Origin: Planctomycetota bacterium
GTDB taxonomy: Bacteria; Planctomycetota; UBA1135; UBA2386
Reading direction: 5' to 3'
Length of the DNA: 64,000 bases
Assembly: GCA_965223545.1 (NCBI GenBank)
Contig: OZ245006.1
Location: 1,696,001-1,760,000 of the forward strand
Positions 1 through 64,000 of the stretch are shown piece after piece. The notes beneath the pieces are model-generated. The model did not search any database. It saw nothing but the letters and a program-made list of their open reading frames with translations, and was not told where the DNA came from. The translations under genes were made by a program, and so were the position numbers. Position 1 is the first letter of the stretch, and each line of letters opens with the position of its first letter.

Positions 1-287
1 TGACGCGCCGCGTCGTAGACCGCCGCGCCGGCCACGGGTGTGCTGCGGGGCGAACGCTGCAACCACCGGCCGCGGTCCCATTCCCACGTATCCCTGAAGA
101 TGGTACTCCTCGCCGCGAGCTGACCGATCCCGCCATGGATGACCAGTCGATCGCGCACGTCGTCGTACACCATGGCGTGGGCGTAGCGCGGCGCGAAGTT
201 CGGCTTGGCGACCCAGATCGGCTGCGCCGAAGAGGTCGCGACGAGCAGGAGGGAGACAGCGGCGGACATGAACGACGGCATTGGCAT
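1..287 (-). CDS. Secreted Kelch-like/beta-propeller repeat protein (5' part; runs off window)
   Basis: Hand translation from ATG 287 (GAGGGG upstream): MPMPSFMSAAVSLLLVATSSAQ signal peptide, then PRYAHAMVYDDVRDRLVIHGG...DTWEWD, the same repeat type as 47644..49053. Confidence 0.75.
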   Translation of the reverse strand, partial: MPMPSFMSAAVSLLLVATSSAQPIWVAKPNFAPRYAHAMVYDDVRDRLVIHGGIGQLAARSTIFRDTWEWDRGRWLQRSPRSTPVAGAAVYDAAR

Positions 288-292
288 TCCCC

Positions 293-3003
293 TCAGTAAC
301 GGGTCACCGCGGTGCGCAACGGGTTGGTGAAGCGAGCGGCCGACGGAGTCGCCGCCGGCGCGACCAACGCCTGCCAGAAGAAATCGGCGCCGACCAGAGC
401 AGCCGTGTTGGGCACGGTGAACGACCACACCACTGTGCCCGTCGTCGCCACCGGCATTGAGCAACTCAGCGTCGCCGGTCCGAGCGACAGCCAACCGAGC
501 GATCCGATGCGCGCCGCCGGCGAGAGCGCGGTCGTGCTGGCGCAGAGCGCGGCCAGGATGCTCCCTCCGGCGGCACCCGGGTCGCCCGTGACCTCGATCT
601 GCCACGGCCGACCGAGCCCCATGAGATACGGCGCGCGCAACGCCCGCGCCCGGTTGGCGAACACACGCAGTCCGCCGCCGACGTACTCGAGTGCATCGGC
701 ATCGCCGTCTCGATCGACGTCGGCGAGAACGAGTCGCTTGGTGACCGTTGCGGGCTGTCCGAAGAACACTCGCTGGTAGCTGGCGGGAAACAAGGGCGAC
801 GACAACGAAAACACGCCGTTGCCATCGTTCAACAGGACCTGCTCGACGCCCATGTTGTCGACCACGATCACATCGAGGTCGCCGTCGGAATCCAGGTCGT
901 CGGCTTCGATCTGCTGCTGGTAGGCCGGCCACAAGGGCATCCGCGCCGCCGTCGCGTCGAAGAACATGCCATCGCCCGGGTTCTCCAAGAACATCGCACC
1001 GGGCGTCGCGTTGAGCCTCCGGCGCCTCAAATCTTCGAGCTTCGACAACATTTTCGAGGCGACGCCGCTGCCATGGCAACGGCGCCGCGGCGCCGGAGGC
1101 TCGGAGAGACAGTGCCTCTGGGCTCAGCGCGGCGGCGGATGTGTTGGACCTTCCAAGCCGCTCCGGCAAGAGCGGCATCCGAGTTGGTTGCGGCGGTGGC
1201 CGCGCTGAGCCTCGCGGCGGTCATGATGTCGAGGTCGCCGTCGCCATCGAAGTCCGCGATCTCCAGGTCGGTGCCGTGGAACGGGGCGTTCTGCATGATC
1301 ATCGTGAAGACGCCGGCCCCGTCGTTGCGAAACACCTCCATGCGCGAGCCCCGGGCGTGGACGGTATCCAGGTCGCCATCGCCGTCGAAGTCGAGCACTC
1401 CGAACGCGTCGATCTCGGAGGACGAGTTCGGGTAGGTCGAGCTGCAGGTGAAGCCACCGGCGCCGTCGTTGACGAGGAGATCGAGCGCGTAGCGGCCCGG
1501 ATACAGACCCGGATTCGTCTGCCGGCACATCAACACGTCCACCGCTGCGTTGCCGGCGAGATCTCCCGCCGCCAGCGTGATCGCCATGCCGCGCGGGTAT
1601 CCCGCCCGCTGGGTGAAACCGGCGCGGCCGTCGTTCAGGAACACACGCAGCTCGCTGTAGTGGCCATCGAGGAGATCCCCGTCGCCGTCGCCATCGACGT
1701 CGGCGATCAGGATCGCACCGGACTGCCCCGGACTGGCAATCGGCGGCAGGTGTCGGAAGCTGCCGAAACCGCTGTTCAAGAACAGCTCGGGCTCACCGCC
1801 GGCGAACGAGATGCTGTCGTTGGCGACGACGACGTCGTCGAGGCCGTCGCCATCGAGATCGCCGACCGCCCAGTCGACGAACGCCATCGCCGGCCGAGGA
1901 AACGGACCCGCAGAACCGTCGCGCCACTGCAGCCCGCCCTCGTTGAACAAGATCCTCCACGGCGCGCCGAACTCGACGAAGTCGAGATCGCCATCTGCGT
2001 CGGCGTCGAACGCCTGCGGCGCGGCGGAGTCGATCCAGGGCGGCATCGACGCCGGGGCCCGGGTGAACTGCGCCGCACCGTCGTTGAGCCACACCTCCGG
2101 CCCACCGGCGTCGAGCACGAGATCGACATCGCCATCGCCATCACAATCCGCCGCCAGGCTGCGCGCGACGCCGGCGCTGCCGACCGCCCCGGCGAACGAC
2201 CACCGAAAGCCGGCACTGTGAAGCAATAGCGAGTTCCCGGTCCTGCCGGTTGCCAGCCAGTCCAGATCGCCGTCGCTGTCGAAGTCGGCGTATGCGTCCG
2301 TCGGCGCCACCGACAGCGAGGAGGCGAGGGAGAACACACCCCCACCCGTGTTCTCCAACCAGACCGAGTTGACGTAGGCCCCGCTGGTGGAGCAAAGGAC
2401 ATCGGGGTCGCCATCGCCATCGGCGTCCACCGCGAGAGTGATCCCATTGACCGACGTCGCGGCAGTGGACCCGAGCGAGAACAGACCGGTGCCATCGTTG
2501 AGCAGGGTCTGGAGAGTGCCGGCAGGAGCTACACAGAGCAGGTCGGTGTCACCATCGCCGTCGACGTCTGCCGGAACCGGAGCGGAGCACAGCGTCAGGC
2601 CTGGGGCGAGGCTCGCGGCGGTGACGTCCGTGAAGTTGCCGGACCCGTCGTTGGCAAAGAGACTGCTCGACACGATCAGGTCGAGGTTTCCGTCCCCGTT
2701 GAGGTCGGCCAACCGCGGAGTCGTCCGGAACTGCTGCTGTGGGCCGATCGTCCCGTCGAGGATGAAGCGCCCGTGGCCGAGATTGCGGACGCGGTGCGCG
2801 GTGTCCAGAAACATCGCGATCAGGTCGCGATCGCCATCGCCGTCGATGTCGCCGTGAGCGAAGCCACCGAAGGTGCCGCCCGAAGGCAGGTGGGCATACA
2901 TCCGCTCGACAAAGCCGGGCTGGCAGGGCACCGCGGCAGCGAGCGACCACGCAGCGAGGAAAGCCACTGCAACAGCTTGGCAACGGTGGGGGCAACCGTG
3001 CAT
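293..3003 (-). pseudogene. Secreted FG-GAP/VCBS repeat protein with shared C-terminal domain, frameshifted by a 194-bp insertion
   Basis: Many DxDGDGDxD repeats across ORFs 1027..3153 and 293..1051; signal peptide after ATG 3003; deleting 1020-1213 joins the frames (DIMTAARL|NATPGAMFLEN) into an 838-aa protein. Confidence 0.8.
1012..1213. mobile_element. 194-bp structured insertion (MITE/REPIN-like) bounded by TGAGCCTC direct repeats
   Basis: Direct repeat TGAGCCTC at 1012-1019 and 1206-1213; perfect inverted repeats 1013-1026/1089-1102 (14 bp) and 1121-1133/1199-1211 (13 bp). Confidence 0.7.
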
Positions 3004-3219
3004 TTCGAACGACTCGGGTGAGGCGAGGCCGTGGACGAACAGCGCGAGAATCGACGCCTTCCCCGACCCCGGCAGGGGATTCGCACAGCTTACTTGAACT
3101 CGGTGGCCGCGAGGAAGAGGCCCCCCATGCCGGGCGCCTTCCGCGATCGCCAAGCTCAGGCTAAGATCGACGACATGGCGTGGGCCGAAGACCCGAGCCG
3201 TCGCCCTTTGGAGAGTTTC

Positions 3220-4425
3220 ATGATGCTGAGTTCCAGAATGTCGTGGTTCGCGGTTGCCGCCTTGCTTCCCACGCCGGCGATGGCGCAGATCGGAGGCAGC
3301 GGCTCACTCGGAGCCTTCGCCCCGACAAGCGACGTCGTGCTCGACACGACCGCGGGCGGGGTGTTCGACTACACCTCGATCTCCGTCCCGGCCGGCGTCA
3401 CCGTGCGCGTCGTCGGTCCGAATCCCGCGGTGTTGTCGAGCCAAGGCGCAGTGGACATCGACGGCGTGATCGACGGCGACGGCAACTACCTCGACCCCGG
3501 CGCAGGCGGCTTCCGCGGGGGAGCGGCCGGCACCACCGGCGCGGGCGCGCCCGGCGAGGGACCGGGCGGAGGTCGCGGCGGCGAGCCATCGATCCTGGGC
3601 GGTCCCGGCGAGCCCGCCGCGCACGCCACACAGGGCTCGGGCACCGCGCCGACGTACGGTGACGATCTACCGCTGACGCTGCTGGGCGGCAGCGGAGGCG
3701 GCGGTTCCAGTGGCCCGGGGTTCACCGTCTTTCCAGCGCTCGACGGCGGCAATGGCGGTGGCGCGATCGCGGTCCTCGCCGACGGCCCGATCCGCGTCGG
3801 TGGGGAGATCCGCGCGTGCGGCGAAGACGTGCTCTACTGGACCACCTCGATCCCCGGCGGTCCGGGTTCGGGTGGCACGATCCTGCTGCGCTCCCTGCAG
3901 TCGGTCTCGGTCACGGGTGCGGTGCGCGCGACCGGCGGCGTCGCCGGCTACGCCACGCAGACCTTGTTCCTCAACCGAGGTGGCGACGGCTACGTGCGCA
4001 TCGACGCCTACGGTGGAACACCGGTGACCACCGGCGCGACGGTCGAGCCCGCGCCGCTCGCGGTCGAGCTGCCCTACTTGACCGAGCTCGCCCCTCCCGC
4101 GCTCGGCCAGCTCTGGCAACCGCGATGCGCCAGCGTGCCCGGAGACGTGCTGGGCTGGTGGCTGTCGATGCGAACGCTGCCGTCACCGGTGTTGATCCCC
4201 TTCGGTACTCTGTACTTGGACTCGGCGCCGGGCGCGGGATTCGTCTACGCCGGCGCTGTGACGACCCCCGCAAGCGGCATCGACCCGCTGGCCGGCGTCG
4301 ACTTTCCAGTGCCCACCGCACCGGCGCTCCGCGGCGTGACGTTTCACAGCCAGATGTTCAACATCTTGGGTGCGGTGACCGGGCGGCCGCGGCTCAGCGG
4401 ATTGCTGTCGTCGACGGTGCAGTAG
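3220..4425 (+). CDS. Secreted glycine-rich protein with shared C-terminal domain
   Basis: Signal peptide ending PAMA-Q; GGSGGGG/GGGAI/GGDGYVRID motifs; C-terminus VPTAPALRGVTFHSQ. Confidence 0.75.
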   Translation: MMLSSRMSWFAVAALLPTPAMAQIGGSGSLGAFAPTSDVVLDTTAGGVFDYTSISVPAGVTVRVVGPNPAVLSSQGAVDIDGVIDGDGNYLDPGAGGFRGGAAGTTGAGAPGEGPGGGRGGEPSILGGPGEPAAHATQGSGTAPTYGDDLPLTLLGGSGGGGSSGPGFTVFPALDGGNGGGAIAVLADGPIRVGGEIRACGEDVLYWTTSIPGGPGSGGTILLRSLQSVSVTGAVRATGGVAGYATQTLFLNRGGDGYVRIDAYGGTPVTTGATVEPAPLAVELPYLTELAPPALGQLWQPRCASVPGDVLGWWLSMRTLPSPVLIPFGTLYLDSAPGAGFVYAGAVTTPASGIDPLAGVDFPVPTAPALRGVTFHSQMFNILGAVTGRPRLSGLLSSTVQ

Positions 4426-4459
4426 GCGGCGTTGCCACGCCCGCCACCGCCGTAGCAGA

Positions 4460-5185
4460 ATGCCAACCGTGAACTGGCGCGTCGACATTGCGGATCCCGC
4501 CGAACGGCGTCGCATCCTCGCCGAAGTGGAGCGGCTCGCGCCGTGGTATCACTCGTTCGACCTAGCGGATTGGCTGGTGATCGAGGGGCGACACGCCAGC
4601 CGCACGACGCAAGAGGCGCTGGACCGACTGGGCTTTCCGGAACGCTTCGACGGCCAGAGCGTGCTGGATGTCGGCTGTAACTCGGGGCTCTACAGCTTCC
4701 TGGCGTTGACCCGCGGGGCCGCGCGCGTGGTCGGCGTGGAGATCGTGCCGAAGGCGTTGGCGCAGGCCGCGTTGATCGGCGAGCTGCTCGAGCTCGAGGT
4801 CGAATTCATCGAGGGCGACGTGCACGAAGTGGGTTCGGCCTTGGGGCAGTTCGATACGGTCATTTGCTCTGGCCTGCTCTACCACATCCACGACCCGACC
4901 AACGTTCTGCTCCGCCTCGCCAGCGTTTGCACCGGAACCCTGTTGCTGGAGAGCGAATTCCTCCTCGAGCCCGAGCTGAGCGAGACCGCCCGGTTCATCG
5001 AGGGAACGTACATGGAAGACGCAACCAACTGGTGGATCTTCGGCCCGACCTGCATGGAGCGCATGGTGCGCGCTTGCGGATTCCGCACCGCCGAGTTCCG
5101 CGGCTTCCACCGCGAGCCGCGCGGCGCTCTCAGTCCCGAGGGCATCCCCATGGGTGGCCGCGGCTTCTTGATCGCCACCAAGTAG
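4460..5185 (+). CDS. Class I SAM-dependent methyltransferase (CmoB/DUF1698-like)
   Basis: VLDVGCNSG SAM motif, FDTVICSGLLYH, PWYHSFDL and TNWW motifs. Confidence 0.8.
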   Translation: MPTVNWRVDIADPAERRRILAEVERLAPWYHSFDLADWLVIEGRHASRTTQEALDRLGFPERFDGQSVLDVGCNSGLYSFLALTRGAARVVGVEIVPKALAQAALIGELLELEVEFIEGDVHEVGSALGQFDTVICSGLLYHIHDPTNVLLRLASVCTGTLLLESEFLLEPELSETARFIEGTYMEDATNWWIFGPTCMERMVRACGFRTAEFRGFHREPRGALSPEGIPMGGRGFLIATK

Positions 5186-5193
5186 ACCGGCGG

Positions 5194-6543
5194 CTACGGC
5201 GCCGGCACCTCGATCTCGACGGACGGTCCGTCGGCCGGGGTCCAGCGCGTGACGTAGGCGTCGCGCGCGCTCGGGACTTCGACTGATATGTAGCGGACGC
5301 CATCGCTGGCACCGGCGCCGACCACGAACCGGCCCGCCGCGTCGGTGCGCACGACTTGGCGGGCGTGCGGCAGGATTTCGATCGGCTGCGACCAGAGCCG
5401 GTCACCGGCATCGCCGAGCTCCGCAACGGTGGCACGCATGCAGTCCTCGAAGTGCACGGCGACCGCGGCCCCAGCGATCGGCAGGCCACCGCTGGTCACC
5501 CACCCGCGCAACGTCGGTGCTTGCTCCAGCGCGAAGTGCAGCTGGGCGGGCTCGCCCGGTACCAGCCATGCTCGCTGTCGCGAGGCGTGGCAACGCGCGT
5601 GGAACACGTGCACCTCGACCTCTCCGGCGGGAAGCTCGACCAGCGAGCGCGCACCACCGGCGGCCACCGGAATCGGATGGACCCGATGCCACGGGAACCC
5701 GGACTGCGCGCCGCCAGCGGTTCTCGGCCCGATCCCGACCGGGAACACGTAGACGAGTGCGGGCGACGGCCCCGGGGCAGCGAGCAGCGAGACGTCGAGC
5801 TCGCAGCCCGGCTGCAAAGCGATGGTCAGTGGCTGCGCACGGTCGCGCGAAGTCGCCAGCTGGCGGTGCGCTGCGTGGCCGGGCGCGTGCACGACCAACA
5901 GTGCGGCACCCGCGGCGCGCTGGCGCAGCGAGAACGCACCGCGCGCGTCGGTGCGCGTTTCTTCTCCGTCCAGCAGGACCGAGGCGCCGGCCACCGGCGA
6001 GCCAGCGGCATCGACCACCGTCCCGGTGATCGCACCGAAGTCGCCGAACTCGATCGCGAGGTCGGTGGCACGCCCCGGCCGCAGCCGCAGCTCACGCCGG
6101 ATCCACTCCGCGCCGTGGCGCACCTCGAGCAGGCCAAACCCGGGGTAGAGATCGACACGAGAGAGCGTTCCGTCGGCCGCGCATTCGACCACCCGCCCCT
6201 TGTTGGGACCGGCCACGAACTCGACGGTCGCGGGGATTCCGCCTCCTCGACAGTGGACGAGACCTCGAAGCCCCGCGGTGCGCCCCTTCTCGACCACGGT
6301 CGCGGCGATCGCCGACCGGTGCTCGGAGGACTGGGGCGACGGTGGCGGGTCGCGCGTGGTATCGACGACCGCCGCAACGCCTTCGCCGCGAACCACGCCG
6401 GGAACGGCAACGCCTACGGCCGCGCGCCGAGCGCTCCCGATCCTGTCCGGCGTCGAGCCGAACGAGGTGCACGTCCACGCCAACGCAGTCGCCATGAAAG
6501 CGGCCAGCGCCACGCACCACCCACGGCTGCCATCCACCGCCAC
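5194..6543 (-). CDS. Membrane-anchored carboxypeptidase-regulatory-like (beta-sandwich) domain protein
   Basis: GTVVDAAGSPVAGASV and RTDAAGRF repeats; N-terminal hydrophobic segment; GTG 6543 directly after the upstream stop (start uncertain). Confidence 0.65.
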   Translation of the reverse strand: MAVDGSRGWCVALAAFMATALAWTCTSFGSTPDRIGSARRAAVGVAVPGVVRGEGVAAVVDTTRDPPPSPQSSEHRSAIAATVVEKGRTAGLRGLVHCRGGGIPATVEFVAGPNKGRVVECAADGTLSRVDLYPGFGLLEVRHGAEWIRRELRLRPGRATDLAIEFGDFGAITGTVVDAAGSPVAGASVLLDGEETRTDARGAFSLRQRAAGAALLVVHAPGHAAHRQLATSRDRAQPLTIALQPGCELDVSLLAAPGPSPALVYVFPVGIGPRTAGGAQSGFPWHRVHPIPVAAGGARSLVELPAGEVEVHVFHARCHASRQRAWLVPGEPAQLHFALEQAPTLRGWVTSGGLPIAGAAVAVHFEDCMRATVAELGDAGDRLWSQPIEILPHARQVVRTDAAGRFVVGAGASDGVRYISVEVPSARDAYVTRWTPADGPSVEIEVPAP

Positions 6544-6544
6544 C

Positions 6545-9500
6545 CTACTGTCCTTGTCGCTCGTAGGCCCCGACATCCACGGTCGCTCCGCCGCGACCAT
6601 CGCCATCGACGATCCGCGGCAGCCCGTCGAGATCGAGCTCGGGAAGAGGCTGGCGGCCAGCGACCCCGAGGTTGGTGTCGACGAAGTTCAAACCGGTGTC
6701 GACGCAGGGCGAGCCAGTGCGCAGACGGAGATCGGGGCCGGCGAGCTGAGTGAACAACGGGTCCGCATCGAAGTTCCCGGTGCCGGGCAACGGGATCGTC
6801 GCCAGTCCTTCGATGCAGCAGTGGAACGCCTGCATCGAAGGGGTCGTCCACTGCAGCTGCTGCTGGCCGAGCGGCAAGCCCGGCGGGTTGGGCACGACGA
6901 AGGTGTTGCCCCAGAGGATGCTGTTGCTGATCTGCATGATCCCTCTCGAGAACACCGCCGGGGCTCCCGTGTGGCCGACAATCATGCAGTTGGTCACGGT
7001 CACCGTGCCATCTCCGCGGATCGCACCGTAGACGTTTCGCCAGAAGCGACAGTTGGTGATCGTGTGCACGCCAGGCGACAGGCCGACTGCGGCGCTGGAG
7101 TTCGCGGTGAACTCGCTGTCGGTGATGTTGCAGTGGACGGGGTTCGAGAGAATCGTCATGGCCGAGATCGCCTGCGCCCCGTTGCGCGAGAACAGACAGC
7201 GTTCGACGTTGAGCGTCGGTGCCTCGTTCTTCAGCGGCAACACCATGATCCCAGCCCCCGTGGTGCTGCCGGGGACGCCGTTGGCGATGAAGGTGCAATC
7301 CCGCAGAGTGACCGTGACGTCTCCATCGAACTCCTTGGCGATGAACATGCCGGTGCCCCAGCCGGCTTGCTCGCCGCGGTTGAGCGCGAACACGCACTTC
7401 TCCAGGACGGGGGCCACGTCCGAGTCGCGTTCCTGCGTGACCGACATGCCCGCGCCGGTACCCACGACCCAGGACAGGGAATGGATCGTCAGCACCCGAT
7501 CCGGCGCGACGTTGCCGAAGAACAGCAAGTTGCGCAGGGTCGGCGACCCCTGGCAGTGCATGCCAGCCCCCAAGCTGTCGCGCCCCTCTTGCACGGTGAA
7601 GCCGTCCAGCGTGGCCGACCGGGCCGTCCCCGACGGCACGACAACGACCCGTCCGGCAAACCCGGCAGACAGGCTCGTCGCGTTGGTCAGCGGATCGGCG
7701 TCTCGCGCGGCGAGCTTGGTCTCGCCACCGGCAAACCCTCCGTAGAGAGCGAGCTCGTTCTGCAGCTCGAACGGCGCGCCGGGAGTCATGTACGTTCCCC
7801 GCGCGACCCAGATCTGCGAGGTCCGCTCCTGCGGCACGGTGCCACCATTGCGCGCGCGCGCGTCGTCGAGCGCCTCTTTCAGACTGACGAACGCCTTGCG
7901 CCACGTGGTGCCGTCTCCGCTCTGCGCGAGGCTGCTGTCCACGTGCAGGATAAGTGCTGGAATCGTCGGGAACGAGTCAACGCCGTCCGCCAGGCCGTCG
8001 CCGTCAGTGTCCGGATCGGTGGGATCGCTGCTGTCGCCCGGTGCTGTGGGATCGAGGCCATCGCGCTCGGCGGCGTCGCTCAGACCATCGCCATCCGTAT
8101 CCGTCAGCCGTGGGTCCGAGTAGACCCGCCGCGACCCGACCAACCAACCGTCCTTGACCTCGGTGATGTCGTCGAGCCCGTCGCCGTCGCTGTCGGAGTC
8201 GTTGTCGCTGGTGCCGTAGAATTCCTCTTCGAACTCGAACAGGCCGTCCTCGTCCTCGTCCCGGGTGTAGATGAGGCGGATCTCGTCGCCGGCATGCAGC
8301 ACGATGTCGTCGAAGCTGCGGTCGAGCTCGGCGTGCTCTCCGCGATTGCCGACGATCGCCCAGAACCTCGCCGGGCGCGTCGGCACCGCGCCGACCTCGA
8401 ATCGCTGGCCACGGACACTGGTCAACACCTCGACGTTGGGTGCCACCGGCTGGCCACCGATCGTCCCGGTGCGGACCTGGACGGTGTAGCCGGCGGCCGG
8501 ATCGTTCTTCTTCAGGCCGAGGATGTCGTCCATCACCTCGAACATGCGCACCCCCGCCAAACTGGAGTCGGGGTTGCGGTTGACGTTGGTGGCGACCCGA
8601 TAGGTCTCGACGCTGTCGCCGAAATCGATCTCGACGAGTGCCGTTCGCCGAAACGTGTTCTCGGTCAGGAACTTGAAGTTCACGCCCTCGGCGTTGCGCA
8701 AGTCGAAGACCGAGGGCTGCAGGATCAAGGAGCTCGGCCGCGCCAGGAACCGCTTGACGACCGCGGCATCGACGTCGGTGTTCGAGACCTCGAGCACGGG
8801 GGTCGATGCGCCCGGCGACAGAGTGAACTCCTCCTGCTTGGCCGTCAGCGTCGCCATCACCTTGAAGCTCCCCTCGTTGGGGGTCGCCCCCGGCGTCCAG
8901 TGCAGCACCGACGCACCGAAGTTCGTCAGCGTGAAGGTGGCAAGCCCGGTGTTCTTGACCCGGAGCGGAAAGCTGATGGTCCCCGACGACGAGGTCTCCG
9001 TCCGCTCCAGGCTGTCGGTGCGGTAGCGCGACGCCTCCTGCGTCGCTTCCTGTGAGGACTCCGTCTCGAAGTGCTGCTCGGTGGAGAAGTCATAGCTGGC
9101 CGTGGCCTCCACCGAGACGGTGGTGCTGACCGAGGCCGAGGGCGGCAGTGAGGCCTCCGCCGTGGCCGACACGCCAACCGTCAGCGAGCCCCCCGCCGAG
9201 TGGGTCGTCGCCCCCCCGCTGCGGCGCGCATTGCTCGTGCCGCGCGACATCGCGGTGCCGTATTCGGTCCCCGACCCGATCGACTCCTCGTACTCGACGT
9301 TGAGCCGCACGTCGATGTCGCCGTCGACGACGATTCCCGCCTTCGGCAGCTCGGCGACCCGCGGGTTGAAGAACGGGTCATCGGCCTCTTCGAAGTCGGT
9401 GCGCCCATCGCCATCGGTGTCCGCCAGCGTCGGCGACGTCTTGAGCACGACCAGCTCGTTGCGATCGAACAAGCGCGAGTTCGGTGCGAGAGATTGCGAC

Positions 9501-9955
9501 GGCCCACGCGCATCGTCGTCCGAATCCACGGTCACCGGGTTGGTCTTCCAGCGGCGGAGCTCGGCGAAATCGTCCAACCCATCGACGTCGGTATCCGAGG
9601 AGTTGGGATCGGTGCGGTGCTTGCACTCCTCGAAGTCGCTGAGGCCATCGCCGTCCGAGTCCGGGTTGTTGGGGTCGCTGGTCACGCGCTCGACCTCCGC
9701 GTTTTGGGTCCCGTTCCCGGTCCGGTCGACGGTGATCTCCCAACCGGCGAGCTCGAGCTCGGTGGAGAGCCCATCCCCGTCGGGATCCAGCTGCACGGCT
9801 GCGGAGCTGGAGGCGCTGCCGTCGCTGCATGCGGCGGCCACCAGGAGGAGGGCAACCGTGCAGGCACGGAGGTTGGGGCAGAAGTGCGGCTCGGCGCCAC
9901 GACTGCGGGAGAACGAACGCGGGGAGCGGAGGGGGCCCATAGGGAAACCCATCAT
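6545..9955 (-). CDS. Large lipoprotein: binary-toxin-B/anthrax-PA-like Ca-binding and pore domains, beta-helix, choice-of-anchor-Q-like C-terminus
   Basis: Lipobox LVAAAC; DxDGDGLxDxxE repeats; Ser/Thr-rich alternating strand; LRVKNTGLA; DGTTWRKAF beta-helix cap; LRTGSPCVDTG...VDVGAYE. Confidence 0.65.
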   Translation of the reverse strand: MMGFPMGPLRSPRSFSRSRGAEPHFCPNLRACTVALLLVAAACSDGSASSSAAVQLDPDGDGLSTELELAGWEITVDRTGNGTQNAEVERVTSDPNNPDSDGDGLSDFEECKHRTDPNSSDTDVDGLDDFAELRRWKTNPVTVDSDDDARGPSQSLAPNSRLFDRNELVVLKTSPTLADTDGDGRTDFEEADDPFFNPRVAELPKAGIVVDGDIDVRLNVEYEESIGSGTEYGTAMSRGTSNARRSGGATTHSAGGSLTVGVSATAEASLPPSASVSTTVSVEATASYDFSTEQHFETESSQEATQEASRYRTDSLERTETSSSGTISFPLRVKNTGLATFTLTNFGASVLHWTPGATPNEGSFKVMATLTAKQEEFTLSPGASTPVLEVSNTDVDAAVVKRFLARPSSLILQPSVFDLRNAEGVNFKFLTENTFRRTALVEIDFGDSVETYRVATNVNRNPDSSLAGVRMFEVMDDILGLKKNDPAAGYTVQVRTGTIGGQPVAPNVEVLTSVRGQRFEVGAVPTRPARFWAIVGNRGEHAELDRSFDDIVLHAGDEIRLIYTRDEDEDGLFEFEEEFYGTSDNDSDSDGDGLDDITEVKDGWLVGSRRVYSDPRLTDTDGDGLSDAAERDGLDPTAPGDSSDPTDPDTDGDGLADGVDSFPTIPALILHVDSSLAQSGDGTTWRKAFVSLKEALDDARARNGGTVPQERTSQIWVARGTYMTPGAPFELQNELALYGGFAGGETKLAARDADPLTNATSLSAGFAGRVVVVPSGTARSATLDGFTVQEGRDSLGAGMHCQGSPTLRNLLFFGNVAPDRVLTIHSLSWVVGTGAGMSVTQERDSDVAPVLEKCVFALNRGEQAGWGTGMFIAKEFDGDVTVTLRDCTFIANGVPGSTTGAGIMVLPLKNEAPTLNVERCLFSRNGAQAISAMTILSNPVHCNITDSEFTANSSAAVGLSPGVHTITNCRFWRNVYGAIRGDGTVTVTNCMIVGHTGAPAVFSRGIMQISNSILWGNTFVVPNPPGLPLGQQQLQWTTPSMQAFHCCIEGLATIPLPGTGNFDADPLFTQLAGPDLRLRTGSPCVDTGLNFVDTNLGVAGRQPLPELDLDGLPRIVDGDGRGGATVDVGAYERQGQ

Positions 9956-10114
9956 GAAGGAAAGAGCTCGCTAAGGGTGTGAGTCAGACCGGAGCATGAC
10001 CGGAGGTTGCTCGCATACGTCACGTCGTAAGAACCGAGGACGGTTCTTCGAAACTCGCACGAACCTCTCCGACACGAACGAGCCGCCCCAGGCGTTCACC
10101 CAAAGGAAACACTC

Positions 10115-10477
10115 GTGTCCCCAAAGCAATCGGTTCGTTGCCTCACTCTCGCCGGACTCTCGCTGCTCGCCGTAGCAGCCATCCCGTTCCCCGGTGCGGG
10201 CACGCTCTTCGGCATTGGCGCCCACATCCTCCCGGGCTTCGCCACGGTGAGCGCCGGAGATGATATCACCGTGCAGAACGACGGCGACACGGCGGTGGAC
10301 GTCACGATCGTGCGCCGCGATACGAACGCCACTCTCCACTCGGCCTCGGTCAAGGCCGGCGACACCGACTCGTGGACGGTCGCCGACTCCCTGGTCGGCA
10401 AGAGTCTGCGCACCACCGTCGTCGAGCCGAGCACGAAGACCGTGGTCGCGCAGCGCGACCACCGCGTGGTGCGGTAG
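10115..10477 (+). CDS. Small secreted hypothetical beta-sandwich protein
   Basis: AAGGA RBS before GTG, signal-like N-terminus, typical codon usage. Confidence 0.6.
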   Translation: MSPKQSVRCLTLAGLSLLAVAAIPFPGAGTLFGIGAHILPGFATVSAGDDITVQNDGDTAVDVTIVRRDTNATLHSASVKAGDTDSWTVADSLVGKSLRTTVVEPSTKTVVAQRDHRVVR

Positions 10478-10503
10478 CGAGAAAATCGAGTCAGACTCGG
10501 TAC
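10477..10503 (-). repeat. REP-like repeat copy
   Basis: GCGAGAAAATCGAGTCAGACTCGGTAC fills almost the whole gap between two convergent stop codons; matches the RAYT-flanking repeats. Confidence 0.85.
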
Positions 10504-10504
10504 T

Positions 10505-11527
10505 TCACTGCTTGGTGTAGGTCGCCTCGAACATGCGGGCGGGCTCGGCGCTCGACGCGATGCCGTCGGCGAGGACGCTGGCCAGGGCTCCGTCTTCGCT
10601 GGTGCGCATGATACCGCGGCCGACGGAGAGACTGCCCTGTTGCGGCATCGACATCGTGTAGACCAGGTCACGCCCGTTCCAACGGCACTCGGAGCTGTGG
10701 ATCTCGCCCATGCTCGAGACGCCGGCGCTGCGATAGCTGTTGATGGTGGGATCCCAAGCGATGAAGCCGAACGCTTCGTAGTTCATCGGCTCGCCGGTCG
10801 TGTGGAACGTGCACACGGTTCCACCGAACAGCATCTCGCACCGACCCACCCCGGTGATCGCGATCTCGGCGGCGCCGGGGCCACTCATCTTTCCGTCGAT
10901 GTCGTAGGTGCCGGCCATCGCGGCCACTCTCTGCATCTCGGCCGCCGCCGGCGCCATGAACGCGGCGTCCGCCAGCTCCATGTCCGCTGAGGGGTCACCG
11001 GTCCGCTCCATCTCGCCCCGCACGTGGACGAACGGATCACCATCGCCGACGGCGCGGTGCCCGACCATCGTCCATCGATCGCCGTCCATCCGCTGGACCC
11101 AGTGGTCCATGGTGGGCAAGCCCTCTTCGACGCCGGTCGTGGTCGACACGAAAGCGCCGTTGTCGAGGACGTGCAGGTCGCTCAACACGACGGTCCCCAT
11201 GTTGCTGACCTCTAGCGTGCGGTAGCGCTGGCGCTCGCGATCCCAGCCGGTGAACACCGTGAACTGCAGCGCGCCGGGCATCGCCTCGCCGAACTCGATC
11301 CGGGTGTCCTGGCGCAGGAAGTGGCCGCCCAGAACCCAGCGGTTGTTGTCGACCGAGGTCCATTGCATCGGCGGCATGCCCGGCTGCATGACCACCGTAC
11401 CCGAGCCCTTCCAGCTGCCGACCAGTGCATCGAGCTTCTTCAGCTCGGGTGCGGGGGGCATCGGACCCTGGGCCGAGAGAGCAGCTGCTGACAACAAGAG
11501 AGAACAACACGCGACGAGGAGCTTCAT
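10505..11527 (-). CDS. Secreted protein with tandem DUF1579-like domains
   Basis: Signal peptide; LKKLDALVGSWKG...WVLGGHFL...GWD, repeated as MAGTYD...LFGGTV...AWD; GGAGG RBS. Confidence 0.75.
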   Translation of the reverse strand: MKLLVACCSLLLSAAALSAQGPMPPAPELKKLDALVGSWKGSGTVVMQPGMPPMQWTSVDNNRWVLGGHFLRQDTRIEFGEAMPGALQFTVFTGWDRERQRYRTLEVSNMGTVVLSDLHVLDNGAFVSTTTGVEEGLPTMDHWVQRMDGDRWTMVGHRAVGDGDPFVHVRGEMERTGDPSADMELADAAFMAPAAAEMQRVAAMAGTYDIDGKMSGPGAAEIAITGVGRCEMLFGGTVCTFHTTGEPMNYEAFGFIAWDPTINSYRSAGVSSMGEIHSSECRWNGRDLVYTMSMPQQGSLSVGRGIMRTSEDGALASVLADGIASSAEPARMFEATYTKQ

Positions 11528-11706
11528 GGTTCGCCGACCTCCGTGGGCGATGAGGGATCAGGACAAAGAGAAGGACTGGTGGGGCCACGCGCGGCCGCTC
11601 ACCATCCAATGCGCCGACGGTTGGCGCGGACCTGATTCGACATTCGCATTTTCTTTCCGCGGGGACCAACTCGAATCGGAGCGCGTTCGGCCGACCGCAA
11701 CCAGGG

Positions 11707-14100
11707 TCAGCCGTTGAGCTCCACCTCGACCTCGATGACTTCCGCGCCGATCTCGACCGTGTGCAGGGGCTCGCTCGCCGAGGGGACCCAAATCTCCCAC
11801 GTACCGGCGGGCAGACCGTTGAACTCGAACTCCAGGTCACGGCCCAACCAGTGAGTTTCCCGCCAGCGACGCCCCTTCCTTGCCACGCTGCACACCTCGA
11901 CCTGCGTCGGCGCCGCGACGCCGGGCGAGCACCGCAGGCGACCGCGCAGCCCGCCGGGGTGCGGCGGCGGCAGCCGCAGGATCACGGGCTCGTCGCTGGG
12001 AACGTATTCCGGCACCAACAATCTGCGCTTGGCGCGCACCACAGTGGCGGTCAGAGGCTCTCGCACGATCAACCGGTACGACCGATGTTCGACCCCGTCG
12101 AAGGAGAAGCCGCCGGTACTGTCGGTCGTGGTTCGCGCTGCGCGCCAGCTGCCGGGCTCATTGCTCTCGCCCGCCCCCACGTGCTTGTTCAGCCGCACGA
12201 TGTAGTCATGACAGGGCTCGCCGGCATGGTTCAGCACCCGCCCCACCACGCGCATCCCGGCCAGCGGCTTGTCCAGGTTCAAGGCCAGGGTCTCGCCCGC
12301 GCGAACGGTGACCCGCCGCTCCGAGATCCACGCACCGCGCAGCGGGTCCCAAAGGCCCACCGTCGCCCGGCCTGGTCGCAGGCCAGTGACCTCGAAGCTG
12401 CGGTCCGGGCCGATGGCCGAACGACACTCGAGAATGCGAAGCGCATCCCACGCCCGGCGAAGCTGCGGCAGACATCGCACCACCGTCCCCGGCGGCAACC
12501 CCGCGGGCGCGACTCCACGCACCGTCGCGGTGCGCTCCAGACGAAGATCCGCGACGACGCGTTGGCCGCCCTGCGCACGCCGCAGCACCACCGCCCTGGG
12601 ATCGTGGGTTCGCGCGACCACAGCAGTGGGTCGATCCACGAGCGCGGGCACCTCGAACCGCCCCCCCGCGTCGGTCGTGAACCACTGGAACGAGAATCCC
12701 AGCTGCTGCACGCACACCTCGACCCCGGCGGCCGGACGCTCGTCCAGCCCGATCACGGTGCCGGCGACCACACCGGTGAACCGTTGCAGTCGCAGCATCA
12801 CGTCGTCGTTGTCGCCGGTTGCGAGGTGAATCGTCGATCGCAATCGAGGGCTGATGGCGGCCCACAGTGAGCAGGGCCCCTCCAGGACGGACACCGTGAA
12901 GTGCCCCTCGGCGTCGGTCCGCGCCAGCGCAAACGGCGGTTCGTGGGCGGCGGTCTCAGCTGCTCCGTACACGATCGCGCCGGGAACGGGCTGCCCCTCG
13001 GCGTCGACAACGCACCCCCGCTGGATCGAGTACATCTCGACGGTCGCCTCGACATCGAACGGGGCCGGCACGGTCGGCCAGCGGAGGACCGCCGAACGCT
13101 GCGCCGCTGAGCCGTACAGCAACTGGAAGTTGTCTCCAGCGCGCCGATCGAACCGAACCACACCGTGCTCGTCCGAGCGCCGCTCGACGAACTCGAGGCC
13201 ACTTCCAAGCCGCGCGCCGGCCTCGTCCACCGCCACCAAGCGCACCGGCAAGTCCACGCACGGCGAGCCATCGCGCCATCGCAAACGCGCCGACAAAGTC
13301 GGCGCCGGGACGGTCTCGATCGGCGCCGCCGAGGACGCGATCGGGGTGCGCGACGCGGCCTTCAACGGAGCCGGCCGCGCAACTTGCTCGAGCGAGTCTG
13401 CAGGAATGGCCTCAGTGGACGGTGCTCCGCTGTCCAGCGCGTCCCCGCGCGACATGGCCACAGCCGCGACCAAGACCACGACGCCGCTGGCAGCGAGGAC
13501 GGGTTGCCGCCACGCGCGCGGCCGCGCGGCAACCGGCGCACCGGTGCCATGCGAGGCCCTCGCTTGCATTGCCAACAGAGCACACAGACCGGCCGGCCCC
13601 AGATGGCGTCGCACCATCGAAAGGCCGCGCTGCAGTTGCGTGCGCACGGTGCTGGGGTTGCGCCTCAACCGACGCGCGATGTCGGTCGGCGTTTCGCCGT
13701 CCACGAGAAACGCCTCCACGACGGACCGGTGGCTGTTGGGCAGGCGAGACACGGCGTCGCGCACGAGCACCTGCGCTTCGGATCGAACGGCCGCGCCCGC
13801 CGGATCCAACGACTCGGGCGTGTCCAACCGCATTGGATCGGGCACACGCGAGCGCTCGTCGACTGCCTTGCGCCAGACGTTGGCCATGACAGCGCGCAGC
13901 CACCCGCGCGGATTGCGTTCCGGGTCGATGCGCGCCGCCATCTGCAGGGCCAACAGGAACGTCTGCTGCGTCAGATCCGCCGCGTCGTTGCGGTCTCGTG
14001 TCAACGCGAGAGCGCGCGCGTACAGACTGGCCGACTCGCGCTCCAGCAGTCCGAAGATCCAGCCTCGATCAAAGTCTCCGTTCGGGGGCAGCCTATCCAC
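11707..14100 (-). CDS. ECF sigma factor fused to a TM helix and carboxypeptidase-regulatory-like repeats
   Basis: Region 2 DAADLTQQTFL..WLRAV; region 4 LPNSHR...STVRTQLQRG; hydrophobic segment; GCVVDAEGQPVPGA repeats; start uncertain. Confidence 0.75.
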   Translation of the reverse strand: MDRLPPNGDFDRGWIFGLLERESASLYARALALTRDRNDAADLTQQTFLLALQMAARIDPERNPRGWLRAVMANVWRKAVDERSRVPDPMRLDTPESLDPAGAAVRSEAQVLVRDAVSRLPNSHRSVVEAFLVDGETPTDIARRLRRNPSTVRTQLQRGLSMVRRHLGPAGLCALLAMQARASHGTGAPVAARPRAWRQPVLAASGVVVLVAAVAMSRGDALDSGAPSTEAIPADSLEQVARPAPLKAASRTPIASSAAPIETVPAPTLSARLRWRDGSPCVDLPVRLVAVDEAGARLGSGLEFVERRSDEHGVVRFDRRAGDNFQLLYGSAAQRSAVLRWPTVPAPFDVEATVEMYSIQRGCVVDAEGQPVPGAIVYGAAETAAHEPPFALARTDAEGHFTVSVLEGPCSLWAAISPRLRSTIHLATGDNDDVMLRLQRFTGVVAGTVIGLDERPAAGVEVCVQQLGFSFQWFTTDAGGRFEVPALVDRPTAVVARTHDPRAVVLRRAQGGQRVVADLRLERTATVRGVAPAGLPPGTVVRCLPQLRRAWDALRILECRSAIGPDRSFEVTGLRPGRATVGLWDPLRGAWISERRVTVRAGETLALNLDKPLAGMRVVGRVLNHAGEPCHDYIVRLNKHVGAGESNEPGSWRAARTTTDSTGGFSFDGVEHRSYRLIVREPLTATVVRAKRRLLVPEYVPSDEPVILRLPPPHPGGLRGRLRCSPGVAAPTQVEVCSVARKGRRWRETHWLGRDLEFEFNGLPAGTWEIWVPSASEPLHTVEIGAEVIEVEVELNG

Positions 14101-14283
14101 TCGGAGCAAGCGTATGCGAGAGCGCGACCGACCGGCAATCCGCTCCGGGCGGCGCGCTACGCCGCCGCCACGCGGCAGTCGTGCCCCGAACAAAAAGATC
14201 CGGAATCCGTGAGACGGTGGAGCCGGTGCGCGGAACCCACCCCGCCGAGTTGGGAGTATCCTGGGAGGGAAACGCCGCCCGCC

Positions 14284-14766
14284 GTGCACTGGCTCCTCGT
14301 CTTGTCCTCTCTGCTACCGCTGACCGGAGCTGCTCTGGTATGGCGACTGGGGCACGTCAGGTGGCGCATTGCGATGGCAGTGCCACTCGCCGCGTCGGTC
14401 ATCCTGTTTCTCGGCGGGATTCGCTCGTTCCGCGTTTCCGCAGGCGGCAGCGCGGCCGCCTGGGAGTACTTGGTTTGGTTGACGCTGGTCTGGGGTGCCG
14501 CGCTCCCGCTGCTCGGCATGTTGCTCGCCGGCGGCGTGCACCCCCCGGCCGCCTTCGCCAAGCGACTTGCCGCCTTGGGCGTCGGGGTGTGTGCGTCGGC
14601 AGGGTCGATCGCCGTGCTGCTGCAGCACACCTACAGCCCCGATATCAAGACCGGCTTCGCACTCCTGTCGGTGGCCAGCTTGCTCGGGTTGGCGACGGGC
14701 ATCGCACTGGTCTGGTCTGCGGTCGCCACGCTCCGCTCGCCGAAGCTCGACCGGCACGACGCGTAG
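14284..14766 (+). CDS. Small multi-pass membrane protein
   Basis: About five hydrophobic helices in the 3' part of ORF 13165..14766; start uncertain. Confidence 0.6.
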   Translation: MHWLLVLSSLLPLTGAALVWRLGHVRWRIAMAVPLAASVILFLGGIRSFRVSAGGSAAAWEYLVWLTLVWGAALPLLGMLLAGGVHPPAAFAKRLAALGVGVCASAGSIAVLLQHTYSPDIKTGFALLSVASLLGLATGIALVWSAVATLRSPKLDRHDA

Positions 14767-14914
14767 GACAAAAAAGCAAACAAAGCCGTTATGGCGGCCG
14801 CGCTCCCGCCGCTGACGGCGAGCGACGGCGGTTGCATCGGAGCTCCCGCCGCACAACCTGCCCGCACCTCCCCGTGCGGGCTCGACCACGCAACGTCTTT
14901 TCAAAGGAGACATC

Positions 14915-15463
14915 ATGCTGCGCAATGGAATCCTGTCTGTCGGGCTCGGCACCGTGCTCTGCTCACTGGGCCTCGTCAACAACGCCACCGTGCCGGCTGC
15001 CGCCGCGGCGGAAGTCGCGGTCCCGACTCCCACGGGACCTTCGCCGAACGAGTTCATCTTCGGCCTGTCGGTCGCCGGCGTGTATCGCAACAGCTTCTCG
15101 GTCGGCGGCACGACGACCGTGGACGGATTGACCACCTTCCACGCGGACGGGACCTACAACTCGGTCGACGACAACGACCAGGTGCCGGGAAACTGGAACA
15201 CGATGACACACGGAATCTGGAAGCGGACCGGCCCGCTCCAACTGACCCTGCGCCAGATCAACCACGACTTCGACGCGAACGGCGCCCTGGAGTTCTTCGT
15301 CCGCACCGATCTGGTGGGAGACTTCGACCCCAACCTGCAGGGGGGTACGTTCGCCGGCTCGGTCGAGCTGTTTGCGGCCAGCCAGGACCCGCTGGATCCG
15401 AACGCGACGCCGATCGCGCGGATTCCCGTCACCGGGACTTCGCAGCGCATGTCCGTCCGGTAG
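14915..15463 (+). CDS. Secreted beta-barrel-like hypothetical protein
   Basis: AGGAGA RBS, signal peptide, TFHADG...HGIWKRTG pattern. Confidence 0.7.
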   Translation: MLRNGILSVGLGTVLCSLGLVNNATVPAAAAAEVAVPTPTGPSPNEFIFGLSVAGVYRNSFSVGGTTTVDGLTTFHADGTYNSVDDNDQVPGNWNTMTHGIWKRTGPLQLTLRQINHDFDANGALEFFVRTDLVGDFDPNLQGGTFAGSVELFAASQDPLDPNATPIARIPVTGTSQRMSVR

Positions 15464-15821
15464 GGCACGACCGGGCGTCGGCTTCCGGATGGTCGCTGGC
15501 CGGCAACCGTCGGTATCGACGGCTCCACGCCGGCTCAGCGGCCGGCGCAAACGCGGGAATCGCTGGCTCGACCTCCCTCGCGCAGCGGTCGCTCCTCGGT
15601 TGCGGCCTCGACTGCGCTGGGCAAGGCACGGAGGTCGGCCTCGCGCATGGTTCTTGCAGTGGCTCGGGTTGCTGACGACCACCCGCCGGGTGATTCGGTC
15701 CAGCGCTTTGTCGAGAGTCTCTGCCGCTCGAGTTTCTGCAACCATTCGGGCACTCCAGTGCGCGTCGCTCCCGCGGGTGGCGACGCAAGCCCTGCCCACT
15801 CGCAAGATCCGATCGAGGTCC

Positions 15822-18800
15822 ATGCCCCCCATGCCAACTCCACGCCGACTCGTTGCTTCCCTGTTCCCCACGGTCATGGCGTGCATCGCGCCCGCCGCAG
15901 CGCAGACTCTGGTCGCCGATATCGCCCAGTCGCCAATCCAGATCCCGCAGCCGGCATCGTGGCCGAACAACCCGTACCGCGCGTTCGGCGGCATCTTGTT
16001 CGGTGCGGACCTGACCAGCTTCGGCAGCGAGCTCTGGTTCAGCGACGGCACCGTCGCCGGAACCCGCCTGCTGGCCGACATCGAGCCCGGCTACCGCGGC
16101 TCCAACCCGCGGGGCTTCGCCACGCTGGCATCCGGGAACGTCGTCTTCAGCGCGGAGTCTGCTGACCTGGGCCGTGAGCTGTGGGTGACGGACGGCACGG
16201 CTGCGGGCACGCGCCTGGTCGCCGACCTCGCGCCGGGAACCACTGGGTCTTCCCCCGGCGGACTGACCGCCATCGGCGGAGTGGTCCTGTTCTTCGCCGA
16301 CGACGGGACGCGTGGCCTCGAGCTGTGGAGCACGGATGGCACGGCGGCCGGAACGGCACTCGTCGTCGATCTCACTCCCGGACCGATTGGTCTGTTTGCC
16401 ATCCCACCGATCACCGAACTGAGCAACGCCGCGCTCTTCATTACAGCCCCCCTCGGCGGCGGGTGGCAGCTGTGGCGTTCGGATGGCACCGCAGCTGGCA
16501 CCACGATGCTGCGCTTCGAGTTCACTGCGACTCGACCGAGGGCCGGTGGGTTCACCACGCTCGGCACCCGCGCGGTGTTCTGGGGCGACGGCGCCGCCGG
16601 CGCGGAGCCATGGGTGACGGACGGCACGAGTGCCGGCACGATGCTGCTCGCCGACGTGCTGCCGGGGGCTCTTCCCTCGCAGGTTCTCGGCCCGTACGCA
16701 GCCAGGCATTTCGTCGCGGCGGGCGGCCGCGCGTGGTTCTTGGCTTTCGGCGCCTCGGTGGGCCACGAGCTTTGGCTCACCGACGGAACACCGAGCGGCA
16801 CGCGCATCGTCACGACACTGGGTTCGCTCGCCGCCCGCCCTGGGGCGCTGCTCGGCGAAGTCGCCGGCGGCGACCTCGCATTCATGCTCGCCATGGACGC
16901 CGCGGTCGGGCAGTACGGGCTCTATCGTTCCGACGGCACCGCCGCAGGAACGGGACTGGTCTCCGTGCTCGGCAAGTCGATCGAGAACGTCCCCACCCCC
17001 GGAGTGGCCTTCGCGGGGGCGCTGTACTTCGCCGGGATCGGCAACGAGGGCACCGAGCTGTGGCGGACGGACGGCACCGCTGCTGGAACGGCGATCGTGT
17101 CCGATCTGCGGCCGGGAGCGACGGGGTCGGTGCCAACGGAGATGATCGACGCCGGCGGAACACTCGTGTTCAGCGCGGACGACGGCACAAGCGGACGCGA
17201 GCTGTGGCTGAGCGACGGGTCCGCTGCCGGCACGCGCATTGCGGACCTGGCCAAGGGTCCGATCAATTCCAGCTCGCATCCGCAGCTGATCGGCGTGCTC
17301 GACGGCAACAGCTACTGGCAAGTGTGGGCTGGGACCCCGGGCCCAACGTCGATCTGGCGATCGGACGGCACCACCGCCGGCACCACTGCTGTCTTGCCGA
17401 GCGCGCCCTTCGTCTTCCCCCCGACCGGTTTCGCTTCGGCCGTCGACTTCGCGATCTTCGGCGCGGTCGACCCCAACATCGGCGTCGAGCCGTGGGTCAT
17501 CGACTCCGCCGGCGTTCGGCCCCTCGTGGACCTGCGACCCGGCACCCGGGGCTCGGTGCGTGCCGAGTTCGCCAGCCTGGGCGACCGCATCGTGTTTGCC
17601 GCCGACGACGGCGTGCGCGGCAACGAGCTGTGGGTTACCGATGGCACCGCGGCCGGTACCGCGATCCTGGCCGACTTGGTGCCGGGATCCTCGCCATCCG
17701 ACCCCCACTCGCTGTTCGCTTGGAACGGGCAGGTGTTCTTCGCTGCGACCGACCCGACGCTGGGTACGGAGCTGCACGTCACCGACGGCACACCCAGCGG
17801 CACACGCCTGGTGCAAGACATCTACACGGGACGCAACCCGGCACTCCTGCAACCGGAGTTCACAGGCCTGGGAGACTTCGTCTACTTCGCCGCGGAAGAC
17901 GGCATCCACGGTCGAGAGCTGTGGCGCAGCGACGGCACGTCGGCCGGTACTGCTCTCGTGCACGACACCAACGGCATCTCGTTCTTTGGTGCCAAGCCGT
18001 ACGGGATGGCGGCGGTCGGTGACCGTGTCTTCTTCGCCGCGACGGTCGCTCTCGGTCAGTGGGTGCTGAGCACCGACGGTACGCCGGCGGGCACGAGCTT
18101 CGTGCGCTACGTCCCGGGCCGGGTCGAGGGCTCGCTGCAAGCGGTGGACGACACCCAAGCGGTGTACTTCGTGAGCGACGGCGCCAACTCATCGGCCCTG
18201 TGGCGCACCGACGGCACGAACGCGGGCAGCCGTCAGCTGCTCACCCTGAATACGCACCTCCTGCAGTGGGTGCAGCCCGAGATCCACAACGTCGGCGATG
18301 GCCGCGTCTTGTTCACCGCCAACGACGGCGCAAGTGGTCAGGAGCTTTGGGTGACCGACGGCACTGCTGCCGGCACGCGGTTGGTGGTCGACATCGCGCC
18401 CGTGGACGCCGACCCAACCGACCTTCAACGGCTGGGCAACCGCGTCGTGTTCTCCGCCAACGACGGCGTGCTGGGCCGAGAGCTCCACGGCATCGATTTG
18501 CTCGACACCGGCGCCTACGCGGCCGACCGCTACGGCTTCGGCTGCCCCGGCACCGGCGGCGTCGAGCCGAGCATCGAGGCGCGCGGCGCCGTGCGCAGCA
18601 GTCTCGGCAGCTGGCCCCTGGGGATCGACCGCGCGCTGCCGAGCAGCGCCGCGGCGGTGCTCGTCGGCGCCACCCGCCTCCGACTCCCCTTGTCGGGCAG
18701 CCTCTGCCGGCTGTGGACCGCACCGCTGGTCGCCCTGCCGGTGGCCATCGATCCGATGGGCAGCGCGACCCTCAACCTACCCGCCCCACCCGTCTCGGCA

Positions 18801-18902
18801 GGACTCGTCTTGCGCTGCCAAGCCGCCGTCCTCGACCCCGGCGGCGCATTCGGCGGACAACTCAGCAGCACCAGCGGCCTCGAGATCGTGATCGGCCAGT
18901 AG
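15822..18902 (+). CDS. ELWxxDGT-repeat secreted protein with shared C-terminal domain
   Basis: Many ELW(V/S/R)xDGTxxGT repeats; signal peptide; YGFGCPG linker then C-terminal domain. Confidence 0.9.
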   Translation: MPPMPTPRRLVASLFPTVMACIAPAAAQTLVADIAQSPIQIPQPASWPNNPYRAFGGILFGADLTSFGSELWFSDGTVAGTRLLADIEPGYRGSNPRGFATLASGNVVFSAESADLGRELWVTDGTAAGTRLVADLAPGTTGSSPGGLTAIGGVVLFFADDGTRGLELWSTDGTAAGTALVVDLTPGPIGLFAIPPITELSNAALFITAPLGGGWQLWRSDGTAAGTTMLRFEFTATRPRAGGFTTLGTRAVFWGDGAAGAEPWVTDGTSAGTMLLADVLPGALPSQVLGPYAARHFVAAGGRAWFLAFGASVGHELWLTDGTPSGTRIVTTLGSLAARPGALLGEVAGGDLAFMLAMDAAVGQYGLYRSDGTAAGTGLVSVLGKSIENVPTPGVAFAGALYFAGIGNEGTELWRTDGTAAGTAIVSDLRPGATGSVPTEMIDAGGTLVFSADDGTSGRELWLSDGSAAGTRIADLAKGPINSSSHPQLIGVLDGNSYWQVWAGTPGPTSIWRSDGTTAGTTAVLPSAPFVFPPTGFASAVDFAIFGAVDPNIGVEPWVIDSAGVRPLVDLRPGTRGSVRAEFASLGDRIVFAADDGVRGNELWVTDGTAAGTAILADLVPGSSPSDPHSLFAWNGQVFFAATDPTLGTELHVTDGTPSGTRLVQDIYTGRNPALLQPEFTGLGDFVYFAAEDGIHGRELWRSDGTSAGTALVHDTNGISFFGAKPYGMAAVGDRVFFAATVALGQWVLSTDGTPAGTSFVRYVPGRVEGSLQAVDDTQAVYFVSDGANSSALWRTDGTNAGSRQLLTLNTHLLQWVQPEIHNVGDGRVLFTANDGASGQELWVTDGTAAGTRLVVDIAPVDADPTDLQRLGNRVVFSANDGVLGRELHGIDLLDTGAYAADRYGFGCPGTGGVEPSIEARGAVRSSLGSWPLGIDRALPSSAAAVLVGATRLRLPLSGSLCRLWTAPLVALPVAIDPMGSATLNLPAPPVSAGLVLRCQAAVLDPGGAFGGQLSSTSGLEIVIGQ

Positions 18903-18954
18903 ACGCGCCCTGTCCGGAGCCCGGAAGTTGAACGTACGGAGCCTGACCTGAAAC

Positions 18955-20337
18955 TCACCCAGCCTCGGCGATCGGTATGAGCTTGTACCCGAGGGATTTA
19001 GCGTTCTGTCGGAGTCCGACGATGCGTCGCTGGGTGAAGCGCTCCTCGTAGGCCTTGGCGCCTTCGTCTACGTAGTCCTGGCCGAACTTCAGCATGCGGT
19101 AGATGAGCAGGGCCAGTTTGCGGGCGATGGCAAAGATGGCGACGTTGCCGTCCTTCGCGCGGGCGATCTTGCGGAAGTGTGCGCCGAGAGCTGTCTGAGT
19201 ACGTTGGAGGGACAGGGCGGCCATCCGGAGGACCGTGGCGATCCTGCTGACCGCGATGTTGTTGCGGTGCTTCTTGATGCGCTTTCCACCCGAGACGGCT
19301 TGACGTGGGCACAGGCGTAGCCAGGAGACGAAGTGCTTCTCGGTCGGGAAAGCTTCGAGGTCGTAGCCGACCTCGGTGAGCACGATCATGGCCGTGCTCG
19401 GGCTGATACCGTCGATTCGCGTGAGATCACACCCGACGAGCCGGCAGAGGGCATCGCGAAGCTCCCGGCCGCCCTTCGTTCGGATGCTCCTCTCCTTGCG
19501 GGGGTCTGGATGCTCGGGGACGTCGGCCGTCTTGGCTTCCTCCGGTTGCAGGTCCTCGATCATCGCCATCAATCGCTTCTCGACCGACTCGATCTCGTGG
19601 TCGGTGTGCTCGAGCATCCGCAAGCCCGAAGCGAGAGTGAAGATGTGCTCCTCGATCCAGGTCCCTTGCAAGTGATCCGCGAGCTCCTTCTCGGAGATCT
19701 TGCAGCGCGGATCACGCAGTCTGGCGAGCGCTCGAGGGTCGCGTTCACCAGCGAGAATCGCGCGGATGATCGCGAGGCCGGTCTTGCCGGTGATGTCCGT
19801 TACCGCGCGATGGATCGCCACGTTCATCTGATCCAGTGACCGCTGCATCAACTGCGTGTGGCGCGTGCGCTGCGCGATCAAAGACGCGGCATGGCGTTGC
19901 AGGGTCCGCAACGCACAGATGTCCTTCGGAGGCCGGAACGAAGCGCGAATGAGGCCATAGGTGTGTAGCTTCTGCAGCCAACTGCAATCGCTGGCATCGG
20001 ACTTGGAGCGGCCCGGCACGTTCTTCACCTCGCGGGCATTCGCGAGGATGACCTCGAAGCCTCTCGACTCGAGTAGCTCGTAGACGGGAATCCAGTAGAC
20101 ATAGGTGCTCTCCATCGCGACGGATCGCACTCCGAGCTCCTCCAGCCAGTCCGCGAGCGCCTCTAGCTGGGGCGTCGTCGTTCCGAATCGCTTGATCGGA
20201 CGACTGCCGTCGGGTGCTGCTGCGCACACCCAGTGCTCGCGGCTGCCGATGTCGATTCCGGCGGCGTTGGGCTTCACGACTGGCAATACTTCCGCTGCGG
20301 GCTTCTTGCCCTTCCTCGTTCTGCTCTTCCCAGCCAT
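18955..20337 (-). CDS. IS110-family DEDD recombinase/transposase
   Basis: GIDIG, AMEST and KSDASD catalytic residues; C-terminal IDGIS...SGG domain. Confidence 0.95.
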   Translation of the reverse strand: MAGKSRTRKGKKPAAEVLPVVKPNAAGIDIGSREHWVCAAAPDGSRPIKRFGTTTPQLEALADWLEELGVRSVAMESTYVYWIPVYELLESRGFEVILANAREVKNVPGRSKSDASDCSWLQKLHTYGLIRASFRPPKDICALRTLQRHAASLIAQRTRHTQLMQRSLDQMNVAIHRAVTDITGKTGLAIIRAILAGERDPRALARLRDPRCKISEKELADHLQGTWIEEHIFTLASGLRMLEHTDHEIESVEKRLMAMIEDLQPEEAKTADVPEHPDPRKERSIRTKGGRELRDALCRLVGCDLTRIDGISPSTAMIVLTEVGYDLEAFPTEKHFVSWLRLCPRQAVSGGKRIKKHRNNIAVSRIATVLRMAALSLQRTQTALGAHFRKIARAKDGNVAIFAIARKLALLIYRMLKFGQDYVDEGAKAYEERFTQRRIVGLRQNAKSLGYKLIPIAEAG

Positions 20338-20587
20338 ACTTCATCCTCATTGTTGTGGTGGGCCCGGCCCGAGGCGGCGATCAAACGAATCTGACCTGCG
20401 GGAGTGGGCACGGCGACGTGCCCCTCACCAGTGAAGGATGGCCAACTCGGACCCAGACTGGCTCTGGGGCAAACGTGCTCCAGTGGCTATTGGGGGCGTA
20501 GCTGCCGGGCCCCTCACACGTTCCCCTCCCCCTTCCTCAGCGGCTAGTTTCCTGCCCTGAAGGGCCGACAAATCTGCCGGGGCAGGA
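20338..20587 (-). ncRNA. Candidate bridge RNA/seekRNA of IS110 copy A
   Basis: 250-nt structured non-coding leader with closing stem GGGCCCGGC/GCCGGGCCC; CTGACCTG (20391-20398) matches the donor junction and CTGGCTC (20458-20464) matches the target. Confidence 0.6.
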
Positions 20588-20645
20588 CTGGCTCCGATTC
20601 ATCACCCGGCGGTGCCGGGTGATGAATCGGAGCCTGACCTGAAAC

Positions 20646-22028
20646 TCACCCAGCCTCGACGATCGGTATGAGCTTGTACCCGAGGGATTTAGCGTTCTGT
20701 CGGAGTCCGACGATGCGTCGCTGGGTGAAGCGCTCCTCGTAGGCCTTGGCGCCTTCGTCTACGTAGTCCTGGCCGAACTTCAGCATGCGGTAGATGAGCA
20801 GGGCCAGTTTGCGGGCGATGGCAAAGATGGCGACGTTGCCGTCCTTCGCGCGGGCGATCTTGCGGAAGTGTGCGCCGAGAGCTGTCTGAGTACGTTGGAG
20901 GGACAGGGCGGCCATCCGGAGGACCGTGGCGATCCTGCTGACCGCGATGTTGTTGCGGTGCTTCTTGATGCGCTTTCCACCCGAGACGGCTTGACGTGGG
21001 CACAGGCGTAGCCAGGAGACGAAGTGCTTCTCGGTCGGGAAAGCATCGAGGTCGTAGCCGACCTCGGTGAGCACGATCATGGCCGTGCTCGGGCTGATAC
21101 CGTCGATTCGCGTGAGATCACACCCGACGAGCCGGCAGAGGGCATCGCGAAGCTCCCGGCCGCCCTTCGTTCGGATGCTCCTCTCCTTGCGGGGGTCTGG
21201 ATGCTCGGGGACGTCGGCCGTCTTGGCTTCCTCCGGTTGCAGGTCCTCGATCATCGCCATCAATCGCTTCTCGACCGACTCGATCTCGTGGTCGGTGTGC
21301 TCGAGCATCCGCAAGCCCGAAGCGAGAGTGAAGATGTGCTCCTCGATCCAGGTCCCTTGCAAGTGATCCGCGAGCTCCTTCTCGGAGATCTTGCAGCGCG
21401 GATCACGCAGTCTGGCGAGCGCTCGAGGGTCGCGTTCACCAGCGAGAATCGCGCGGATGATCGCGAGGCCGGTCTTGCCGGTGATGTCCGTTACCGCGCG
21501 ATGGATCGCCACGTTCATCTGATCCAGTGACCGCTGCATCAACTGCGTGTGGCGCGTGCGCTGCGCGATCAAAGACGCGGCATGGCGTTGCAGGGTCCGC
21601 AACGCACAGATGTCCTTCGGAGGCCGGAACGAAGCGCGAATGAGGCCATAGGTGTGTAGCTTCTGCAGCCAACTGCAATCGCTGGCATCGGACTTGGAGC
21701 GGCCCGGCACGTTCTTCACCTCGCGGGCATTCGCGAGGATGACCTCGAAGCCTCTCGACTCGAGTAGCTCGTAGACGGGAATCCAGTAGACATAGGTGCT
21801 CTCCATCGCGACGGATCGCACTCCGAGCTCCTCCAGCCAGTCCGCGAGCGCCTCTAGTTGGGGCGTCGTCGTTCCGAATCGCTTGATCGGACGACTGCCG
21901 TCGGGTGCTGCTGCGCACACCCAGTGCTCGCGGCTGCCGATGTCGATTCCGGCGGCGTTGGGCTTCACGACTGGTAATACTTCCGCTGCGGGCTTCTTGC
22001 CCTTCCTCGTTCTGCCCTTCCGAGCCAT
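20646..22028 (-). CDS. IS110-family DEDD recombinase/transposase
   Basis: 460 aa, same motifs as copy A with 4 visible amino-acid differences. Confidence 0.95.
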   Translation of the reverse strand: MARKGRTRKGKKPAAEVLPVVKPNAAGIDIGSREHWVCAAAPDGSRPIKRFGTTTPQLEALADWLEELGVRSVAMESTYVYWIPVYELLESRGFEVILANAREVKNVPGRSKSDASDCSWLQKLHTYGLIRASFRPPKDICALRTLQRHAASLIAQRTRHTQLMQRSLDQMNVAIHRAVTDITGKTGLAIIRAILAGERDPRALARLRDPRCKISEKELADHLQGTWIEEHIFTLASGLRMLEHTDHEIESVEKRLMAMIEDLQPEEAKTADVPEHPDPRKERSIRTKGGRELRDALCRLVGCDLTRIDGISPSTAMIVLTEVGYDLDAFPTEKHFVSWLRLCPRQAVSGGKRIKKHRNNIAVSRIATVLRMAALSLQRTQTALGAHFRKIARAKDGNVAIFAIARKLALLIYRMLKFGQDYVDEGAKAYEERFTQRRIVGLRQNAKSLGYKLIPIVEAG

Positions 22029-22279
22029 ACTTCATCCTCCTTGTTGTGGTGGGCCCGGCCCGAGGCGGCGATCAAACGAATCTGACCTGCGGGAGTGGGC
22101 ACGGCGACGTGCCCCTCACCAGTGAAGGATGGCCAACTCGGACCCAGACTGGCTCTGGGGCAAACGTGCTCCAGTGGCTATTGGGGGCGTAGCTGCCGGG
22201 CCCCTCACACGTTCCCCGCCCCCTTCCTCAGCGGCTAGTTTCCTGCCCTGAAGGGCCGACAAAATCTGTCGGGGCAGGA
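22029..22279 (-). ncRNA. Candidate bridge RNA/seekRNA of IS110 copy B
   Basis: Near-identical to 20338-20587; guide-like segments unchanged. Confidence 0.6.
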
Positions 22280-22298
22280 CTGGCTCCGTACGTTCAAC

Positions 22299-23420
22299 TC
22301 AGAAGGTGTCGCGGTTCTTTTCCCACCAGCCGGCCCAGCGCTTCTGGCCGGCGCGGAGGTCGTCGGGGCGGCCGTCGGGGTCGTAGGCGAGCTCTTGGCC
22401 GGTCAAACGGCGCAGGGCGCCGTAGGCGGCGTGGCGCACGATGCTCTCGCTGTCGCCGAGGGCTTCGATCAGGGTTTCGACGCTGGCCGCGGCGCGGAAG
22501 CCGCTGAGGCCATCGATCGTCAGGCGCCGCACGAATGGGTCGACGTCGACGGCCATCGGCAGCAGGGCGTCGAGCACTGCCATGTCGCCGGACTCGAGCA
22601 GCTTGTCTACGGCCTCGAAGCGCGTTCCCGGGTCTGGGTCTGCCAGGCGTGCCACCTCCGTGGCCAGCTCGGGCGCCAACGCCACGATGGGTGCGGCGGA
22701 GCCGTCCTCGGCGGCAACCGATGCCGGCGGCATCATCGCCGGAGCGGGCCGCGCGGCGGCGCGCAGGTCGATCATCGCTGCGGCCAGCTCGCGGCTGACG
22801 TCGCGGACCTCGCGGCCGAACGCCGACAGGGCGGCGCCCTGGTCGCGCTGGCCCTCGCCGAGCTGCGCCACCTCGCGGTGCAAGTCCTTGCTCAGCACTT
22901 CGATGCGGCCGTTGGTGCCCTCGAGCGCAGCCTGCAGCCGCAGCTCGCGGTCCACCATGCTCTGCGCGATGCCGTCGAGGCGCTCGCGCAACCGATCCAG
23001 ATCCGCCGTGCCGGCGAGGACCGCCAGGCGGTCCTCCAGCACCGGCAGTCGTTCGCCCAAACCCCCGACCCCGCCTTCGATGGCGTTGATGCGGCGGGCC
23101 AACGCTTCGCTCTCGACGGTCAGGCGCCAATCGAGAAACATCGCACCGGCGGCGATGGCCGCGAGCAGCACCACCGCCGTGGCCAACAGGCCGCCGCGCG
23201 GCGCGCTGCCGACCGCCACCACCGCGGGGGTGGGCTTGGCGACGGGCGCGGCCGCCGCAGCAGGCTGGGTCGCCTGCGCGATGCCGCGCAGCTGACCCAG
23301 GCAGCACTGGCCGACAACGCGCCCCTTGACGCGCGCGGCGACGCCGAGCTCGAGGTCGCGCTGCGGCACCGACGTGTTGCAGAGGTCGCAGAAGAAAACT
23401 TCGAGTTCCTGTGCTTGCAT
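22299..23420 (-). CDS. Membrane protein: N-terminal Cys cluster, TM, coiled coil, HEAT repeats
   Basis: FCDLC...QCC; hydrophobic helix; heptad region; DPDPGTRFEAV/DVDPFVRRL HEAT repeats. Confidence 0.75.
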   Translation of the reverse strand: MQAQELEVFFCDLCNTSVPQRDLELGVAARVKGRVVGQCCLGQLRGIAQATQPAAAAAPVAKPTPAVVAVGSAPRGGLLATAVVLLAAIAAGAMFLDWRLTVESEALARRINAIEGGVGGLGERLPVLEDRLAVLAGTADLDRLRERLDGIAQSMVDRELRLQAALEGTNGRIEVLSKDLHREVAQLGEGQRDQGAALSAFGREVRDVSRELAAAMIDLRAAARPAPAMMPPASVAAEDGSAAPIVALAPELATEVARLADPDPGTRFEAVDKLLESGDMAVLDALLPMAVDVDPFVRRLTIDGLSGFRAAASVETLIEALGDSESIVRHAAYGALRRLTGQELAYDPDGRPDDLRAGQKRWAGWWEKNRDTF

Positions 23421-23528
23421 GGCCGTCCCTTTCCGCGCATGCCGCGGTTCCAGGCCTACTAGTCTATCCGATCGGCCCGGGAACCGGGATTTCCACCAGA
23501 TCCGGTGACACGCGGCGCACCGAGCGCC

Positions 23529-24710
23529 TCACGCGTTGCCCGCGGCCTGCTGAACATGCGCCCGCAAGGCGTCCACGGCGTCGGTGGCCTCCCAGGCAAA
23601 CTCGGGCAGCTCGCGGCCGAAGTGCCCGTATGCCGCCGTCTTGCGGAAGATCGGCCGGCGCAGCTTCAGCTTCTCGATGATCTTGCCGGGGCGCAGATCG
23701 AAGACCTGCCGCACCGCTTCGACCAGCGTGTCCTCGGCGACCTTGCCGGTGCCGAACGTATCGACCCGGATGCTCACCGGCTGCGCGATACCGATCGCGT
23801 ACGCGACCTGCACCTCACAGCGGTCGGCGAGATCAGCGGCGACGACGTTCTTGGCAACCCAGCGCGCGGCGTAGGCGGCGGACCGATCGACCTTGGTCGG
23901 ATCCTTGCCCGAGAACGCACCGCCACCGTGCCGCCCCATGCCACCGTACGTATCGACGATGATCTTGCGGCCAGTGAGGCCGGCGTCCGCCTTCGGTCCA
24001 CCCTCGACGAAGCGGCCGGTCGGGTTGAGGAACCAGCGCGTCTCGCTGTCGAGCATCGCCGCCGGCAGCACCGACTCCGCGACCTCGCGCAGAGTGCCCT
24101 TGAGCTGTTCATCGCTGACGTCGGGCGAGTGCTGGTGCGAGATCACCACCGTGTGCACGCGCACCGGGTTGTGGTTCTCGTCGTACTCGACGGTGAGCTG
24201 CGACTTGCTGTCCGGCCGCAAGAACTTGGCTTCACCGCGCCGGGCGTCGGCCAACGCCTCGAGGATCCGGTGCGAGTAGTGGATCGGAAACGGCATCAGC
24301 GCATCCGTCTCCCGACACGCGTAGCCGAACATCATGCCCTGATCGCCCGCGCCGGTTTCGCCGCTCGCCGACGTCCCTTCATCGACACCCAAGGCGATAT
24401 CTGGGCTCTGCGTGCCGATCGCCGTCAACACCGCGCAAGAGTTCGCATCGAATCCGATCGCCGGATCCTCGTAGCCGATCTCGGCAACCATCTGACGCAC
24501 GACGTCCTGGTAGTTGATCTGGGCGTTGGTCGTGATCTCCCCGGTGACGACGACCAGGCCACGCGACGTCGCCGTCTCGCAGGCCACCCGCGAGTTGGGA
24601 TCCTGATCGAAAATGGCGTCGAGCACCGCATCCGAGATCTGATCGCACACCTTGTCCGGGTGCCCTTCACTCACGGATTCACTGGTGAAGAGACGCAACT
24701 CGCTAGGCAT
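23529..24710 (-). CDS. metK: S-adenosylmethionine synthetase
   Basis: [19 protein letters not shown] and GGGAFSGKD signatures. Confidence 0.98.
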
Positions 24711-24892
24711 GGTTTTTCCTTACTTTTGGGCAATCGGAGTGACGACGGAGTGGGCCGCCAGCGGGCTGCGGAAGCCCCTCGGGGGCCCGCGCAGCCGGGT
24801 TTTTTGCGCGCAGGGCAAACTTTTGCGGCGGCAAAGCATACATGGGGAGTGGGGCCGGGGCACGAAGCTCCGGCGAGTCACTGAAACGAACG

Positions 24893-24994
24893 ATGATGTT
24901 GGCAGAATCGCTGCTGCAGGCGTTGGAGCGGACGTCGGTGGCGCTGACCCTACTGGCCGTCGCCATGGTGGTCGCGCTCGCTCTGACCGGCTGA
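24893..24994 (+). CDS. 33-aa single-TM small protein (not in ORF track)
   Basis: MMLAESLLQALERTSVALTLLAVAMVVALALTG*; G/C-ending codons; fills the metK-kdtA gap. Confidence 0.45.
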   Translation: MMLAESLLQALERTSVALTLLAVAMVVALALTG

Positions 24995-25030
24995 TCCCCC
25001 GGTTCCTTTGGCCGGCCGCCTGCGCCTCCC

Positions 25031-26398
25031 TCAGAAGGCGCCCGACCCCGGCTGCGCGAGCACCGGGTCGAGCAGAGGACGGAGACGGGCAAGGGTGCGC
25101 TCGGTCGCACCCTGGTTGTCGCGGATGCGCTCGACCGCGCGGTGGCCGAGGGCGGCGCGCCGGTCGGGGTCGAGGATCAGCTGCTCGAGCGCGGTAGCGA
25201 GCTGCTCATAGTCACGCACCTGCACCACTGCGTCGGCCTCCAACAGCAGCCGGACATCGGTGCGGAAGTTGGCGACGTGCGGGCCGAACACCACCGCCTT
25301 GCCCAGCACGGCGGGCTCCAGCATGTTCTGCCCACCGTGCGGCACCAAGCTGCCGCCGACGAACGCGATGTCGCAGGCACCGTAGAAGGTCTCCAAGTGG
25401 CCGATGGTGTCGACGACGACGATCGTGTCGTCGCCGAGCGCGCCGCGCTCTGGCGGCAACGCACTCCACGACACCGAGGTCATGCCCGCGGCTTGCAGCG
25501 CTTCGCGCACGACGGCGGCGCGCTCGGGATGACGTGGCGCCAGCACCAGCCGGATCCGTCGTGCCAAACGCTGTTCGAGGGCACGCGCCACGCGCGCGAC
25601 GCCGATGTCCTCCTCGCCGTGGGTCGAACCGCCGACCAACACGATGCGGTCGTCCGGCGACAGCCACGCGCGCACCTCCGCCGAACGGGCGCTGGCATCC
25701 TTGAGGGCGACGCTGTCGTACTTGATGTTGCCGGTGACACAGATGCGCCGCGGGTCGATCGACAGTGCGCGCAGCCGCCGCCGGTAGGACTCGTCCTGCA
25801 CGCAGAAGCACGCGATCGATTGGAACTGCGGCAGCAGCCGTCGCACCAAGCGGTAACCGCCGAAGCTGCGCTCCGACATGCGGCCGTTGACCACCGCGAC
25901 CGGGATCCGCCGCTTGGCCGCCGCCTGTAGGAAGTTCGGCCACACCTCGAGCTCGACCAGCAACACGCACGCAGGGCGCACGCGGTCGAGTGCACGCCGC
26001 GGAAACAGGCCGAAGTCGAGCGGGTAGTAGAACACGCGCAGGTCGGGGTGCAGCTTGCGCGCCAGGCCGTGGCCGGTCGGCGTCGTCGACGACAGCACCA
26101 GCTCCGCCGTCGGGTACTCGGCGCGGAGCCGCTCGATCAACGTGCTCGCAGCCTTGACCTCGCCGACCGATACGCCGTGCACCCAAACCACCGGCTGCGC
26201 TCCGCTCGTGCGCGGCACCCAGCCCATGCGCTGGCGCAACCCGCGGCGGTAGCCGGGGATGGTGACCATCCGCCATAGCATGACCGGGCCGTAGAAGAGC
26301 ATCGCCACGGCGAACACGACGTGGTAGACGCCGATGGCCACCATCCCCCACCACCGCCCGATGCCGGGCGGCGACGGCGCTCGCGGCTCGTCGACCAA
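25031..26398 (-). CDS. waaA: 3-deoxy-D-manno-octulosonic acid (Kdo) transferase
   Basis: WVHGVSVGEV, YYPLD, ELEVWPN, APRHPER and GGQNMLEP motifs; start uncertain. Confidence 0.93.
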   Translation of the reverse strand: MVDEPRAPSPPGIGRWWGMVAIGVYHVVFAVAMLFYGPVMLWRMVTIPGYRRGLRQRMGWVPRTSGAQPVVWVHGVSVGEVKAASTLIERLRAEYPTAELVLSSTTPTGHGLARKLHPDLRVFYYPLDFGLFPRRALDRVRPACVLLVELEVWPNFLQAAAKRRIPVAVVNGRMSERSFGGYRLVRRLLPQFQSIACFCVQDESYRRRLRALSIDPRRICVTGNIKYDSVALKDASARSAEVRAWLSPDDRIVLVGGSTHGEEDIGVARVARALEQRLARRIRLVLAPRHPERAAVVREALQAAGMTSVSWSALPPERGALGDDTIVVVDTIGHLETFYGACDIAFVGGSLVPHGGQNMLEPAVLGKAVVFGPHVANFRTDVRLLLEADAVVQVRDYEQLATALEQLILDPDRRAALGHRAVERIRDNQGATERTLARLRPLLDPVLAQPGSGAF

Positions 26399-26405
26399 GG
26401 CGCCG

Positions 26406-29282
<2,877 letters not shown>

Positions 29283-29449
29283 CGCTGTGCTCTCTGGTGC
29301 TCACCCGCCGGCGAGGCGGGTGAGGGTGTCGTTGTCGTCTCACCGCCCGAGATTGAAGGGCGGCACGCAGTGGCCGGCTGTCCGCACCGGAACAGCCGCG
29401 ACGCACACCTCGCGCGGAGGTGTCGGGAGCGCGGCCATGGGCCGCGAGC
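29283..29449 (-). promoter_or_regulatory. Structured secA 5' leader
   Basis: Hairpins CTCACCCGCC/GGCGGGTGAG (29300-29324), CGGCTGT/ACAGCCG and ACACCTC/GAGGTGT between the leader ORF stop and the secA ATG. Confidence 0.4.
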
Positions 29450-29758
29450 TCAGGCCGCGGGCGGTGGCGCGCGGGGCGGCGAAAGGCTGCGGTTCGCCAC
29501 GCATCGCGCCGGTCGATCGGCCGTCGCTGCGCGCCGCGGCGCGCCCGTCGGCACTCGTTCCACCGCGGTGTGCCGCGCCGCGACCACCGCCGCGCGGCGC
29601 GCGGCGTCGCAGTGGCGCTCGAGCACCGGCTCCCGCCCCGCGTGCGCCAAGGAACGCACCACCGGCGCGGCGCCGATGACGAACATCAGCAGGAGCGCCA
29701 CCGCCACGGCCTCGGGGCCGCGCGCGGGCGCTCGCGTTCTCGACGGGTTGCGGGTCAC
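29450..29758 (-). CDS. Candidate secA leader/arrest peptide (signal-like segment plus C-terminal RAPP)
   Basis: GTGA overlap with upstream stop; hydrophobic AVAVALLLMFVIGAA; ends SPPRAPPPAA*. Confidence 0.65.
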   Translation of the reverse strand: MTRNPSRTRAPARGPEAVAVALLLMFVIGAAPVVRSLAHAGREPVLERHCDAARRAAVVAARHTAVERVPTGAPRRAATADRPARCVANRSLSPPRAPPPAA

Positions 29759-30591
29759 GATGACTGGGGTTGCCCCTGATCCAGGAGTCGTTGCACCATC
29801 TCGTACAGGAGCTCCTCGGGGAAGGGCTTGGCGAGAAAACCGTCCGCCTTTCGGATGTCCGCCATGGCGATGCGGCTGGCGGTGGACAGCATGACCGGGA
29901 TCGACCGCGTGTCCGGGTCCTCGCGCAGGGCGGAAATCACCTCGAGCCCGTCCATCTCGGGCAGCTCGTAGTCGAGGACGATCAAGTCGGGCCGATGCTC
30001 CCGGGCCAGCGCGAGGCCGCGGTCGCCGTCAGTGGCGACGTCGACCTGGTAGCCGCGGCATTCGAGCAGCCGCTGCACCGCCTCGGCCAAGTCCTCTTCG
30101 TCGTCGATCACCAGGATGCGCTGGGATGCCGGCTCGGCCACCCGCTCGCGCTCGGCGGCGAGCCGGCGCAGCGTCGCGCCGGTCGCCAGTCCCTCGTCGG
30201 CGAAGGCGCCCTCGATCTTGCGCTTGAGCCCCTGGTTGAAGCGACGCACCGCCATCCAAGCCTCGTAGTCCGGGAAATCGGGCTTGATGTCCATCTCGTC
30301 GTGCGTGTCGACCGCGAAGTAGTACTCGCCGCCGACCAAGTGCTCTTGCAGCACGAGCTTCATGAACGGGTAGTTGCGGTTGCCCAGCCGGAACGAGTAG
30401 CGCACTGCGGTGCGACCGTCGTCGCTGGTGGCCTCCTCCTTGTGGAACAGGCCGAGCACCTCGTTGGGGCTCGCGTCGGCGGCGAGCGACAGGTCGGGCA
30501 TCCGCGGCTGGGCCCCGGCGCCGTAGGCAAGGTCGAGATACGTGGTCACCGCCTTGCTCACCGTCGCCAGGTCCAACCGCTCGAGCCTCAC
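29755..30591 (-). CDS. Response regulator with uncharacterised N-terminal domain and C-terminal receiver domain
   Basis: ILVIDDE, PDLIVLDYELPEMDG and FLAKPF motifs. Confidence 0.88.
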   Translation of the reverse strand: MRLERLDLATVSKAVTTYLDLAYGAGAQPRMPDLSLAADASPNEVLGLFHKEEATSDDGRTAVRYSFRLGNRNYPFMKLVLQEHLVGGEYYFAVDTHDEMDIKPDFPDYEAWMAVRRFNQGLKRKIEGAFADEGLATGATLRRLAAERERVAEPASQRILVIDDEEDLAEAVQRLLECRGYQVDVATDGDRGLALAREHRPDLIVLDYELPEMDGLEVISALREDPDTRSIPVMLSTASRIAMADIRKADGFLAKPFPEELLYEMVQRLLDQGQPQSS

Positions 30592-31556
30592 GCCTGACCG
30601 ACCTCCCGCGCCGCCGACCCGCGACAGGTCCCCGGGTCGGGCGCCGCATCGAGCGTGCCGACCAGCGCGGCGATGCTGCGGTCGGCCTCTTCGAGTCGGC
30701 AGCGCATTCCCTCGATCATGCCGGCCAAGCCCGCGGGATCGACGAAGTTGGCGGTGCCGACCTGCACCGCGCTGGCGCCGGCGACGATGAACTCGAGCGC
30801 GTCATCCGCGGACGAGATGCCGCCGACACCGATCACCGGGATGCGCACCGCGCGCGCCACGTCGTGCACCATGCGCAGCGCGACCGGCTTGATCGCCGGT
30901 CCCGAGAGGCCACCGATGCGCCGGCCCAGCACCGCGCGCTGGCTGCGCCAATCGACCGCCATGCCGATCAGGGTGTTGATCGCGGTCACGCCATCGGCGC
31001 CGCCGGCCTCGGCGGCGCGGGCGATCTCGGTGATATCGGTGACGTTGGGGGACAACTTGGCGAACACGGGGGTGGCAGCCGGCACGATCGCACGCACCCG
31101 CTGCATGACTTCTTCGGTCAAGGATGGCTGGGTAGAAAAGTACAACCGCCCGCCCTGCACGTTCGGGCACGACAGATTGACCTCGAGCGCGTCCACGCCG
31201 GCCTCGCTGAAGCGGCCCGCCAGCTCGACGAACTCGTCCATGCTCTCGCCGCCGATGTTGACGATCACCTTCGGCCCCAGGGTGCGCATGCGCGGCAGGG
31301 TCTCGGCCAAGAACACTTCGGCACCCCGATTCTCGAGCCCGATCGAGTTGAGCATGCCGGCCGGCGTCTCGGCCAACCGCGGCGGCGGGTTGCCGGGTCG
31401 CGGCGCCCGCGTCACCGTCTTCGACACCAGCGCGCCGACCTGGGTCAGGTCGGCGAACGTGCGCCCCTCCCAACCCGAGCCGAAGGTGCCCGAAGCACTC
31501 ATCAGCGGGTTGTCGAGGAGGAGCTTCGGTCCGATCTGTGCCCGCAGCCTGGACAT
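30588..31556 (-). CDS. pyrD: Dihydroorotate dehydrogenase family 1B catalytic subunit
   Basis: ASGTFG, MLNSIGLEN, EVNLSCPNV, KLSPNV and GGLSGPAIKP motifs. Confidence 0.95.
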   Translation of the reverse strand: MSRLRAQIGPKLLLDNPLMSASGTFGSGWEGRTFADLTQVGALVSKTVTRAPRPGNPPPRLAETPAGMLNSIGLENRGAEVFLAETLPRMRTLGPKVIVNIGGESMDEFVELAGRFSEAGVDALEVNLSCPNVQGGRLYFSTQPSLTEEVMQRVRAIVPAATPVFAKLSPNVTDITEIARAAEAGGADGVTAINTLIGMAVDWRSQRAVLGRRIGGLSGPAIKPVALRMVHDVARAVRIPVIGVGGISSADDALEFIVAGASAVQVGTANFVDPAGLAGMIEGMRCRLEEADRSIAALVGTLDAAPDPGTCRGSAAREVGQA

Positions 31557-31631
31557 ACGTCGTCCCGGCGAAGGATAGCCGAGGCGGGGGCGCTGTCGAG
31601 CGGGGCCGGCGGATTCTGCCCGCGCGCCGCG

Positions 31632-31663
31632 GCGAAGCGGGAAAATCGAGCCGGACTCCGTAC
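31632..31663 (-). repeat. REP-like repeat copy
   Basis: GCGAAGCGGGAAAATCGAGCCGGACTCCGTAC, 6 nt after the lspA stop. Confidence 0.85.
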
Positions 31664-31669
31664 GTACTG

Positions 31670-32209
31670 CTAGGCGGTTTGGGCGGCGGCGGCGTCGGCC
31701 CGCCAGAGCAGGACGGCCAGGGTGATGGCGCCGACGCAGATGCAGGAGTCGGCCACGTTGAAGGCCGGGAACGAGCGCAGCTCGCCGCCGATGTGGGCCG
31801 AGAACAGCAGGAAATCGCGGACGCCGGAGCGCTCTTCGGTCAGGTTGTCGTACAGGTTGCCGATGGCACCGGCCATGACCAGGCCGAGCACGAACTGCTG
31901 CAGGCGCGCGGCCGCGGGGAGGCGGGCCGCGAACACGACGATCAAGACCAGCGCGACGAAGCGCAGCACGATCAAGGGCGTGGTCAGATCCTGGCCGAGC
32001 CCCCAGATGGTGCCGGTGTTGCGCCAGCACACCAGCTGGAACGTGACCGGCGCGTCCAGCGACCACACCGGATGCGACCGATAGATCGGCAGGGTGTTGG
32101 GGTATTCCTCAGCGAGGAAGCCGAACACCGCGCTCTTCGACCACAGGTCCAACAGGACCAGCGGCAGGATCGGCAGCCAGAACCAGGCCTTGTCGCGCCA
32201 GAAGGTCAC
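31670..32209 (-). CDS. lspA: Lipoprotein signal peptidase II
   Basis: DLWSK, NTGTIWG, GAIGNLYD, VRDF and FNVADS motifs. Confidence 0.93.
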   Translation of the reverse strand: MTFWRDKAWFWLPILPLVLLDLWSKSAVFGFLAEEYPNTLPIYRSHPVWSLDAPVTFQLVCWRNTGTIWGLGQDLTTPLIVLRFVALVLIVVFAARLPAAARLQQFVLGLVMAGAIGNLYDNLTEERSGVRDFLLFSAHIGGELRSFPAFNVADSCICVGAITLAVLLWRADAAAAQTA

Positions 32210-32219
32210 GACAACGCAC

Positions 32220-32684
32220 TCACGCGCTCTCGCGGTTGCGCTCCATCTCCTCTTGGTGCGGGATGCAGTAGCGCGCCCATGGCAGGTACTCCAACCGCTC
32301 CTTGACGATCCAGGGCTCGCTCTTGCGCTTCTTGCCGCCGGCCTTGGTCTTCTTGCCGGCCGCCTTTGCCGCTTCCGCCTCTTCCTGCTCGATCTCGTGA
32401 CAGCGCAAGCACGCGCCGAAGGGCACGTCGGTGTCCCCGCGCAGCCGCTCGAGCGCTTCCTCGATCAGCTGGATGGTCAGCTCCTCGTTCTCGATGAGGC
32501 CGAGCATGAAGCCCTGGTCGTAGTTGTCGGTGCCCTGATCGGCCAAGTGGTCCACCGACGCGTCCTGCTCGGACGCCCGCAGCGCCTCGTCGCGCATCGA
32601 ACCGACGTCTCCTTTCAACACCGCGAGCTGCTGCTGGAGGATCGCCTCGTACTTCTTGAGGTCGGTCTTGGTCGGTTTCGGCAT
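32220..32684 (-). CDS. DksA/TraR-family zinc-finger protein
   Basis: Coiled coil with DHLADQGTD; IEEALERL; CxxC...ERLEYLPWARYCxxH. Confidence 0.88.
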   Translation of the reverse strand: MPKPTKTDLKKYEAILQQQLAVLKGDVGSMRDEALRASEQDASVDHLADQGTDNYDQGFMLGLIENEELTIQLIEEALERLRGDTDVPFGACLRCHEIEQEEAEAAKAAGKKTKAGGKKRKSEPWIVKERLEYLPWARYCIPHQEEMERNRESA

Positions 32685-32881
32685 GTCTTAAAAGGGGTGA
32701 GAAGCGGGGCGCGCCGGGGGGCCAGAGCGCCCCCCAAGGGCACGTTCATCGGCAGTTCTTGCCGCCCACCTTCAAGAAAGGGGGCGGGGACCATAAGACG
32801 CCCTTCGCAGGGGGTCAACTACCCTGCCGCGGGAGCTTCACCCACCCGTTTTTGCACCGGCTCTTGGGGGGCGCAGGTCGC

Positions 32882-33787
32882 ATGATGGCGCGCGTGGACG
32901 CAACCGGCTCGCCGCAGGCCGCGCTCGAGGAGTTCCTCGACTTCATCGCCGCCGAGCTCCAGCTGTCGCCGCACACGGTCGCCGCATACCGCCGCGACCT
33001 CGACCCATTGCTGGCGGACGCGCGCCGGCTGCCGGGCCGCCGCGCACTGGCGACCCACATCGGCGCGCTGCGCAAACGGCGCGCGCCCGCATCGGTGGTG
33101 CGCGCGATGGCCGCGATCCGCGGCTTCTACCGGTTCTTGCACGTCGAGGGTCGCATCGACGACGACCCCGCCGACGGGCTCCTCGGCGCCCGGCTCGAGC
33201 GCAGTCTGCCGCGGGCGCTCGGCCGCCGGACGGTCGAACGGCTGCTCGAGGCATTCGACGGCGACGACGGCGATCTCGCGCTGCGCAACCGCTGCCTGCT
33301 TTGGCTGATGTACGCCACCGGCGCCCGCGTCTCCGAGGTGATCGGACTGCGCACGGCGGACTGCGACTTCGAGCGCGCGCTCGCCCTGGTGCGCGGCAAG
33401 GGCCGCAAGGAGCGCCTGGTGCCGCTGTCTCCCCCCGCGACGGCCCTGCTCCGGGACTACCTGGACCGAGTCCGCCCACGCCTGGCGGCGAGGGCCCGGA
33501 CCGCGACCGGCGACGCCGTCTTCCTCTCGCGCACCGGCCGCCCCCTCGAACGCACCCGCGTCTACCAAGTCGTGCGCACCGCCGCCGACCGCTGCGGCGT
33601 CACCGTCGCCTGCTCCCCCCACACCCTGCGCCACTCGTTCGCCACCCATTTGGTCGCCGGCGGCGCCGACCTCCGCGTCGTGCAGGAGCTCCTCGGCCAC
33701 GCCACCCTGCAGACCACCCAGATCTACACCCACGTCGACCCCCAACGCCTCCGCCAAACCCACCGCAACCACCACCCGCGCGGGTAG
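32882..33787 (+). CDS. xerD: Tyrosine recombinase XerD/XerC
   Basis: LMYATGARVSE, GKGRKERLVP, HTLRHSFATH and LLGH...TTQIYTHV; XerD versus XerC not firmly resolved. Confidence 0.85.
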   Translation: MMARVDATGSPQAALEEFLDFIAAELQLSPHTVAAYRRDLDPLLADARRLPGRRALATHIGALRKRRAPASVVRAMAAIRGFYRFLHVEGRIDDDPADGLLGARLERSLPRALGRRTVERLLEAFDGDDGDLALRNRCLLWLMYATGARVSEVIGLRTADCDFERALALVRGKGRKERLVPLSPPATALLRDYLDRVRPRLAARARTATGDAVFLSRTGRPLERTRVYQVVRTAADRCGVTVACSPHTLRHSFATHLVAGGADLRVVQELLGHATLQTTQIYTHVDPQRLRQTHRNHHPRG

Positions 33788-34917
33788 TACGGAGTCTGAC
33801 TCGATTTTCTCGCTTCGCGCCGTCACCACCGCCCCGCCGCGGTGCACCCAATCCCGACAGGAGGACGATGGCACGACGCGCACGATCGGACTACCCCGGG
33901 GCATGGCATCACGTGATGAACCGCGCCATCGCGCGGCGCACCGCGTTCGCGGAACGCGCGGAAGCGCGCGCGTTCCTGGCGCTGTGCGCGCGCCAAGTGC
34001 GCGAGGGCAGGCTGGCGATCCACGCGTTCTGCGTGATGGCGACCCACTTCCACCTGCTCGTGCAGAGCCCGCGTGGCGAACTGTCGGAGGCAATGCGGCG
34101 AATCGAGAACTTCTACGTGCGCTGGTTCAATCGCCGGCGCCGCCGCGACGGCTCGCTGTTTCGCGGGCGCTTCGCGTCGAAGCTGGTCGAGTGCGATCGG
34201 TACCGGCACGTCCTGGTGCGCTACATCGACCACAACCCGGTCATCGCCAAGGTCGCGCGCAGTGCCGCAGAGCACCGGTTCGGCTCGGCGCACGCGTGGG
34301 TGCGCGGGCGCACACCACCGTGGCTGCGCACCGACTGGATCGGTGCGCAGCTCGCTCCCGACCTGAAGCGCGGAATCCCGGTCGCGCAAGCGTACGGCTG
34401 GGCGTTCGGCGAGCCGACGGAGTCCCAACGCGACTGGTTCGAGTCACACGGAAAACGCAGCTGCGGTCGATCGCTCGGCGCACTCGCCGACGGCTCGCGC
34501 GAGCGCGTGCGCGCCTGGATGGTGCGCAAGGCGGCGTTGGCCGACGGCACCGCGCCGGAAGCGCCGGTCGTCGGCGCCGCGTCGGTGCACGTCGTGCTGA
34601 CGGCGATGGCCAGTGGACTCGGCGCGATGCCGGTTGGGCGGCCAGCGGCACGCGTGCGGGCCGACGCGCTCATCGCCGCATTCTTGTTCCGTGACCTGTG
34701 TGGGATGTCGTGGCGCGAGGTCGCGCACCACGGTGGCAGCTCGATCGGCGCAGCGCACCGGCGCTACCAGATGCACCGGTCCGCCCTCCGGGAGAACGCG
34801 CGCTACGCCGCGGTCGCCGCGCGCGCCGCGCGGTGCGCGGCGCGCGACTTCGCGCGTTCGGCCGCGCCGCGCGGGCGCGCGCCGCGAAGCGAGAAAATCG
34901 AGCCGGACTCCGTACTA
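33785..34917. mobile_element. RAYT cassette bounded by 35-bp inverted repeats
   Basis: TAGTACGGAGTCTGACTCGATTTTCTCGCTTCGCG (33785-33819) versus the reverse complement of 34883-34917; 2 mismatches. Confidence 0.85.
33868..34917 (+). CDS. REP-associated tyrosine transposase (RAYT/TnpA-REP, Y1 HUH) with C-terminal HTH; no stop at the cassette end (frame open to 37095)
   Basis: AGGAGG RBS; HVMNR, HUH motif MATHFHLL, LFRGRF, catalytic Tyr RYIDHNPV; HTH-like LCGMSWREVA. Confidence 0.85.
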
Positions 34918-36741
34918 TCGGAGGGCTTGGTAGACGCGGTGGGCGACGGTGGCGGGAAGGCCCGGGACGGCGCGGAGCTGGGCCAGGGTGGCGGCGCGGA
35001 CCGCGGCGAGGGAGCCGAAGTGGCGCAGGAGGGCGCGGCGGCGGCCCGGGCCGATGCCGTCGATCGCATCGAGGGCGCTCGTCAGTCGGCCGCGCACTCG
35101 GCGGTGGTACTCGATCGCGAAGCGGTGGGCTTCGTCGCGAATGCGGGTGACGAGGAGAGTCTCGGCAGCGCCGTCGCGCAGGGTGATGCCGTCACGGCTG
35201 GCGGCGGGAAACAGGCGCTCGGCCGTGGCGCGGCGGGCGTCGCCGCGGCCGCGCAGCCGGCTCTTGGCGATGCCGACCGGCGCCAGCTCGTCGCCGATGC
35301 CGAGCTCGGCCAGCGCGCGCTGCGCGGCGGTCACTTGGCCGCGGCCGCCGTCGATCAGCAGCAGGTCCGGCAGCTCGTCGCGCTCGTCGGTCAGGCAACG
35401 CGCGACGCTGCGCCGCACCGCCTCGTCCATCGCGGCGAAGTCGTCGCCGGCGTTGTCGGCGCCGATGCGAAAGCGGCGATAGCCGCTCTTCTCCGGCGCG
35501 CCGTCGACGAAGCAAACGCGCGACGCGACCGTGCTGGTGCCCTGCATGGTGGAGACGTCGAGGCAGTGGACCCGCCGCGGCGGCTCGGGAAGCGACAGGC
35601 ACGCACCCAGCGCTTCGGTCTGCGCCCGGTGGCGAGCGGCGGCATCGGTCTGCGCCGCGTCGGTGAGGCGCGCGTTCTCCTGCGCCATCTCAAGATAGCG
35701 CCGCTTCTGGCCGCGCTGCGGCTGCCACAACGTGACCTTGGCGCCGCGCTTGCCCGACAGCCACTCCTCGAGCAGCGCGCCTTCGACGACATCGCCGGGC
35801 ACGGCGACCTCGCGCGGCACGTACTGATCGCCCTCGTAGAAGCGACCGACCAACTCGGCCAACAGCAGGCCATCGGGCAACTGCGAGCGAAACGAGAACC
35901 GCCGGCTGCTCTCCAGCAAGCCGTCCCGGAACGACAGGAACACGGCGCAGACGTCGTCGCCGGTGCGGTGCAAGCCGAGCGCGTCGAGATCGACCGAACC
36001 GCCGCTCACCACCGACTGCTTCTCGGCGGCGCGGCACAGCGCCTCGATCTGCACCTTGAGCGCCTGCGCGCGCTCGAACTCGAGCGCTGCGGCGGCGGTG
36101 TCCATCTGCGCGCGCAGACCGCGCAGCAGCGGCGCGACCTGCCCCTCGAGCACCTCCACTGCCTGATCCAGCAGGCGGTCGTACTCCGCGCGCTCGATCA
36201 ACCCGACGCACGGCGCCGGACAGCGACCGATCTGGTGCTTGAGGCAAGGGCGGCTGCGGTTGCGAAACACAGCGTCAGTGCAGTCGCGCAGTGGGATCAC
36301 CTTGTGCAGCAGCCGCAGGGTCTGGCGCACCGACTTGGCCGAGGCGTACGGCCCGAAGTAGAGCGCGCCATCGCGCCGCCGGCGCCGCACCCACCGGAAC
36401 CACGGCCACTCCTCGCCGCGGTCGAGCCGGAGCATCAAGAACGCCTTGTCGTCCTTCAGCCGCACGTTGAACGTCGGCTTGCGCTTCTTGATGATCGTGT
36501 TCTCGAGCAGCAGAGCCTCCTGCTCGGTATTGGTCGCGACGAACTCGACGTCGACGGCGCGGTCGACCAAGAACGGGATGCCGATGCGGCCGTCGCCGCC
36601 GGGGCGCAGGTAGGAGCGGACCCGCGTCCGCAGCGCCGCCGCCTTGCCGACGTAGAGCGCGTCGCCGCGCGCATCGGTGAAGATGTAGACCCCCGGCCCG
36701 TCGGGGAAGCGCGCCACCTTGTCGGCGATGCCCGGCCTCAC
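34915..36741 (-). CDS. uvrC: Excinuclease ABC subunit C
   Basis: GIY-YIG PGVYIF...YVGKA, LLLIDGGRGQ, IRDEAHRFA and HhH GIGPGRR. Confidence 0.97.
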   Translation of the reverse strand: MRPGIADKVARFPDGPGVYIFTDARGDALYVGKAAALRTRVRSYLRPGGDGRIGIPFLVDRAVDVEFVATNTEQEALLLENTIIKKRKPTFNVRLKDDKAFLMLRLDRGEEWPWFRWVRRRRRDGALYFGPYASAKSVRQTLRLLHKVIPLRDCTDAVFRNRSRPCLKHQIGRCPAPCVGLIERAEYDRLLDQAVEVLEGQVAPLLRGLRAQMDTAAAALEFERAQALKVQIEALCRAAEKQSVVSGGSVDLDALGLHRTGDDVCAVFLSFRDGLLESSRRFSFRSQLPDGLLLAELVGRFYEGDQYVPREVAVPGDVVEGALLEEWLSGKRGAKVTLWQPQRGQKRRYLEMAQENARLTDAAQTDAAARHRAQTEALGACLSLPEPPRRVHCLDVSTMQGTSTVASRVCFVDGAPEKSGYRRFRIGADNAGDDFAAMDEAVRRSVARCLTDERDELPDLLLIDGGRGQVTAAQRALAELGIGDELAPVGIAKSRLRGRGDARRATAERLFPAASRDGITLRDGAAETLLVTRIRDEAHRFAIEYHRRVRGRLTSALDAIDGIGPGRRRALLRHFGSLAAVRAATLAQLRAVPGLPATVAHRVYQALR

Positions 36742-38837
36742 GTCGGGATCTCGAGCTCGAGCTGCTCGAGCCGGAACACCTCATCGCGCAGCTGCGCAGC
36801 GCGTTCGAAGTCGAGGTCGACGGCGGCGGCGAACATCTGCTCGCGCAGCTGGCGAACGTGGTCTGCCAGCTGGCGACGGTCGGCGAACCGCACCGGACCG
36901 CCCTCACCCACCGCCGCCGGCGCGGGCGCCGGCGCGCCGCGGCTCCGCGCCTTGCCCTTCCCCTTGTCCGTTCCTTTGCCCCTGCCGCGGCCGCGCGCCG
37001 CCGGCGCCGACTCGTCGGCATCGACCTCGATGTCGAGCAGCTCGCGGATCTCCTTTTTCACCGACTGCGGCGTGATCCCATGCTCGGCGTTGTAGGCCAG
37101 CTGCCGCTCGCGGCGCCGGTCCATCTCCAAGAGCGCCCCCTCGATCGAGTCCGTCCGCTTGTCCGCGTACAGCACGACCCGCCCATCGACGTTGCGCGCC
37201 GCCCGCCCACAGGTCTGGATCAGCGAGGTCTTGCTGCGCAGATAGCCCTCCTTGTCGGCATCCAAGACCGCCACCAACGCCACCTCGGGGATGTCGAGCC
37301 CCTCGCGCAGCAAGTTGATGCCGACCAGGCAATCGAACACGCCCTTGCGCAGGTCACGGATCAAGGCCGCCCGCTCGAGGCTGTCGATATCGGAGTGCAG
37401 GTAGCGGACGCGGATGCCGATGTCGCGGAAGTAGTCGGTCAACTCCTCGGCGCTGCGCTTGGTCAGCGTGGTCACCAGCGACCGATAGCCGCGCTCCGCG
37501 CACGCGCGCACCTCGCCGACCACGTCGTCCACCTGCCCGCGCGCCGGGCGCACATCGACCAGCGGGTCGATCAGCCCGGTCGGCCGCACCACCAGCTCGA
37601 CGACGTGCGCGCCGCTCTGCTCGAGCTCGTAGCCGCCCGGCGTCGCCGACACGAACAGCACCTGGTTCTGCAAGGTGACCAGCTCGTCGAAGGTCAGCGG
37701 CCGGTTGTCGAGTGCCGACGGCAGCCGGAAGCCGTACTTGGTCAGCGTCTCCTTGCGGCTTCGATCACCGCGGTACATGCCGCCGGCCTGCGGCACCGAG
37801 ACGTGGCTCTCGTCGATGACCATCAGGAAGTCATCGGGGAAGTAATGCAGCAACGTCGCCGGCGGCTGTCCGGGCGCGCGCCCGTCGAGGTGCCGCGAGT
37901 AGTTCTCGATGCCGTTGCACACACCGGTGGCGCGCAGCATCTCGAGATCGTGCAGGGTGCGCTGCTCCAGCCGCTGCGCCTCGAGCAGCCGGTTCCTCTC
38001 CTTCAACGCGGGCAGCTCGGCTTCGAGCTCTTCTTCGATCGACTGGCACGCGGCCATCAGCCGCGCCGCCGGCGTCACGTAGTGGCTGGTCGGGTAGATC
38101 GTCACCTGCTCGAGCTCTTCGACGATCTCGCCGCGCAGCGGATCGACCACCCAGATCTCCTCGACGTCGTCGCCGAACAGCTCGACGCGGATCGCGCGGT
38201 CCTCTTCGTAGGCGGGAAAGATCTCCACCACGTCGCCGCGCACGCGGAAGCGCCCCGGCATGAACTCGTAGTTGTCACGCCGGTACTGGATCGTCGCCAG
38301 CGCACGCAGCAACGCGTCGCGCTCCCATTGCCCGCCCTTGACCAGCGGCACCGAGAGCTCGCGGTAGTTGTCCGGCGACCCCAGCCCGTAGATGCAGGAG
38401 ATCGACGCGACGATCAACACGTCGCGCCGCTCCATCAGCGAGCGCGTCGCCGAGTTGCGCATGCGCTCGATCTGCTGGTTGATCGACGCGTCCTTCTCGA
38501 TGTAGGTGTCCGAGTTGGGGACGTAGGCCTCGGGCTGGTAGTAGTCGTAGTAGCTGACGAAGTACTCGATCGCGTTGTCTGGGAAGAACGCGCGAAACTC
38601 GCTGTACAGCTGCGCCGCCAACGTCTTGTTCGGCGCGAGGACGAGCGTCGGGCGCTGCACCTCCTCGACGATCCGGGCGACGGTGAAGGTCTTGCCCGAC
38701 CCGGTCACCCCCAGCACGGTGGCGTGGGTGACGCCATCGCCCAGCCAGCCGCACACCGCCTCGATCGCGGCCGGCTGGTCGCCGGCAGGCGCGAAGTCGG
38801 TGTGCATGCGGAACGGAACCGGCGGCGTCATCGACAT
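36738..38837 (-). CDS. uvrB: Excinuclease ABC subunit B
   Basis: GVTGSGKTFT, YFVSYYDYYQPEAY, DESH and GINLLREGLD motifs; C-terminal UVR domain. Confidence 0.98.
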   Translation of the reverse strand: MSMTPPVPFRMHTDFAPAGDQPAAIEAVCGWLGDGVTHATVLGVTGSGKTFTVARIVEEVQRPTLVLAPNKTLAAQLYSEFRAFFPDNAIEYFVSYYDYYQPEAYVPNSDTYIEKDASINQQIERMRNSATRSLMERRDVLIVASISCIYGLGSPDNYRELSVPLVKGGQWERDALLRALATIQYRRDNYEFMPGRFRVRGDVVEIFPAYEEDRAIRVELFGDDVEEIWVVDPLRGEIVEELEQVTIYPTSHYVTPAARLMAACQSIEEELEAELPALKERNRLLEAQRLEQRTLHDLEMLRATGVCNGIENYSRHLDGRAPGQPPATLLHYFPDDFLMVIDESHVSVPQAGGMYRGDRSRKETLTKYGFRLPSALDNRPLTFDELVTLQNQVLFVSATPGGYELEQSGAHVVELVVRPTGLIDPLVDVRPARGQVDDVVGEVRACAERGYRSLVTTLTKRSAEELTDYFRDIGIRVRYLHSDIDSLERAALIRDLRKGVFDCLVGINLLREGLDIPEVALVAVLDADKEGYLRSKTSLIQTCGRAARNVDGRVVLYADKRTDSIEGALLEMDRRRERQLAYNAEHGITPQSVKKEIRELLDIEVDADESAPAARGRGRGKGTDKGKGKARSRGAPAPAPAAVGEGGPVRFADRRQLADHVRQLREQMFAAAVDLDFERAAQLRDEVFRLEQLELEIPT

Positions 38838-38957
38838 TCTCCGGCCCACCGTGCGCCCCAGTTCGAACCGGCGCCAACGCGCGGCCGTTGACACTCGATA
38901 CGGCGCACCGGTACCGTGTGCTCGCCCCTTTTCGCACCCGTTCGGGAGGCTCTCTTC

Positions 38958-40400
38958 GTGACCCGTCGCCCCACGTCCTCATCCCGGCGCCGCTCGGCCT
39001 CCGCCAAGAACGCGCGGACAGACAGCGGCCGCAAGCCGACGCGCGGCGCGGCGAGCAATCGCGCCGCCCAGCGGGAGGCCGCCACTTCGGGCGCGGTCAC
39101 CGTCGGCTGCCCGCAGTGTGGCCAGCAGTACCGGGTGCCGGCCGCGCAGCTCGACCAGAAGCTGAAGTGCAACAACTGCCAGCGCAGCTTCTTCCCCAAG
39201 GCGGCCGCCGGCCGCCGGCGCAGCGGGCGCAACCAGAGCACACCGTTCATCGTCGGCGGCGTCGTGCTAGTGGCCGTGGTCGGCATCTTCATCGTGATTG
39301 CCAATCTACCGCCATCGCAAGTGGCGATGGCGAAGATGCCCGAGGTCGTACAGAAGGTGAACATCGGCTTCCAGAGTCCGCGCGTGCAGGACGTGGCACG
39401 CTGGGCCGACGCGGTGCACAGCGGCGACGCGCTGCAGCTGACGCGGGTGTCCGACACCGATGCCCTGCAGACCGCGCTCGGGCTGTCGGGGCGCCCGATC
39501 TCGGAGCTCACCGGGGAGGAGGCTTCCACCGCCAAAGCGGCGTTCCTGGAAGCGCTCACCACCAGCGAGCAGACCCGCGTGTTCCGCGACTTCCAGACGA
39601 CCGACGGCCGGCTCGAGACCGAGGCGATGGCGAGCAGCGAGACCGGCGCCGCGGTGTTGGAGCTGCTGCCGCGCGACGGATCGGACCTCGACAAGTACAT
39701 CCGCGCCGAGAACAAGCGACACGAGGTCTTCAGCGCCACGGTCCGCGTGAGCTTTCGCGTCGAGGACGACGTCGCCCGGGTCACCGGCTTCGAGGTCGTC
39801 GACATTCCTCCGTCCCCCAAGCCGAAGAAGCCGCGCTTCGTGCCGCACGCCGAGATCGAGAAGCCGGTCGAGGTCGAGCGCGTCATCGACGGCGAGAAGC
39901 AGACGGTCGTGGAGACGGAGCTGATTCCGCTCGGCCACCTCGAGGACACCCCAGAGGACGTGCGGCGCGCGATCGACGCCGAGATCGACCGGCTGCGCGA
40001 CCTCGACGCCCCTGGCCGCTTTGCCAATCAGGCGATCGACGCGCTGCGCGAGATCGGCCGCCCAGCGGTGCCCCGCTTGCTCAACCAGATGTTCGAGATG
40101 CACCAAGGCGGCATGCGGGGTGACGACAAGCTGCGCTTGCGGCGCATGATCCAAGCGCTGACCGCGATGTCCGGGATGCGGTTCAGCTTCAACGTCGCCG
40201 ACAACCAGAAGCTCACCGCGGACGGCAACGCCGAACAGCGCGAGTCCGCACTCAAGCAGTGGTATGCTTGGTGGTACCGGGTCCACGCCGGCGACTTCAC
40301 CAACGCCATCGACAAAGAAGACGACGAGGACCTTTTCCTCACCGACGAGGAGAAGCGCGCACGCGCCGAGGCACGCAAGGCAGCGGGCGGCGGCTCGTAG
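38958..40400 (+). CDS. Zinc-ribbon (CxxC...CxxC) single-TM protein with HEAT-like C-terminus
   Basis: GGAGG RBS plus GTG; CPQC...CNNC; TM FIVGGVVLVAVVGIFIVIA. Confidence 0.75.
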   Translation: MTRRPTSSSRRRSASAKNARTDSGRKPTRGAASNRAAQREAATSGAVTVGCPQCGQQYRVPAAQLDQKLKCNNCQRSFFPKAAAGRRRSGRNQSTPFIVGGVVLVAVVGIFIVIANLPPSQVAMAKMPEVVQKVNIGFQSPRVQDVARWADAVHSGDALQLTRVSDTDALQTALGLSGRPISELTGEEASTAKAAFLEALTTSEQTRVFRDFQTTDGRLETEAMASSETGAAVLELLPRDGSDLDKYIRAENKRHEVFSATVRVSFRVEDDVARVTGFEVVDIPPSPKPKKPRFVPHAEIEKPVEVERVIDGEKQTVVETELIPLGHLEDTPEDVRRAIDAEIDRLRDLDAPGRFANQAIDALREIGRPAVPRLLNQMFEMHQGGMRGDDKLRLRRMIQALTAMSGMRFSFNVADNQKLTADGNAEQRESALKQWYAWWYRVHAGDFTNAIDKEDDEDLFLTDEEKRARAEARKAAGGGS

Positions 40401-40475
40401 CGCCGCCGGCACGCCCGGACGGGCCGTCGTCGACTCACCGAAATCTCCAACGACCCTCTCGATCGCAACGAACCC

Positions 40476-41603
40476 ATGTCCCTCAAGCCCATCGTCTGCG
40501 GAAACTGTGGCGCCCAATACCGGCTGCCGGAGTCGTTCTCCGCTCCCCAAGCCAAGTGCAAGAAGTGCGGCGGCACGATCGACGTCGCCGCGCAGCGCAA
40601 CGCACCGGCCGCCGAGGCCAAGCCGGCCTCACGCAGCTCCAGCAAGCCGGCCAGCTCTCGACGCAGCGGCGGCTCGAGCAGCAGCCGGCGCAGCGGCGGC
40701 AGCAAGACCGAACGGAAGACCGAACGCAAGACCGAACGGCCGAGCCGCTCCAGCTCCGGCAGCCGAAGCCGGCGCGGCGGATCCGAGGGGGGCAGCGGGC
40801 GCCGGGAGCGGCGCGAGAAGGAGTCGTCGGGCGGTAAGCTGCTGGTCGGCGGCATCATCGGCGTCCTCGCCGTGGTCGCGGTGGTGCTCGTCATGGTGCT
40901 GACCGGCGGCGACGATGCCGCCAACGGCGAGCAGGTGGCGAACGCCGAGGGCGCGACCCCGGCTGCCGAGGCGAGTGCGGACGGCACCGAGGGCACGCCG
41001 ACCGAGGCTGCCGCGAGCGAGAGCGGTACGCCCGCGGAAGCGGCCGCCGAAGGCGATGAGACGGCGCCGGAAAGCGACCCCGACGCCGAAGCCAAGCCGG
41101 AGGAAGACGCGAGCGAGGAGCCCGCGGCGAAGCCGAAGCCCAAGCCGGCCGAGATCACGTCTCCCGACCAGATCTTCAAGCCCGCCGACGAGCTCGAGCC
41201 CGTGCCGTGGCCGGAGTCCGTCGATGCCGAGCAGCAGGCCGAGATCACCGAGCTGTTGCAGGACGTCCGCGACGGCGGATTGGCCGGCAACCGCGCCAAG
41301 ACCAAGCTAGAAGGAATGGTGCCGGCTGCGATCACCGGCGTCGTCAACCAGCTGCGCGAGCTGAACTATCTCGACAGCGACGACGACATGTTCGCCTACG
41401 AACTCAACAAGATGCTGGGAAGCATGACGTTCGGCAAGAACGCGGGCTTCCGCGTGCACGGCTACGGCGACGAGATTCCGCTCGTCGACGCCGACTGGAA
41501 CGGCAAGACCGTGCGCATTTGGCAGTCCGTGGCGCGAAAGTACGGCACGCCGGACGGCTACGAAGAGCTCAAGAAGCAGGCCAAGTCGAGGCTCGAGAAA
41601 TAG
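40476..41603 (+). CDS. Zinc-ribbon single-TM protein with low-complexity linkers
   Basis: CGNC...CKKC; Ser/Arg-rich cytoplasmic linker; TM; acidic linker. Confidence 0.75.
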   Translation: MSLKPIVCGNCGAQYRLPESFSAPQAKCKKCGGTIDVAAQRNAPAAEAKPASRSSSKPASSRRSGGSSSSRRSGGSKTERKTERKTERPSRSSSGSRSRRGGSEGGSGRRERREKESSGGKLLVGGIIGVLAVVAVVLVMVLTGGDDAANGEQVANAEGATPAAEASADGTEGTPTEAAASESGTPAEAAAEGDETAPESDPDAEAKPEEDASEEPAAKPKPKPAEITSPDQIFKPADELEPVPWPESVDAEQQAEITELLQDVRDGGLAGNRAKTKLEGMVPAAITGVVNQLRELNYLDSDDDMFAYELNKMLGSMTFGKNAGFRVHGYGDEIPLVDADWNGKTVRIWQSVARKYGTPDGYEELKKQAKSRLEK

Positions 41604-41737
41604 TCCCTGAAGCCACGAGCCTCCACGGCCGAACGAAAACAACAGCCCCCACCCGGGACAAACCTCCGACATCCACAAATCTTGCCCGCCGGGGCCGTAG
41701 TCCTCGGTAGGCGGGCGCGTTCCGCCGGAACGATCTC

Positions 41738-43078
41738 ATGACCCCTCGAGACCCCTCGCCCATCGATTGGGAAGCCTTCTACCACGGCTACCGCAAGCCG
41801 GGTTACGTGCCGGGGTTCGAGATCCTGCACAAGATCGGCGGCGGGGCGTTCGGCATCGTCTTCCGCGCGCGCAAGGAGTCGATCGGCAAGGACTACGCGA
41901 TCAAGTTCTTCAAGGTCGACGACGAGACCGTGCGCGACACGTTCCTGCGCGAGCTCGGCAGCGTGCGCCACTTCGCCCAGCTCGACCACCCCAACCTGGT
42001 GTCGATCGAGGATCAGGGCGAGGTCGACGGCATCCCGTACATCGTGATGGGTTACGCCGGCGACCGCACTCTGCGCACTCTGCTGGAGGACGGCAGCCTG
42101 ACCCGCACTCAGGCCCTGTCGATCTTCGGTCAGGTGGCGCGCGGCGTCGCCGCGCTGCACGACCACTCGATCGTGCACTTCGACCTGAAACCGTCGAACA
42201 TCTTTCTCAACGGCGACCTGGTCCGCGTCGGCGACTACGGGTTGGCCCGGCTGGTGACGCAGTCGCGCAACTCACTGACCTTCGGACGCGGTACACCGTA
42301 TTACATGGCGCCCGAGGTGCTGCACCGGCGGGGCGACCAGCGCAGCGACATCTACTCGCTCGGCGTTTTGCTCTACGAGTGCCTGGCGGGAGATGTGCCG
42401 TTCCACGGTGACTCCGAGTGGGAGGTGCTGCGCAAGCACGAGACCGAGCAGCCGGAGATCCCGCGCCGGCTGGCGGCCAACGAGCGCGCGGTGATCGACC
42501 GCTGCCTGCAGAAGGATCCCGCCGACCGCTTCGAGTCGGTCGACGAGCTGATCGAAGCCCTGGAGCCAGCGCCCACCGCACCGGTGACCCCACCCACGGC
42601 GCACGCCATCGGCGTGGCCAAGACCAACCGCGCCCCGATGCTGGCCGCCGCGGCCGTGCTGCTGGTGTTGGTCGGCGCCGTCGCGTCCCTGTTCACGGTG
42701 CGCGACCGGTACCCGGCGCCGCGGCCGTCGATGAGCGTCCACGCGATGTCCACCACGCGCGATCCGGTCCGCGGCCTGCGCGAAACCCGCTTGGCGATGC
42801 AACGCGCGCGCGCCGAGCAGACTTGGGAGCAACGCCTGACCAAGCTCGCCACCCGCGAGCTCGGCCGGCTGGCGCGCGCCGCCGCCGACGCCCACGTATC
42901 ACCCGGCCTGCGGCGCGCGCTGGAACAGGCGGGTAAGTCGCTGCGCCGCGACCTCGAGCGCGGCAACGTCCGCGGCCTCGCGACGACGCTCGACCGCATC
43001 GGCCAGCTGCTCGAGGGCCTGCTCCGCGATCTCGACCGCCGCATCTGCCAGACGTGGCCCGAAGACGAGTGCCGCTGA
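41738..43078 (+). CDS. Hanks-type Ser/Thr protein kinase with TM helix
   Basis: IGGGAFG, YAIK, HFDLKPSN, DYG, GTPYYMAPE and SDIYSLG motifs. Confidence 0.95.
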   Translation: MTPRDPSPIDWEAFYHGYRKPGYVPGFEILHKIGGGAFGIVFRARKESIGKDYAIKFFKVDDETVRDTFLRELGSVRHFAQLDHPNLVSIEDQGEVDGIPYIVMGYAGDRTLRTLLEDGSLTRTQALSIFGQVARGVAALHDHSIVHFDLKPSNIFLNGDLVRVGDYGLARLVTQSRNSLTFGRGTPYYMAPEVLHRRGDQRSDIYSLGVLLYECLAGDVPFHGDSEWEVLRKHETEQPEIPRRLAANERAVIDRCLQKDPADRFESVDELIEALEPAPTAPVTPPTAHAIGVAKTNRAPMLAAAAVLLVLVGAVASLFTVRDRYPAPRPSMSVHAMSTTRDPVRGLRETRLAMQRARAEQTWEQRLTKLATRELGRLARAAADAHVSPGLRRALEQAGKSLRRDLERGNVRGLATTLDRIGQLLEGLLRDLDRRICQTWPEDECR

Positions 43079-43090
43079 CGCCGCCGGCGC

Positions 43091-43115
43091 TGGATCGCGC
43101 CTTCGGCGCGATCCA
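43091..43115. terminator. Hairpin between convergent genes (possible bidirectional terminator)
   Basis: TGGATCGCGCC-TTC-GGCGCGATCCA 11-bp stem; no clear U-tract. Confidence 0.5.
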
Positions 43116-43139
43116 ACCGTCGCTGCCCTGACCGGCGAC

Positions 43140-44051
43140 CTAACCGCCAGTGCCGAACGCGTCACACTCGCGATAGGCGCGGATCACCGCCTGCTCGCCC
43201 TCACGGCCACCGCGTGAGTTGCCGTGCTCCATGCCGAGGATGCCGTCCCACTTGCGCCGGTGCAGCCAGCCGAAGATGTGCTTGTAGTTGATCTCGCCGG
43301 TGGTCGGCTCTTTGCGGCCGGGGTTGTCTCCGACCTGGAAGTAGCCGATCTCATCCCAAGCGCGCTGCATGTTCGGGATCAGGTTGCCCTCGGCAATCTG
43401 CTGGTGGTAGATGTCGAACAGGATCTTGCACGACGGGCTGCCGACCGCGCGGCACATCTGATAGGCGTGCGGGATCTTGGTGAGAAACACGCCGCCGTGG
43501 TCCCGCCACGGGTTGAGCGGCTCGAGCACCATTACCAAGCCCGCCGGCTCGCAGATCTCGGCGGCGTACTTGAGGGTGTCGATGCAGTTGGCGGTCTGGT
43601 ACTCCGGCTCCATTCCCTTGTCGAAGCCGCCCGGCACCACGGTGACCCACTTGGCACGCACCCGGCGCGCGACCTCCACCGAAGCGCGGATGTCGGCGAG
43701 GATCGCGTCGCGGTCGTCCTTCTTGCCGCTGACGAAATTGGGCTCCCGGAAGGAGGCGTGCGCCACGAACACTCCCATCTCCATGCCGTGACGGTCCATC
43801 TCGGCGCGAATGCGCTCTTGCAACGCGGGCTCGCGGCGCCGCATGCCATTGTCCTCCATGGCACGGAACCCCTGGTCGGCCATGAACTTGACCTGGTCGA
43901 CGAGGTCTTCGGCATGGTGGCGGAACATGCCGAAATGCGGCGCGTACTTCATGCGAAACGGCTCCGCCGGCCGGCGCGGCCGGACGGCGGCGAGCGCCGC
44001 GCCGGTGCCGGTGGCACCGGCACCGATGGCGAGAAAGGCCCTGCGATTCAT
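43140..44051 (-). CDS. Tat-exported hydroxypyruvate-isomerase-like TIM-barrel protein
   Basis: MNRRAFL twin-arginine signal; LEPLN, FDIYHQQ and DNPGRKEP motifs. Confidence 0.88.
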   Translation of the reverse strand: MNRRAFLAIGAGATGTGAALAAVRPRRPAEPFRMKYAPHFGMFRHHAEDLVDQVKFMADQGFRAMEDNGMRRREPALQERIRAEMDRHGMEMGVFVAHASFREPNFVSGKKDDRDAILADIRASVEVARRVRAKWVTVVPGGFDKGMEPEYQTANCIDTLKYAAEICEPAGLVMVLEPLNPWRDHGGVFLTKIPHAYQMCRAVGSPSCKILFDIYHQQIAEGNLIPNMQRAWDEIGYFQVGDNPGRKEPTTGEINYKHIFGWLHRRKWDGILGMEHGNSRGGREGEQAVIRAYRECDAFGTGG

Positions 44052-44095
44052 GCCTACTCCAATCGACCTGCGGTCAGGATAACGTCGGAGACGAG

Positions 44096-45139
44096 ATGCT
44101 CACCATAGTCACGCCCTCGCGCCACCGCCACGCAGTGTCCGTGCTGCTGGCGGTCGGAATCGCCGTTTCCGCCGTGCGGGCCGACGCGCCGCAGACGGCG
44201 CCGACGGCTCCTGCGCCACCGCAGGAGCTGCTGCCGGCGGACATGCGCTCGTACCGCCAGACCATCCCCGGGACCCGGGTCGGCTTCGACATGATCGCCC
44301 TGCCCGGCGGCACCTTCACCATGGGCAGCGCGGAGACCGAGACCGGCCGCAACGACGACGAAGGCCCACGGCACGCGGTCGAGCTCGCGCCTTTTTGGAT
44401 CGGCAAGTGCGAAGTCACGTGGGACGAGTACGACATCTGGTCGCAGAAGCTCGACCGCGAGCCGCCGCCCGGCGTGGATGCGGTGGCGCGGCCGACCCCG
44501 CCGTACTGCGACATGACGTTCGGAATGGGGCACGACGGCTACCCGGCGATCTGCATGACTCAGCTCGCGGCACGCACCTACTGCGAGTGGCTGTCGGCCA
44601 CCACGGGGCACCACTATCGGCTGCCCACCGAGGCCGAGTGGGAGTACGCCTGCCGCGCGGGCACCGACACCGCGTACAGCTTCGGCGACGACCCGGAACA
44701 GATCGACGAGTACGCGTGGTTCGTCGACAACAGCGACGAGGAGTACCACCCCGTCGGCCAAAAGCGCCCCAATCCCTGGGGCCTGCACGACATGCACGGC
44801 AACGTCGCGGAGTGGGTGCTGGATGCGTACGCGCCCGACACCTATGCCGGCCGCAGCCGGGAATCGTCGACGGTGGCACCGCTGCTCGAGCCGACCAAGC
44901 TCTACCCCCGGGTCGTGCGCGGCGGCTCCTGGGAAGACGAGCCGGGGATGCTGCGCAGCGCGGCGCGGCTGGGTTCCGATCCGACGTGGAAAGAGCAGGA
45001 CCCGCAAATCCCCAAGAGCATCTGGTATCACACGGACGCGCTGTTCTTGGGCTTCCGGGTGGTACGCGTCTACGAGACAGCGCCGCCGAAGGGCGATGCG
45101 CCGCCCGGTGAGGCGGCCGACGGCGGCCGGCCTCAGTAG
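44096..45139 (+). CDS. Formylglycine-generating enzyme (SUMF1/FGE-sulfatase) domain protein
   Basis: RLPTEAEWEYACRAG, NPWGLHDMHGNVAEW, RGGSW and GFRVV motifs. Confidence 0.92.
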   Translation: MLTIVTPSRHRHAVSVLLAVGIAVSAVRADAPQTAPTAPAPPQELLPADMRSYRQTIPGTRVGFDMIALPGGTFTMGSAETETGRNDDEGPRHAVELAPFWIGKCEVTWDEYDIWSQKLDREPPPGVDAVARPTPPYCDMTFGMGHDGYPAICMTQLAARTYCEWLSATTGHHYRLPTEAEWEYACRAGTDTAYSFGDDPEQIDEYAWFVDNSDEEYHPVGQKRPNPWGLHDMHGNVAEWVLDAYAPDTYAGRSRESSTVAPLLEPTKLYPRVVRGGSWEDEPGMLRSAARLGSDPTWKEQDPQIPKSIWYHTDALFLGFRVVRVYETAPPKGDAPPGEAADGGRPQ

Positions 45140-46827
45140 GCCAACGCCGCGCCGCCCGAACGAGTGTCGGCGACGGCCACCCGCAAGCCGTCGGCACGCA
45201 CCTCGATCGCCTGGCAGCGGCCGATCGCGCGCGGCGCGCCGGCGAACGTGTGCCCCATCTCGGCGAGCCGCGCGCGCACGTCGGCGCTGAGCAAGAACCG
45301 CTCGTACACCAGGCGTTCGGGCTTCCACTGGTGGTGGATGCGGGGCGCATCGACCGCCGCAGCCAGCGGCATGCCGTGGTCGACGACGTTGAGCACGACC
45401 TGCAACACCGTGTTGATGATGCGCCCGCCGCCGGGGCTGCCCAGCACGTAGCGCACCGCCCCATCGCGCACCAAGACCGTCGGCGTCATCGACGACAGCA
45501 TGCGCTTTCCCGGGGCGATGGCGTTCGCCTCGCCGCCGACCAAGCCGAACTGATTGGGGACGCCCGGCTTGGCCGAGAAGTCGTCCATCTCGTTGTTCAG
45601 CAGAAACCCGGCCCCGCCGACGACGAGCCCGCTGCCGAAGGTCGAGTTGATCGTCGTCGTGCACGCGACCGCGTTGCCCTCGGCATCGATGACCGAGAAG
45701 TGTGTCGTGTCCTCGCCTTCCTCCACGCCGGCCGGTCGGCCAGGAGCGACCTCGGACACCCGGTCGGTGCGCATGCCCGCGCGCAGCTGCTCGGCGTAGT
45801 CCTTGGCGACCAGCCCCTCGACCGGCACCGCGTAGTGGTCGGGATCGCCGAGCCAGCGCGCGCGATCGGCAAACGCGCGCCGCATTGCCTCGGTCATCAA
45901 GTGCAGCGTCGCGCTGCTGCCGAACCCCATTCCGTGCAGATCGTAGGGCTCGAGCAGATTGAGCATTTGCAGCAGAGCGACTCCACCCGACGACGGCGGC
46001 GGCATCGAGATCACCTCGAAGCCGCGGTAGCGGCCGACCAGCGGTCGCCGCTCCACCGGCGTGTAGGCGCGCAGATCCTCGGCATCGATCAAGCCACCGC
46101 TCGCCTCCATCTGCGCCACCACCAACCCCGCGGTCTCGCCGCGGTAGAAGCCGTCGGCACCGCGGGCGGCAAACCGCTCGAGCGTCGCCGCCAACTCAGG
46201 CTGCACCAGACGATCACCGCGGGCCAGAGGCTTTCCGTCGGCGAAGAACACCGCGCGCGTCGTCGGAAAGCGCCCCAGCTTGGCCGCGCTCCGACGCAAC
46301 GATCCGGCGAGGAAGTGGTCGACGACGAACCCCTCGCGCGCCAGCCGGATCGCCGGCTCGGCAACTTCTTCCAGGGTCAGAGTGCCATAGCGATCGACCA
46401 GCCACGCGATCCCGGCGGGGCTGCCCGGCACTCCCGCCGCGGTCGCACCCACCTGGCTTCGCTCGAAGTCGACCGTGCCATCGGCCGCGAGGTACAGATC
46501 GCGCGTCGCGCGCCCGGGAGCCCGCTCGCGAAAATCGAGCGCGATGTTGGCTCCCGACGCCGTGCGCAGCACGACGAAACCGCCACCGCCCAGGTTGCCC
46601 GCCTGCGGGTGGGTCACCGCCAAGGCCAAGAACGTCGCCGCCGCCGCGTCGACCGCGTTGCCGCCGCGGCGCAGCATCGCCAGGCCGGCCGCCGCGGCGT
46701 GCGGCTCCGCCGCGACCACCGCTCCGGCACGCCCTTCGGCGACGCGATCGTTGACCCCACCACCGCCACCGCCGGCGGCGGCCAGCACCCCCGCGAGCAA
46801 GACGCCCGCGCCGAGCTCAGGCGTCAT
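45133..46827 (-). CDS. ggt: Gamma-glutamyltransferase
   Basis: GGNAVDAA, DFRERAP, TTHFSV nucleophile, NNEMDDF, SSMTP and GSPGG. Confidence 0.96.
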   Translation of the reverse strand: MTPELGAGVLLAGVLAAAGGGGGGVNDRVAEGRAGAVVAAEPHAAAAGLAMLRRGGNAVDAAAATFLALAVTHPQAGNLGGGGFVVLRTASGANIALDFRERAPGRATRDLYLAADGTVDFERSQVGATAAGVPGSPAGIAWLVDRYGTLTLEEVAEPAIRLAREGFVVDHFLAGSLRRSAAKLGRFPTTRAVFFADGKPLARGDRLVQPELAATLERFAARGADGFYRGETAGLVVAQMEASGGLIDAEDLRAYTPVERRPLVGRYRGFEVISMPPPSSGGVALLQMLNLLEPYDLHGMGFGSSATLHLMTEAMRRAFADRARWLGDPDHYAVPVEGLVAKDYAEQLRAGMRTDRVSEVAPGRPAGVEEGEDTTHFSVIDAEGNAVACTTTINSTFGSGLVVGGAGFLLNNEMDDFSAKPGVPNQFGLVGGEANAIAPGKRMLSSMTPTVLVRDGAVRYVLGSPGGGRIINTVLQVVLNVVDHGMPLAAAVDAPRIHHQWKPERLVYERFLLSADVRARLAEMGHTFAGAPRAIGRCQAIEVRADGLRVAVADTRSGGAALAY

Positions 46828-47065
46828 GCGCGGTTTCGCCCAGCCCGTCGACCACCACGATGCCACGCTCGTCGAGGTACACCAGGATCCGGTCGATCTC
46901 CTCTTGCGCACCCTCGAGCTCGAGGGCGATGAAGCCGCCCTGCTCGTTGACCGACGCCCCGCGGATGTTCACGACGACGTCGAACTGCCGGTTGAGCTGG
47001 TAGAGCAGCGGCTGCTGCACCAGCTCCTGGGAGAATTCGAAGTGGATGTTGCGCTTGACGGTCAC
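46817..47065 (-). CDS. NIL-domain small protein
   Basis: QPLLYQLNRQFDVVVNIRGASV...LELEG pattern. Confidence 0.8.
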   Translation of the reverse strand: MTVKRNIHFEFSQELVQQPLLYQLNRQFDVVVNIRGASVNEQGGFIALELEGAQEEIDRILVYLDERGIVVVDGLGETAHDA

Positions 47066-47305
47066 CAAGGGCCTCGGGAGGGAACGCGCGCCCACCGCCG
47101 GCACCCGCCACGACGGCGGCGCCCGGGTCGCGTTCTCCCGATCGTAGCGCCTATCCATGGAAATCGCTGGCCGCGGCCCACTTTCTCCCACGCCATCGCG
47201 AGCACGCCTCCCTTGATCCGGCCCCCGCGCGCCCGTAGCCTCTCTGCCCCTCGCCGGCCGAGGGCCGCTTACAGCGGTCCCGGACGGAGAGTCTGCCGCG
47301 CGCAA

Positions 47306-47379
47306 GGTGACGTGGCCGAGTGGTTAGGCACAGGATTGCAAATCCTGCTACAGCGGTTCGATTCCGCTCGTCACCTCCA
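47306..47379 (+). tRNA. tRNA-Cys (GCA)
   Basis: Cloverleaf; anticodon arm CAGGA-TTGCAAA-TCCTG; GGTTCGATTCC T-loop; CCA end. Confidence 0.97.
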
Positions 47380-47387
47380 TCCGGCAC

Positions 47388-47419
47388 GTACGGTGTCTGA
47401 CTCGATTTTCTCGCTTCGC
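47388..47419 (+). repeat. REP-like repeat copy
   Basis: GTACGGTGTCTGACTCGATTTTCTCGCTTCGC, 8 nt after tRNA-Cys. Confidence 0.85.
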
Positions 47420-47643
47420 CCGCGCGCCGCCCGGCGACTTGCGCGGATTCGCCGGCGAGAGCGGAAGCGTTCTCGATAGCGCGACGCCAAGGCGGCTACG
47501 GTTGCTCCCGCGCGCCGCCGGCCCGTTCTTCCTCTCGAGAACGCGACCGCGCGCGCCACCCACGGCACTCGGTTTTCGTTTGCTCGCTTGGGACGCCGGT
47601 GTCCCTCCGCCGGAATTAGACCCCAAAGGAGAACACCGCTGTC

Positions 47644-49053
47644 ATGGTGAACGTAACCAACCCTCTTTGTGGCGCGCCAGCACTCTTGCTCGCCGCCGTC
47701 TCTGTCAATGGCATCCGTTGCCAAACCGCGTGGACACAGCTGCCCGTGTCCGTACCCGCGACTCAGATCATCGATGCGCAGGTGGCGTACGACGAATGCC
47801 GCCAGCAACTCGTCGTGGTCGGCTCGACCACCAACAGCTCCATCCAGCAAGTCTGGGTCCTCGGCGCGAGCGGCTCGTGGGTGAATGTCACTCCAGCGAA
47901 CGCCCCAACGGGACGCACAGAGTTCGGGCTCGCCAACGACGGCTGCGACCTGATTCTATTCGGCGGCAAGGCGTTGGCGGGCCAGCTCCTGGACGACACG
48001 TGGATCTGGGACGGCACGAACTGGACGCAAGCAACGAAGATCCCCGGGTCCTGGCCCAGCGCCAGGTACGGCCATGCGATGGCCGCCGACCGATCCATCA
48101 CCGGCGGGGGGGCGATCATGTACGGCGGCAAGGCGAACCTCGGAACCATGCAGGTCGGAACCTGGAGGTTCAACAAGGGCACGCAAACGTGGACCAGCTT
48201 GGGTGCGCAAGCCAGCGATCCCGCGCTCAGGACGAACGCGCTTTGCTCGTACATCGAGACGCCCACGGGCCTGGTGGGCATGGCGATGATGGGAGGAATT
48301 GACGGCGCCGGCGCATACGTCGCCGATGGAATGCACATCTGGAACGACACGACGCTGCAGTGGACTCAGATGTTGGCTCTGCCACCCGAGGCTCAGCAGC
48401 GACAGCTCGGCGTCATGACCTATGACTTCCAGCGGCAACGAATCATCGTCAGTGGCGGCACCGGCCCCGCTGGGTCGTTGACCGACACGTGGGAATACGA
48501 CGACCTGGCCTCGACCTGGTTGCAGCGGTCGGCAGGGCCCGCCCCAATAGGATCTAGCGGCATACCGTACTTCGACGGGGCCTATCGGACGGATGACTAC
48601 GACTGCATCGCGGTCACTGCCACCGGAACCCACCGCTACGCAGTCACCAACCCGCCGTCCTACACCACATCCGGCACGCCATGTTCCGGTCAATCCACGC
48701 CAGTACTCAGTGTTCCATATGGCGAGTTCCCCTGGGTCGGTGAGGTGTTCGACCTCGAAGTGTTCGGGCTGATCCCCGGGAACGCGACTTCACTCCTATT
48801 CGACACACAGAGCAGCGCTCCGATTCCGTTTGGCAGCTGCACGCTCTACGTCGACCCGGCTTCCCCGACCGTGATCCTGCTCCCGATGCCGAACGCGGAT
48901 GCCATTGGGAGAAGCGCGATCGGGCTACCGCTCCCCAACAACCCCGCGTTCGTCGGGACTCAGTTCTACAACCAAGCGTTGCACGCGGACCCAGCAGGAC
49001 CGAGCGGGCTTGCGATGTCGGACAAGGGCACCGCGACCATCGGCGGTAAGTAG
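47644..49053 (+). CDS. Secreted Kelch-like beta-propeller protein with shared C-terminal domain
   Basis: LFGG...DTWIWDGTNW, SARYGHAMA and DTWEYD; C-terminus LPNNPAFVGTQFYNQA. Confidence 0.85.
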   Translation: MVNVTNPLCGAPALLLAAVSVNGIRCQTAWTQLPVSVPATQIIDAQVAYDECRQQLVVVGSTTNSSIQQVWVLGASGSWVNVTPANAPTGRTEFGLANDGCDLILFGGKALAGQLLDDTWIWDGTNWTQATKIPGSWPSARYGHAMAADRSITGGGAIMYGGKANLGTMQVGTWRFNKGTQTWTSLGAQASDPALRTNALCSYIETPTGLVGMAMMGGIDGAGAYVADGMHIWNDTTLQWTQMLALPPEAQQRQLGVMTYDFQRQRIIVSGGTGPAGSLTDTWEYDDLASTWLQRSAGPAPIGSSGIPYFDGAYRTDDYDCIAVTATGTHRYAVTNPPSYTTSGTPCSGQSTPVLSVPYGEFPWVGEVFDLEVFGLIPGNATSLLFDTQSSAPIPFGSCTLYVDPASPTVILLPMPNADAIGRSAIGLPLPNNPAFVGTQFYNQALHADPAGPSGLAMSDKGTATIGGK

Positions 49054-49097
49054 GCTGCCACGCGGCGCCGGCCGGGCGGCGCGCCTGTTCGCGCTGT

Positions 49098-52000
49098 TCA
49101 GCGTCCCAACGTCGCCCGCACGGGGTTGCTCATCGCGAAGCTCCCCGGCACACCGACGACCCCGCTCACGGCGTGCGCCACGATGCGCACGCCGAGAAGG
49201 GCGGGAGAATTCGGCACCGGCAACTGGGCACGGAATCCGTTCGCTGTCGACATGGCCGGCCATGCAACCAGCGGGGCCGCCGCAAGGTGGGAATAGCACG
49301 CGGGGGATCGAGCCAGCGATGGTTTGCCCGGCACGCCGACGAGGAGTAGACCCGCGGCTCCCGAGACTCGACCCGCGACGTCAAGCACAAGCGCCCCTGC
49401 CAAAACGGGGTCCGTCACTCCTTCCATTCGAGGCGGCGTTCCGAGGACACTGCCACAACCGACACCAGTCGACTGCGAAGTCGCGCCCGGGTCGATCACG
49501 GTCAGCTCGCGGCCCAGGACCGGGTCCCGCGCGCTGACCAAGAGCCGCCCGCCAACCAAAGCGTTGACGGGCGCTGTCGTCCCGCCAGCGGACTGGGTCG
49601 CCAAGACGAGCCCCGTTCCGAGCGCGGTTCCGTCGGTGCGCCACAGCTCCATGGCACCGTCGACGAGCATGTGCACGAAAGCGTGGCGGGCTCCCACCGG
49701 CAGGACCTCGAACGGCCACCAGCGCTGATTGCTGCTCGGCTGGTGCAGCAAGGCGAAGCGCATCCCGTCCCAGAACCACAGGCCGCCGCTGTCGGACTCC
49801 ACCAAGACGACGCCACCCGGCAGCTTCCCGGCAACCGCGCCTCGCACCGGCCGTTGGCCGGAAAAAACACTGCTGGCAGGCACGGTTCCGACGGGGGTCC
49901 CGTCGGACACCCACAGCTGCTCGGCCGAAGAAGCCGACCCGGCATCGATCAGCATCCTGCTCCCGCCGACACCGAGGACGCGCGGCATCGAGCCCACAGG
50001 ACCCGGCTCGAGATCCGCGAGCCGAACGGTTCCACCGCTGGTCGCATCGGTGATCCAAAGCTCCTTGCCGGCCGAGCCGTCGTCGGCCGAGAACACGATC
50101 CGGCCACCGAAGGTGCTCAGTAGCCGTGGCGATGATGACCCCAGAGGATTGACGTCCGCGACCTGCGTCGTCCCCACCGCTGTTCCGTCCGTCCGCCACA
50201 GCTCGAGCCCGCTCGCCGCGTCGTCCATCGAGAACAAGGCGACACCCCCGATCACGCCGAGCCAGCCGACCCCGGGCACCTGAGATTGCCACGACCGCAC
50301 GCGACGGGTCCCGGCGCCCGTTCCATCCGTCGACCAAAGCTCTCTGCCGGCACCCGACGACGTGAGGATCAGCAGCCGGTCGCGCAGTGGCTGCACTCCA
50401 GCGATCAGAGTGTCGGCCAGGCCAGTGGTCATGTCCGCCAGGACATACGTGCCACTCGCGGTGCCATCCGAACGCCACAGCTCGCTTCCAGTCGCGAACG
50501 GATCATGGGCGACGACGAGCACGAGGTCTCGCCAAGCCGTCGGCTGGAACCGCTGCGGCTCGAAATCGACGCCCGTGGGCGCGGGCACGGGTCGGGTTCC
50601 CGCGGGTGAGCCGTCGGTGCGCCATAGTCGGTTCCACGGCGGGCCGGGCACGGCCTGCGAGAAGTAGAACGCCTGGGTCTGCGCCACGGCCATGAAACTC
50701 GGACCCGGCGACCCTCTGGGCTGGGTGTCGGCCAACAGCACAGTGCCCGTCGAAGTACCGTCGCTCACCCAAATTTCGCGGCCATGAACGCCGTCGTCCG
50801 CACTGAAGAGCGCGAGCTCGCCGAACTCGGTGATCATCTGCGGCGACGAGTCCTGGGTCGCTCCGAAAGGCACCGACTCGATGTCAGCCACCAACGCCAC
50901 GCTTCGCCCATCGAACGACCAAGCCTCGAGCCCTCGCACTCCATCGTCGGCGGCGAACAAGCTCGGCGTCGAACCCGCACTCGCGGTGAGTCGCGAAGGC
51001 GACGAGCTTGCTGGACCGGACCAGACATCGACACCTCTGGTGCCGGCAGGCGTTCCATCGGTGACCCACGGCTCTCGCCCGATCCGACCGTTCTCCGCCG
51101 TGAACAGAAACGTCCCGTTCGGTCCTGCTACGACGTCTTCCGGCCAGCTCGATGACACGCCCGGCAGCAAGTCGAGCGAGCGGCTTCCGCCCGGAGTCCC
51201 ATCGGAGCACCAAAGCTCGTAGCCACCAAACGGCTCGACTCCCGTAAAGGCGATGGACGATCCGGACACGGCGAGACTGCGCTTGAAGCGACCCGCAAAG
51301 CCGCTGCCCAACCCCGGGTAGGCGTCGACCACGAGCAGCGTCCCGGCCGCCGAACCGTCCGAGCGCCAAACCTCGGTCCCAAAGCGCGGGTGGGTCGCGC
51401 CAAAGACGACCTCGTTGCCGAAACGCTGCACGGCGACGGGCCAGCTGCTCACCGGGCCCGGGTTCAAGTCCACGACCATGCGCGTTCCGGCCGGCGTACC
51501 ATCGGTGCACCAGAGCTCATCGCCGGTCGCCGCATCCGTGCCGACGAAGAACAAGAGCGCGCCGGCCGCCACCAGATCGCTCGACGCCGGCGCGATCCCC
51601 GCACGCACCAGCGCGGTCCCCGACGTCGTGCCATCCGTGCGCCAGAGATCCAACGCCGACGATTGACCGGCGAAGAAGTACACATCCCCGTTGAGCGTCG
51701 CGAGCTTCCGCGGGTCGGAGCTGGCGCTGCCCGGGGCGAGGTCTACCACTTGGCGGGTACCCTGCGGGGTCCCGTCAGTGCGCCACAACTCACGCCCGCG
51801 CACGGAATCGAAGGCGCTGAAGTAAAGCACGCCACTGACGACCACGCCGGGCGCCGGCGCCGACCCGCTGCCGCCGGGGTTGATGTCGGCCAGGAGTACC
51901 GCCGAGGTGCCGACCGTGATCCACGGCTCGCCGACGAGTTGTCCGTGCAGGGGGTCCGTCGCTGAGAAGACCATTTCTCCCGCCAAGCTCCCGATCGGCG

Positions 52001-52277
52001 TCGCGCCAAGCCCTGAAGGGCCGGGATACACATCGAAAGGGCGCACCACTCCTCCCGTGAGCTCGAAGAGCTCACCGCCAACGGCCGACTGTATCGCCGA
52101 GCAGAACACACGGTTTCCAGCCGACGCAAACCTCTGTGGGTTCCCCGACAGGTTTGGCCGCGGCGTCGTGTTGACGTCGATGACCGTTGCGATCCCCTGG
52201 GCGCGAGCTTCCGCTCCCCCACCCAGCAACACCAGAACAAGCGGCGCTACGCACCGCCGACTTCCCAGAATCCTCAT
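49098..52277 (-). CDS. ELWxxDGT-repeat secreted protein with shared C-terminal domain
   Basis: Many ELWxxDGT repeats; signal peptide; GVGCG linker; VPNSPALLG. Confidence 0.9.
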   Translation of the reverse strand: MRILGSRRCVAPLVLVLLGGGAEARAQGIATVIDVNTTPRPNLSGNPQRFASAGNRVFCSAIQSAVGGELFELTGGVVRPFDVYPGPSGLGATPIGSLAGEMVFSATDPLHGQLVGEPWITVGTSAVLLADINPGGSGSAPAPGVVVSGVLYFSAFDSVRGRELWRTDGTPQGTRQVVDLAPGSASSDPRKLATLNGDVYFFAGQSSALDLWRTDGTTSGTALVRAGIAPASSDLVAAGALLFFVGTDAATGDELWCTDGTPAGTRMVVDLNPGPVSSWPVAVQRFGNEVVFGATHPRFGTEVWRSDGSAAGTLLVVDAYPGLGSGFAGRFKRSLAVSGSSIAFTGVEPFGGYELWCSDGTPGGSRSLDLLPGVSSSWPEDVVAGPNGTFLFTAENGRIGREPWVTDGTPAGTRGVDVWSGPASSSPSRLTASAGSTPSLFAADDGVRGLEAWSFDGRSVALVADIESVPFGATQDSSPQMITEFGELALFSADDGVHGREIWVSDGTSTGTVLLADTQPRGSPGPSFMAVAQTQAFYFSQAVPGPPWNRLWRTDGSPAGTRPVPAPTGVDFEPQRFQPTAWRDLVLVVAHDPFATGSELWRSDGTASGTYVLADMTTGLADTLIAGVQPLRDRLLILTSSGAGRELWSTDGTGAGTRRVRSWQSQVPGVGWLGVIGGVALFSMDDAASGLELWRTDGTAVGTTQVADVNPLGSSSPRLLSTFGGRIVFSADDGSAGKELWITDATSGGTVRLADLEPGPVGSMPRVLGVGGSRMLIDAGSASSAEQLWVSDGTPVGTVPASSVFSGQRPVRGAVAGKLPGGVVLVESDSGGLWFWDGMRFALLHQPSSNQRWWPFEVLPVGARHAFVHMLVDGAMELWRTDGTALGTGLVLATQSAGGTTAPVNALVGGRLLVSARDPVLGRELTVIDPGATSQSTGVGCGSVLGTPPRMEGVTDPVLAGALVLDVAGRVSGAAGLLLVGVPGKPSLARSPACYSHLAAAPLVAWPAMSTANGFRAQLPVPNSPALLGVRIVAHAVSGVVGVPGSFAMSNPVRATLGR

Positions 52278-52339
52278 TCACCCATCATACTCACTCCGGA
52301 GAGCTGAACCGCTGGTTCCGCCGCGCGTTTGCGCCCGGA

Positions 52340-53248
52340 ATGCCTCTGTTCCCCACGCACCCAACGGTCCTGCCGCTCCTGCTGGTGGCGCCACTCACCG
52401 CGCAGCGCAACGCCCCGTCAGCGCTCGACGACCACTTGGTACGACAAGTGGTCGAGCGCGAACGCGTGTCACTGCCGCGCGCATCCACCGGCACGCCGAT
52501 CAACGCCGAGGGCGGCCCGCGCGGTCTGTTGGTCTGGCGCGACGGAGAGTTGCCGCGGGCGGTCGCGCTGCCCCGCGCCGAGCGGCCGCGCGCGGCCGAC
52601 GTGGCGCCGCCGACGCCGCCGGAGCTGGGTAGCGCCGTGGTCGAAGAGATCGAACTCGAAGCCGAAGCCGGGGCCGAGGCCGAGCCCGAAGACCCAGCCA
52701 CGCCAACCTCCGCGACCACCACAGCGGGGCTGGTCGCGATCGAGCTGCTCACCGCCGAGGACGGACCAGCCATCCGCATCGCCCGCAGCCCGCCACAATC
52801 CCTCGCCAACCGAGAGCACGCCATCGACGCGCTGCAGCTGGCACGCGGCGACCGAGAAGCCACCGCCCTCCTCACTCCAACTGCCGAAGCGCCGCTACAG
52901 GCCATCGTCGACGCCCTCGACGCGCTGCACGCGGCCGGCTTCTCCATGATCGCGTTTGGCGGGATCCACGGCGACCGCCTGACCGGCGTCGAGCAGCACG
53001 CGATCCAGTCGGCACCCGAAGCACTCGGCTTTCGCCGCGAGCCGCCGACCGCGCCGGGGATGCCGGGCATCATCGATGGCGAGATGTTGCTGCTGCTCGA
53101 CGCCGACCGGCCTTGGCAGCGCGTCGGCCGCATGTACGAGGCCCTGGCCTTGGCCGGCGTCTGGCGCATCGCTCTCGTCGTCGAAGACCGCGACGGCGCA
53201 CGCCGCCGGCTGCCGATCCCGATCCCAACGGATCCGGCCACCCGGTGA
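52340..53248 (+). CDS. Exported protein with two ExbD/TolR-like periplasmic domains
   Basis: APLQAIVDALDALHAAGFSMIAF and DADRPWQRVGRMYEALALAGVWRIAL resemble ExbD C-terminal domains. Confidence 0.55.
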   Translation: MPLFPTHPTVLPLLLVAPLTAQRNAPSALDDHLVRQVVERERVSLPRASTGTPINAEGGPRGLLVWRDGELPRAVALPRAERPRAADVAPPTPPELGSAVVEEIELEAEAGAEAEPEDPATPTSATTTAGLVAIELLTAEDGPAIRIARSPPQSLANREHAIDALQLARGDREATALLTPTAEAPLQAIVDALDALHAAGFSMIAFGGIHGDRLTGVEQHAIQSAPEALGFRREPPTAPGMPGIIDGEMLLLLDADRPWQRVGRMYEALALAGVWRIALVVEDRDGARRRLPIPIPTDPATR

Positions 53249-53358
53249 TCACGGGCTCCTGACTCGGAGCCCGAGCCTTGGAGGATGCGATCCGAATCGG
53301 CGCGGGCTCTCCGGTCCTCCCGCCGACCTGGTAACGTCTCGGCCCTCGCCACGCGCCG

Positions 53359-54858
53359 ATGCCCCACCTCCTGCTCGCCGCCATCCCATCCGCCCTCGCC
53401 CTCGCCTGGCACTCCTACCGCGCGCTGCGCGATGGCGCCGAGCCCTGGCGCGTGGGCCTCGCGGCCTGCGCAGGGCTGGGCCTCGCCTTTGGCATCGCCG
53501 CCGCGCGCGGCCGCCCCGGACCGGCTTGGCTGCAGGCCCTGGCATCGCTCGCGGTCGTGCTCGCGTCTTGGGCTGTCGCCCTCGAGTTCTTGGTGCGCCG
53601 CTCGCCCCCCCTGGCGCTCGGCCTGTTCGCCCTGCTGACCGGCGGCGTCCTGCACGGGACGATCCTCGTCGCGCTCGACCGCACCCGCGCCCGCGGCGCC
53701 GGCCGCCGCTGGCTTCTGCGCGCCGGCCTGTTCGCCACCGTGTTGCTCGGCTCGCTGACCGCGGTCGAAGCCCTGCTGCGCGCGCTGTTCCCGGTCGCGG
53801 TCTACGACATCGTCGCCGACGATCCGGGCGGCCCGCGCTCCCACCAGCGCAACGCCGCCGGGCAGTGGCGCGGCACGCCGGGGTTCCGCGGCGCGTACCA
53901 CCACCCGGAGTTTCCCGGCAGTCGCATCGAGCTCAACGACTGGGGCCTGCGCGACAGCGCCGACGAGGCCCGGCCGCCGGACCCCGATGCGCGTTCGGTG
54001 CTCGTCGTCGGTGACTCGTTCACTTTCGGCACCGGCGTCGCCCTCGAGGAGACCTACCAGGAGCTGCTCGAGCAGCGTGCTGCCGAGCTCGACGTGGCCG
54101 CACTGCGCGTCTACGGCGGTGGCATCCCCGGCTTCGGCACGCGGCAAGAGCGGCTGCTGGTCGAAGAGCTGGCGCCGCGCACGCGGCCAGACGTCGTCAT
54201 CGTCGGCGTGTTCGAGGGCAACGACTTCCAAGACAACTGGTCGGCAGTGCAGAAGTCGTCCGAACGCGCACCCGCGGTCGCGCGCCAGCGATCGCGCGCG
54301 GCGACCTCGCCGCTCGGAGCGTTCTGCAGCTCCCTCGGCCGCTACCGCTATTGGGCCGCGTCGTGCGCGACGGTGCAGCGCAACCGGCCCTGGCTCGACC
54401 CGTTGTTGGTTGGTCTCGGCGTCATCGACCCCGTCGTCAACACCACCCTGTTCCTCAACGGCGCGCTGCGCCGCGACCCGCCCGAGCTGGTGCTGAAGAT
54501 GCGCGACGCGCTGATCGAGGAGCTCGACCAGCTGCGCAGGTCGTGCACCGAGCTCGGCGCGCAGCTGCTGGTGCTGCTGATTCCCGATGCGCTGCAGACC
54601 GAGCCCGCGCGCTACGCCGACTTCGCCGCTGCCCACGAGGACCCCTCGGCCTGCGACCGCACCGCGTTCCACAACGGCTTTGTCGCCGCGCTCCAGCAGC
54701 GCGGCTTCACCGTGGTCGACACGCTGCCCACGTTCGAGGCCGAGGCCGTCGCCGGCCGCAGCTGCTTCCACCGCGAAGGCCACTGGAACGCGCACGGCCA
54801 CGCGCAGGCCGCGGCACTCCTGGTCGAACCGTTGCGCCGCGCCCTGGCGGCGCGATGA
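53359..54858 (+). CDS. Membrane-anchored SGNH/GDSL hydrolase (AlgX/AlgJ-like)
   Basis: Several TMs; VGDSFTFG, GND and EGHWN..GH motifs. Confidence 0.85.
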   Translation: MPHLLLAAIPSALALAWHSYRALRDGAEPWRVGLAACAGLGLAFGIAAARGRPGPAWLQALASLAVVLASWAVALEFLVRRSPPLALGLFALLTGGVLHGTILVALDRTRARGAGRRWLLRAGLFATVLLGSLTAVEALLRALFPVAVYDIVADDPGGPRSHQRNAAGQWRGTPGFRGAYHHPEFPGSRIELNDWGLRDSADEARPPDPDARSVLVVGDSFTFGTGVALEETYQELLEQRAAELDVAALRVYGGGIPGFGTRQERLLVEELAPRTRPDVVIVGVFEGNDFQDNWSAVQKSSERAPAVARQRSRAATSPLGAFCSSLGRYRYWAASCATVQRNRPWLDPLLVGLGVIDPVVNTTLFLNGALRRDPPELVLKMRDALIEELDQLRRSCTELGAQLLVLLIPDALQTEPARYADFAAAHEDPSACDRTAFHNGFVAALQQRGFTVVDTLPTFEAEAVAGRSCFHREGHWNAHGHAQAAALLVEPLRRALAAR

Positions 54859-54865
54859 TGGCGGC

Positions 54866-55264
54866 GTGCACCGCGTCCTGGTGACCACCGTCCTGCTGAC
54901 CCTACCAGCGTGCCTTCCCTCGACCGCGGGCTATCTCAGCGTCCCGCTGCGCAGCGAAGACGGCGCCGACCACGCCGGCGTGCGCGTCCGCGTACCATTC
55001 GCCGAGATCGCAGCGCGCCTCGACAATTTCACCCCGGCTTCGGTCGCGTTCTACCAGACCGGCCGCGCACCACTCCCCCATCGACTCATCGATACCGATG
55101 GCGACGGCGTCGCCGACGCCGCGGAGGTGGAGGTCACGGCACGCGGGGACGGCGGCAGCGTGCTGACGATCGTGTGTCCCGGTCCGCGCGCGGACGACCC
55201 GTTGCCGGCCGGCGCCGATCCCACCCCCGCGGTGTCCGCCGATTTCGAGCAAGCGCGGCGCTAG
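54866..55264 (+). CDS. Small putative lipoprotein
   Basis: VLVTTVLLTLPAC lipobox-like; DTDGDGVAD. Confidence 0.6.
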   Translation: MHRVLVTTVLLTLPACLPSTAGYLSVPLRSEDGADHAGVRVRVPFAEIAARLDNFTPASVAFYQTGRAPLPHRLIDTDGDGVADAAEVEVTARGDGGSVLTIVCPGPRADDPLPAGADPTPAVSADFEQARR

Positions 55265-55270
55265 TCACCA

Positions 55271-55870
55271 CTACGGCTCGCCGAGCAGCATCGGTGCGCG
55301 CACGGCCGCGGCGACATCGGTGCCGCGCAGCCGCGCCACGAGTGCGAGGGCAAACTCGAAGGCGGTCCCCGGACCGCGGCTGGTGATCAGGGGGCCGTCC
55401 TCGACCACGCGCGCCGCGTCGTCATAGGCGCCGTGGCCTGCGACTTCCGCGCGGACGGACGGGTGCGACGTCAACGCGCGGCCGGCACCGACGCCGTGCA
55501 CCACGAGCGCGCGCGCCGCCGCGCAAATCGCCGCGATGTCGCGCCCCGCGCCCTCGTGCGCGGCAAGGACCGCCCCCACCGCCCCGGAGGCGCACAGCCG
55601 GTCGGTGCCGCCGACACCGCCGGGCAGCACCACCACGTCGAACGCGCCATCCGCCGCACCGTCCACCGCGCTCAACGCGGCGTCCGGCAGCAACCGGACG
55701 CCGCGGCTGCAAGTGACGGCGCCGGCCCCGTCGACCCCGGCGAGCACGACGTCGACCTCCGCCCGCCGCAGCACGTCGACCGCGATGGTGACCTCCATCT
55801 CTTCGGCACCATCGGCGAGGAGGACCAGGGCGCGCGGCGCCGCCGCGCGTGCTACCGAATCTGAGCTCAT
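55271..55870 (-). CDS. DJ-1/PfpI family glyoxalase/deglycase (YajL/ThiJ-like)
   Basis: GAEEME, VVLPGG, AAICAA and TSRGPGTA motifs. Confidence 0.92.
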   Translation of the reverse strand: MSSDSVARAAAPRALVLLADGAEEMEVTIAVDVLRRAEVDVVLAGVDGAGAVTCSRGVRLLPDAALSAVDGAADGAFDVVVLPGGVGGTDRLCASGAVGAVLAAHEGAGRDIAAICAAARALVVHGVGAGRALTSHPSVRAEVAGHGAYDDAARVVEDGPLITSRGPGTAFEFALALVARLRGTDVAAAVRAPMLLGEP

Positions 55871-55952
55871 GAGCGGACGCGCGATCCAGGTTCGCGCTTG
55901 AGTTGGGTCGCGTCAGTCGCCGAGCGACTATACTGCGCACCGACTACAGGTC

Positions 55953-56156
55953 ATGCTCGCCCGCCTTCTCTCCTACCTCGCCTTCGCCGTGCTGATGACC
56001 CTCAGCATCGCGGGCTCCGCCATCATCGTAGTGTTCTTGTACATCCCGATGGTCGTCCTGAAGGCGGTCGTTCAGGCGGCGACCGGCAAGGCGAAGTCGA
56101 CCTCCGACGCCAGCGCCGGCAGCCGATCCTCGGGGCCGGCCAACGCGGCCAGCTGA
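55953..56156 (+). CDS. Small membrane protein
   Basis: 67-aa ORF with a long hydrophobic stretch. Confidence 0.5.
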   Translation: MLARLLSYLAFAVLMTLSIAGSAIIVVFLYIPMVVLKAVVQAATGKAKSTSDASAGSRSSGPANAAS

Positions 56157-56210
56157 CGCGCCCCACGCCTCGATTTGCATCGGGGCGCACGGCCGAATAG
56201 GACTGGCTCC

Positions 56211-56930
56211 GTGTCCCTGTCGGCTCCCACGATCATCGGACTCGTCGTACTCGTTGTGGCGGTCATCGGCGTCGCCGCGTACCTGTCGCACCTCGCCGAG
56301 AAGAAGCGCCGCGAGGGACTCGCCGCGGTCGCCCGCGGCCTCGGCCTGCGGTTCTCGGCCGATCGCCGTCGCAACCACGCCCGACGATTTGACCACTTCG
56401 AGATCTTCACGCGCGGTAAGGACCGCTACGCCCACAACACCCTCGAGGGTGAGCTCGAGCTGGGACCGTGGTCGTGCGCGGTGCGCGCGGGTGATTACCA
56501 CTACATCACCGAGAGCACCGACAGTGACGGACGCACGTCGACCACGACGCACCGCTTCAGCTACTTCTTGGTGCATCTTCCGTTCGACGACACACCGACG
56601 CTGACGATTCGCCGCGAGGGGGTCTTCGACAAGCTGGCCGCCTCGTTCGGCTTCGACGACATCGACTTCGAGTCGGCGGAATTCAGCCGCAAGTTCCACG
56701 TCAAGAGCTCGGACAAGCGCTTCGCCTACGACGTCATCCACCCGCGGATGATGGAGTTGTTGCTCAAGGCCAACCCACCGCGGTTGGAGATCGCGCACGC
56801 GCAGTGCTGCACCGGCGACGGCAAGAAGCGCTGGGAACCAGCCCACTTCCAGTACCAGGCGCGCCTGCTCAACCGCATCTGCGAGCTGTGGCCAGAGCAC
56901 GTCGCGCGCGACCTCGAGGACCGCGGATGA
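56211..56930 (+). CDS. LemA-associated single-TM protein (DUF3137-like)
   Basis: N-terminal TM; DIDFESAEFSRKFHV motif; ATGA overlap with lemA. Confidence 0.7.
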   Translation: MSLSAPTIIGLVVLVVAVIGVAAYLSHLAEKKRREGLAAVARGLGLRFSADRRRNHARRFDHFEIFTRGKDRYAHNTLEGELELGPWSCAVRAGDYHYITESTDSDGRTSTTTHRFSYFLVHLPFDDTPTLTIRREGVFDKLAASFGFDDIDFESAEFSRKFHVKSSDKRFAYDVIHPRMMELLLKANPPRLEIAHAQCCTGDGKKRWEPAHFQYQARLLNRICELWPEHVARDLEDRG

Positions 56931-57493
56931 CCGAACCGATCGTCTTCGTCCCACTCGGCATCGGCGCGATTCTGCTGGTGTGGGTCATCGTCAACTACAA
57001 CCGGTTTGCCAGATTGCGGCAGTACGTCAAGGAGAGCTGGTCCGACATCGACGTCGAGCTCAAGCGCCGCTACGAGCTGATCCCGAACCTGGTCGAGACG
57101 GTGAAGGGTTATGCGAAGCATGAGCGCGAGACGCTCGAGCGCGTCGTCGCGTTGCGCAACACGGCAGTGGCCAGCCGCGGCTCCGCCGCGGCCCAAGCCA
57201 CCGACGAGAGCGCCCTCATGCTCGGCGTCAAGCAGCTGTTCGCCGTCGCCGAAGGCTACCCGGAGCTGAAGAGCGACACCCAGTTCTTGGCGCTGCAGAA
57301 GGAGCTCGGCATCACCGAGGACCGCATCGCCGCCGCCCGCCGCTTCTTCAACGCCAACGTGCGCGAGCTCAAGACGCTGCGCGAGATGTTCCCCACCTCG
57401 ATCCTCGCCGCGATGTTCGGCATCCAAGACCCGAGCTACTTCGAGCTCGAGTCGGCCGCCGAGCGCGTCGTGCCGCGGGTTGCGCTGGAGTGA
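56927..57493 (+). CDS. lemA: LemA family protein
   Basis: WSDIDVELKRRYELIPNLV, AEGYPELKS and EDRIAAARRFFN motifs. Confidence 0.95.
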   Translation: MTEPIVFVPLGIGAILLVWVIVNYNRFARLRQYVKESWSDIDVELKRRYELIPNLVETVKGYAKHERETLERVVALRNTAVASRGSAAAQATDESALMLGVKQLFAVAEGYPELKSDTQFLALQKELGITEDRIAAARRFFNANVRELKTLREMFPTSILAAMFGIQDPSYFELESAAERVVPRVALE

Positions 57494-57579
57494 TGCGGGG
57501 AGGGGGACTCGAACCCCCACTCAGGTTGCCCTGAAGCGGATTTTAAGTCCGCTGCGTCTGCCGATTTCGCCATCCCCGC
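57494..57579 (-). tRNA. tRNA-Leu (TAA)
   Basis: Cloverleaf with long variable arm; anticodon arm GCGGA-CTTAAAA-TCCGC; CCA not encoded; TATCAT -10-like box at 57616-57611. Confidence 0.95.
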
Positions 57580-58412
57580 GGGCATGACGCACGACTGCGT
57601 GGTCGCGCGGATGATAGTCGGGTGCGGCGCGTGGAGCGACGGCGAACGGCACCGGTCGGCAGACCGCGCAGCTCCACCCGCGCACCGACGACCGGGGCTC
57701 CGTGACCGTCGACCACCCGCCCGCGCAGCCGGTATCCAACGGAAAGCGCGATGTCCCCGAGGTTGGTAGCGGTCCCGGCTTCCACGACCAGTTCCCCGAA
57801 GCCCGACCTCACTCCGCGCGGACACCGCCCAGCCGACGCGACGAACAACGACCACGCCACCAACGAATCCCGTATTGGGCGGAGTCGCACCGCGAAGCGA
57901 CCATCGGCTCCGGTGACCGTGTCGGGCTTGCGATACCAAGCGCTCGGACGGTCCCGAAGGGCGGCGACACGCCCCCGCGGCGCGAACAACAGGTCGTCCG
58001 CGCGGTTGCCGCCACCCAGCGTGGACAGGAAGACCGAACCGTGCGCACTGCCGGGAAAGCGCAACGAGTGGGTCACGACAACGGCGAAGACCTCGACTCC
58101 GGCCAACGGCCGTCCGGTCTCCGCAGCGACAACACGCCCGGCAACGGTCGCCTTCCCGTCAGTGAGTGCACGATCTTCGATGCGCAAGCCGCTGGCAGCC
58201 ACGACCTCGCGCGGGGGCGTGAGCCCACCGGCCTCCTTCCCCTCCACGGGGACTGAGACCTTGGCCGCAACGGGCCGCATGCCTCCGGCAACCCATCTTC
58301 GATCCCCCGCGGGACCCACGGGGCTCCCCTCGCGCGGCCAGGCGATGTACGCCGCCACAACAAGAAACGACACCAGGGTCGACAGGGCCAACTGAGTGCC
58401 GTGTCGCGGCAT
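57543..58412 (-). pseudogene. Probably truncated carboxypeptidase-regulatory-like membrane protein
   Basis: TM plus GRVVAAETGRPLAGVEV repeat; a second repeat breaks off and the frame runs into tRNA-Leu, stopping at its TAA anticodon. Confidence 0.5.
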
Positions 58413-58595
58413 AGGAAGACGATTGTCGAGGGCGGCGCGGGGGTTCCTCGACGATACCGGCAGCCGGCCTCGCGCCGCGCGTCGCAAAAAAAGCGCCCGG
58501 CGAGCAGATTTCGTGTCGGACCGGCAGCGCCGTGTCACTTCGCACGCATCCCCAGGCCCAACCAGCGGCCGCGTCCCTTCGCAGCGCAGCTTCCC

Positions 58596-60905
58596 ATGCA
58601 GCAATCCCCGCTTGGCAGACTCCGGTCGATCTGCTCCCTCGGCATCGCGATCCCCCTCGTGTCGCCTTTTGTCGCCGGCCAGCTCTCCATCGAGATCAGT
58701 CCCGACATCGGCCGCATCCCGATCCACACGTCGAACCCCGACCCGCTGTTCGGCCCCTACGGGACGTGGGCCGCCGGCAACGGTTACAAGGTGAGCTTCG
58801 ACGGGGGCATGCGGTTCATCCCGATGCTGGGGCCGGACTACCCCGAGCTGCAGAGCTGGAGCTGGCACACGACCTCGGTGCGCGCCGGCGAAACCGAGCT
58901 GCTGCGTCCCGGCGAACGGCCACTCACGAGGCGCTCGGACTACCGATTCGAGTACCGCTACACCGCGGTCGTCGAGGCCTACGATGTGCTCGACGATGGT
59001 GTCGAGCAGACCTTTGTGCTCGACACCAGGCCACCGTGTGCCGGAGATCTGGTCATCACTGGGCAGATCGACACCGGTCTCGAAGCACCGGCGCATCCCG
59101 CCGACCACCAGCGCTTGGTGTTCGCCGACGGGCAAGGGCTGGGCATCGTCAGCTATGGACGCGCGACCACCATCGACGCGGCCGGTCGTCACCACGCGAT
59201 CGACACCGAGTACACCGATGGGCAGGTCCGCCTGGTTGTTCCGGCCAACGTGCTGGAGGACGCGCACTATCCGCTCGTCGTCGACCCGCTGATCCGCCGC
59301 GCCGACATCAGCATGCCAACGCTGGATGGGAAGGTCGCCGTCGGCTACGACCGGCCGAACCAACAGCTGCTCATCGCGTTCTCGCTCTGGTCCTTCGCCG
59401 GGGACTCGGATCTCCACGCACAGGTCTATCCAGAAGACTTCAGTGGCCCGCCGGCAAACGTGTTCAACGATATCGAGGTCGGCTGGTCGTCCCGTGAGCC
59501 GGCGATCGCCAGCTCGCTCAACCCACGCATGCAGACGATCGCGTACACCCGAGGTGTTCCGCAGGGCGTTGGAGGGCAGACCAACACGTCGACTCGGTAC
59601 CATGTGCGCAATGGCGGCACGATCTTCGGCTCCACCGTCTACACGATCCCGACCCCCGCCGGGTGGGACGATCGCCGGCCGGATGTCGGAGGGACCCTCC
59701 GCACGACAAACGGCACCGCCGCCATGATCGTGATGGAACGCACGACGTCCTCCGCTTCGAGTCCTACGGCACGCTCCGAAATCATCGCGGTTCCCATCGA
59801 CCTCTCCGGCCCCACCCCGATCCAGAAGCCCGCGGTCCGCATCCAACCGACGACTTCCAGCCCGAGCGCCAATCCGGTCCTGAGCAGGCCGTCGATCAAC
59901 AAGGTCGGCGGCAGTCCTCAGAGCAACGACTGGGTCGTCGCCTTCTGCGAGATCGACGCCACCAGCAGCCAGCCCGTGTGGCGGGTCGCCGCCCGCCAAA
60001 TCTCTGCCGATGGCAAGCAGAGCGCCGCGGCGTGGACCTCGTCCGCAGGCGGCGTGGTTCACGCCATGGCCCCGAAGATCGCGGGTGATCGTCGCTCGAC
60101 CCACTACGGGATCGCCTTCGTCCAATCACCGGTGTTGTCGGGGTTCACTCCGTACCCCAACACCGGGCACGACGTCCTGTTCGAGCGGATCGACTGGCCT
60201 TCGGGCGGCAGCGCCAAGCGGATGTCCACCGCCACGCTCCACCTCGGCAGCTTCCCATCGACTCGGGTCGGTGATTGCAGTTTCGACAGCTTCAGCCGCT
60301 CTCACTGGGCGATCTCGCTACAGGATCCGGAGGTGTTCCTGCGCGTTGGGTATCGAGGCGGTGTTCTGGAGCGCTTTCCGATCACGGTTCCCGGCGGCGA
60401 CCCGCACACCGGCGGAATCGACGCCCTCGACGACGGCGGCTACGTTGCCCTCTACAACGGCCGCACCTCGATCACGGCGATCACGCACGGCGTCAACGCG
60501 CCTCCACGCGCATCGGCGACGGGCCCGAGCTGTAGCCCGGCTTCCATCGAGTGGACGACCCAATGGCGACAGCAGCTCCTCCCCCAACACGCCCAGCAGA
60601 TCGGGCACGGCTACACCGAGGTGCGGGTCGCTGGAGCTCCCATCGGCGCCCTGCACTACCTCTTGGTCAGCCTGACGAGCGTCCAGGTCCCCCTGGTCGG
60701 GCCCGGCGTTGCACCGGGTTGCTGGCAACTCGTGCCGTTCCAGTTCCTCTGGAGCGGCCCTCGGTCCGGACCGGAAGCGGTATGGCCGTTCCCCCTCCCC
60801 GAGTTCCTGCCTCCGATCACGCTCCAATTCCAAGACGTGCATCTCGACATCACCACGGGCCTCGCGCAGACGACCAGTCGCTTGACCGTCGACGTCACGA
60901 GGTAG
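58596..60905 (+). CDS. Large secreted protein with divergent shared C-terminal domain
   Basis: Signal peptide; VEAYDV..DGVEQTF...YPLVVDP domain; ATGPSC linker then FPLPE...FQDVHLD. Confidence 0.75.
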   Translation: MQQSPLGRLRSICSLGIAIPLVSPFVAGQLSIEISPDIGRIPIHTSNPDPLFGPYGTWAAGNGYKVSFDGGMRFIPMLGPDYPELQSWSWHTTSVRAGETELLRPGERPLTRRSDYRFEYRYTAVVEAYDVLDDGVEQTFVLDTRPPCAGDLVITGQIDTGLEAPAHPADHQRLVFADGQGLGIVSYGRATTIDAAGRHHAIDTEYTDGQVRLVVPANVLEDAHYPLVVDPLIRRADISMPTLDGKVAVGYDRPNQQLLIAFSLWSFAGDSDLHAQVYPEDFSGPPANVFNDIEVGWSSREPAIASSLNPRMQTIAYTRGVPQGVGGQTNTSTRYHVRNGGTIFGSTVYTIPTPAGWDDRRPDVGGTLRTTNGTAAMIVMERTTSSASSPTARSEIIAVPIDLSGPTPIQKPAVRIQPTTSSPSANPVLSRPSINKVGGSPQSNDWVVAFCEIDATSSQPVWRVAARQISADGKQSAAAWTSSAGGVVHAMAPKIAGDRRSTHYGIAFVQSPVLSGFTPYPNTGHDVLFERIDWPSGGSAKRMSTATLHLGSFPSTRVGDCSFDSFSRSHWAISLQDPEVFLRVGYRGGVLERFPITVPGGDPHTGGIDALDDGGYVALYNGRTSITAITHGVNAPPRASATGPSCSPASIEWTTQWRQQLLPQHAQQIGHGYTEVRVAGAPIGALHYLLVSLTSVQVPLVGPGVAPGCWQLVPFQFLWSGPRSGPEAVWPFPLPEFLPPITLQFQDVHLDITTGLAQTTSRLTVDVTR

Positions 60906-60908
60906 GCC

Positions 60909-61514
60909 GTGGCCGGTGACGACCTGAGTGCGTCGGGCGAGCTCAGCGACGAGTTGATGCGCTCGGCGACTTCCGGGTGTCAGGCAGACGTCGACGCGCT
61001 GATCGCCCTATCCGCTCCGCGGGTCCTGGCGTATGTCCGGCTGCACATGGGGCCAGGACTGCGGGCCCGAGAAACCTCGCAGGACATCGTCCAGTCCGCG
61101 TGTCGCGAGGCGCTCGAAGATGCCCGAGAAGGATTCGAGTACCGCGGGCGCGCGGCGTTCCTGAGCTGGTTGTTCTCGACCGCGCTCAACAAGGTCCGCG
61201 AGCGACACCGGTATCACCATCGCGAGCGGCGCACGCCGGCGCGAGAGCTGCGGGAGGAGGGGGTCGCCGAGCTCCACACCCTCTTGACGCCGAGCCGTTG
61301 CGCGATGGCGCGCGAGAACGCCGCGATGATCGAGGACGCGTTCCACAGCCTGACCGACGACGACCGCGACGTGATCCTCTTCTCGCGCGTCATCGGCATG
61401 TCGTGCGCTGAGATCGCGGAGCAGATGGACTGCTCACCGGCAGCGGCGCAGGCGCGGTTGGGCCGAGCGATGGCGCGCCTGTCGCGCGCCTACGAACGCC
61501 GCTCCAAGAACTGA
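60909..61514 (+). CDS. ECF sigma-70 factor (planctomycete type)
   Basis: LRARETSQDIVQS...FLSWL region 2; LTDDDRDVI...EIAEQM region 4. Confidence 0.88.
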   Translation: MAGDDLSASGELSDELMRSATSGCQADVDALIALSAPRVLAYVRLHMGPGLRARETSQDIVQSACREALEDAREGFEYRGRAAFLSWLFSTALNKVRERHRYHHRERRTPARELREEGVAELHTLLTPSRCAMARENAAMIEDAFHSLTDDDRDVILFSRVIGMSCAEIAEQMDCSPAAAQARLGRAMARLSRAYERRSKN

Positions 61515-61535
61515 AGCGGCAGGCTTCGCGAAACG

Positions 61536-64000
61536 TCAGCGGCCGGCATCCGAAAAGGGCTCGGCAGTCCAGACGTAGATCTGACTCGGCATGTCCCACT
61601 GGTGCGCGCGGGCGAACAGTCGGCATCCGTCGTTGGACCAGAACAGGTCTTGGGTTGGACGGTCCGGTTCCTCGAGCTCGATCAGCTTGACCCCAGAAGA
61701 GAAGTCCAAGACGCGCACGGGCTCGTCAGCCCCGGCCGTCGCCAGTCTCTGGCCATCGGGCGAGACACAAACCGAGAACGTCGCCAGCGTGTGGCGGGGG
61801 AACGCGCGCAGGGGCGCCAACGTACGGTGATCCAGAAGGAGGACTTCGCCGGTGTGGAGCCCTGCCACGAGGGCTTCGCCGCGCGGCGTCCACGAGACGT
61901 CGTGAATCCGGCTGCGAAGCCGATGGCGACGCCGCTCCACCCCGGACATCCGGTCGAACACCACCAGCTCACCGGCGTAGGTCGAGCAGAACACCTCGGA
62001 CTGATCGGGGGCGATCCAGGCGTGCAGCGGCTGCTTGTCTTCGTCGGAGAAACAGTGTTCCCAGACAGTCTCGAGTGTGGCGCTGTCGATTCCGTACAGG
62101 GTACGCGCCTCATACGAGGTCACGGCCAAGAAGGCACCGTCGACGCTCGCACTCACGGAATTCGCGCGCTCGCCCCGGGCGAGCAAAGGGCGAGAACGCA
62201 CCACGGTACCCCGCGCTGCGTCGATGGCGCGGAGCACGCCGTCCCACCCCACCACGACGACCTGATCACCGATCAAAGCGCTGTGCTCTCCCGTCATCCC
62301 GGCAACCTCGAGCTGCATCGACGCACGGATCTCAAGGCTGTCCAAGTCGATGATCTGGACGAGCCGGTCCTGATTACAGAACGCCGCCCGCCGGCCGCCC
62401 GCACCGTAGGCGAGATCGCGACAATCGAGACCGATCGGAACGACGGAGCAGTCCTGCTTGGGCGGCAGGTCCCAAACTCGAACCGCGGGATCCATTCCAC
62501 CGGCAGCGAGCCGCTTTCCGTCTGCAGAGATTTGCAGGTCGTTGACCCCGAGCTGGGAGCCATCCAGAGTGCCCAGCTGCTCCCCGGAGTCGATCGAGTA
62601 GCAGTGGATCAAGCCGAGCCCCCATCCTCCGCCGACGTATGCGACGCCGGCCGTATCGTCGACGCGGATGGTGTAGACGTTCTGCGAGAGCGCCAGCACC
62701 GACCGCAGGCGTCCCGAGTCGAGCTCGCGGATCGCCACACGATGTCGGCTCCCGGCGAAGAGCAGGCCGCGATCGCGAGACACCGCGAGCCCACTGATCG
62801 GCGTCGCCGAGTACTCGAGATCGTCGGGGCCCGCGAGGGTTTCCACGTGTGCCCCGTCCGCGCGAAGCCGAAACAGCTCGCCCCGATGCGTGCCGACGAT
62901 GATCTGGTCGGGGGATACGTAGACGGCCTCGCTCACTCGGTCTCGCGCCCCAACGAGCGGGACGCGGCGCGCGGGCTCGCTCCCGTCGGTGGGCCCCAAG
63001 AGCAGAGCCGGTCCTTCGCACAGCGCGTACCGCGACCCGTCGGGCGACACGCACAGGGCGCCCCCCACGGCGCCGTCGACGAGCGTCGTCACGGTTTGCT
63101 GGCTCAGGTCGACCAGCTTCACGAAGCGGGTCCAACCCTGTGAGCAGCCGACGAGCAGACGATCGGGAACCGCAGTGGCCTCGATCTTCCCGATCTCGGC
63201 GCCCAGATCGATTGCCAGCACAGGCGTTCCCTCAGGATAGGTGCACAGCGTCAGCGTCCCCTGCGCACCCCCGAATGCGATGCGGTGATCGTCCACCCAG
63301 TGCAGCGCGTAGGTCCTCGGCTCGGTCGGGATCATTCCCGCCGCATCGTTGATGCGCCCCTTCAAGTAGCCGTACTCCCATCCCCTCAGGTGCGCCGGCG
63401 TCGCATCGAGATGACCCATCGCCGCGGCGGTTTGCCCCTGATCCAACGCCAAACTCGCCGCCCGGACATCGAGCGCGTAGGCCCGCCAATCGGCGACCCG
63501 CCGCTGCTCTGCGGTCTCCAACTGCGCGCGGCCGACTCGGACCACCCCCCAGACGAATGAACCGACGGCGAGCAGTCCCGCGACGACCAGGAGAATCGCG
63601 GCAACCCCCACGGGACGATGGCGCCGCCAAACTTTGCTCAGGATGTAGCCCAGAGTCGGGCTCCGTGCCGCAACCGGCAGGTGCTGCAGGTGACGGGCGA
63701 CGTCGTCGGCCAGCGCCGAAGCCGACGAGTAGCGCTGATCTGGGTCGCGGTGCACTGCGTTGAGCACGATCTTGTCCAAGTCACCGCGCACGCGCCGCAG
63801 CAAGCCATGCGCCGACGTACCCCGACGCTCCGCGACTGACGACGCACTCGCGTGCCCGACCAACAGCCGACTGGGCGCACGGGGATCCTCTTCGCGCACG
63901 ATGCGCAGCGCTTCGGAGAGTGAGACCTCCTGCAGCTGCTGCCGCCCGTGGGGAAGGTCGTCGACGAGCAGCTCGCACAGAAGCAGCCCCAGCGCGTACA
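61536..64000 (-). CDS. Ser/Thr kinase with TM and WD40 repeats (5' end outside window)
   Basis: YALGLLLCELL and GDLDKIV..A...DPDQRYSSA kinase C-lobe; GWEY motif; WD40 repeats. Confidence 0.9.
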   Translation of the reverse strand, partial: YALGLLLCELLVDDLPHGRQQLQEVSLSEALRIVREEDPRAPSRLLVGHASASSVAERRGTSAHGLLRRVRGDLDKIVLNAVHRDPDQRYSSASALADDVARHLQHLPVAARSPTLGYILSKVWRRHRPVGVAAILLVVAGLLAVGSFVWGVVRVGRAQLETAEQRRVADWRAYALDVRAASLALDQGQTAAAMGHLDATPAHLRGWEYGYLKGRINDAAGMIPTEPRTYALHWVDDHRIAFGGAQGTLTLCTYPEGTPVLAIDLGAEIGKIEATAVPDRLLVGCSQGWTRFVKLVDLSQQTVTTLVDGAVGGALCVSPDGSRYALCEGPALLLGPTDGSEPARRVPLVGARDRVSEAVYVSPDQIIVGTHRGELFRLRADGAHVETLAGPDDLEYSATPISGLAVSRDRGLLFAGSRHRVAIRELDSGRLRSVLALSQNVYTIRVDDTAGVAYVGGGWGLGLIHCYSIDSGEQLGTLDGSQLGVNDLQISADGKRLAAGGMDPAVRVWDLPPKQDCSVVPIGLDCRDLAYGAGGRRAAFCNQDRLVQIIDLDSLEIRASMQLEVAGMTGEHSALIGDQVVVVGWDGVLRAIDAARGTVVRSRPLLARGERANSVSASVDGAFLAVTSYEARTLYGIDSATLETVWEHCFSDEDKQPLHAWIAPDQSEVFCSTYAGELVVFDRMSGVERRRHRLRSRIHDVSWTPRGEALVAGLHTGEVLLLDHRTLAPLRAFPRHTLATFSVCVSPDGQRLATAGADEPVRVLDFSSGVKLIELEEPDRPTQDLFWSNDGCRLFARAHQWDMPSQIYVWTAEPFSDAGR

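Follow-up and report, generated by a model that had tools for sequence, protein, structure and literature searches.

Classical MITEs carry terminal inverted repeats and are mobilised in trans. REPINs and BIMEs, the repeats of RAYT/TnpA-REP enzymes, are described in PMC3116915, PMC8266576 and PMC3733652 as non-coding hairpins at gene ends that reach hundreds of copies, occur as tandem clusters (PMC3116915), often supply stop codons with their ends (PMC3733652) and serve as IS110 targets. According to PMC8266576, HUH enzymes act on single-stranded hairpins and use pairing between DNA strands to choose their cut sites; the site cut by one RAYT is CA, which is TG on the opposite strand. PMC12288879 presents ssr9/MITEPpu9 of ISPpu9 (IS110 family) as a small gene-less module with unlike ends and a dinucleotide core, the modules being joined through one core. 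IS200/IS605 derivatives, according to PMC6006769, have hairpins close to their ends, lack terminal inverted repeats, cause no net duplication and use the lagging-strand template; the paper also reports class 3 TnpA-Y1, whose repeats have a CnGA foot, in Planctomycetes.

Here we describe a unit that was found as a 194-bp insert in the window, by which we mean the whole 64,000-nucleotide stretch of a Planctomycetota genome that was analysed (the source genome is G000; other G-numbers denote further genomes of the same family, of which 91, G000 included, were examined). As in the REPIN and BIME accounts, the unit is multi-copy, extragenic and clustered, its ends coincide with stop codons, and it serves as an IS110 target. 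Unlike the REPs of those accounts (20-40 nt), its arms measure 60-100 nt and are unlike one another, a short hairpin with a GTAG/CGTC tag is missing (GGAG is confined to the linker of subtype A and absent from subtypes B and C and from G018, G274, G282 and G303), and no cognate RAYT flanked by the unit was found. With ssr9/MITEPpu9 it shares small gene-less modules with unlike ends, joined through one core, and the dinucleotide TG at both ends; it differs in that we found no transposase-bearing partner with the same end boxes and in that it is targeted not to a specific REP but to any TG|AG. Like the IS200/IS605 derivatives of PMC6006769 it lacks terminal inverted repeats and net duplication and has hairpins near its ends, and its right end, CTGA, recalls the CnGA foot as described; unlike them, it shows no lagging-strand bias, and its target is not fixed on one side but spans the cut, with bases selected on both sides of TG and the third base often on both. 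An ori end shared with a Y2 element, as in IS91/ISCR, was not seen. Classical MITEs resemble it in size, copy number and presumed trans mobilisation, but the unit has neither their terminal inverted repeats nor a fixed-length target duplication.

In its behaviour the unit resembles REPINs/BIMEs and IS110 hitch-hikers, yet it departs from each in a defining respect. Rfam gave no match at the gathering score (best E 0.06), and no description of the repeat was found there or in the mostly open-access literature searched. The unit represents a family-wide class of small mobile DNA whose defining features lie outside REPINs, IS110 hitch-hikers and MITEs with terminal inverted repeats, and its hundreds of natural insertions make target rules readable. 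For the in vivo spread of REP-like repeats, the precise ends, retargeted variants and mixed arrays described below offer direct tests.

The insert and its family in the source genome

The features of the locus are as follows (window coordinates).

293..3003, minus strand: FG-GAP-type repeat gene split by the insert into two frames, 1027-3003 and 293-1051; with the insert removed, it would encode about 838 aa from the ATG at 3003.
1014..1207, plus strand: element proper, subtype A, 194 bp when the cut is put after TG (a TGAG core would make it 1016-1209); 53 near-full copies at 80% identity or more, with conservation stopping at TGAG on both sides.
1012..1015, plus strand: left core TGAG, found at 93/94 outer left ends of G000, with left-end variants TA and GG in other genomes; its TG probably comes from the target.
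1206..1209, plus strand: right core TGAG, found at 90/90 outer right ends of G000 when anchored on the profile (HMM), which itself contains TGAG; re-anchored on the arm alone, 132/150 matches continue into TGAG. The TG is probably the element end and the AG target.
1013..1102, plus strand: left arm, with a 14-bp stem (1013-1026/1089-1102) and nested hairpins; 4/11 modelled pairs changed on both sides.
1103..1120, plus strand: linker of 18 nt, conserved in subtype A, in G009 and at loci L038 and L039, different in subtypes B and C and in other genera.
1121..1211, plus strand: right arm, with a 13-bp stem (1121-1133/1199-1211) whose outer pairs reach the flank; a G-C to T-A swap in G009.
1186..1194, plus strand: GGTTGCGGC, the best conserved motif between genera, at whose start sister copies carry an inserted IS110.

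The octamer TGAGCCTC is present at 1012-1019 and again at 1206-1213, and taking out 194 bp yields a single open frame (...DLDIMTAARL-NATPGAMFLENPGDG..., 836 aa counted from 2997), as the earlier note had claimed. The rebuilt protein aligned across the junction, with no gap block, to 18 paralogues in G000 (the eight that were printed are 813-864 aa, with one of 512), from which we conclude that the intact gene is the older state; the 15-residue spacing of the rebuilt repeat is ordinary (17/240 repeats). The insert breaks an FG-GAP-type gene and is confirmed as a genuine insertion. The FG-GAP label is that of the earlier note; the DxDGDGDxD repeats of the gene fit it, and an NCBIfam search gave no match over the cut-off. 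Contigs from two public runs of one study, perhaps of the source sample, carry the junctions without differences (X1 over 600-1059; X2 over 600-1059 and 1156-1700), the left junction in both runs and the right one in one, which rules out the assembly artefact that the earlier note had considered. The window copy is a rare intragenic insertion that probably inactivates the gene, which is an incidental casualty of the element. A promoter-like site with only 9/12 consensus matches lies on the minus strand at 1050-1079, just before an in-frame ATG (1051) for the rear half of the broken gene.

BLAST gave 160 hits in G000, including the near-full copies counted above, and a profile built from 122 units gave 222 hits (129 full, 55 left-only, 31 right-only and 7 internal) at 159 loci, 41 of which hold more than one hit. 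The copies, more than 100 in number, have distinct flanks and sharp ends. Left and right arms each come in three types, which recombine into chimeras; subtypes are mixed within arrays, and head-to-tail arrangement is frequent, with 67 junctions sharing a single TGAG. For 6/122 units an identical copy stands at a distance of over 5 kb, and the nearest copy to that of the window matches it at 93.5% identity. The many copies, their flanks and ends, the distant identical copies, the relatives in other genera and the lack of an Rfam or literature description support the proposal of an undescribed non-autonomous element, and we hold with high confidence that the insert is one copy of a gene-less mobile element of this kind. 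Neither the public-run contigs nor an empty-site search of G000 showed a circle, an excision or a true empty allele; the search gave one paralogue, 75% identical, whose stop bears only one TGAG. In reads, the junctions of arrays look like those of circles.

Fold, core and landing sites

The two stem-loops and the linker that the earlier note had drawn are borne out by coordinates and by shuffling: the insert folds with z = -4.3 as DNA and -4.4 as RNA (0/200 shuffles as good), and the circular 194-mer folds at -53.4 kcal/mol compared with -43.5 ± 3.6 kcal/mol for shuffles (0/100 as good). The last bases of the right stem belong to the flank. In a covariation test on 16 author-chosen sequences, from which the structure was also derived, 95.8% of stem cells were paired and 14 cells had changed on both sides (0/500 shuffles), indicating that the terminal stems are kept by compensatory change; across relatives these stems covary while loops diverge. 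The unit has no terminal inverted repeats, as its ends are not inverted copies of one another and each pairs with the interior. Both stems run over the core in G000 and G009, whereas the right stem of G282, and that of one type in G303, ends three bases before TG and leaves the core unpaired.

Beyond the core, the flanks in G000 lean weakly to the element's own letters (C before it, p = 8e-6; T, C and C at +3 to +5, p = 1e-3 to 6e-5), and target information amounts to only ~4 bases. CCTC follows the right-hand TGAG at 3/90 outer ends, and we accordingly read the 8-bp repeat of the window as the core plus this weak lean. Counting both sides, direct repeats of at least 8 bp occur at 9/49 paired loci, and the commonest length is 4 (19/49); the 8-bp direct repeat is therefore real at this locus but is no rule of the family. 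The likeness of the site to the GAGC-CT target of IS110 did not hold, since the core is TGAG in G000 and TG across genomes.

At the 49 loci where both outer ends could be paired, 2 insertions are intragenic (one being the window copy), 18 lie at a stop codon and 29 elsewhere, compared with 1441, 144 and 1414 of 2999 random TGAG sites. A TGA stop is found at 55/94 left ends, in sense orientation, vs 23% of non-genic TGAG sites, a test made on crude gene calls that probably overcount intergenic DNA, and the excess may be partly due to selection against other sites. At three G009 loci, with frames read by eye, ATG starts are occupied instead. Replication strands were used evenly by the G000 left ends (49 vs 45, p = 0.76; origin placed from GC skew).

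Relatives and junction rules in other genomes

With a covariance model of the 16 sequences, G009 yielded five strong hits, and a further 7 of the 91 family genomes yielded weak ones; 16 of the weak hits were read, and most show both arms and the right-end motif. The right-end pattern occurs at least four times in 13/91 genomes, compared with at most two times for the reversed pattern. Its counts are 127 in G018, 111 in G000, 79 in G303, 46 in G301, 38 in G274, 35 in G282 and 22 in G298, followed by 8 in G278, 7 each in G277, G280 and G305, 6 in G317 and 4 in G010, and adding G009 and G310 brings the carriers to ~15/91, with G010, G277, G278 and G305 included by the motif alone. Unit length is ~140-205 bp across genomes, and arrays occur in G018 and G303. 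Scans for the exact linker found three loci in genome contigs (the same sequences as the G009 loci), two in metagenomes and none in viral contigs; 18 viral matches to the right-end pattern looked on reading like chance or coding sequence, and no plasmid match was found. At two G303 loci (L146 and L148, G303:C1:279152 and 281136) units run directly into different hairpin modules, which likewise begin with TGAG, and form BIME-like mosaics.

Across genomes only TG is common to the junctions, although the multi-genome search pattern requires the right TG, which G000 alone tests. Left ends read TA or GG at 3/32 well-parsed loci, which suggests that the left TG is supplied by the target, and the cut after TG was inferred from these other genomes. 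Elements with TG-AG ends sit at TG-AG (G000, G018), TG-GG elements mostly at TG-GG (G274, G282, G303) and TG-AT elements at TG-A (G274, G298), while G009 copies with an interior CTCAT have ATGAG as target at 4/4 loci. Because the target letters after TG match the left-end letters of the element, part of the specificity would be carried by the element itself, and if its own letters do set the target, this would be a natural case of DNA-encoded retargeting.

The junction parse covered 35 loci, with G018 loci left out. Position 4 is G at 34/35 left ends and differs at 7/35 right ends. For position 3 of TG-GG elements, counted at 29 loci that do not include the mis-parsed L152, L201 and L211, we found G at both ends in 19, one non-G letter shared by the two ends in 5, a G on the left but not on the right in 4, and another combination in 1. 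The left base was thus non-G in 6/10 loci with a non-G target base (5 with the same letter) vs 0/19 otherwise (p = 0.0004). The target follows the left end of the element, and target letters are sometimes copied into that end; this is the most informative and least explained feature of the family. Extra duplication at the left end is variable (p = 0.005), and longer duplications reach 9 bp in G009 and 14 bp at one G000 locus.

Candidate movers and mechanism

We propose as the best explanation, with slightly less than even confidence, that the unit is non-autonomous and, as a folded single strand, is mobilised in trans, an HUH (Y1) enzyme being the most likely agent. The element would leave the chromosome as a circle joined at TG, its folded single strand would be recognised by an enzyme encoded elsewhere, and it would be joined into TG|AG; each insertion would rebuild target-like junctions, so that later copies could stack into arrays. 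Unlike ends, compensatory pairing, a dinucleotide core, the lack of net duplication and the gene-end arrays together point to a folded single strand acting in trans, and the single-strand step in itself we consider likely. The choice of the mover is more tentative: an HUH tyrosine enzyme (Y1, RAYT/IS200-like) acting in trans leads the candidates, short of even probability, and is placed first by analogy, because REP/RAYT is the nearest documented behaviour. The absent strand bias, the absent cognate gene and the copied target bases argue against HUH and favour a two-strand recombinase, for example IS110 or an unrecognised one; third-base copying from the target, in particular, is not predicted by a single nick in one strand.

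A survey of G000 enzymes gave 14 Y1 hits, 38 IS110 hits, 3 Y2 remnants and 15 reverse transcriptase (RT) hits. The unit motif stood beside 1/43 enzyme loci scanned (1/30 RAYT-type hits, on one side only, and 0/13 Y2). RAYTs of G000 carry another repeat, and no Y1 gene flanked by unit ends was found in this genome. The window RAYT, named in the earlier note as a possible mover, and its paralogue have repeats of another palindrome family on their flanks, and orthologues of the RAYT do not track the element (6/15 carriers, 16/76 others), which speaks against this role. These RAYT-type genes (window 33787-34920 and G000:C1:3914571) have a longer C-terminal part and long inverted repeats of this second palindrome family, whose top 18-mer has 48 copies and whose copies also begin with TGA. 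The single Y1 gene of G018 has a unit directly before its ATG, yet its own flanking repeat is different.

A second, multi-copy Y1 family comprises twelve genes (L003-L014) that are 96-98% identical and end exactly at the stop codon, with mosaic hairpin modules upstream that are the target of a 14-copy reverse transcriptase element. Homologues occur in 37/91 genomes, with up to 33 hits each, and the family is possibly class 3 TnpA-Y1. Among copies whose end is TGA, 5/5 have G as the next base, and the left end of G274 has a lookalike in one of the upstream modules; both points were noticed post hoc. As a mover this family was rejected: the best model score was 13.9 bits, and at 16 loci read elsewhere the homologues have no flanking units. 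It was found in 8/15 carriers and 29/76 others, and not in G018, G303, G301 or G298. One or the other Y1 family is present in 12/15 carriers vs 38/76 others (p = 0.046, with kin not independent), and neither alone tracks the element (p = 0.18 and 0.39). G303 (79 motif copies, 6 contigs), G301 and G010, with completeness of 88, 85 and 69%, gave no hit with either Y1 protein, nor did a PF01797 search of G303.

Y2 genes occur in both carriers and non-carriers, and the G000 Y2 remnants end in another sequence. One lead, 21 bases of the unit left end preceding a broken Y2 gene, was dropped, as these bases are missing from a second copy and the far end is different. A frameshifted IS91/ISCR-like Y2 gene lies at G000:C1:4547878-4549579, with several remnants elsewhere. 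An IS1-like gene inside one unit proved to be a separate IS with its own inverted ends. Between neighbouring units, inspected by eye, we saw IS110s and ordinary genes and no other enzyme gene.

An IS110-type hitch-hiker like ssr9/MITEPpu9, whose circle would recombine at TG with both strands exchanged by an IS110 acting in trans and with the element or its RNA as guide, is a doubtful but serious alternative. That precedent and the TG at both unit ends speak for it. Against it, no IS110 shares the unit ends (the IS110s found in G000, G018 and G303 have other flanks and an identity of at most 41%), none was found in G009 (370 contigs), IS110 is present in the element-free G023, and the target information is low. 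The IS110 of the window (23 copies), the other mover suggested earlier, targets the second palindrome family, and the two IS110s that touch the unit insert inside it: one has 10/11 copies at one position within units of different subtypes, the other 4/4 at another. Because near-identical IS110 copies sit in unlike units, we regard them as parasites and not as the autonomous form; the IS110s of G018 and G303 are not orthologues of these.

We think it unlikely, though worth stating, that the unit is a self-guided minimal transposon, in which the folded element supplies the target letters and homes on stop codons and the mover is some enzyme other than a recognisable Y1 or a partner IS110. This reading without Y1 is based on the spread of the unit in genomes like G303, where no Y1 was found; if it is true, a change of the left end retargets the element from TG|AG to TG|GG.

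Integron integrases act on a folded attC strand. An unrecognised or host recombinase that similarly acts on a folded strand, each end folding into a double-stranded site, is distinctly unlikely here. Stems running over the core in G000 and G009 and a short overlap with a tolerated mismatch fit such an enzyme, and so does a survey of 14 multi-copy protein families, which turned up no autonomous partner; the further multi-copy elements that were checked end in inverted repeats. The unpaired core in G282 and one G303 type does not fit.

Spread through RNA, by which read-through transcripts would be processed or circularised and reverse-transcribed into TG|AG, is quite improbable. The sense orientation at gene ends, the strong RNA fold, the RT hits in G000 and the variable left-end duplication agree with it; the failure of the Rfam search, the truncations without 5' bias and the location of the multi-copy RT element in another repeat count against it. 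A dedicated phase-variation switch or ribosome-bypass element for the interrupted gene, both raised by the earlier note, is most improbable, for although clean removal restores the frame and the promoter-like site with its ATG could express the rear half, frame restoration follows from insertion without net duplication, the window copy is an ordinary family member, and 47/49 paired loci lie outside genes. Moreover, two of three minus-strand frames run into a stop within the insert, the third, open one matches neither frame of the gene, and the 15 joints listed, of 51 in the public-run contigs, include no skip joint 1011-1206.

The IS110s inside the unit form a layered parasitism. The first (G000:C1:4224373-4226330 and 10 other copies) has a 515-aa frame, and its upstream non-coding end holds two short matches to the target site, as bridge-RNA guides would, in cut-outs that included flanks and coding sequence. 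Two units have five extra bases, footprint-like, at the position used by this IS110. The other (G000:C1:614437-615910 and 3 other copies) sits at the foot of the left arm in all four cases, and one of its copies is interrupted by an IS66-like element.

Follow-up and report, generated by a model that had tools for sequence, protein, structure and literature searches.

The region at 20338..20587 of the window (the whole 64,000-nucleotide stretch of Planctomycetota DNA analysed here) is the non-coding left end of a minus-strand IS110 element that occurs twice in tandem there, with its right end 12 bp past the stop codon of the recombinase gene (Table 1). The genome carries 23 full copies of the element at 99.4-100% identity, 17/23 belonging to the commoner haplotype and 6/23 to that of copy B. 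Among these copies 12 columns are variable, none of them inside any guide; the two guide-like segments that an earlier note, made from the letters alone, had described as unchanged in copy B are unchanged in all 23. Recombinase residues D29, E76, D114 and D117 are invariant in an alignment of 17 relatives, S349 aligns with the serine loop of IS621, and the closest solved structures in the PDB, both by sequence and by fold, are IS621 and ISCro4. The DEDD (RuvC-like) and Transposase_20 domains with their catalytic residues, together with a specific oriented target and a short shared core without terminal inverted repeats, agree with membership of the IS110 family.

Table 1. Features of the IS110 element and its insertion site, in window coordinates.
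Feature	Position	Strand	Remarks
IS110 element, copy A	18943..20590	-	1648 bp including CAG at both ends; boundaries from 23 genomic copies with different flanks
Right donor bases and right core AG	18943..18949	-	Read by guide 4
Right subterminal repeat GTTTC	18950..18954	-	5 nt before right core; complementary to left GAAAC
Recombinase gene	18955..20337	-	460-aa IS110 recombinase; PF01548 and PF02371 (Pfam); NF033542 above cut-off
Predicted bridge RNA core	20360..20512	-	Outer stem, target-binding loop, donor-binding loop; 33-sequence alignment
Guide 4, donor loop 3' strand	20389..20398	-	Right end of element, AG and two handshake positions
Guide 3, donor loop 5' strand	20431..20439	-	Identical to internal site X, not complementary to DNA beside core
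Guide 2, target loop 3' strand	20456..20465	-	Left target flank, AG and 2-nt handshake equal to the element's first bases
Guide 1, target loop 5' strand	20483..20491	-	Reverse complement of second core base and right target flank
Spacer between subterminal repeat and RNA, likely internal promoter (inferred)	20513..20546	-	From position; -35/-10-like words by eye in relatives
Left subterminal repeat GAAAC	20547..20551	-	36 nt from core
Internal site X, copied by guide 3	20558..20565	-	CCTTCA identical; 5 of 7 scored positions here
Left-end DNA hairpin	20565..20580	-	6-bp stem; one G.T pair in copy A, perfect in copy B
7-nt post-core spacer	20581..20587	-	Predicted displaced strand of donor bubble; handshake reads first two bases
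Left core AG	20588..20589	-	CT on opposite strand
REP doublet centre	20590..20633	.	Copies A and B inserted in its two loops
IS110 element, copy B	20634..22282	-	1649 bp; second haplotype; in the other REP of the same doublet

The insertion site is the loop of a GTAC-footed REP, at its AG core, in 22/23 copies. Left junctions end GAGC-CAG in 23/23 copies and right junctions continue CAG-GCTCC in 22/23, and the REP position is the same at 23/23 left and 22/23 right element junctions. This REP family, defined by a sequence pattern of our own, has 198 empty copies in the genome. The subtype matching the target guide comprises 21 independent filled sites vs 82 empty ones, whereas the subtype one base off at guide position -2 has 0 filled vs 55 empty (p=1e-4). 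A 10-nt guide match is present at 104 empty sites, 88 of them with the REP foot, and a structure gate on the target in addition to the guide match, as proposed for ISPpu10 in the published text consulted, therefore does not appear to be needed for this element.

Each REP of the doublet at 20590-20633 is occupied by a different haplotype, the two elements pointing the same way. In the second REP the GTAC foot is on the far side and the loop is AG, where TG stands in the other doublets seen. A RAYT-like (Y1_Tnp) gene at 33786-34916 of the window lies between inverted GTAC-footed REPs of a sister subtype and adjoins an XerD-like gene, with 14 Y1_Tnp matches genome-wide. Large proteins with ~47-aa repeats, which we take to merit an ELWxxDGT-like label, flank the element at 15372-18902 and recur at about 49600-51900. 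Outside the window, at G000 C1:4826222-4829696, the right end of one copy abuts an AG that lies ~165 bp upstream of the REP, a junction that results in a tandem duplication of flank and element and looks like a one-ended or half-match event. At G000 C1:988112-988245, likewise beyond the window, 114 bp from the 5' end of the transposase run directly into an intact right end, the site not being a REP. No circle joint of the element was found in the contigs of four runs from one study, contigs being a form of data that drops rare forms.

Predicted bridge RNA and its junction guides

Relatives were gathered from genome, metagenome and viral collections and by a search of the phylum. The protein was matched by 166 loci, 143 of which have at least 150 nt upstream, and four boxed segments were parsed by pattern in 101 loci, giving 91 distinct guide sets; each guide test uses the subset of relatives having the required end. 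One segment was corrected by hand in L100 and one repeat picked of two in L089, the right ends of L006, L120 and L023 were left out as mis-parses, and the left ends of L147, L162 and L058 were left out as misplaced from the tree-pair test onward. A held-out set consisted of 12 plasmid loci from named isolates, none of them clinical. Among relatives on plasmids (H57-H74), one that is 43% identical is common in Citrobacter and Enterobacter (61 and 20 records, respectively). In a subclade with an AA core (L020, L047, L077, L119, L134, L171-L173 and L178) the target guide is an A-run; where read, its flanks resemble what is presumably the A-rich frameshift site of IS3-family elements, and one neighbour is annotated as IS3-like.

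The predicted bridge RNA is a structured left-end RNA with two internal loops, as in IS621-type systems. In an alignment of 33 close relatives, changes on both sides were found in 22 of its 34 pairs, a value reached by 0/500 shuffles and by none of the slid controls, which supports the target-loop-then-donor-loop bridge RNA proposed in the earlier note. All the motifs named there were located, GAGCCAG at 20464-20458 and CAGGTCAG at 20398-20391, and the 9-bp closing stem is formed by 20512-20504/20368-20360. Other parts of the proposed fold fared less well. The terminal hairpin does have its arms TCCTGCCC/GGGCAGGA at 20587-20580/20557-20550, but it is not part of the covarying RNA and relatives do not conserve its outer stem, and the CCCAGA/TCTGGG hairpin is 74% paired in homologues, equal to shuffles (295/500), the guide being placed in an internal loop. 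Nor does the whole interval seem to be guide RNA, since its first ~75 nt look like donor-DNA structure together with a likely promoter. Scans of 20250-20700 for sigma-70 promoters and terminators were negative in this copy, and an Rfam search returned no relevant family. The predicted guides are bracketed by CC(C/A) and UG words that are reminiscent of box C/D anchors, which have been described for TIGR and IS110 RNAs in the text consulted (PMC12045711). Two Burkholderiales relatives have a far longer hairpin inside the target loop (L175:330-400 and L177:330-400).

The two segments named above are the target and donor guides (guides 2 and 4). The caution that matches of 7-8 nt are only suggestive was sound: in 100,000 Markov resamples of the 250-nt region, the 7-mer arose in 9.5% of draws, the 8-mer in 1.9% and both in 0.18%. 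Covariation with target and donor sequences across homologous elements, which had been put forward as a check, was found and removes the chance reading of both guide matches. Guide 2 matches 6-7 of 7 bases upstream of the left repeat in 62/65 relatives, a frequency that falls to 7% when guides are swapped. The final two bases of guide 2 track the first two bases of the element as a handshake (z 7.7). GAGCCAG had been read as a target half plus core, and the match stands, but it is really 9 nt long because it runs two bases into the left end of the element through this handshake, and the core is AG rather than CAG. Guide 4 equals the right end at 5.48 of 6 positions vs 2.51 (z 13.6, n=56), and 29/39 of its changes were concordant in tree pairs, where it served as positive control. 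The donor-loop handshake has z 3.8 across relatives, although the match is absent in this element; handshake dinucleotides thus follow the 3' guides across relatives as in IS621-type RNAs. AG is the core at 55/59 left and 51/56 right junctions of relatives, with the A invariant.

The second guide of each loop, which could not be found with confidence from the letters, is present in both (guides 1 and 3 in Table 1); guide 3 was not findable beside the crossover because its match is the internal left-end site. Guide 1 forms four contiguous pairs in this element, and its match is loose. Against the right flank at one register it scores 2.53 of 6 vs 1.51 expected (n=49, z 6.7), and its seventh base pairs with the second core base as C/G 44 times, U/A in 4/4 and G/C in 1/1, with five others, of 54; a tree-aware test of guide 1 was not significant (16/90 concordant, 3 crossed, p=0.25). 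A fold-back target, with guide 1 as same-strand copy of the downstream target, was also considered and gave no consistent peak at 24 offsets (best z 2.7 overall and 3.5 in one subset).

Three of the four guides covary with junction DNA, while guide 3 copies internal site X. By sequence, the target loop pairs with both target strands through guides 2 and 1, as in IS621-type RNAs. The bottom-strand match does not come first and the core in gene orientation is not CT: the order is reversed and the core is AG. Guides 2 and 4 occupy the 3' side of their loops and correspond to the IS621 RTG and RDG on the CT strand, and the reversed order with an AG core appears equivalent to the IS621 arrangement placed on the opposite strand. 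We regard it as almost certain, judging from sequence evidence, that the locus works as an IS110 bridge RNA. The suspicion that its architecture departs from that of IS621 was correct, but the palindromic target offered as a reason is not the cause. In IS621-type systems the donor loop pairs with both strands, left and right of the core; here guide 4 fits and guide 3 does not, and on that ground the guide RNA, as read from its sequence, is not a standard IS621-type RNA.

Guide 3 and the layout of the left end

At the canonical site beside the left core, guide 3 scores 1.03 of 6 vs 1.10 (n=62, z -0.7). Guide 3 equals site X, in a register fixed from GAAAC/GTAAC, at 4.57 of 7 positions vs 3.26 in close relatives (n=30, z 6.3, gap 6) and at 3.73 vs 2.14 in distant ones (n=33, z 7.9, gap 5); when the best of three gaps is taken, 25/28 close relatives match at 6-7 of 7. 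In 29 branch-disjoint tree pairs, 34/64 guide 3 changes have a concordant counterpart in X and 2 are crossed, whereas the canonical site, with equal register freedom, is concordant for 9/64 changes on the same pairs. Within the non-coding ends no other non-self signal for guide 3 is as strong as X, and reverse-complement peaks there stay at z<=3.8. The match fades to 3-5 of 7 in distant members. Nine of the 12 held-out plasmid loci parsed with the core and repeat layout, raw scores being 4-5 of 7 for X and 0-3 of 6 for the canonical site; the other 3/12 did not parse, two of these being at <=33% identity. Guide 3 as reverse complement of the right donor (z -2.0 to +2.2 at four registers) and a common complementary partner for guide 3 and X (weak peaks) were tried and rejected.

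The layout of the left end is constant: core, 7-8 nt, hairpin, X, 5-7 nt, GAAAC. The hairpin varies in length among relatives and outdoes shuffles in 40/62, with a strand asymmetry of 9 vs 4 of 62. The core-to-X distance ranges over 19-38 nt and the X-to-repeat distance over 5-7 nt (n=59), a combination of variable and near-fixed spacing that is expected if the hairpin is extruded. Beyond the search motif, the subterminal repeats are complementary at 2.07 of 4 positions vs 1.38 (0/5000, n=43), their five central bases having been selected by the search patterns themselves; a third repeat type, GTTAT/ATAAC, was noted by eye in Bacteroidota. In predicted foldings of reconstructed template strands the repeat stem closes with P>=0.5 in 47/50. 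This element is one of three exceptions, with P 0.31 for the repeat stem: a competing 8-bp stem pairs the post-core spacer with the bases before GAAAC, and closing the repeat stem costs 0.8-1.0 kcal/mol, after which both guide partners are predicted to be unpaired. The competing pairing is not conserved across relatives (all z<=1.5, n=59). In the commoner haplotype the hairpin has an A.C mismatch on the template strand.

Reading of the donor

The best explanation of these features, and one we hold to be probable on sequence evidence, is that the DNA read by the donor loop is one strand in a folded-back state. The bridge RNA would be made from a promoter within the left end, which would supply it without a double-stranded junction, and the recombinase would cut the CT-bearing (template) strand, by analogy with IS621 the first to be cut, and copy it out as a circle. 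According to the text consulted, the CT strand of IS621 is cut first (PMC11208158), one-strand excision yields single-stranded circles in IS621 and CazIS110-1 (10.1101/2025.10.25.684509; 10.64898/2026.08.31.748434), and ISPpu9 uses a native promoter, without a junction promoter (PMC12288879). Both donor guides, 3 and 4, have the sequence of the gene strand and would therefore pair with the template strand, which on the joined ends would run repeat, 5-7 nt, complement of X, hairpin, 7-8 nt, CT, 5 nt, repeat. At the circle junction the two subterminal repeats would close one side and the hairpin the other, leaving between them a bubble of ~14 nt. Within this bubble guide 4 would pair with CT and the bases of the right end; across from it, guide 3 would pair with the complement of X, which would take the place of the missing second strand. 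The folded strand would thus be a duplex-bubble-duplex with antiparallel guide partners, reproducing the donor geometry of IS621 with no need for second-strand synthesis. At the target, which would be REP DNA in its ordinary double-stranded form, the target loop would open the duplex with guides 2 and 1, and insertion would be driven forward by the handshake bases. Several points count against the fold-back donor: the competing stem, the template-strand hairpin mismatch, the fading of the X match with distance, and two published results as far as their text describes them, namely that CazIS110-1 favours a double-stranded donor ~20-fold at one junction (10.1101/2025.10.25.684509) and that ISPpu9 circles still formed, by end-point PCR of circle formation alone, when the left-end inverted repeat was mutated (PMC12288879).

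A bridge RNA with a double-stranded donor, in which the structure is extruded transiently, cruciform-like, in a supercoiled circle or guide 3 tethers the left end via duplex X during excision, is unlikely, although it accounts for the same guide 3/X covariation. Such a donor agrees with the finding that the other strand folds as well as the template (48/50 vs 47/50) and with the lack of strand bias in hairpin mismatches or in the replichore orientation of filled vs empty REP sites (11/23 vs 61/94, p=0.16). It would, however, require ~55 bp of melting around a mismatched bubble and leaves unexplained why both guides choose the first-cut strand, and the circles formed by the ISPpu9 mutant speak against a role of the hairpin in excision. 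Less likely still is a regulatory guide 3, whereby the RNP binds X upstream of its own promoter as autorepression, or X and guide 3 share an Asr9-like antisense partner, and the donor is recognised by guide 4 and protein contacts as a half-match. X does lie ~12 nt before the likely -35 region, antisense control is described in the ISPpu9 text (PMC12288879), and half-match recombination is reported in published text on IS621, with a one-ended junction in one copy here; yet the constant 7-8 nt from core to hairpin, the adjacency of hairpin and X and the complementary repeats are unaccounted for, and the dominance of X over the reverse-complement peaks also stands against it.

That the RNA is an ordinary IS621-type bridge RNA in which the identity of guide 3 and X reflects shared ancestry or composition is very improbable. 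Related elements inherit both sequences by descent, and the match is weak (3-4 of 7) in 15/59, but the tree-aware excess of concordant over crossed changes, the high scores of close relatives and the lack of canonical-site signal argue otherwise. With the fold-back donor as the preferred reading, we consider it an even question whether there is a widespread IS110 clade (Acidobacteriota, Myxococcota, Proteobacteria, Cyanobacteria, Bacteroidota and probably ISPpu9) whose donor loop has been rewired to read only the folded single-stranded circle. A donor guide reading an internal same-strand site was not found in the open text of the literature searched.

Comparison with known systems

For one element, all four guides and a well-defined target set (22 REP sites) are mapped here. 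In IS200/IS605 peel-and-paste transposition, a single-stranded circle is recognised via subterminal DNA hairpins, with HUH tyrosine chemistry, DNA guides and an enzyme unrelated to IS110. If the reading of a rewired clade is true, the element would be an RNA-guided peel-and-paste transposon. Its enzyme would then be a natural recombinase able to insert single-stranded DNA cargo programmably, and it would not recognise the element's own double-stranded ends, which would build in a direction; the unexplained left-end palindrome of ISPpu9 and its lack of a junction promoter would also be explained. The layout would further suggest rules for designing a bridge recombinase that might accept single-stranded cargo. 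The text consulted disagrees on whether IS110 elements are mobilised as single or as double strands (PMC13626964; preprints), and a clade in which both donor guides match the first-cut strand makes this dispute directly testable with oligonucleotides. Standard mining is predicted to miss such systems because donors are rebuilt as short core windows (25 nt, in the text of 10.64898/2026.10.21.760802). The proposed route resembles copy-out by CazIS110-1 and IS621, described as one-strand excision giving a single-stranded circle that can integrate (10.1101/2025.10.25.684509; 10.64898/2026.08.31.748434), but according to the text consulted their donor guides pair with both strands, so that a single strand is a half match, whereas both donor guides of the element would match the excised strand.

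With IS621 and ISCro4, as the text consulted describes them, the element shares a DEDD and serine recombinase, an RNA that lies upstream of the gene and in which the target loop precedes the donor loop (PMC11208160), a CT core with invariant T, a 2-nt handshake on the 3' guides and a REP target (PMC11208158; PMC13626964; 10.1101/2025.05.14.653916). It differs from them in the orientation of core and guides, which is inverted with respect to the gene, and in a 5' donor guide that reads the same strand as the 3' guide does, at an internal site. Its repeats measure ~7 bp and are placed asymmetrically, one at 5 nt and the other at 31-57 nt from the core, and its protein has 460 aa vs ~326, with ~20% identity. 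The top-strand-first order of guides is already known from the text on the IS1111 seekRNAs of ISEc11, ISPa11 and ISKpn4, which like the element have a top-strand target match 5' of a bottom-strand match as well as subterminal inverted repeats (PMC11187229). The seekRNA, however, lies downstream of the gene, with repeats of 11-13 bp at 7 and 3 bp from the ends, and a hairpin-displaced repeat is not described in that text (PMC11187229); the element has its RNA upstream and ~7-bp repeats at 5 and 36 nt, and so falls outside the IS1111 group.

A further likeness is to ISPpu9 of Pseudomonas putida (IS110 group), whose published text describes an AG core, REP insertion, a long structured 5' region, a left box of AG, 6-7 nt, a hairpin, ~13 nt and CAAAC, and a right box of GTTTG, 5 nt and AG, which would make GTTTG/CAAAC a fourth repeat type (PMC12288879). 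The AG core, the left box with hairpin and the short right box are all found in the element, the comparison being with the published boxes only. In the text consulted from that study the terms 'LTG' and 'binding loop' occur 0 times, guide mapping is absent and the hairpin is left unexplained (PMC12288879), whereas in the element described here the guides are mapped.
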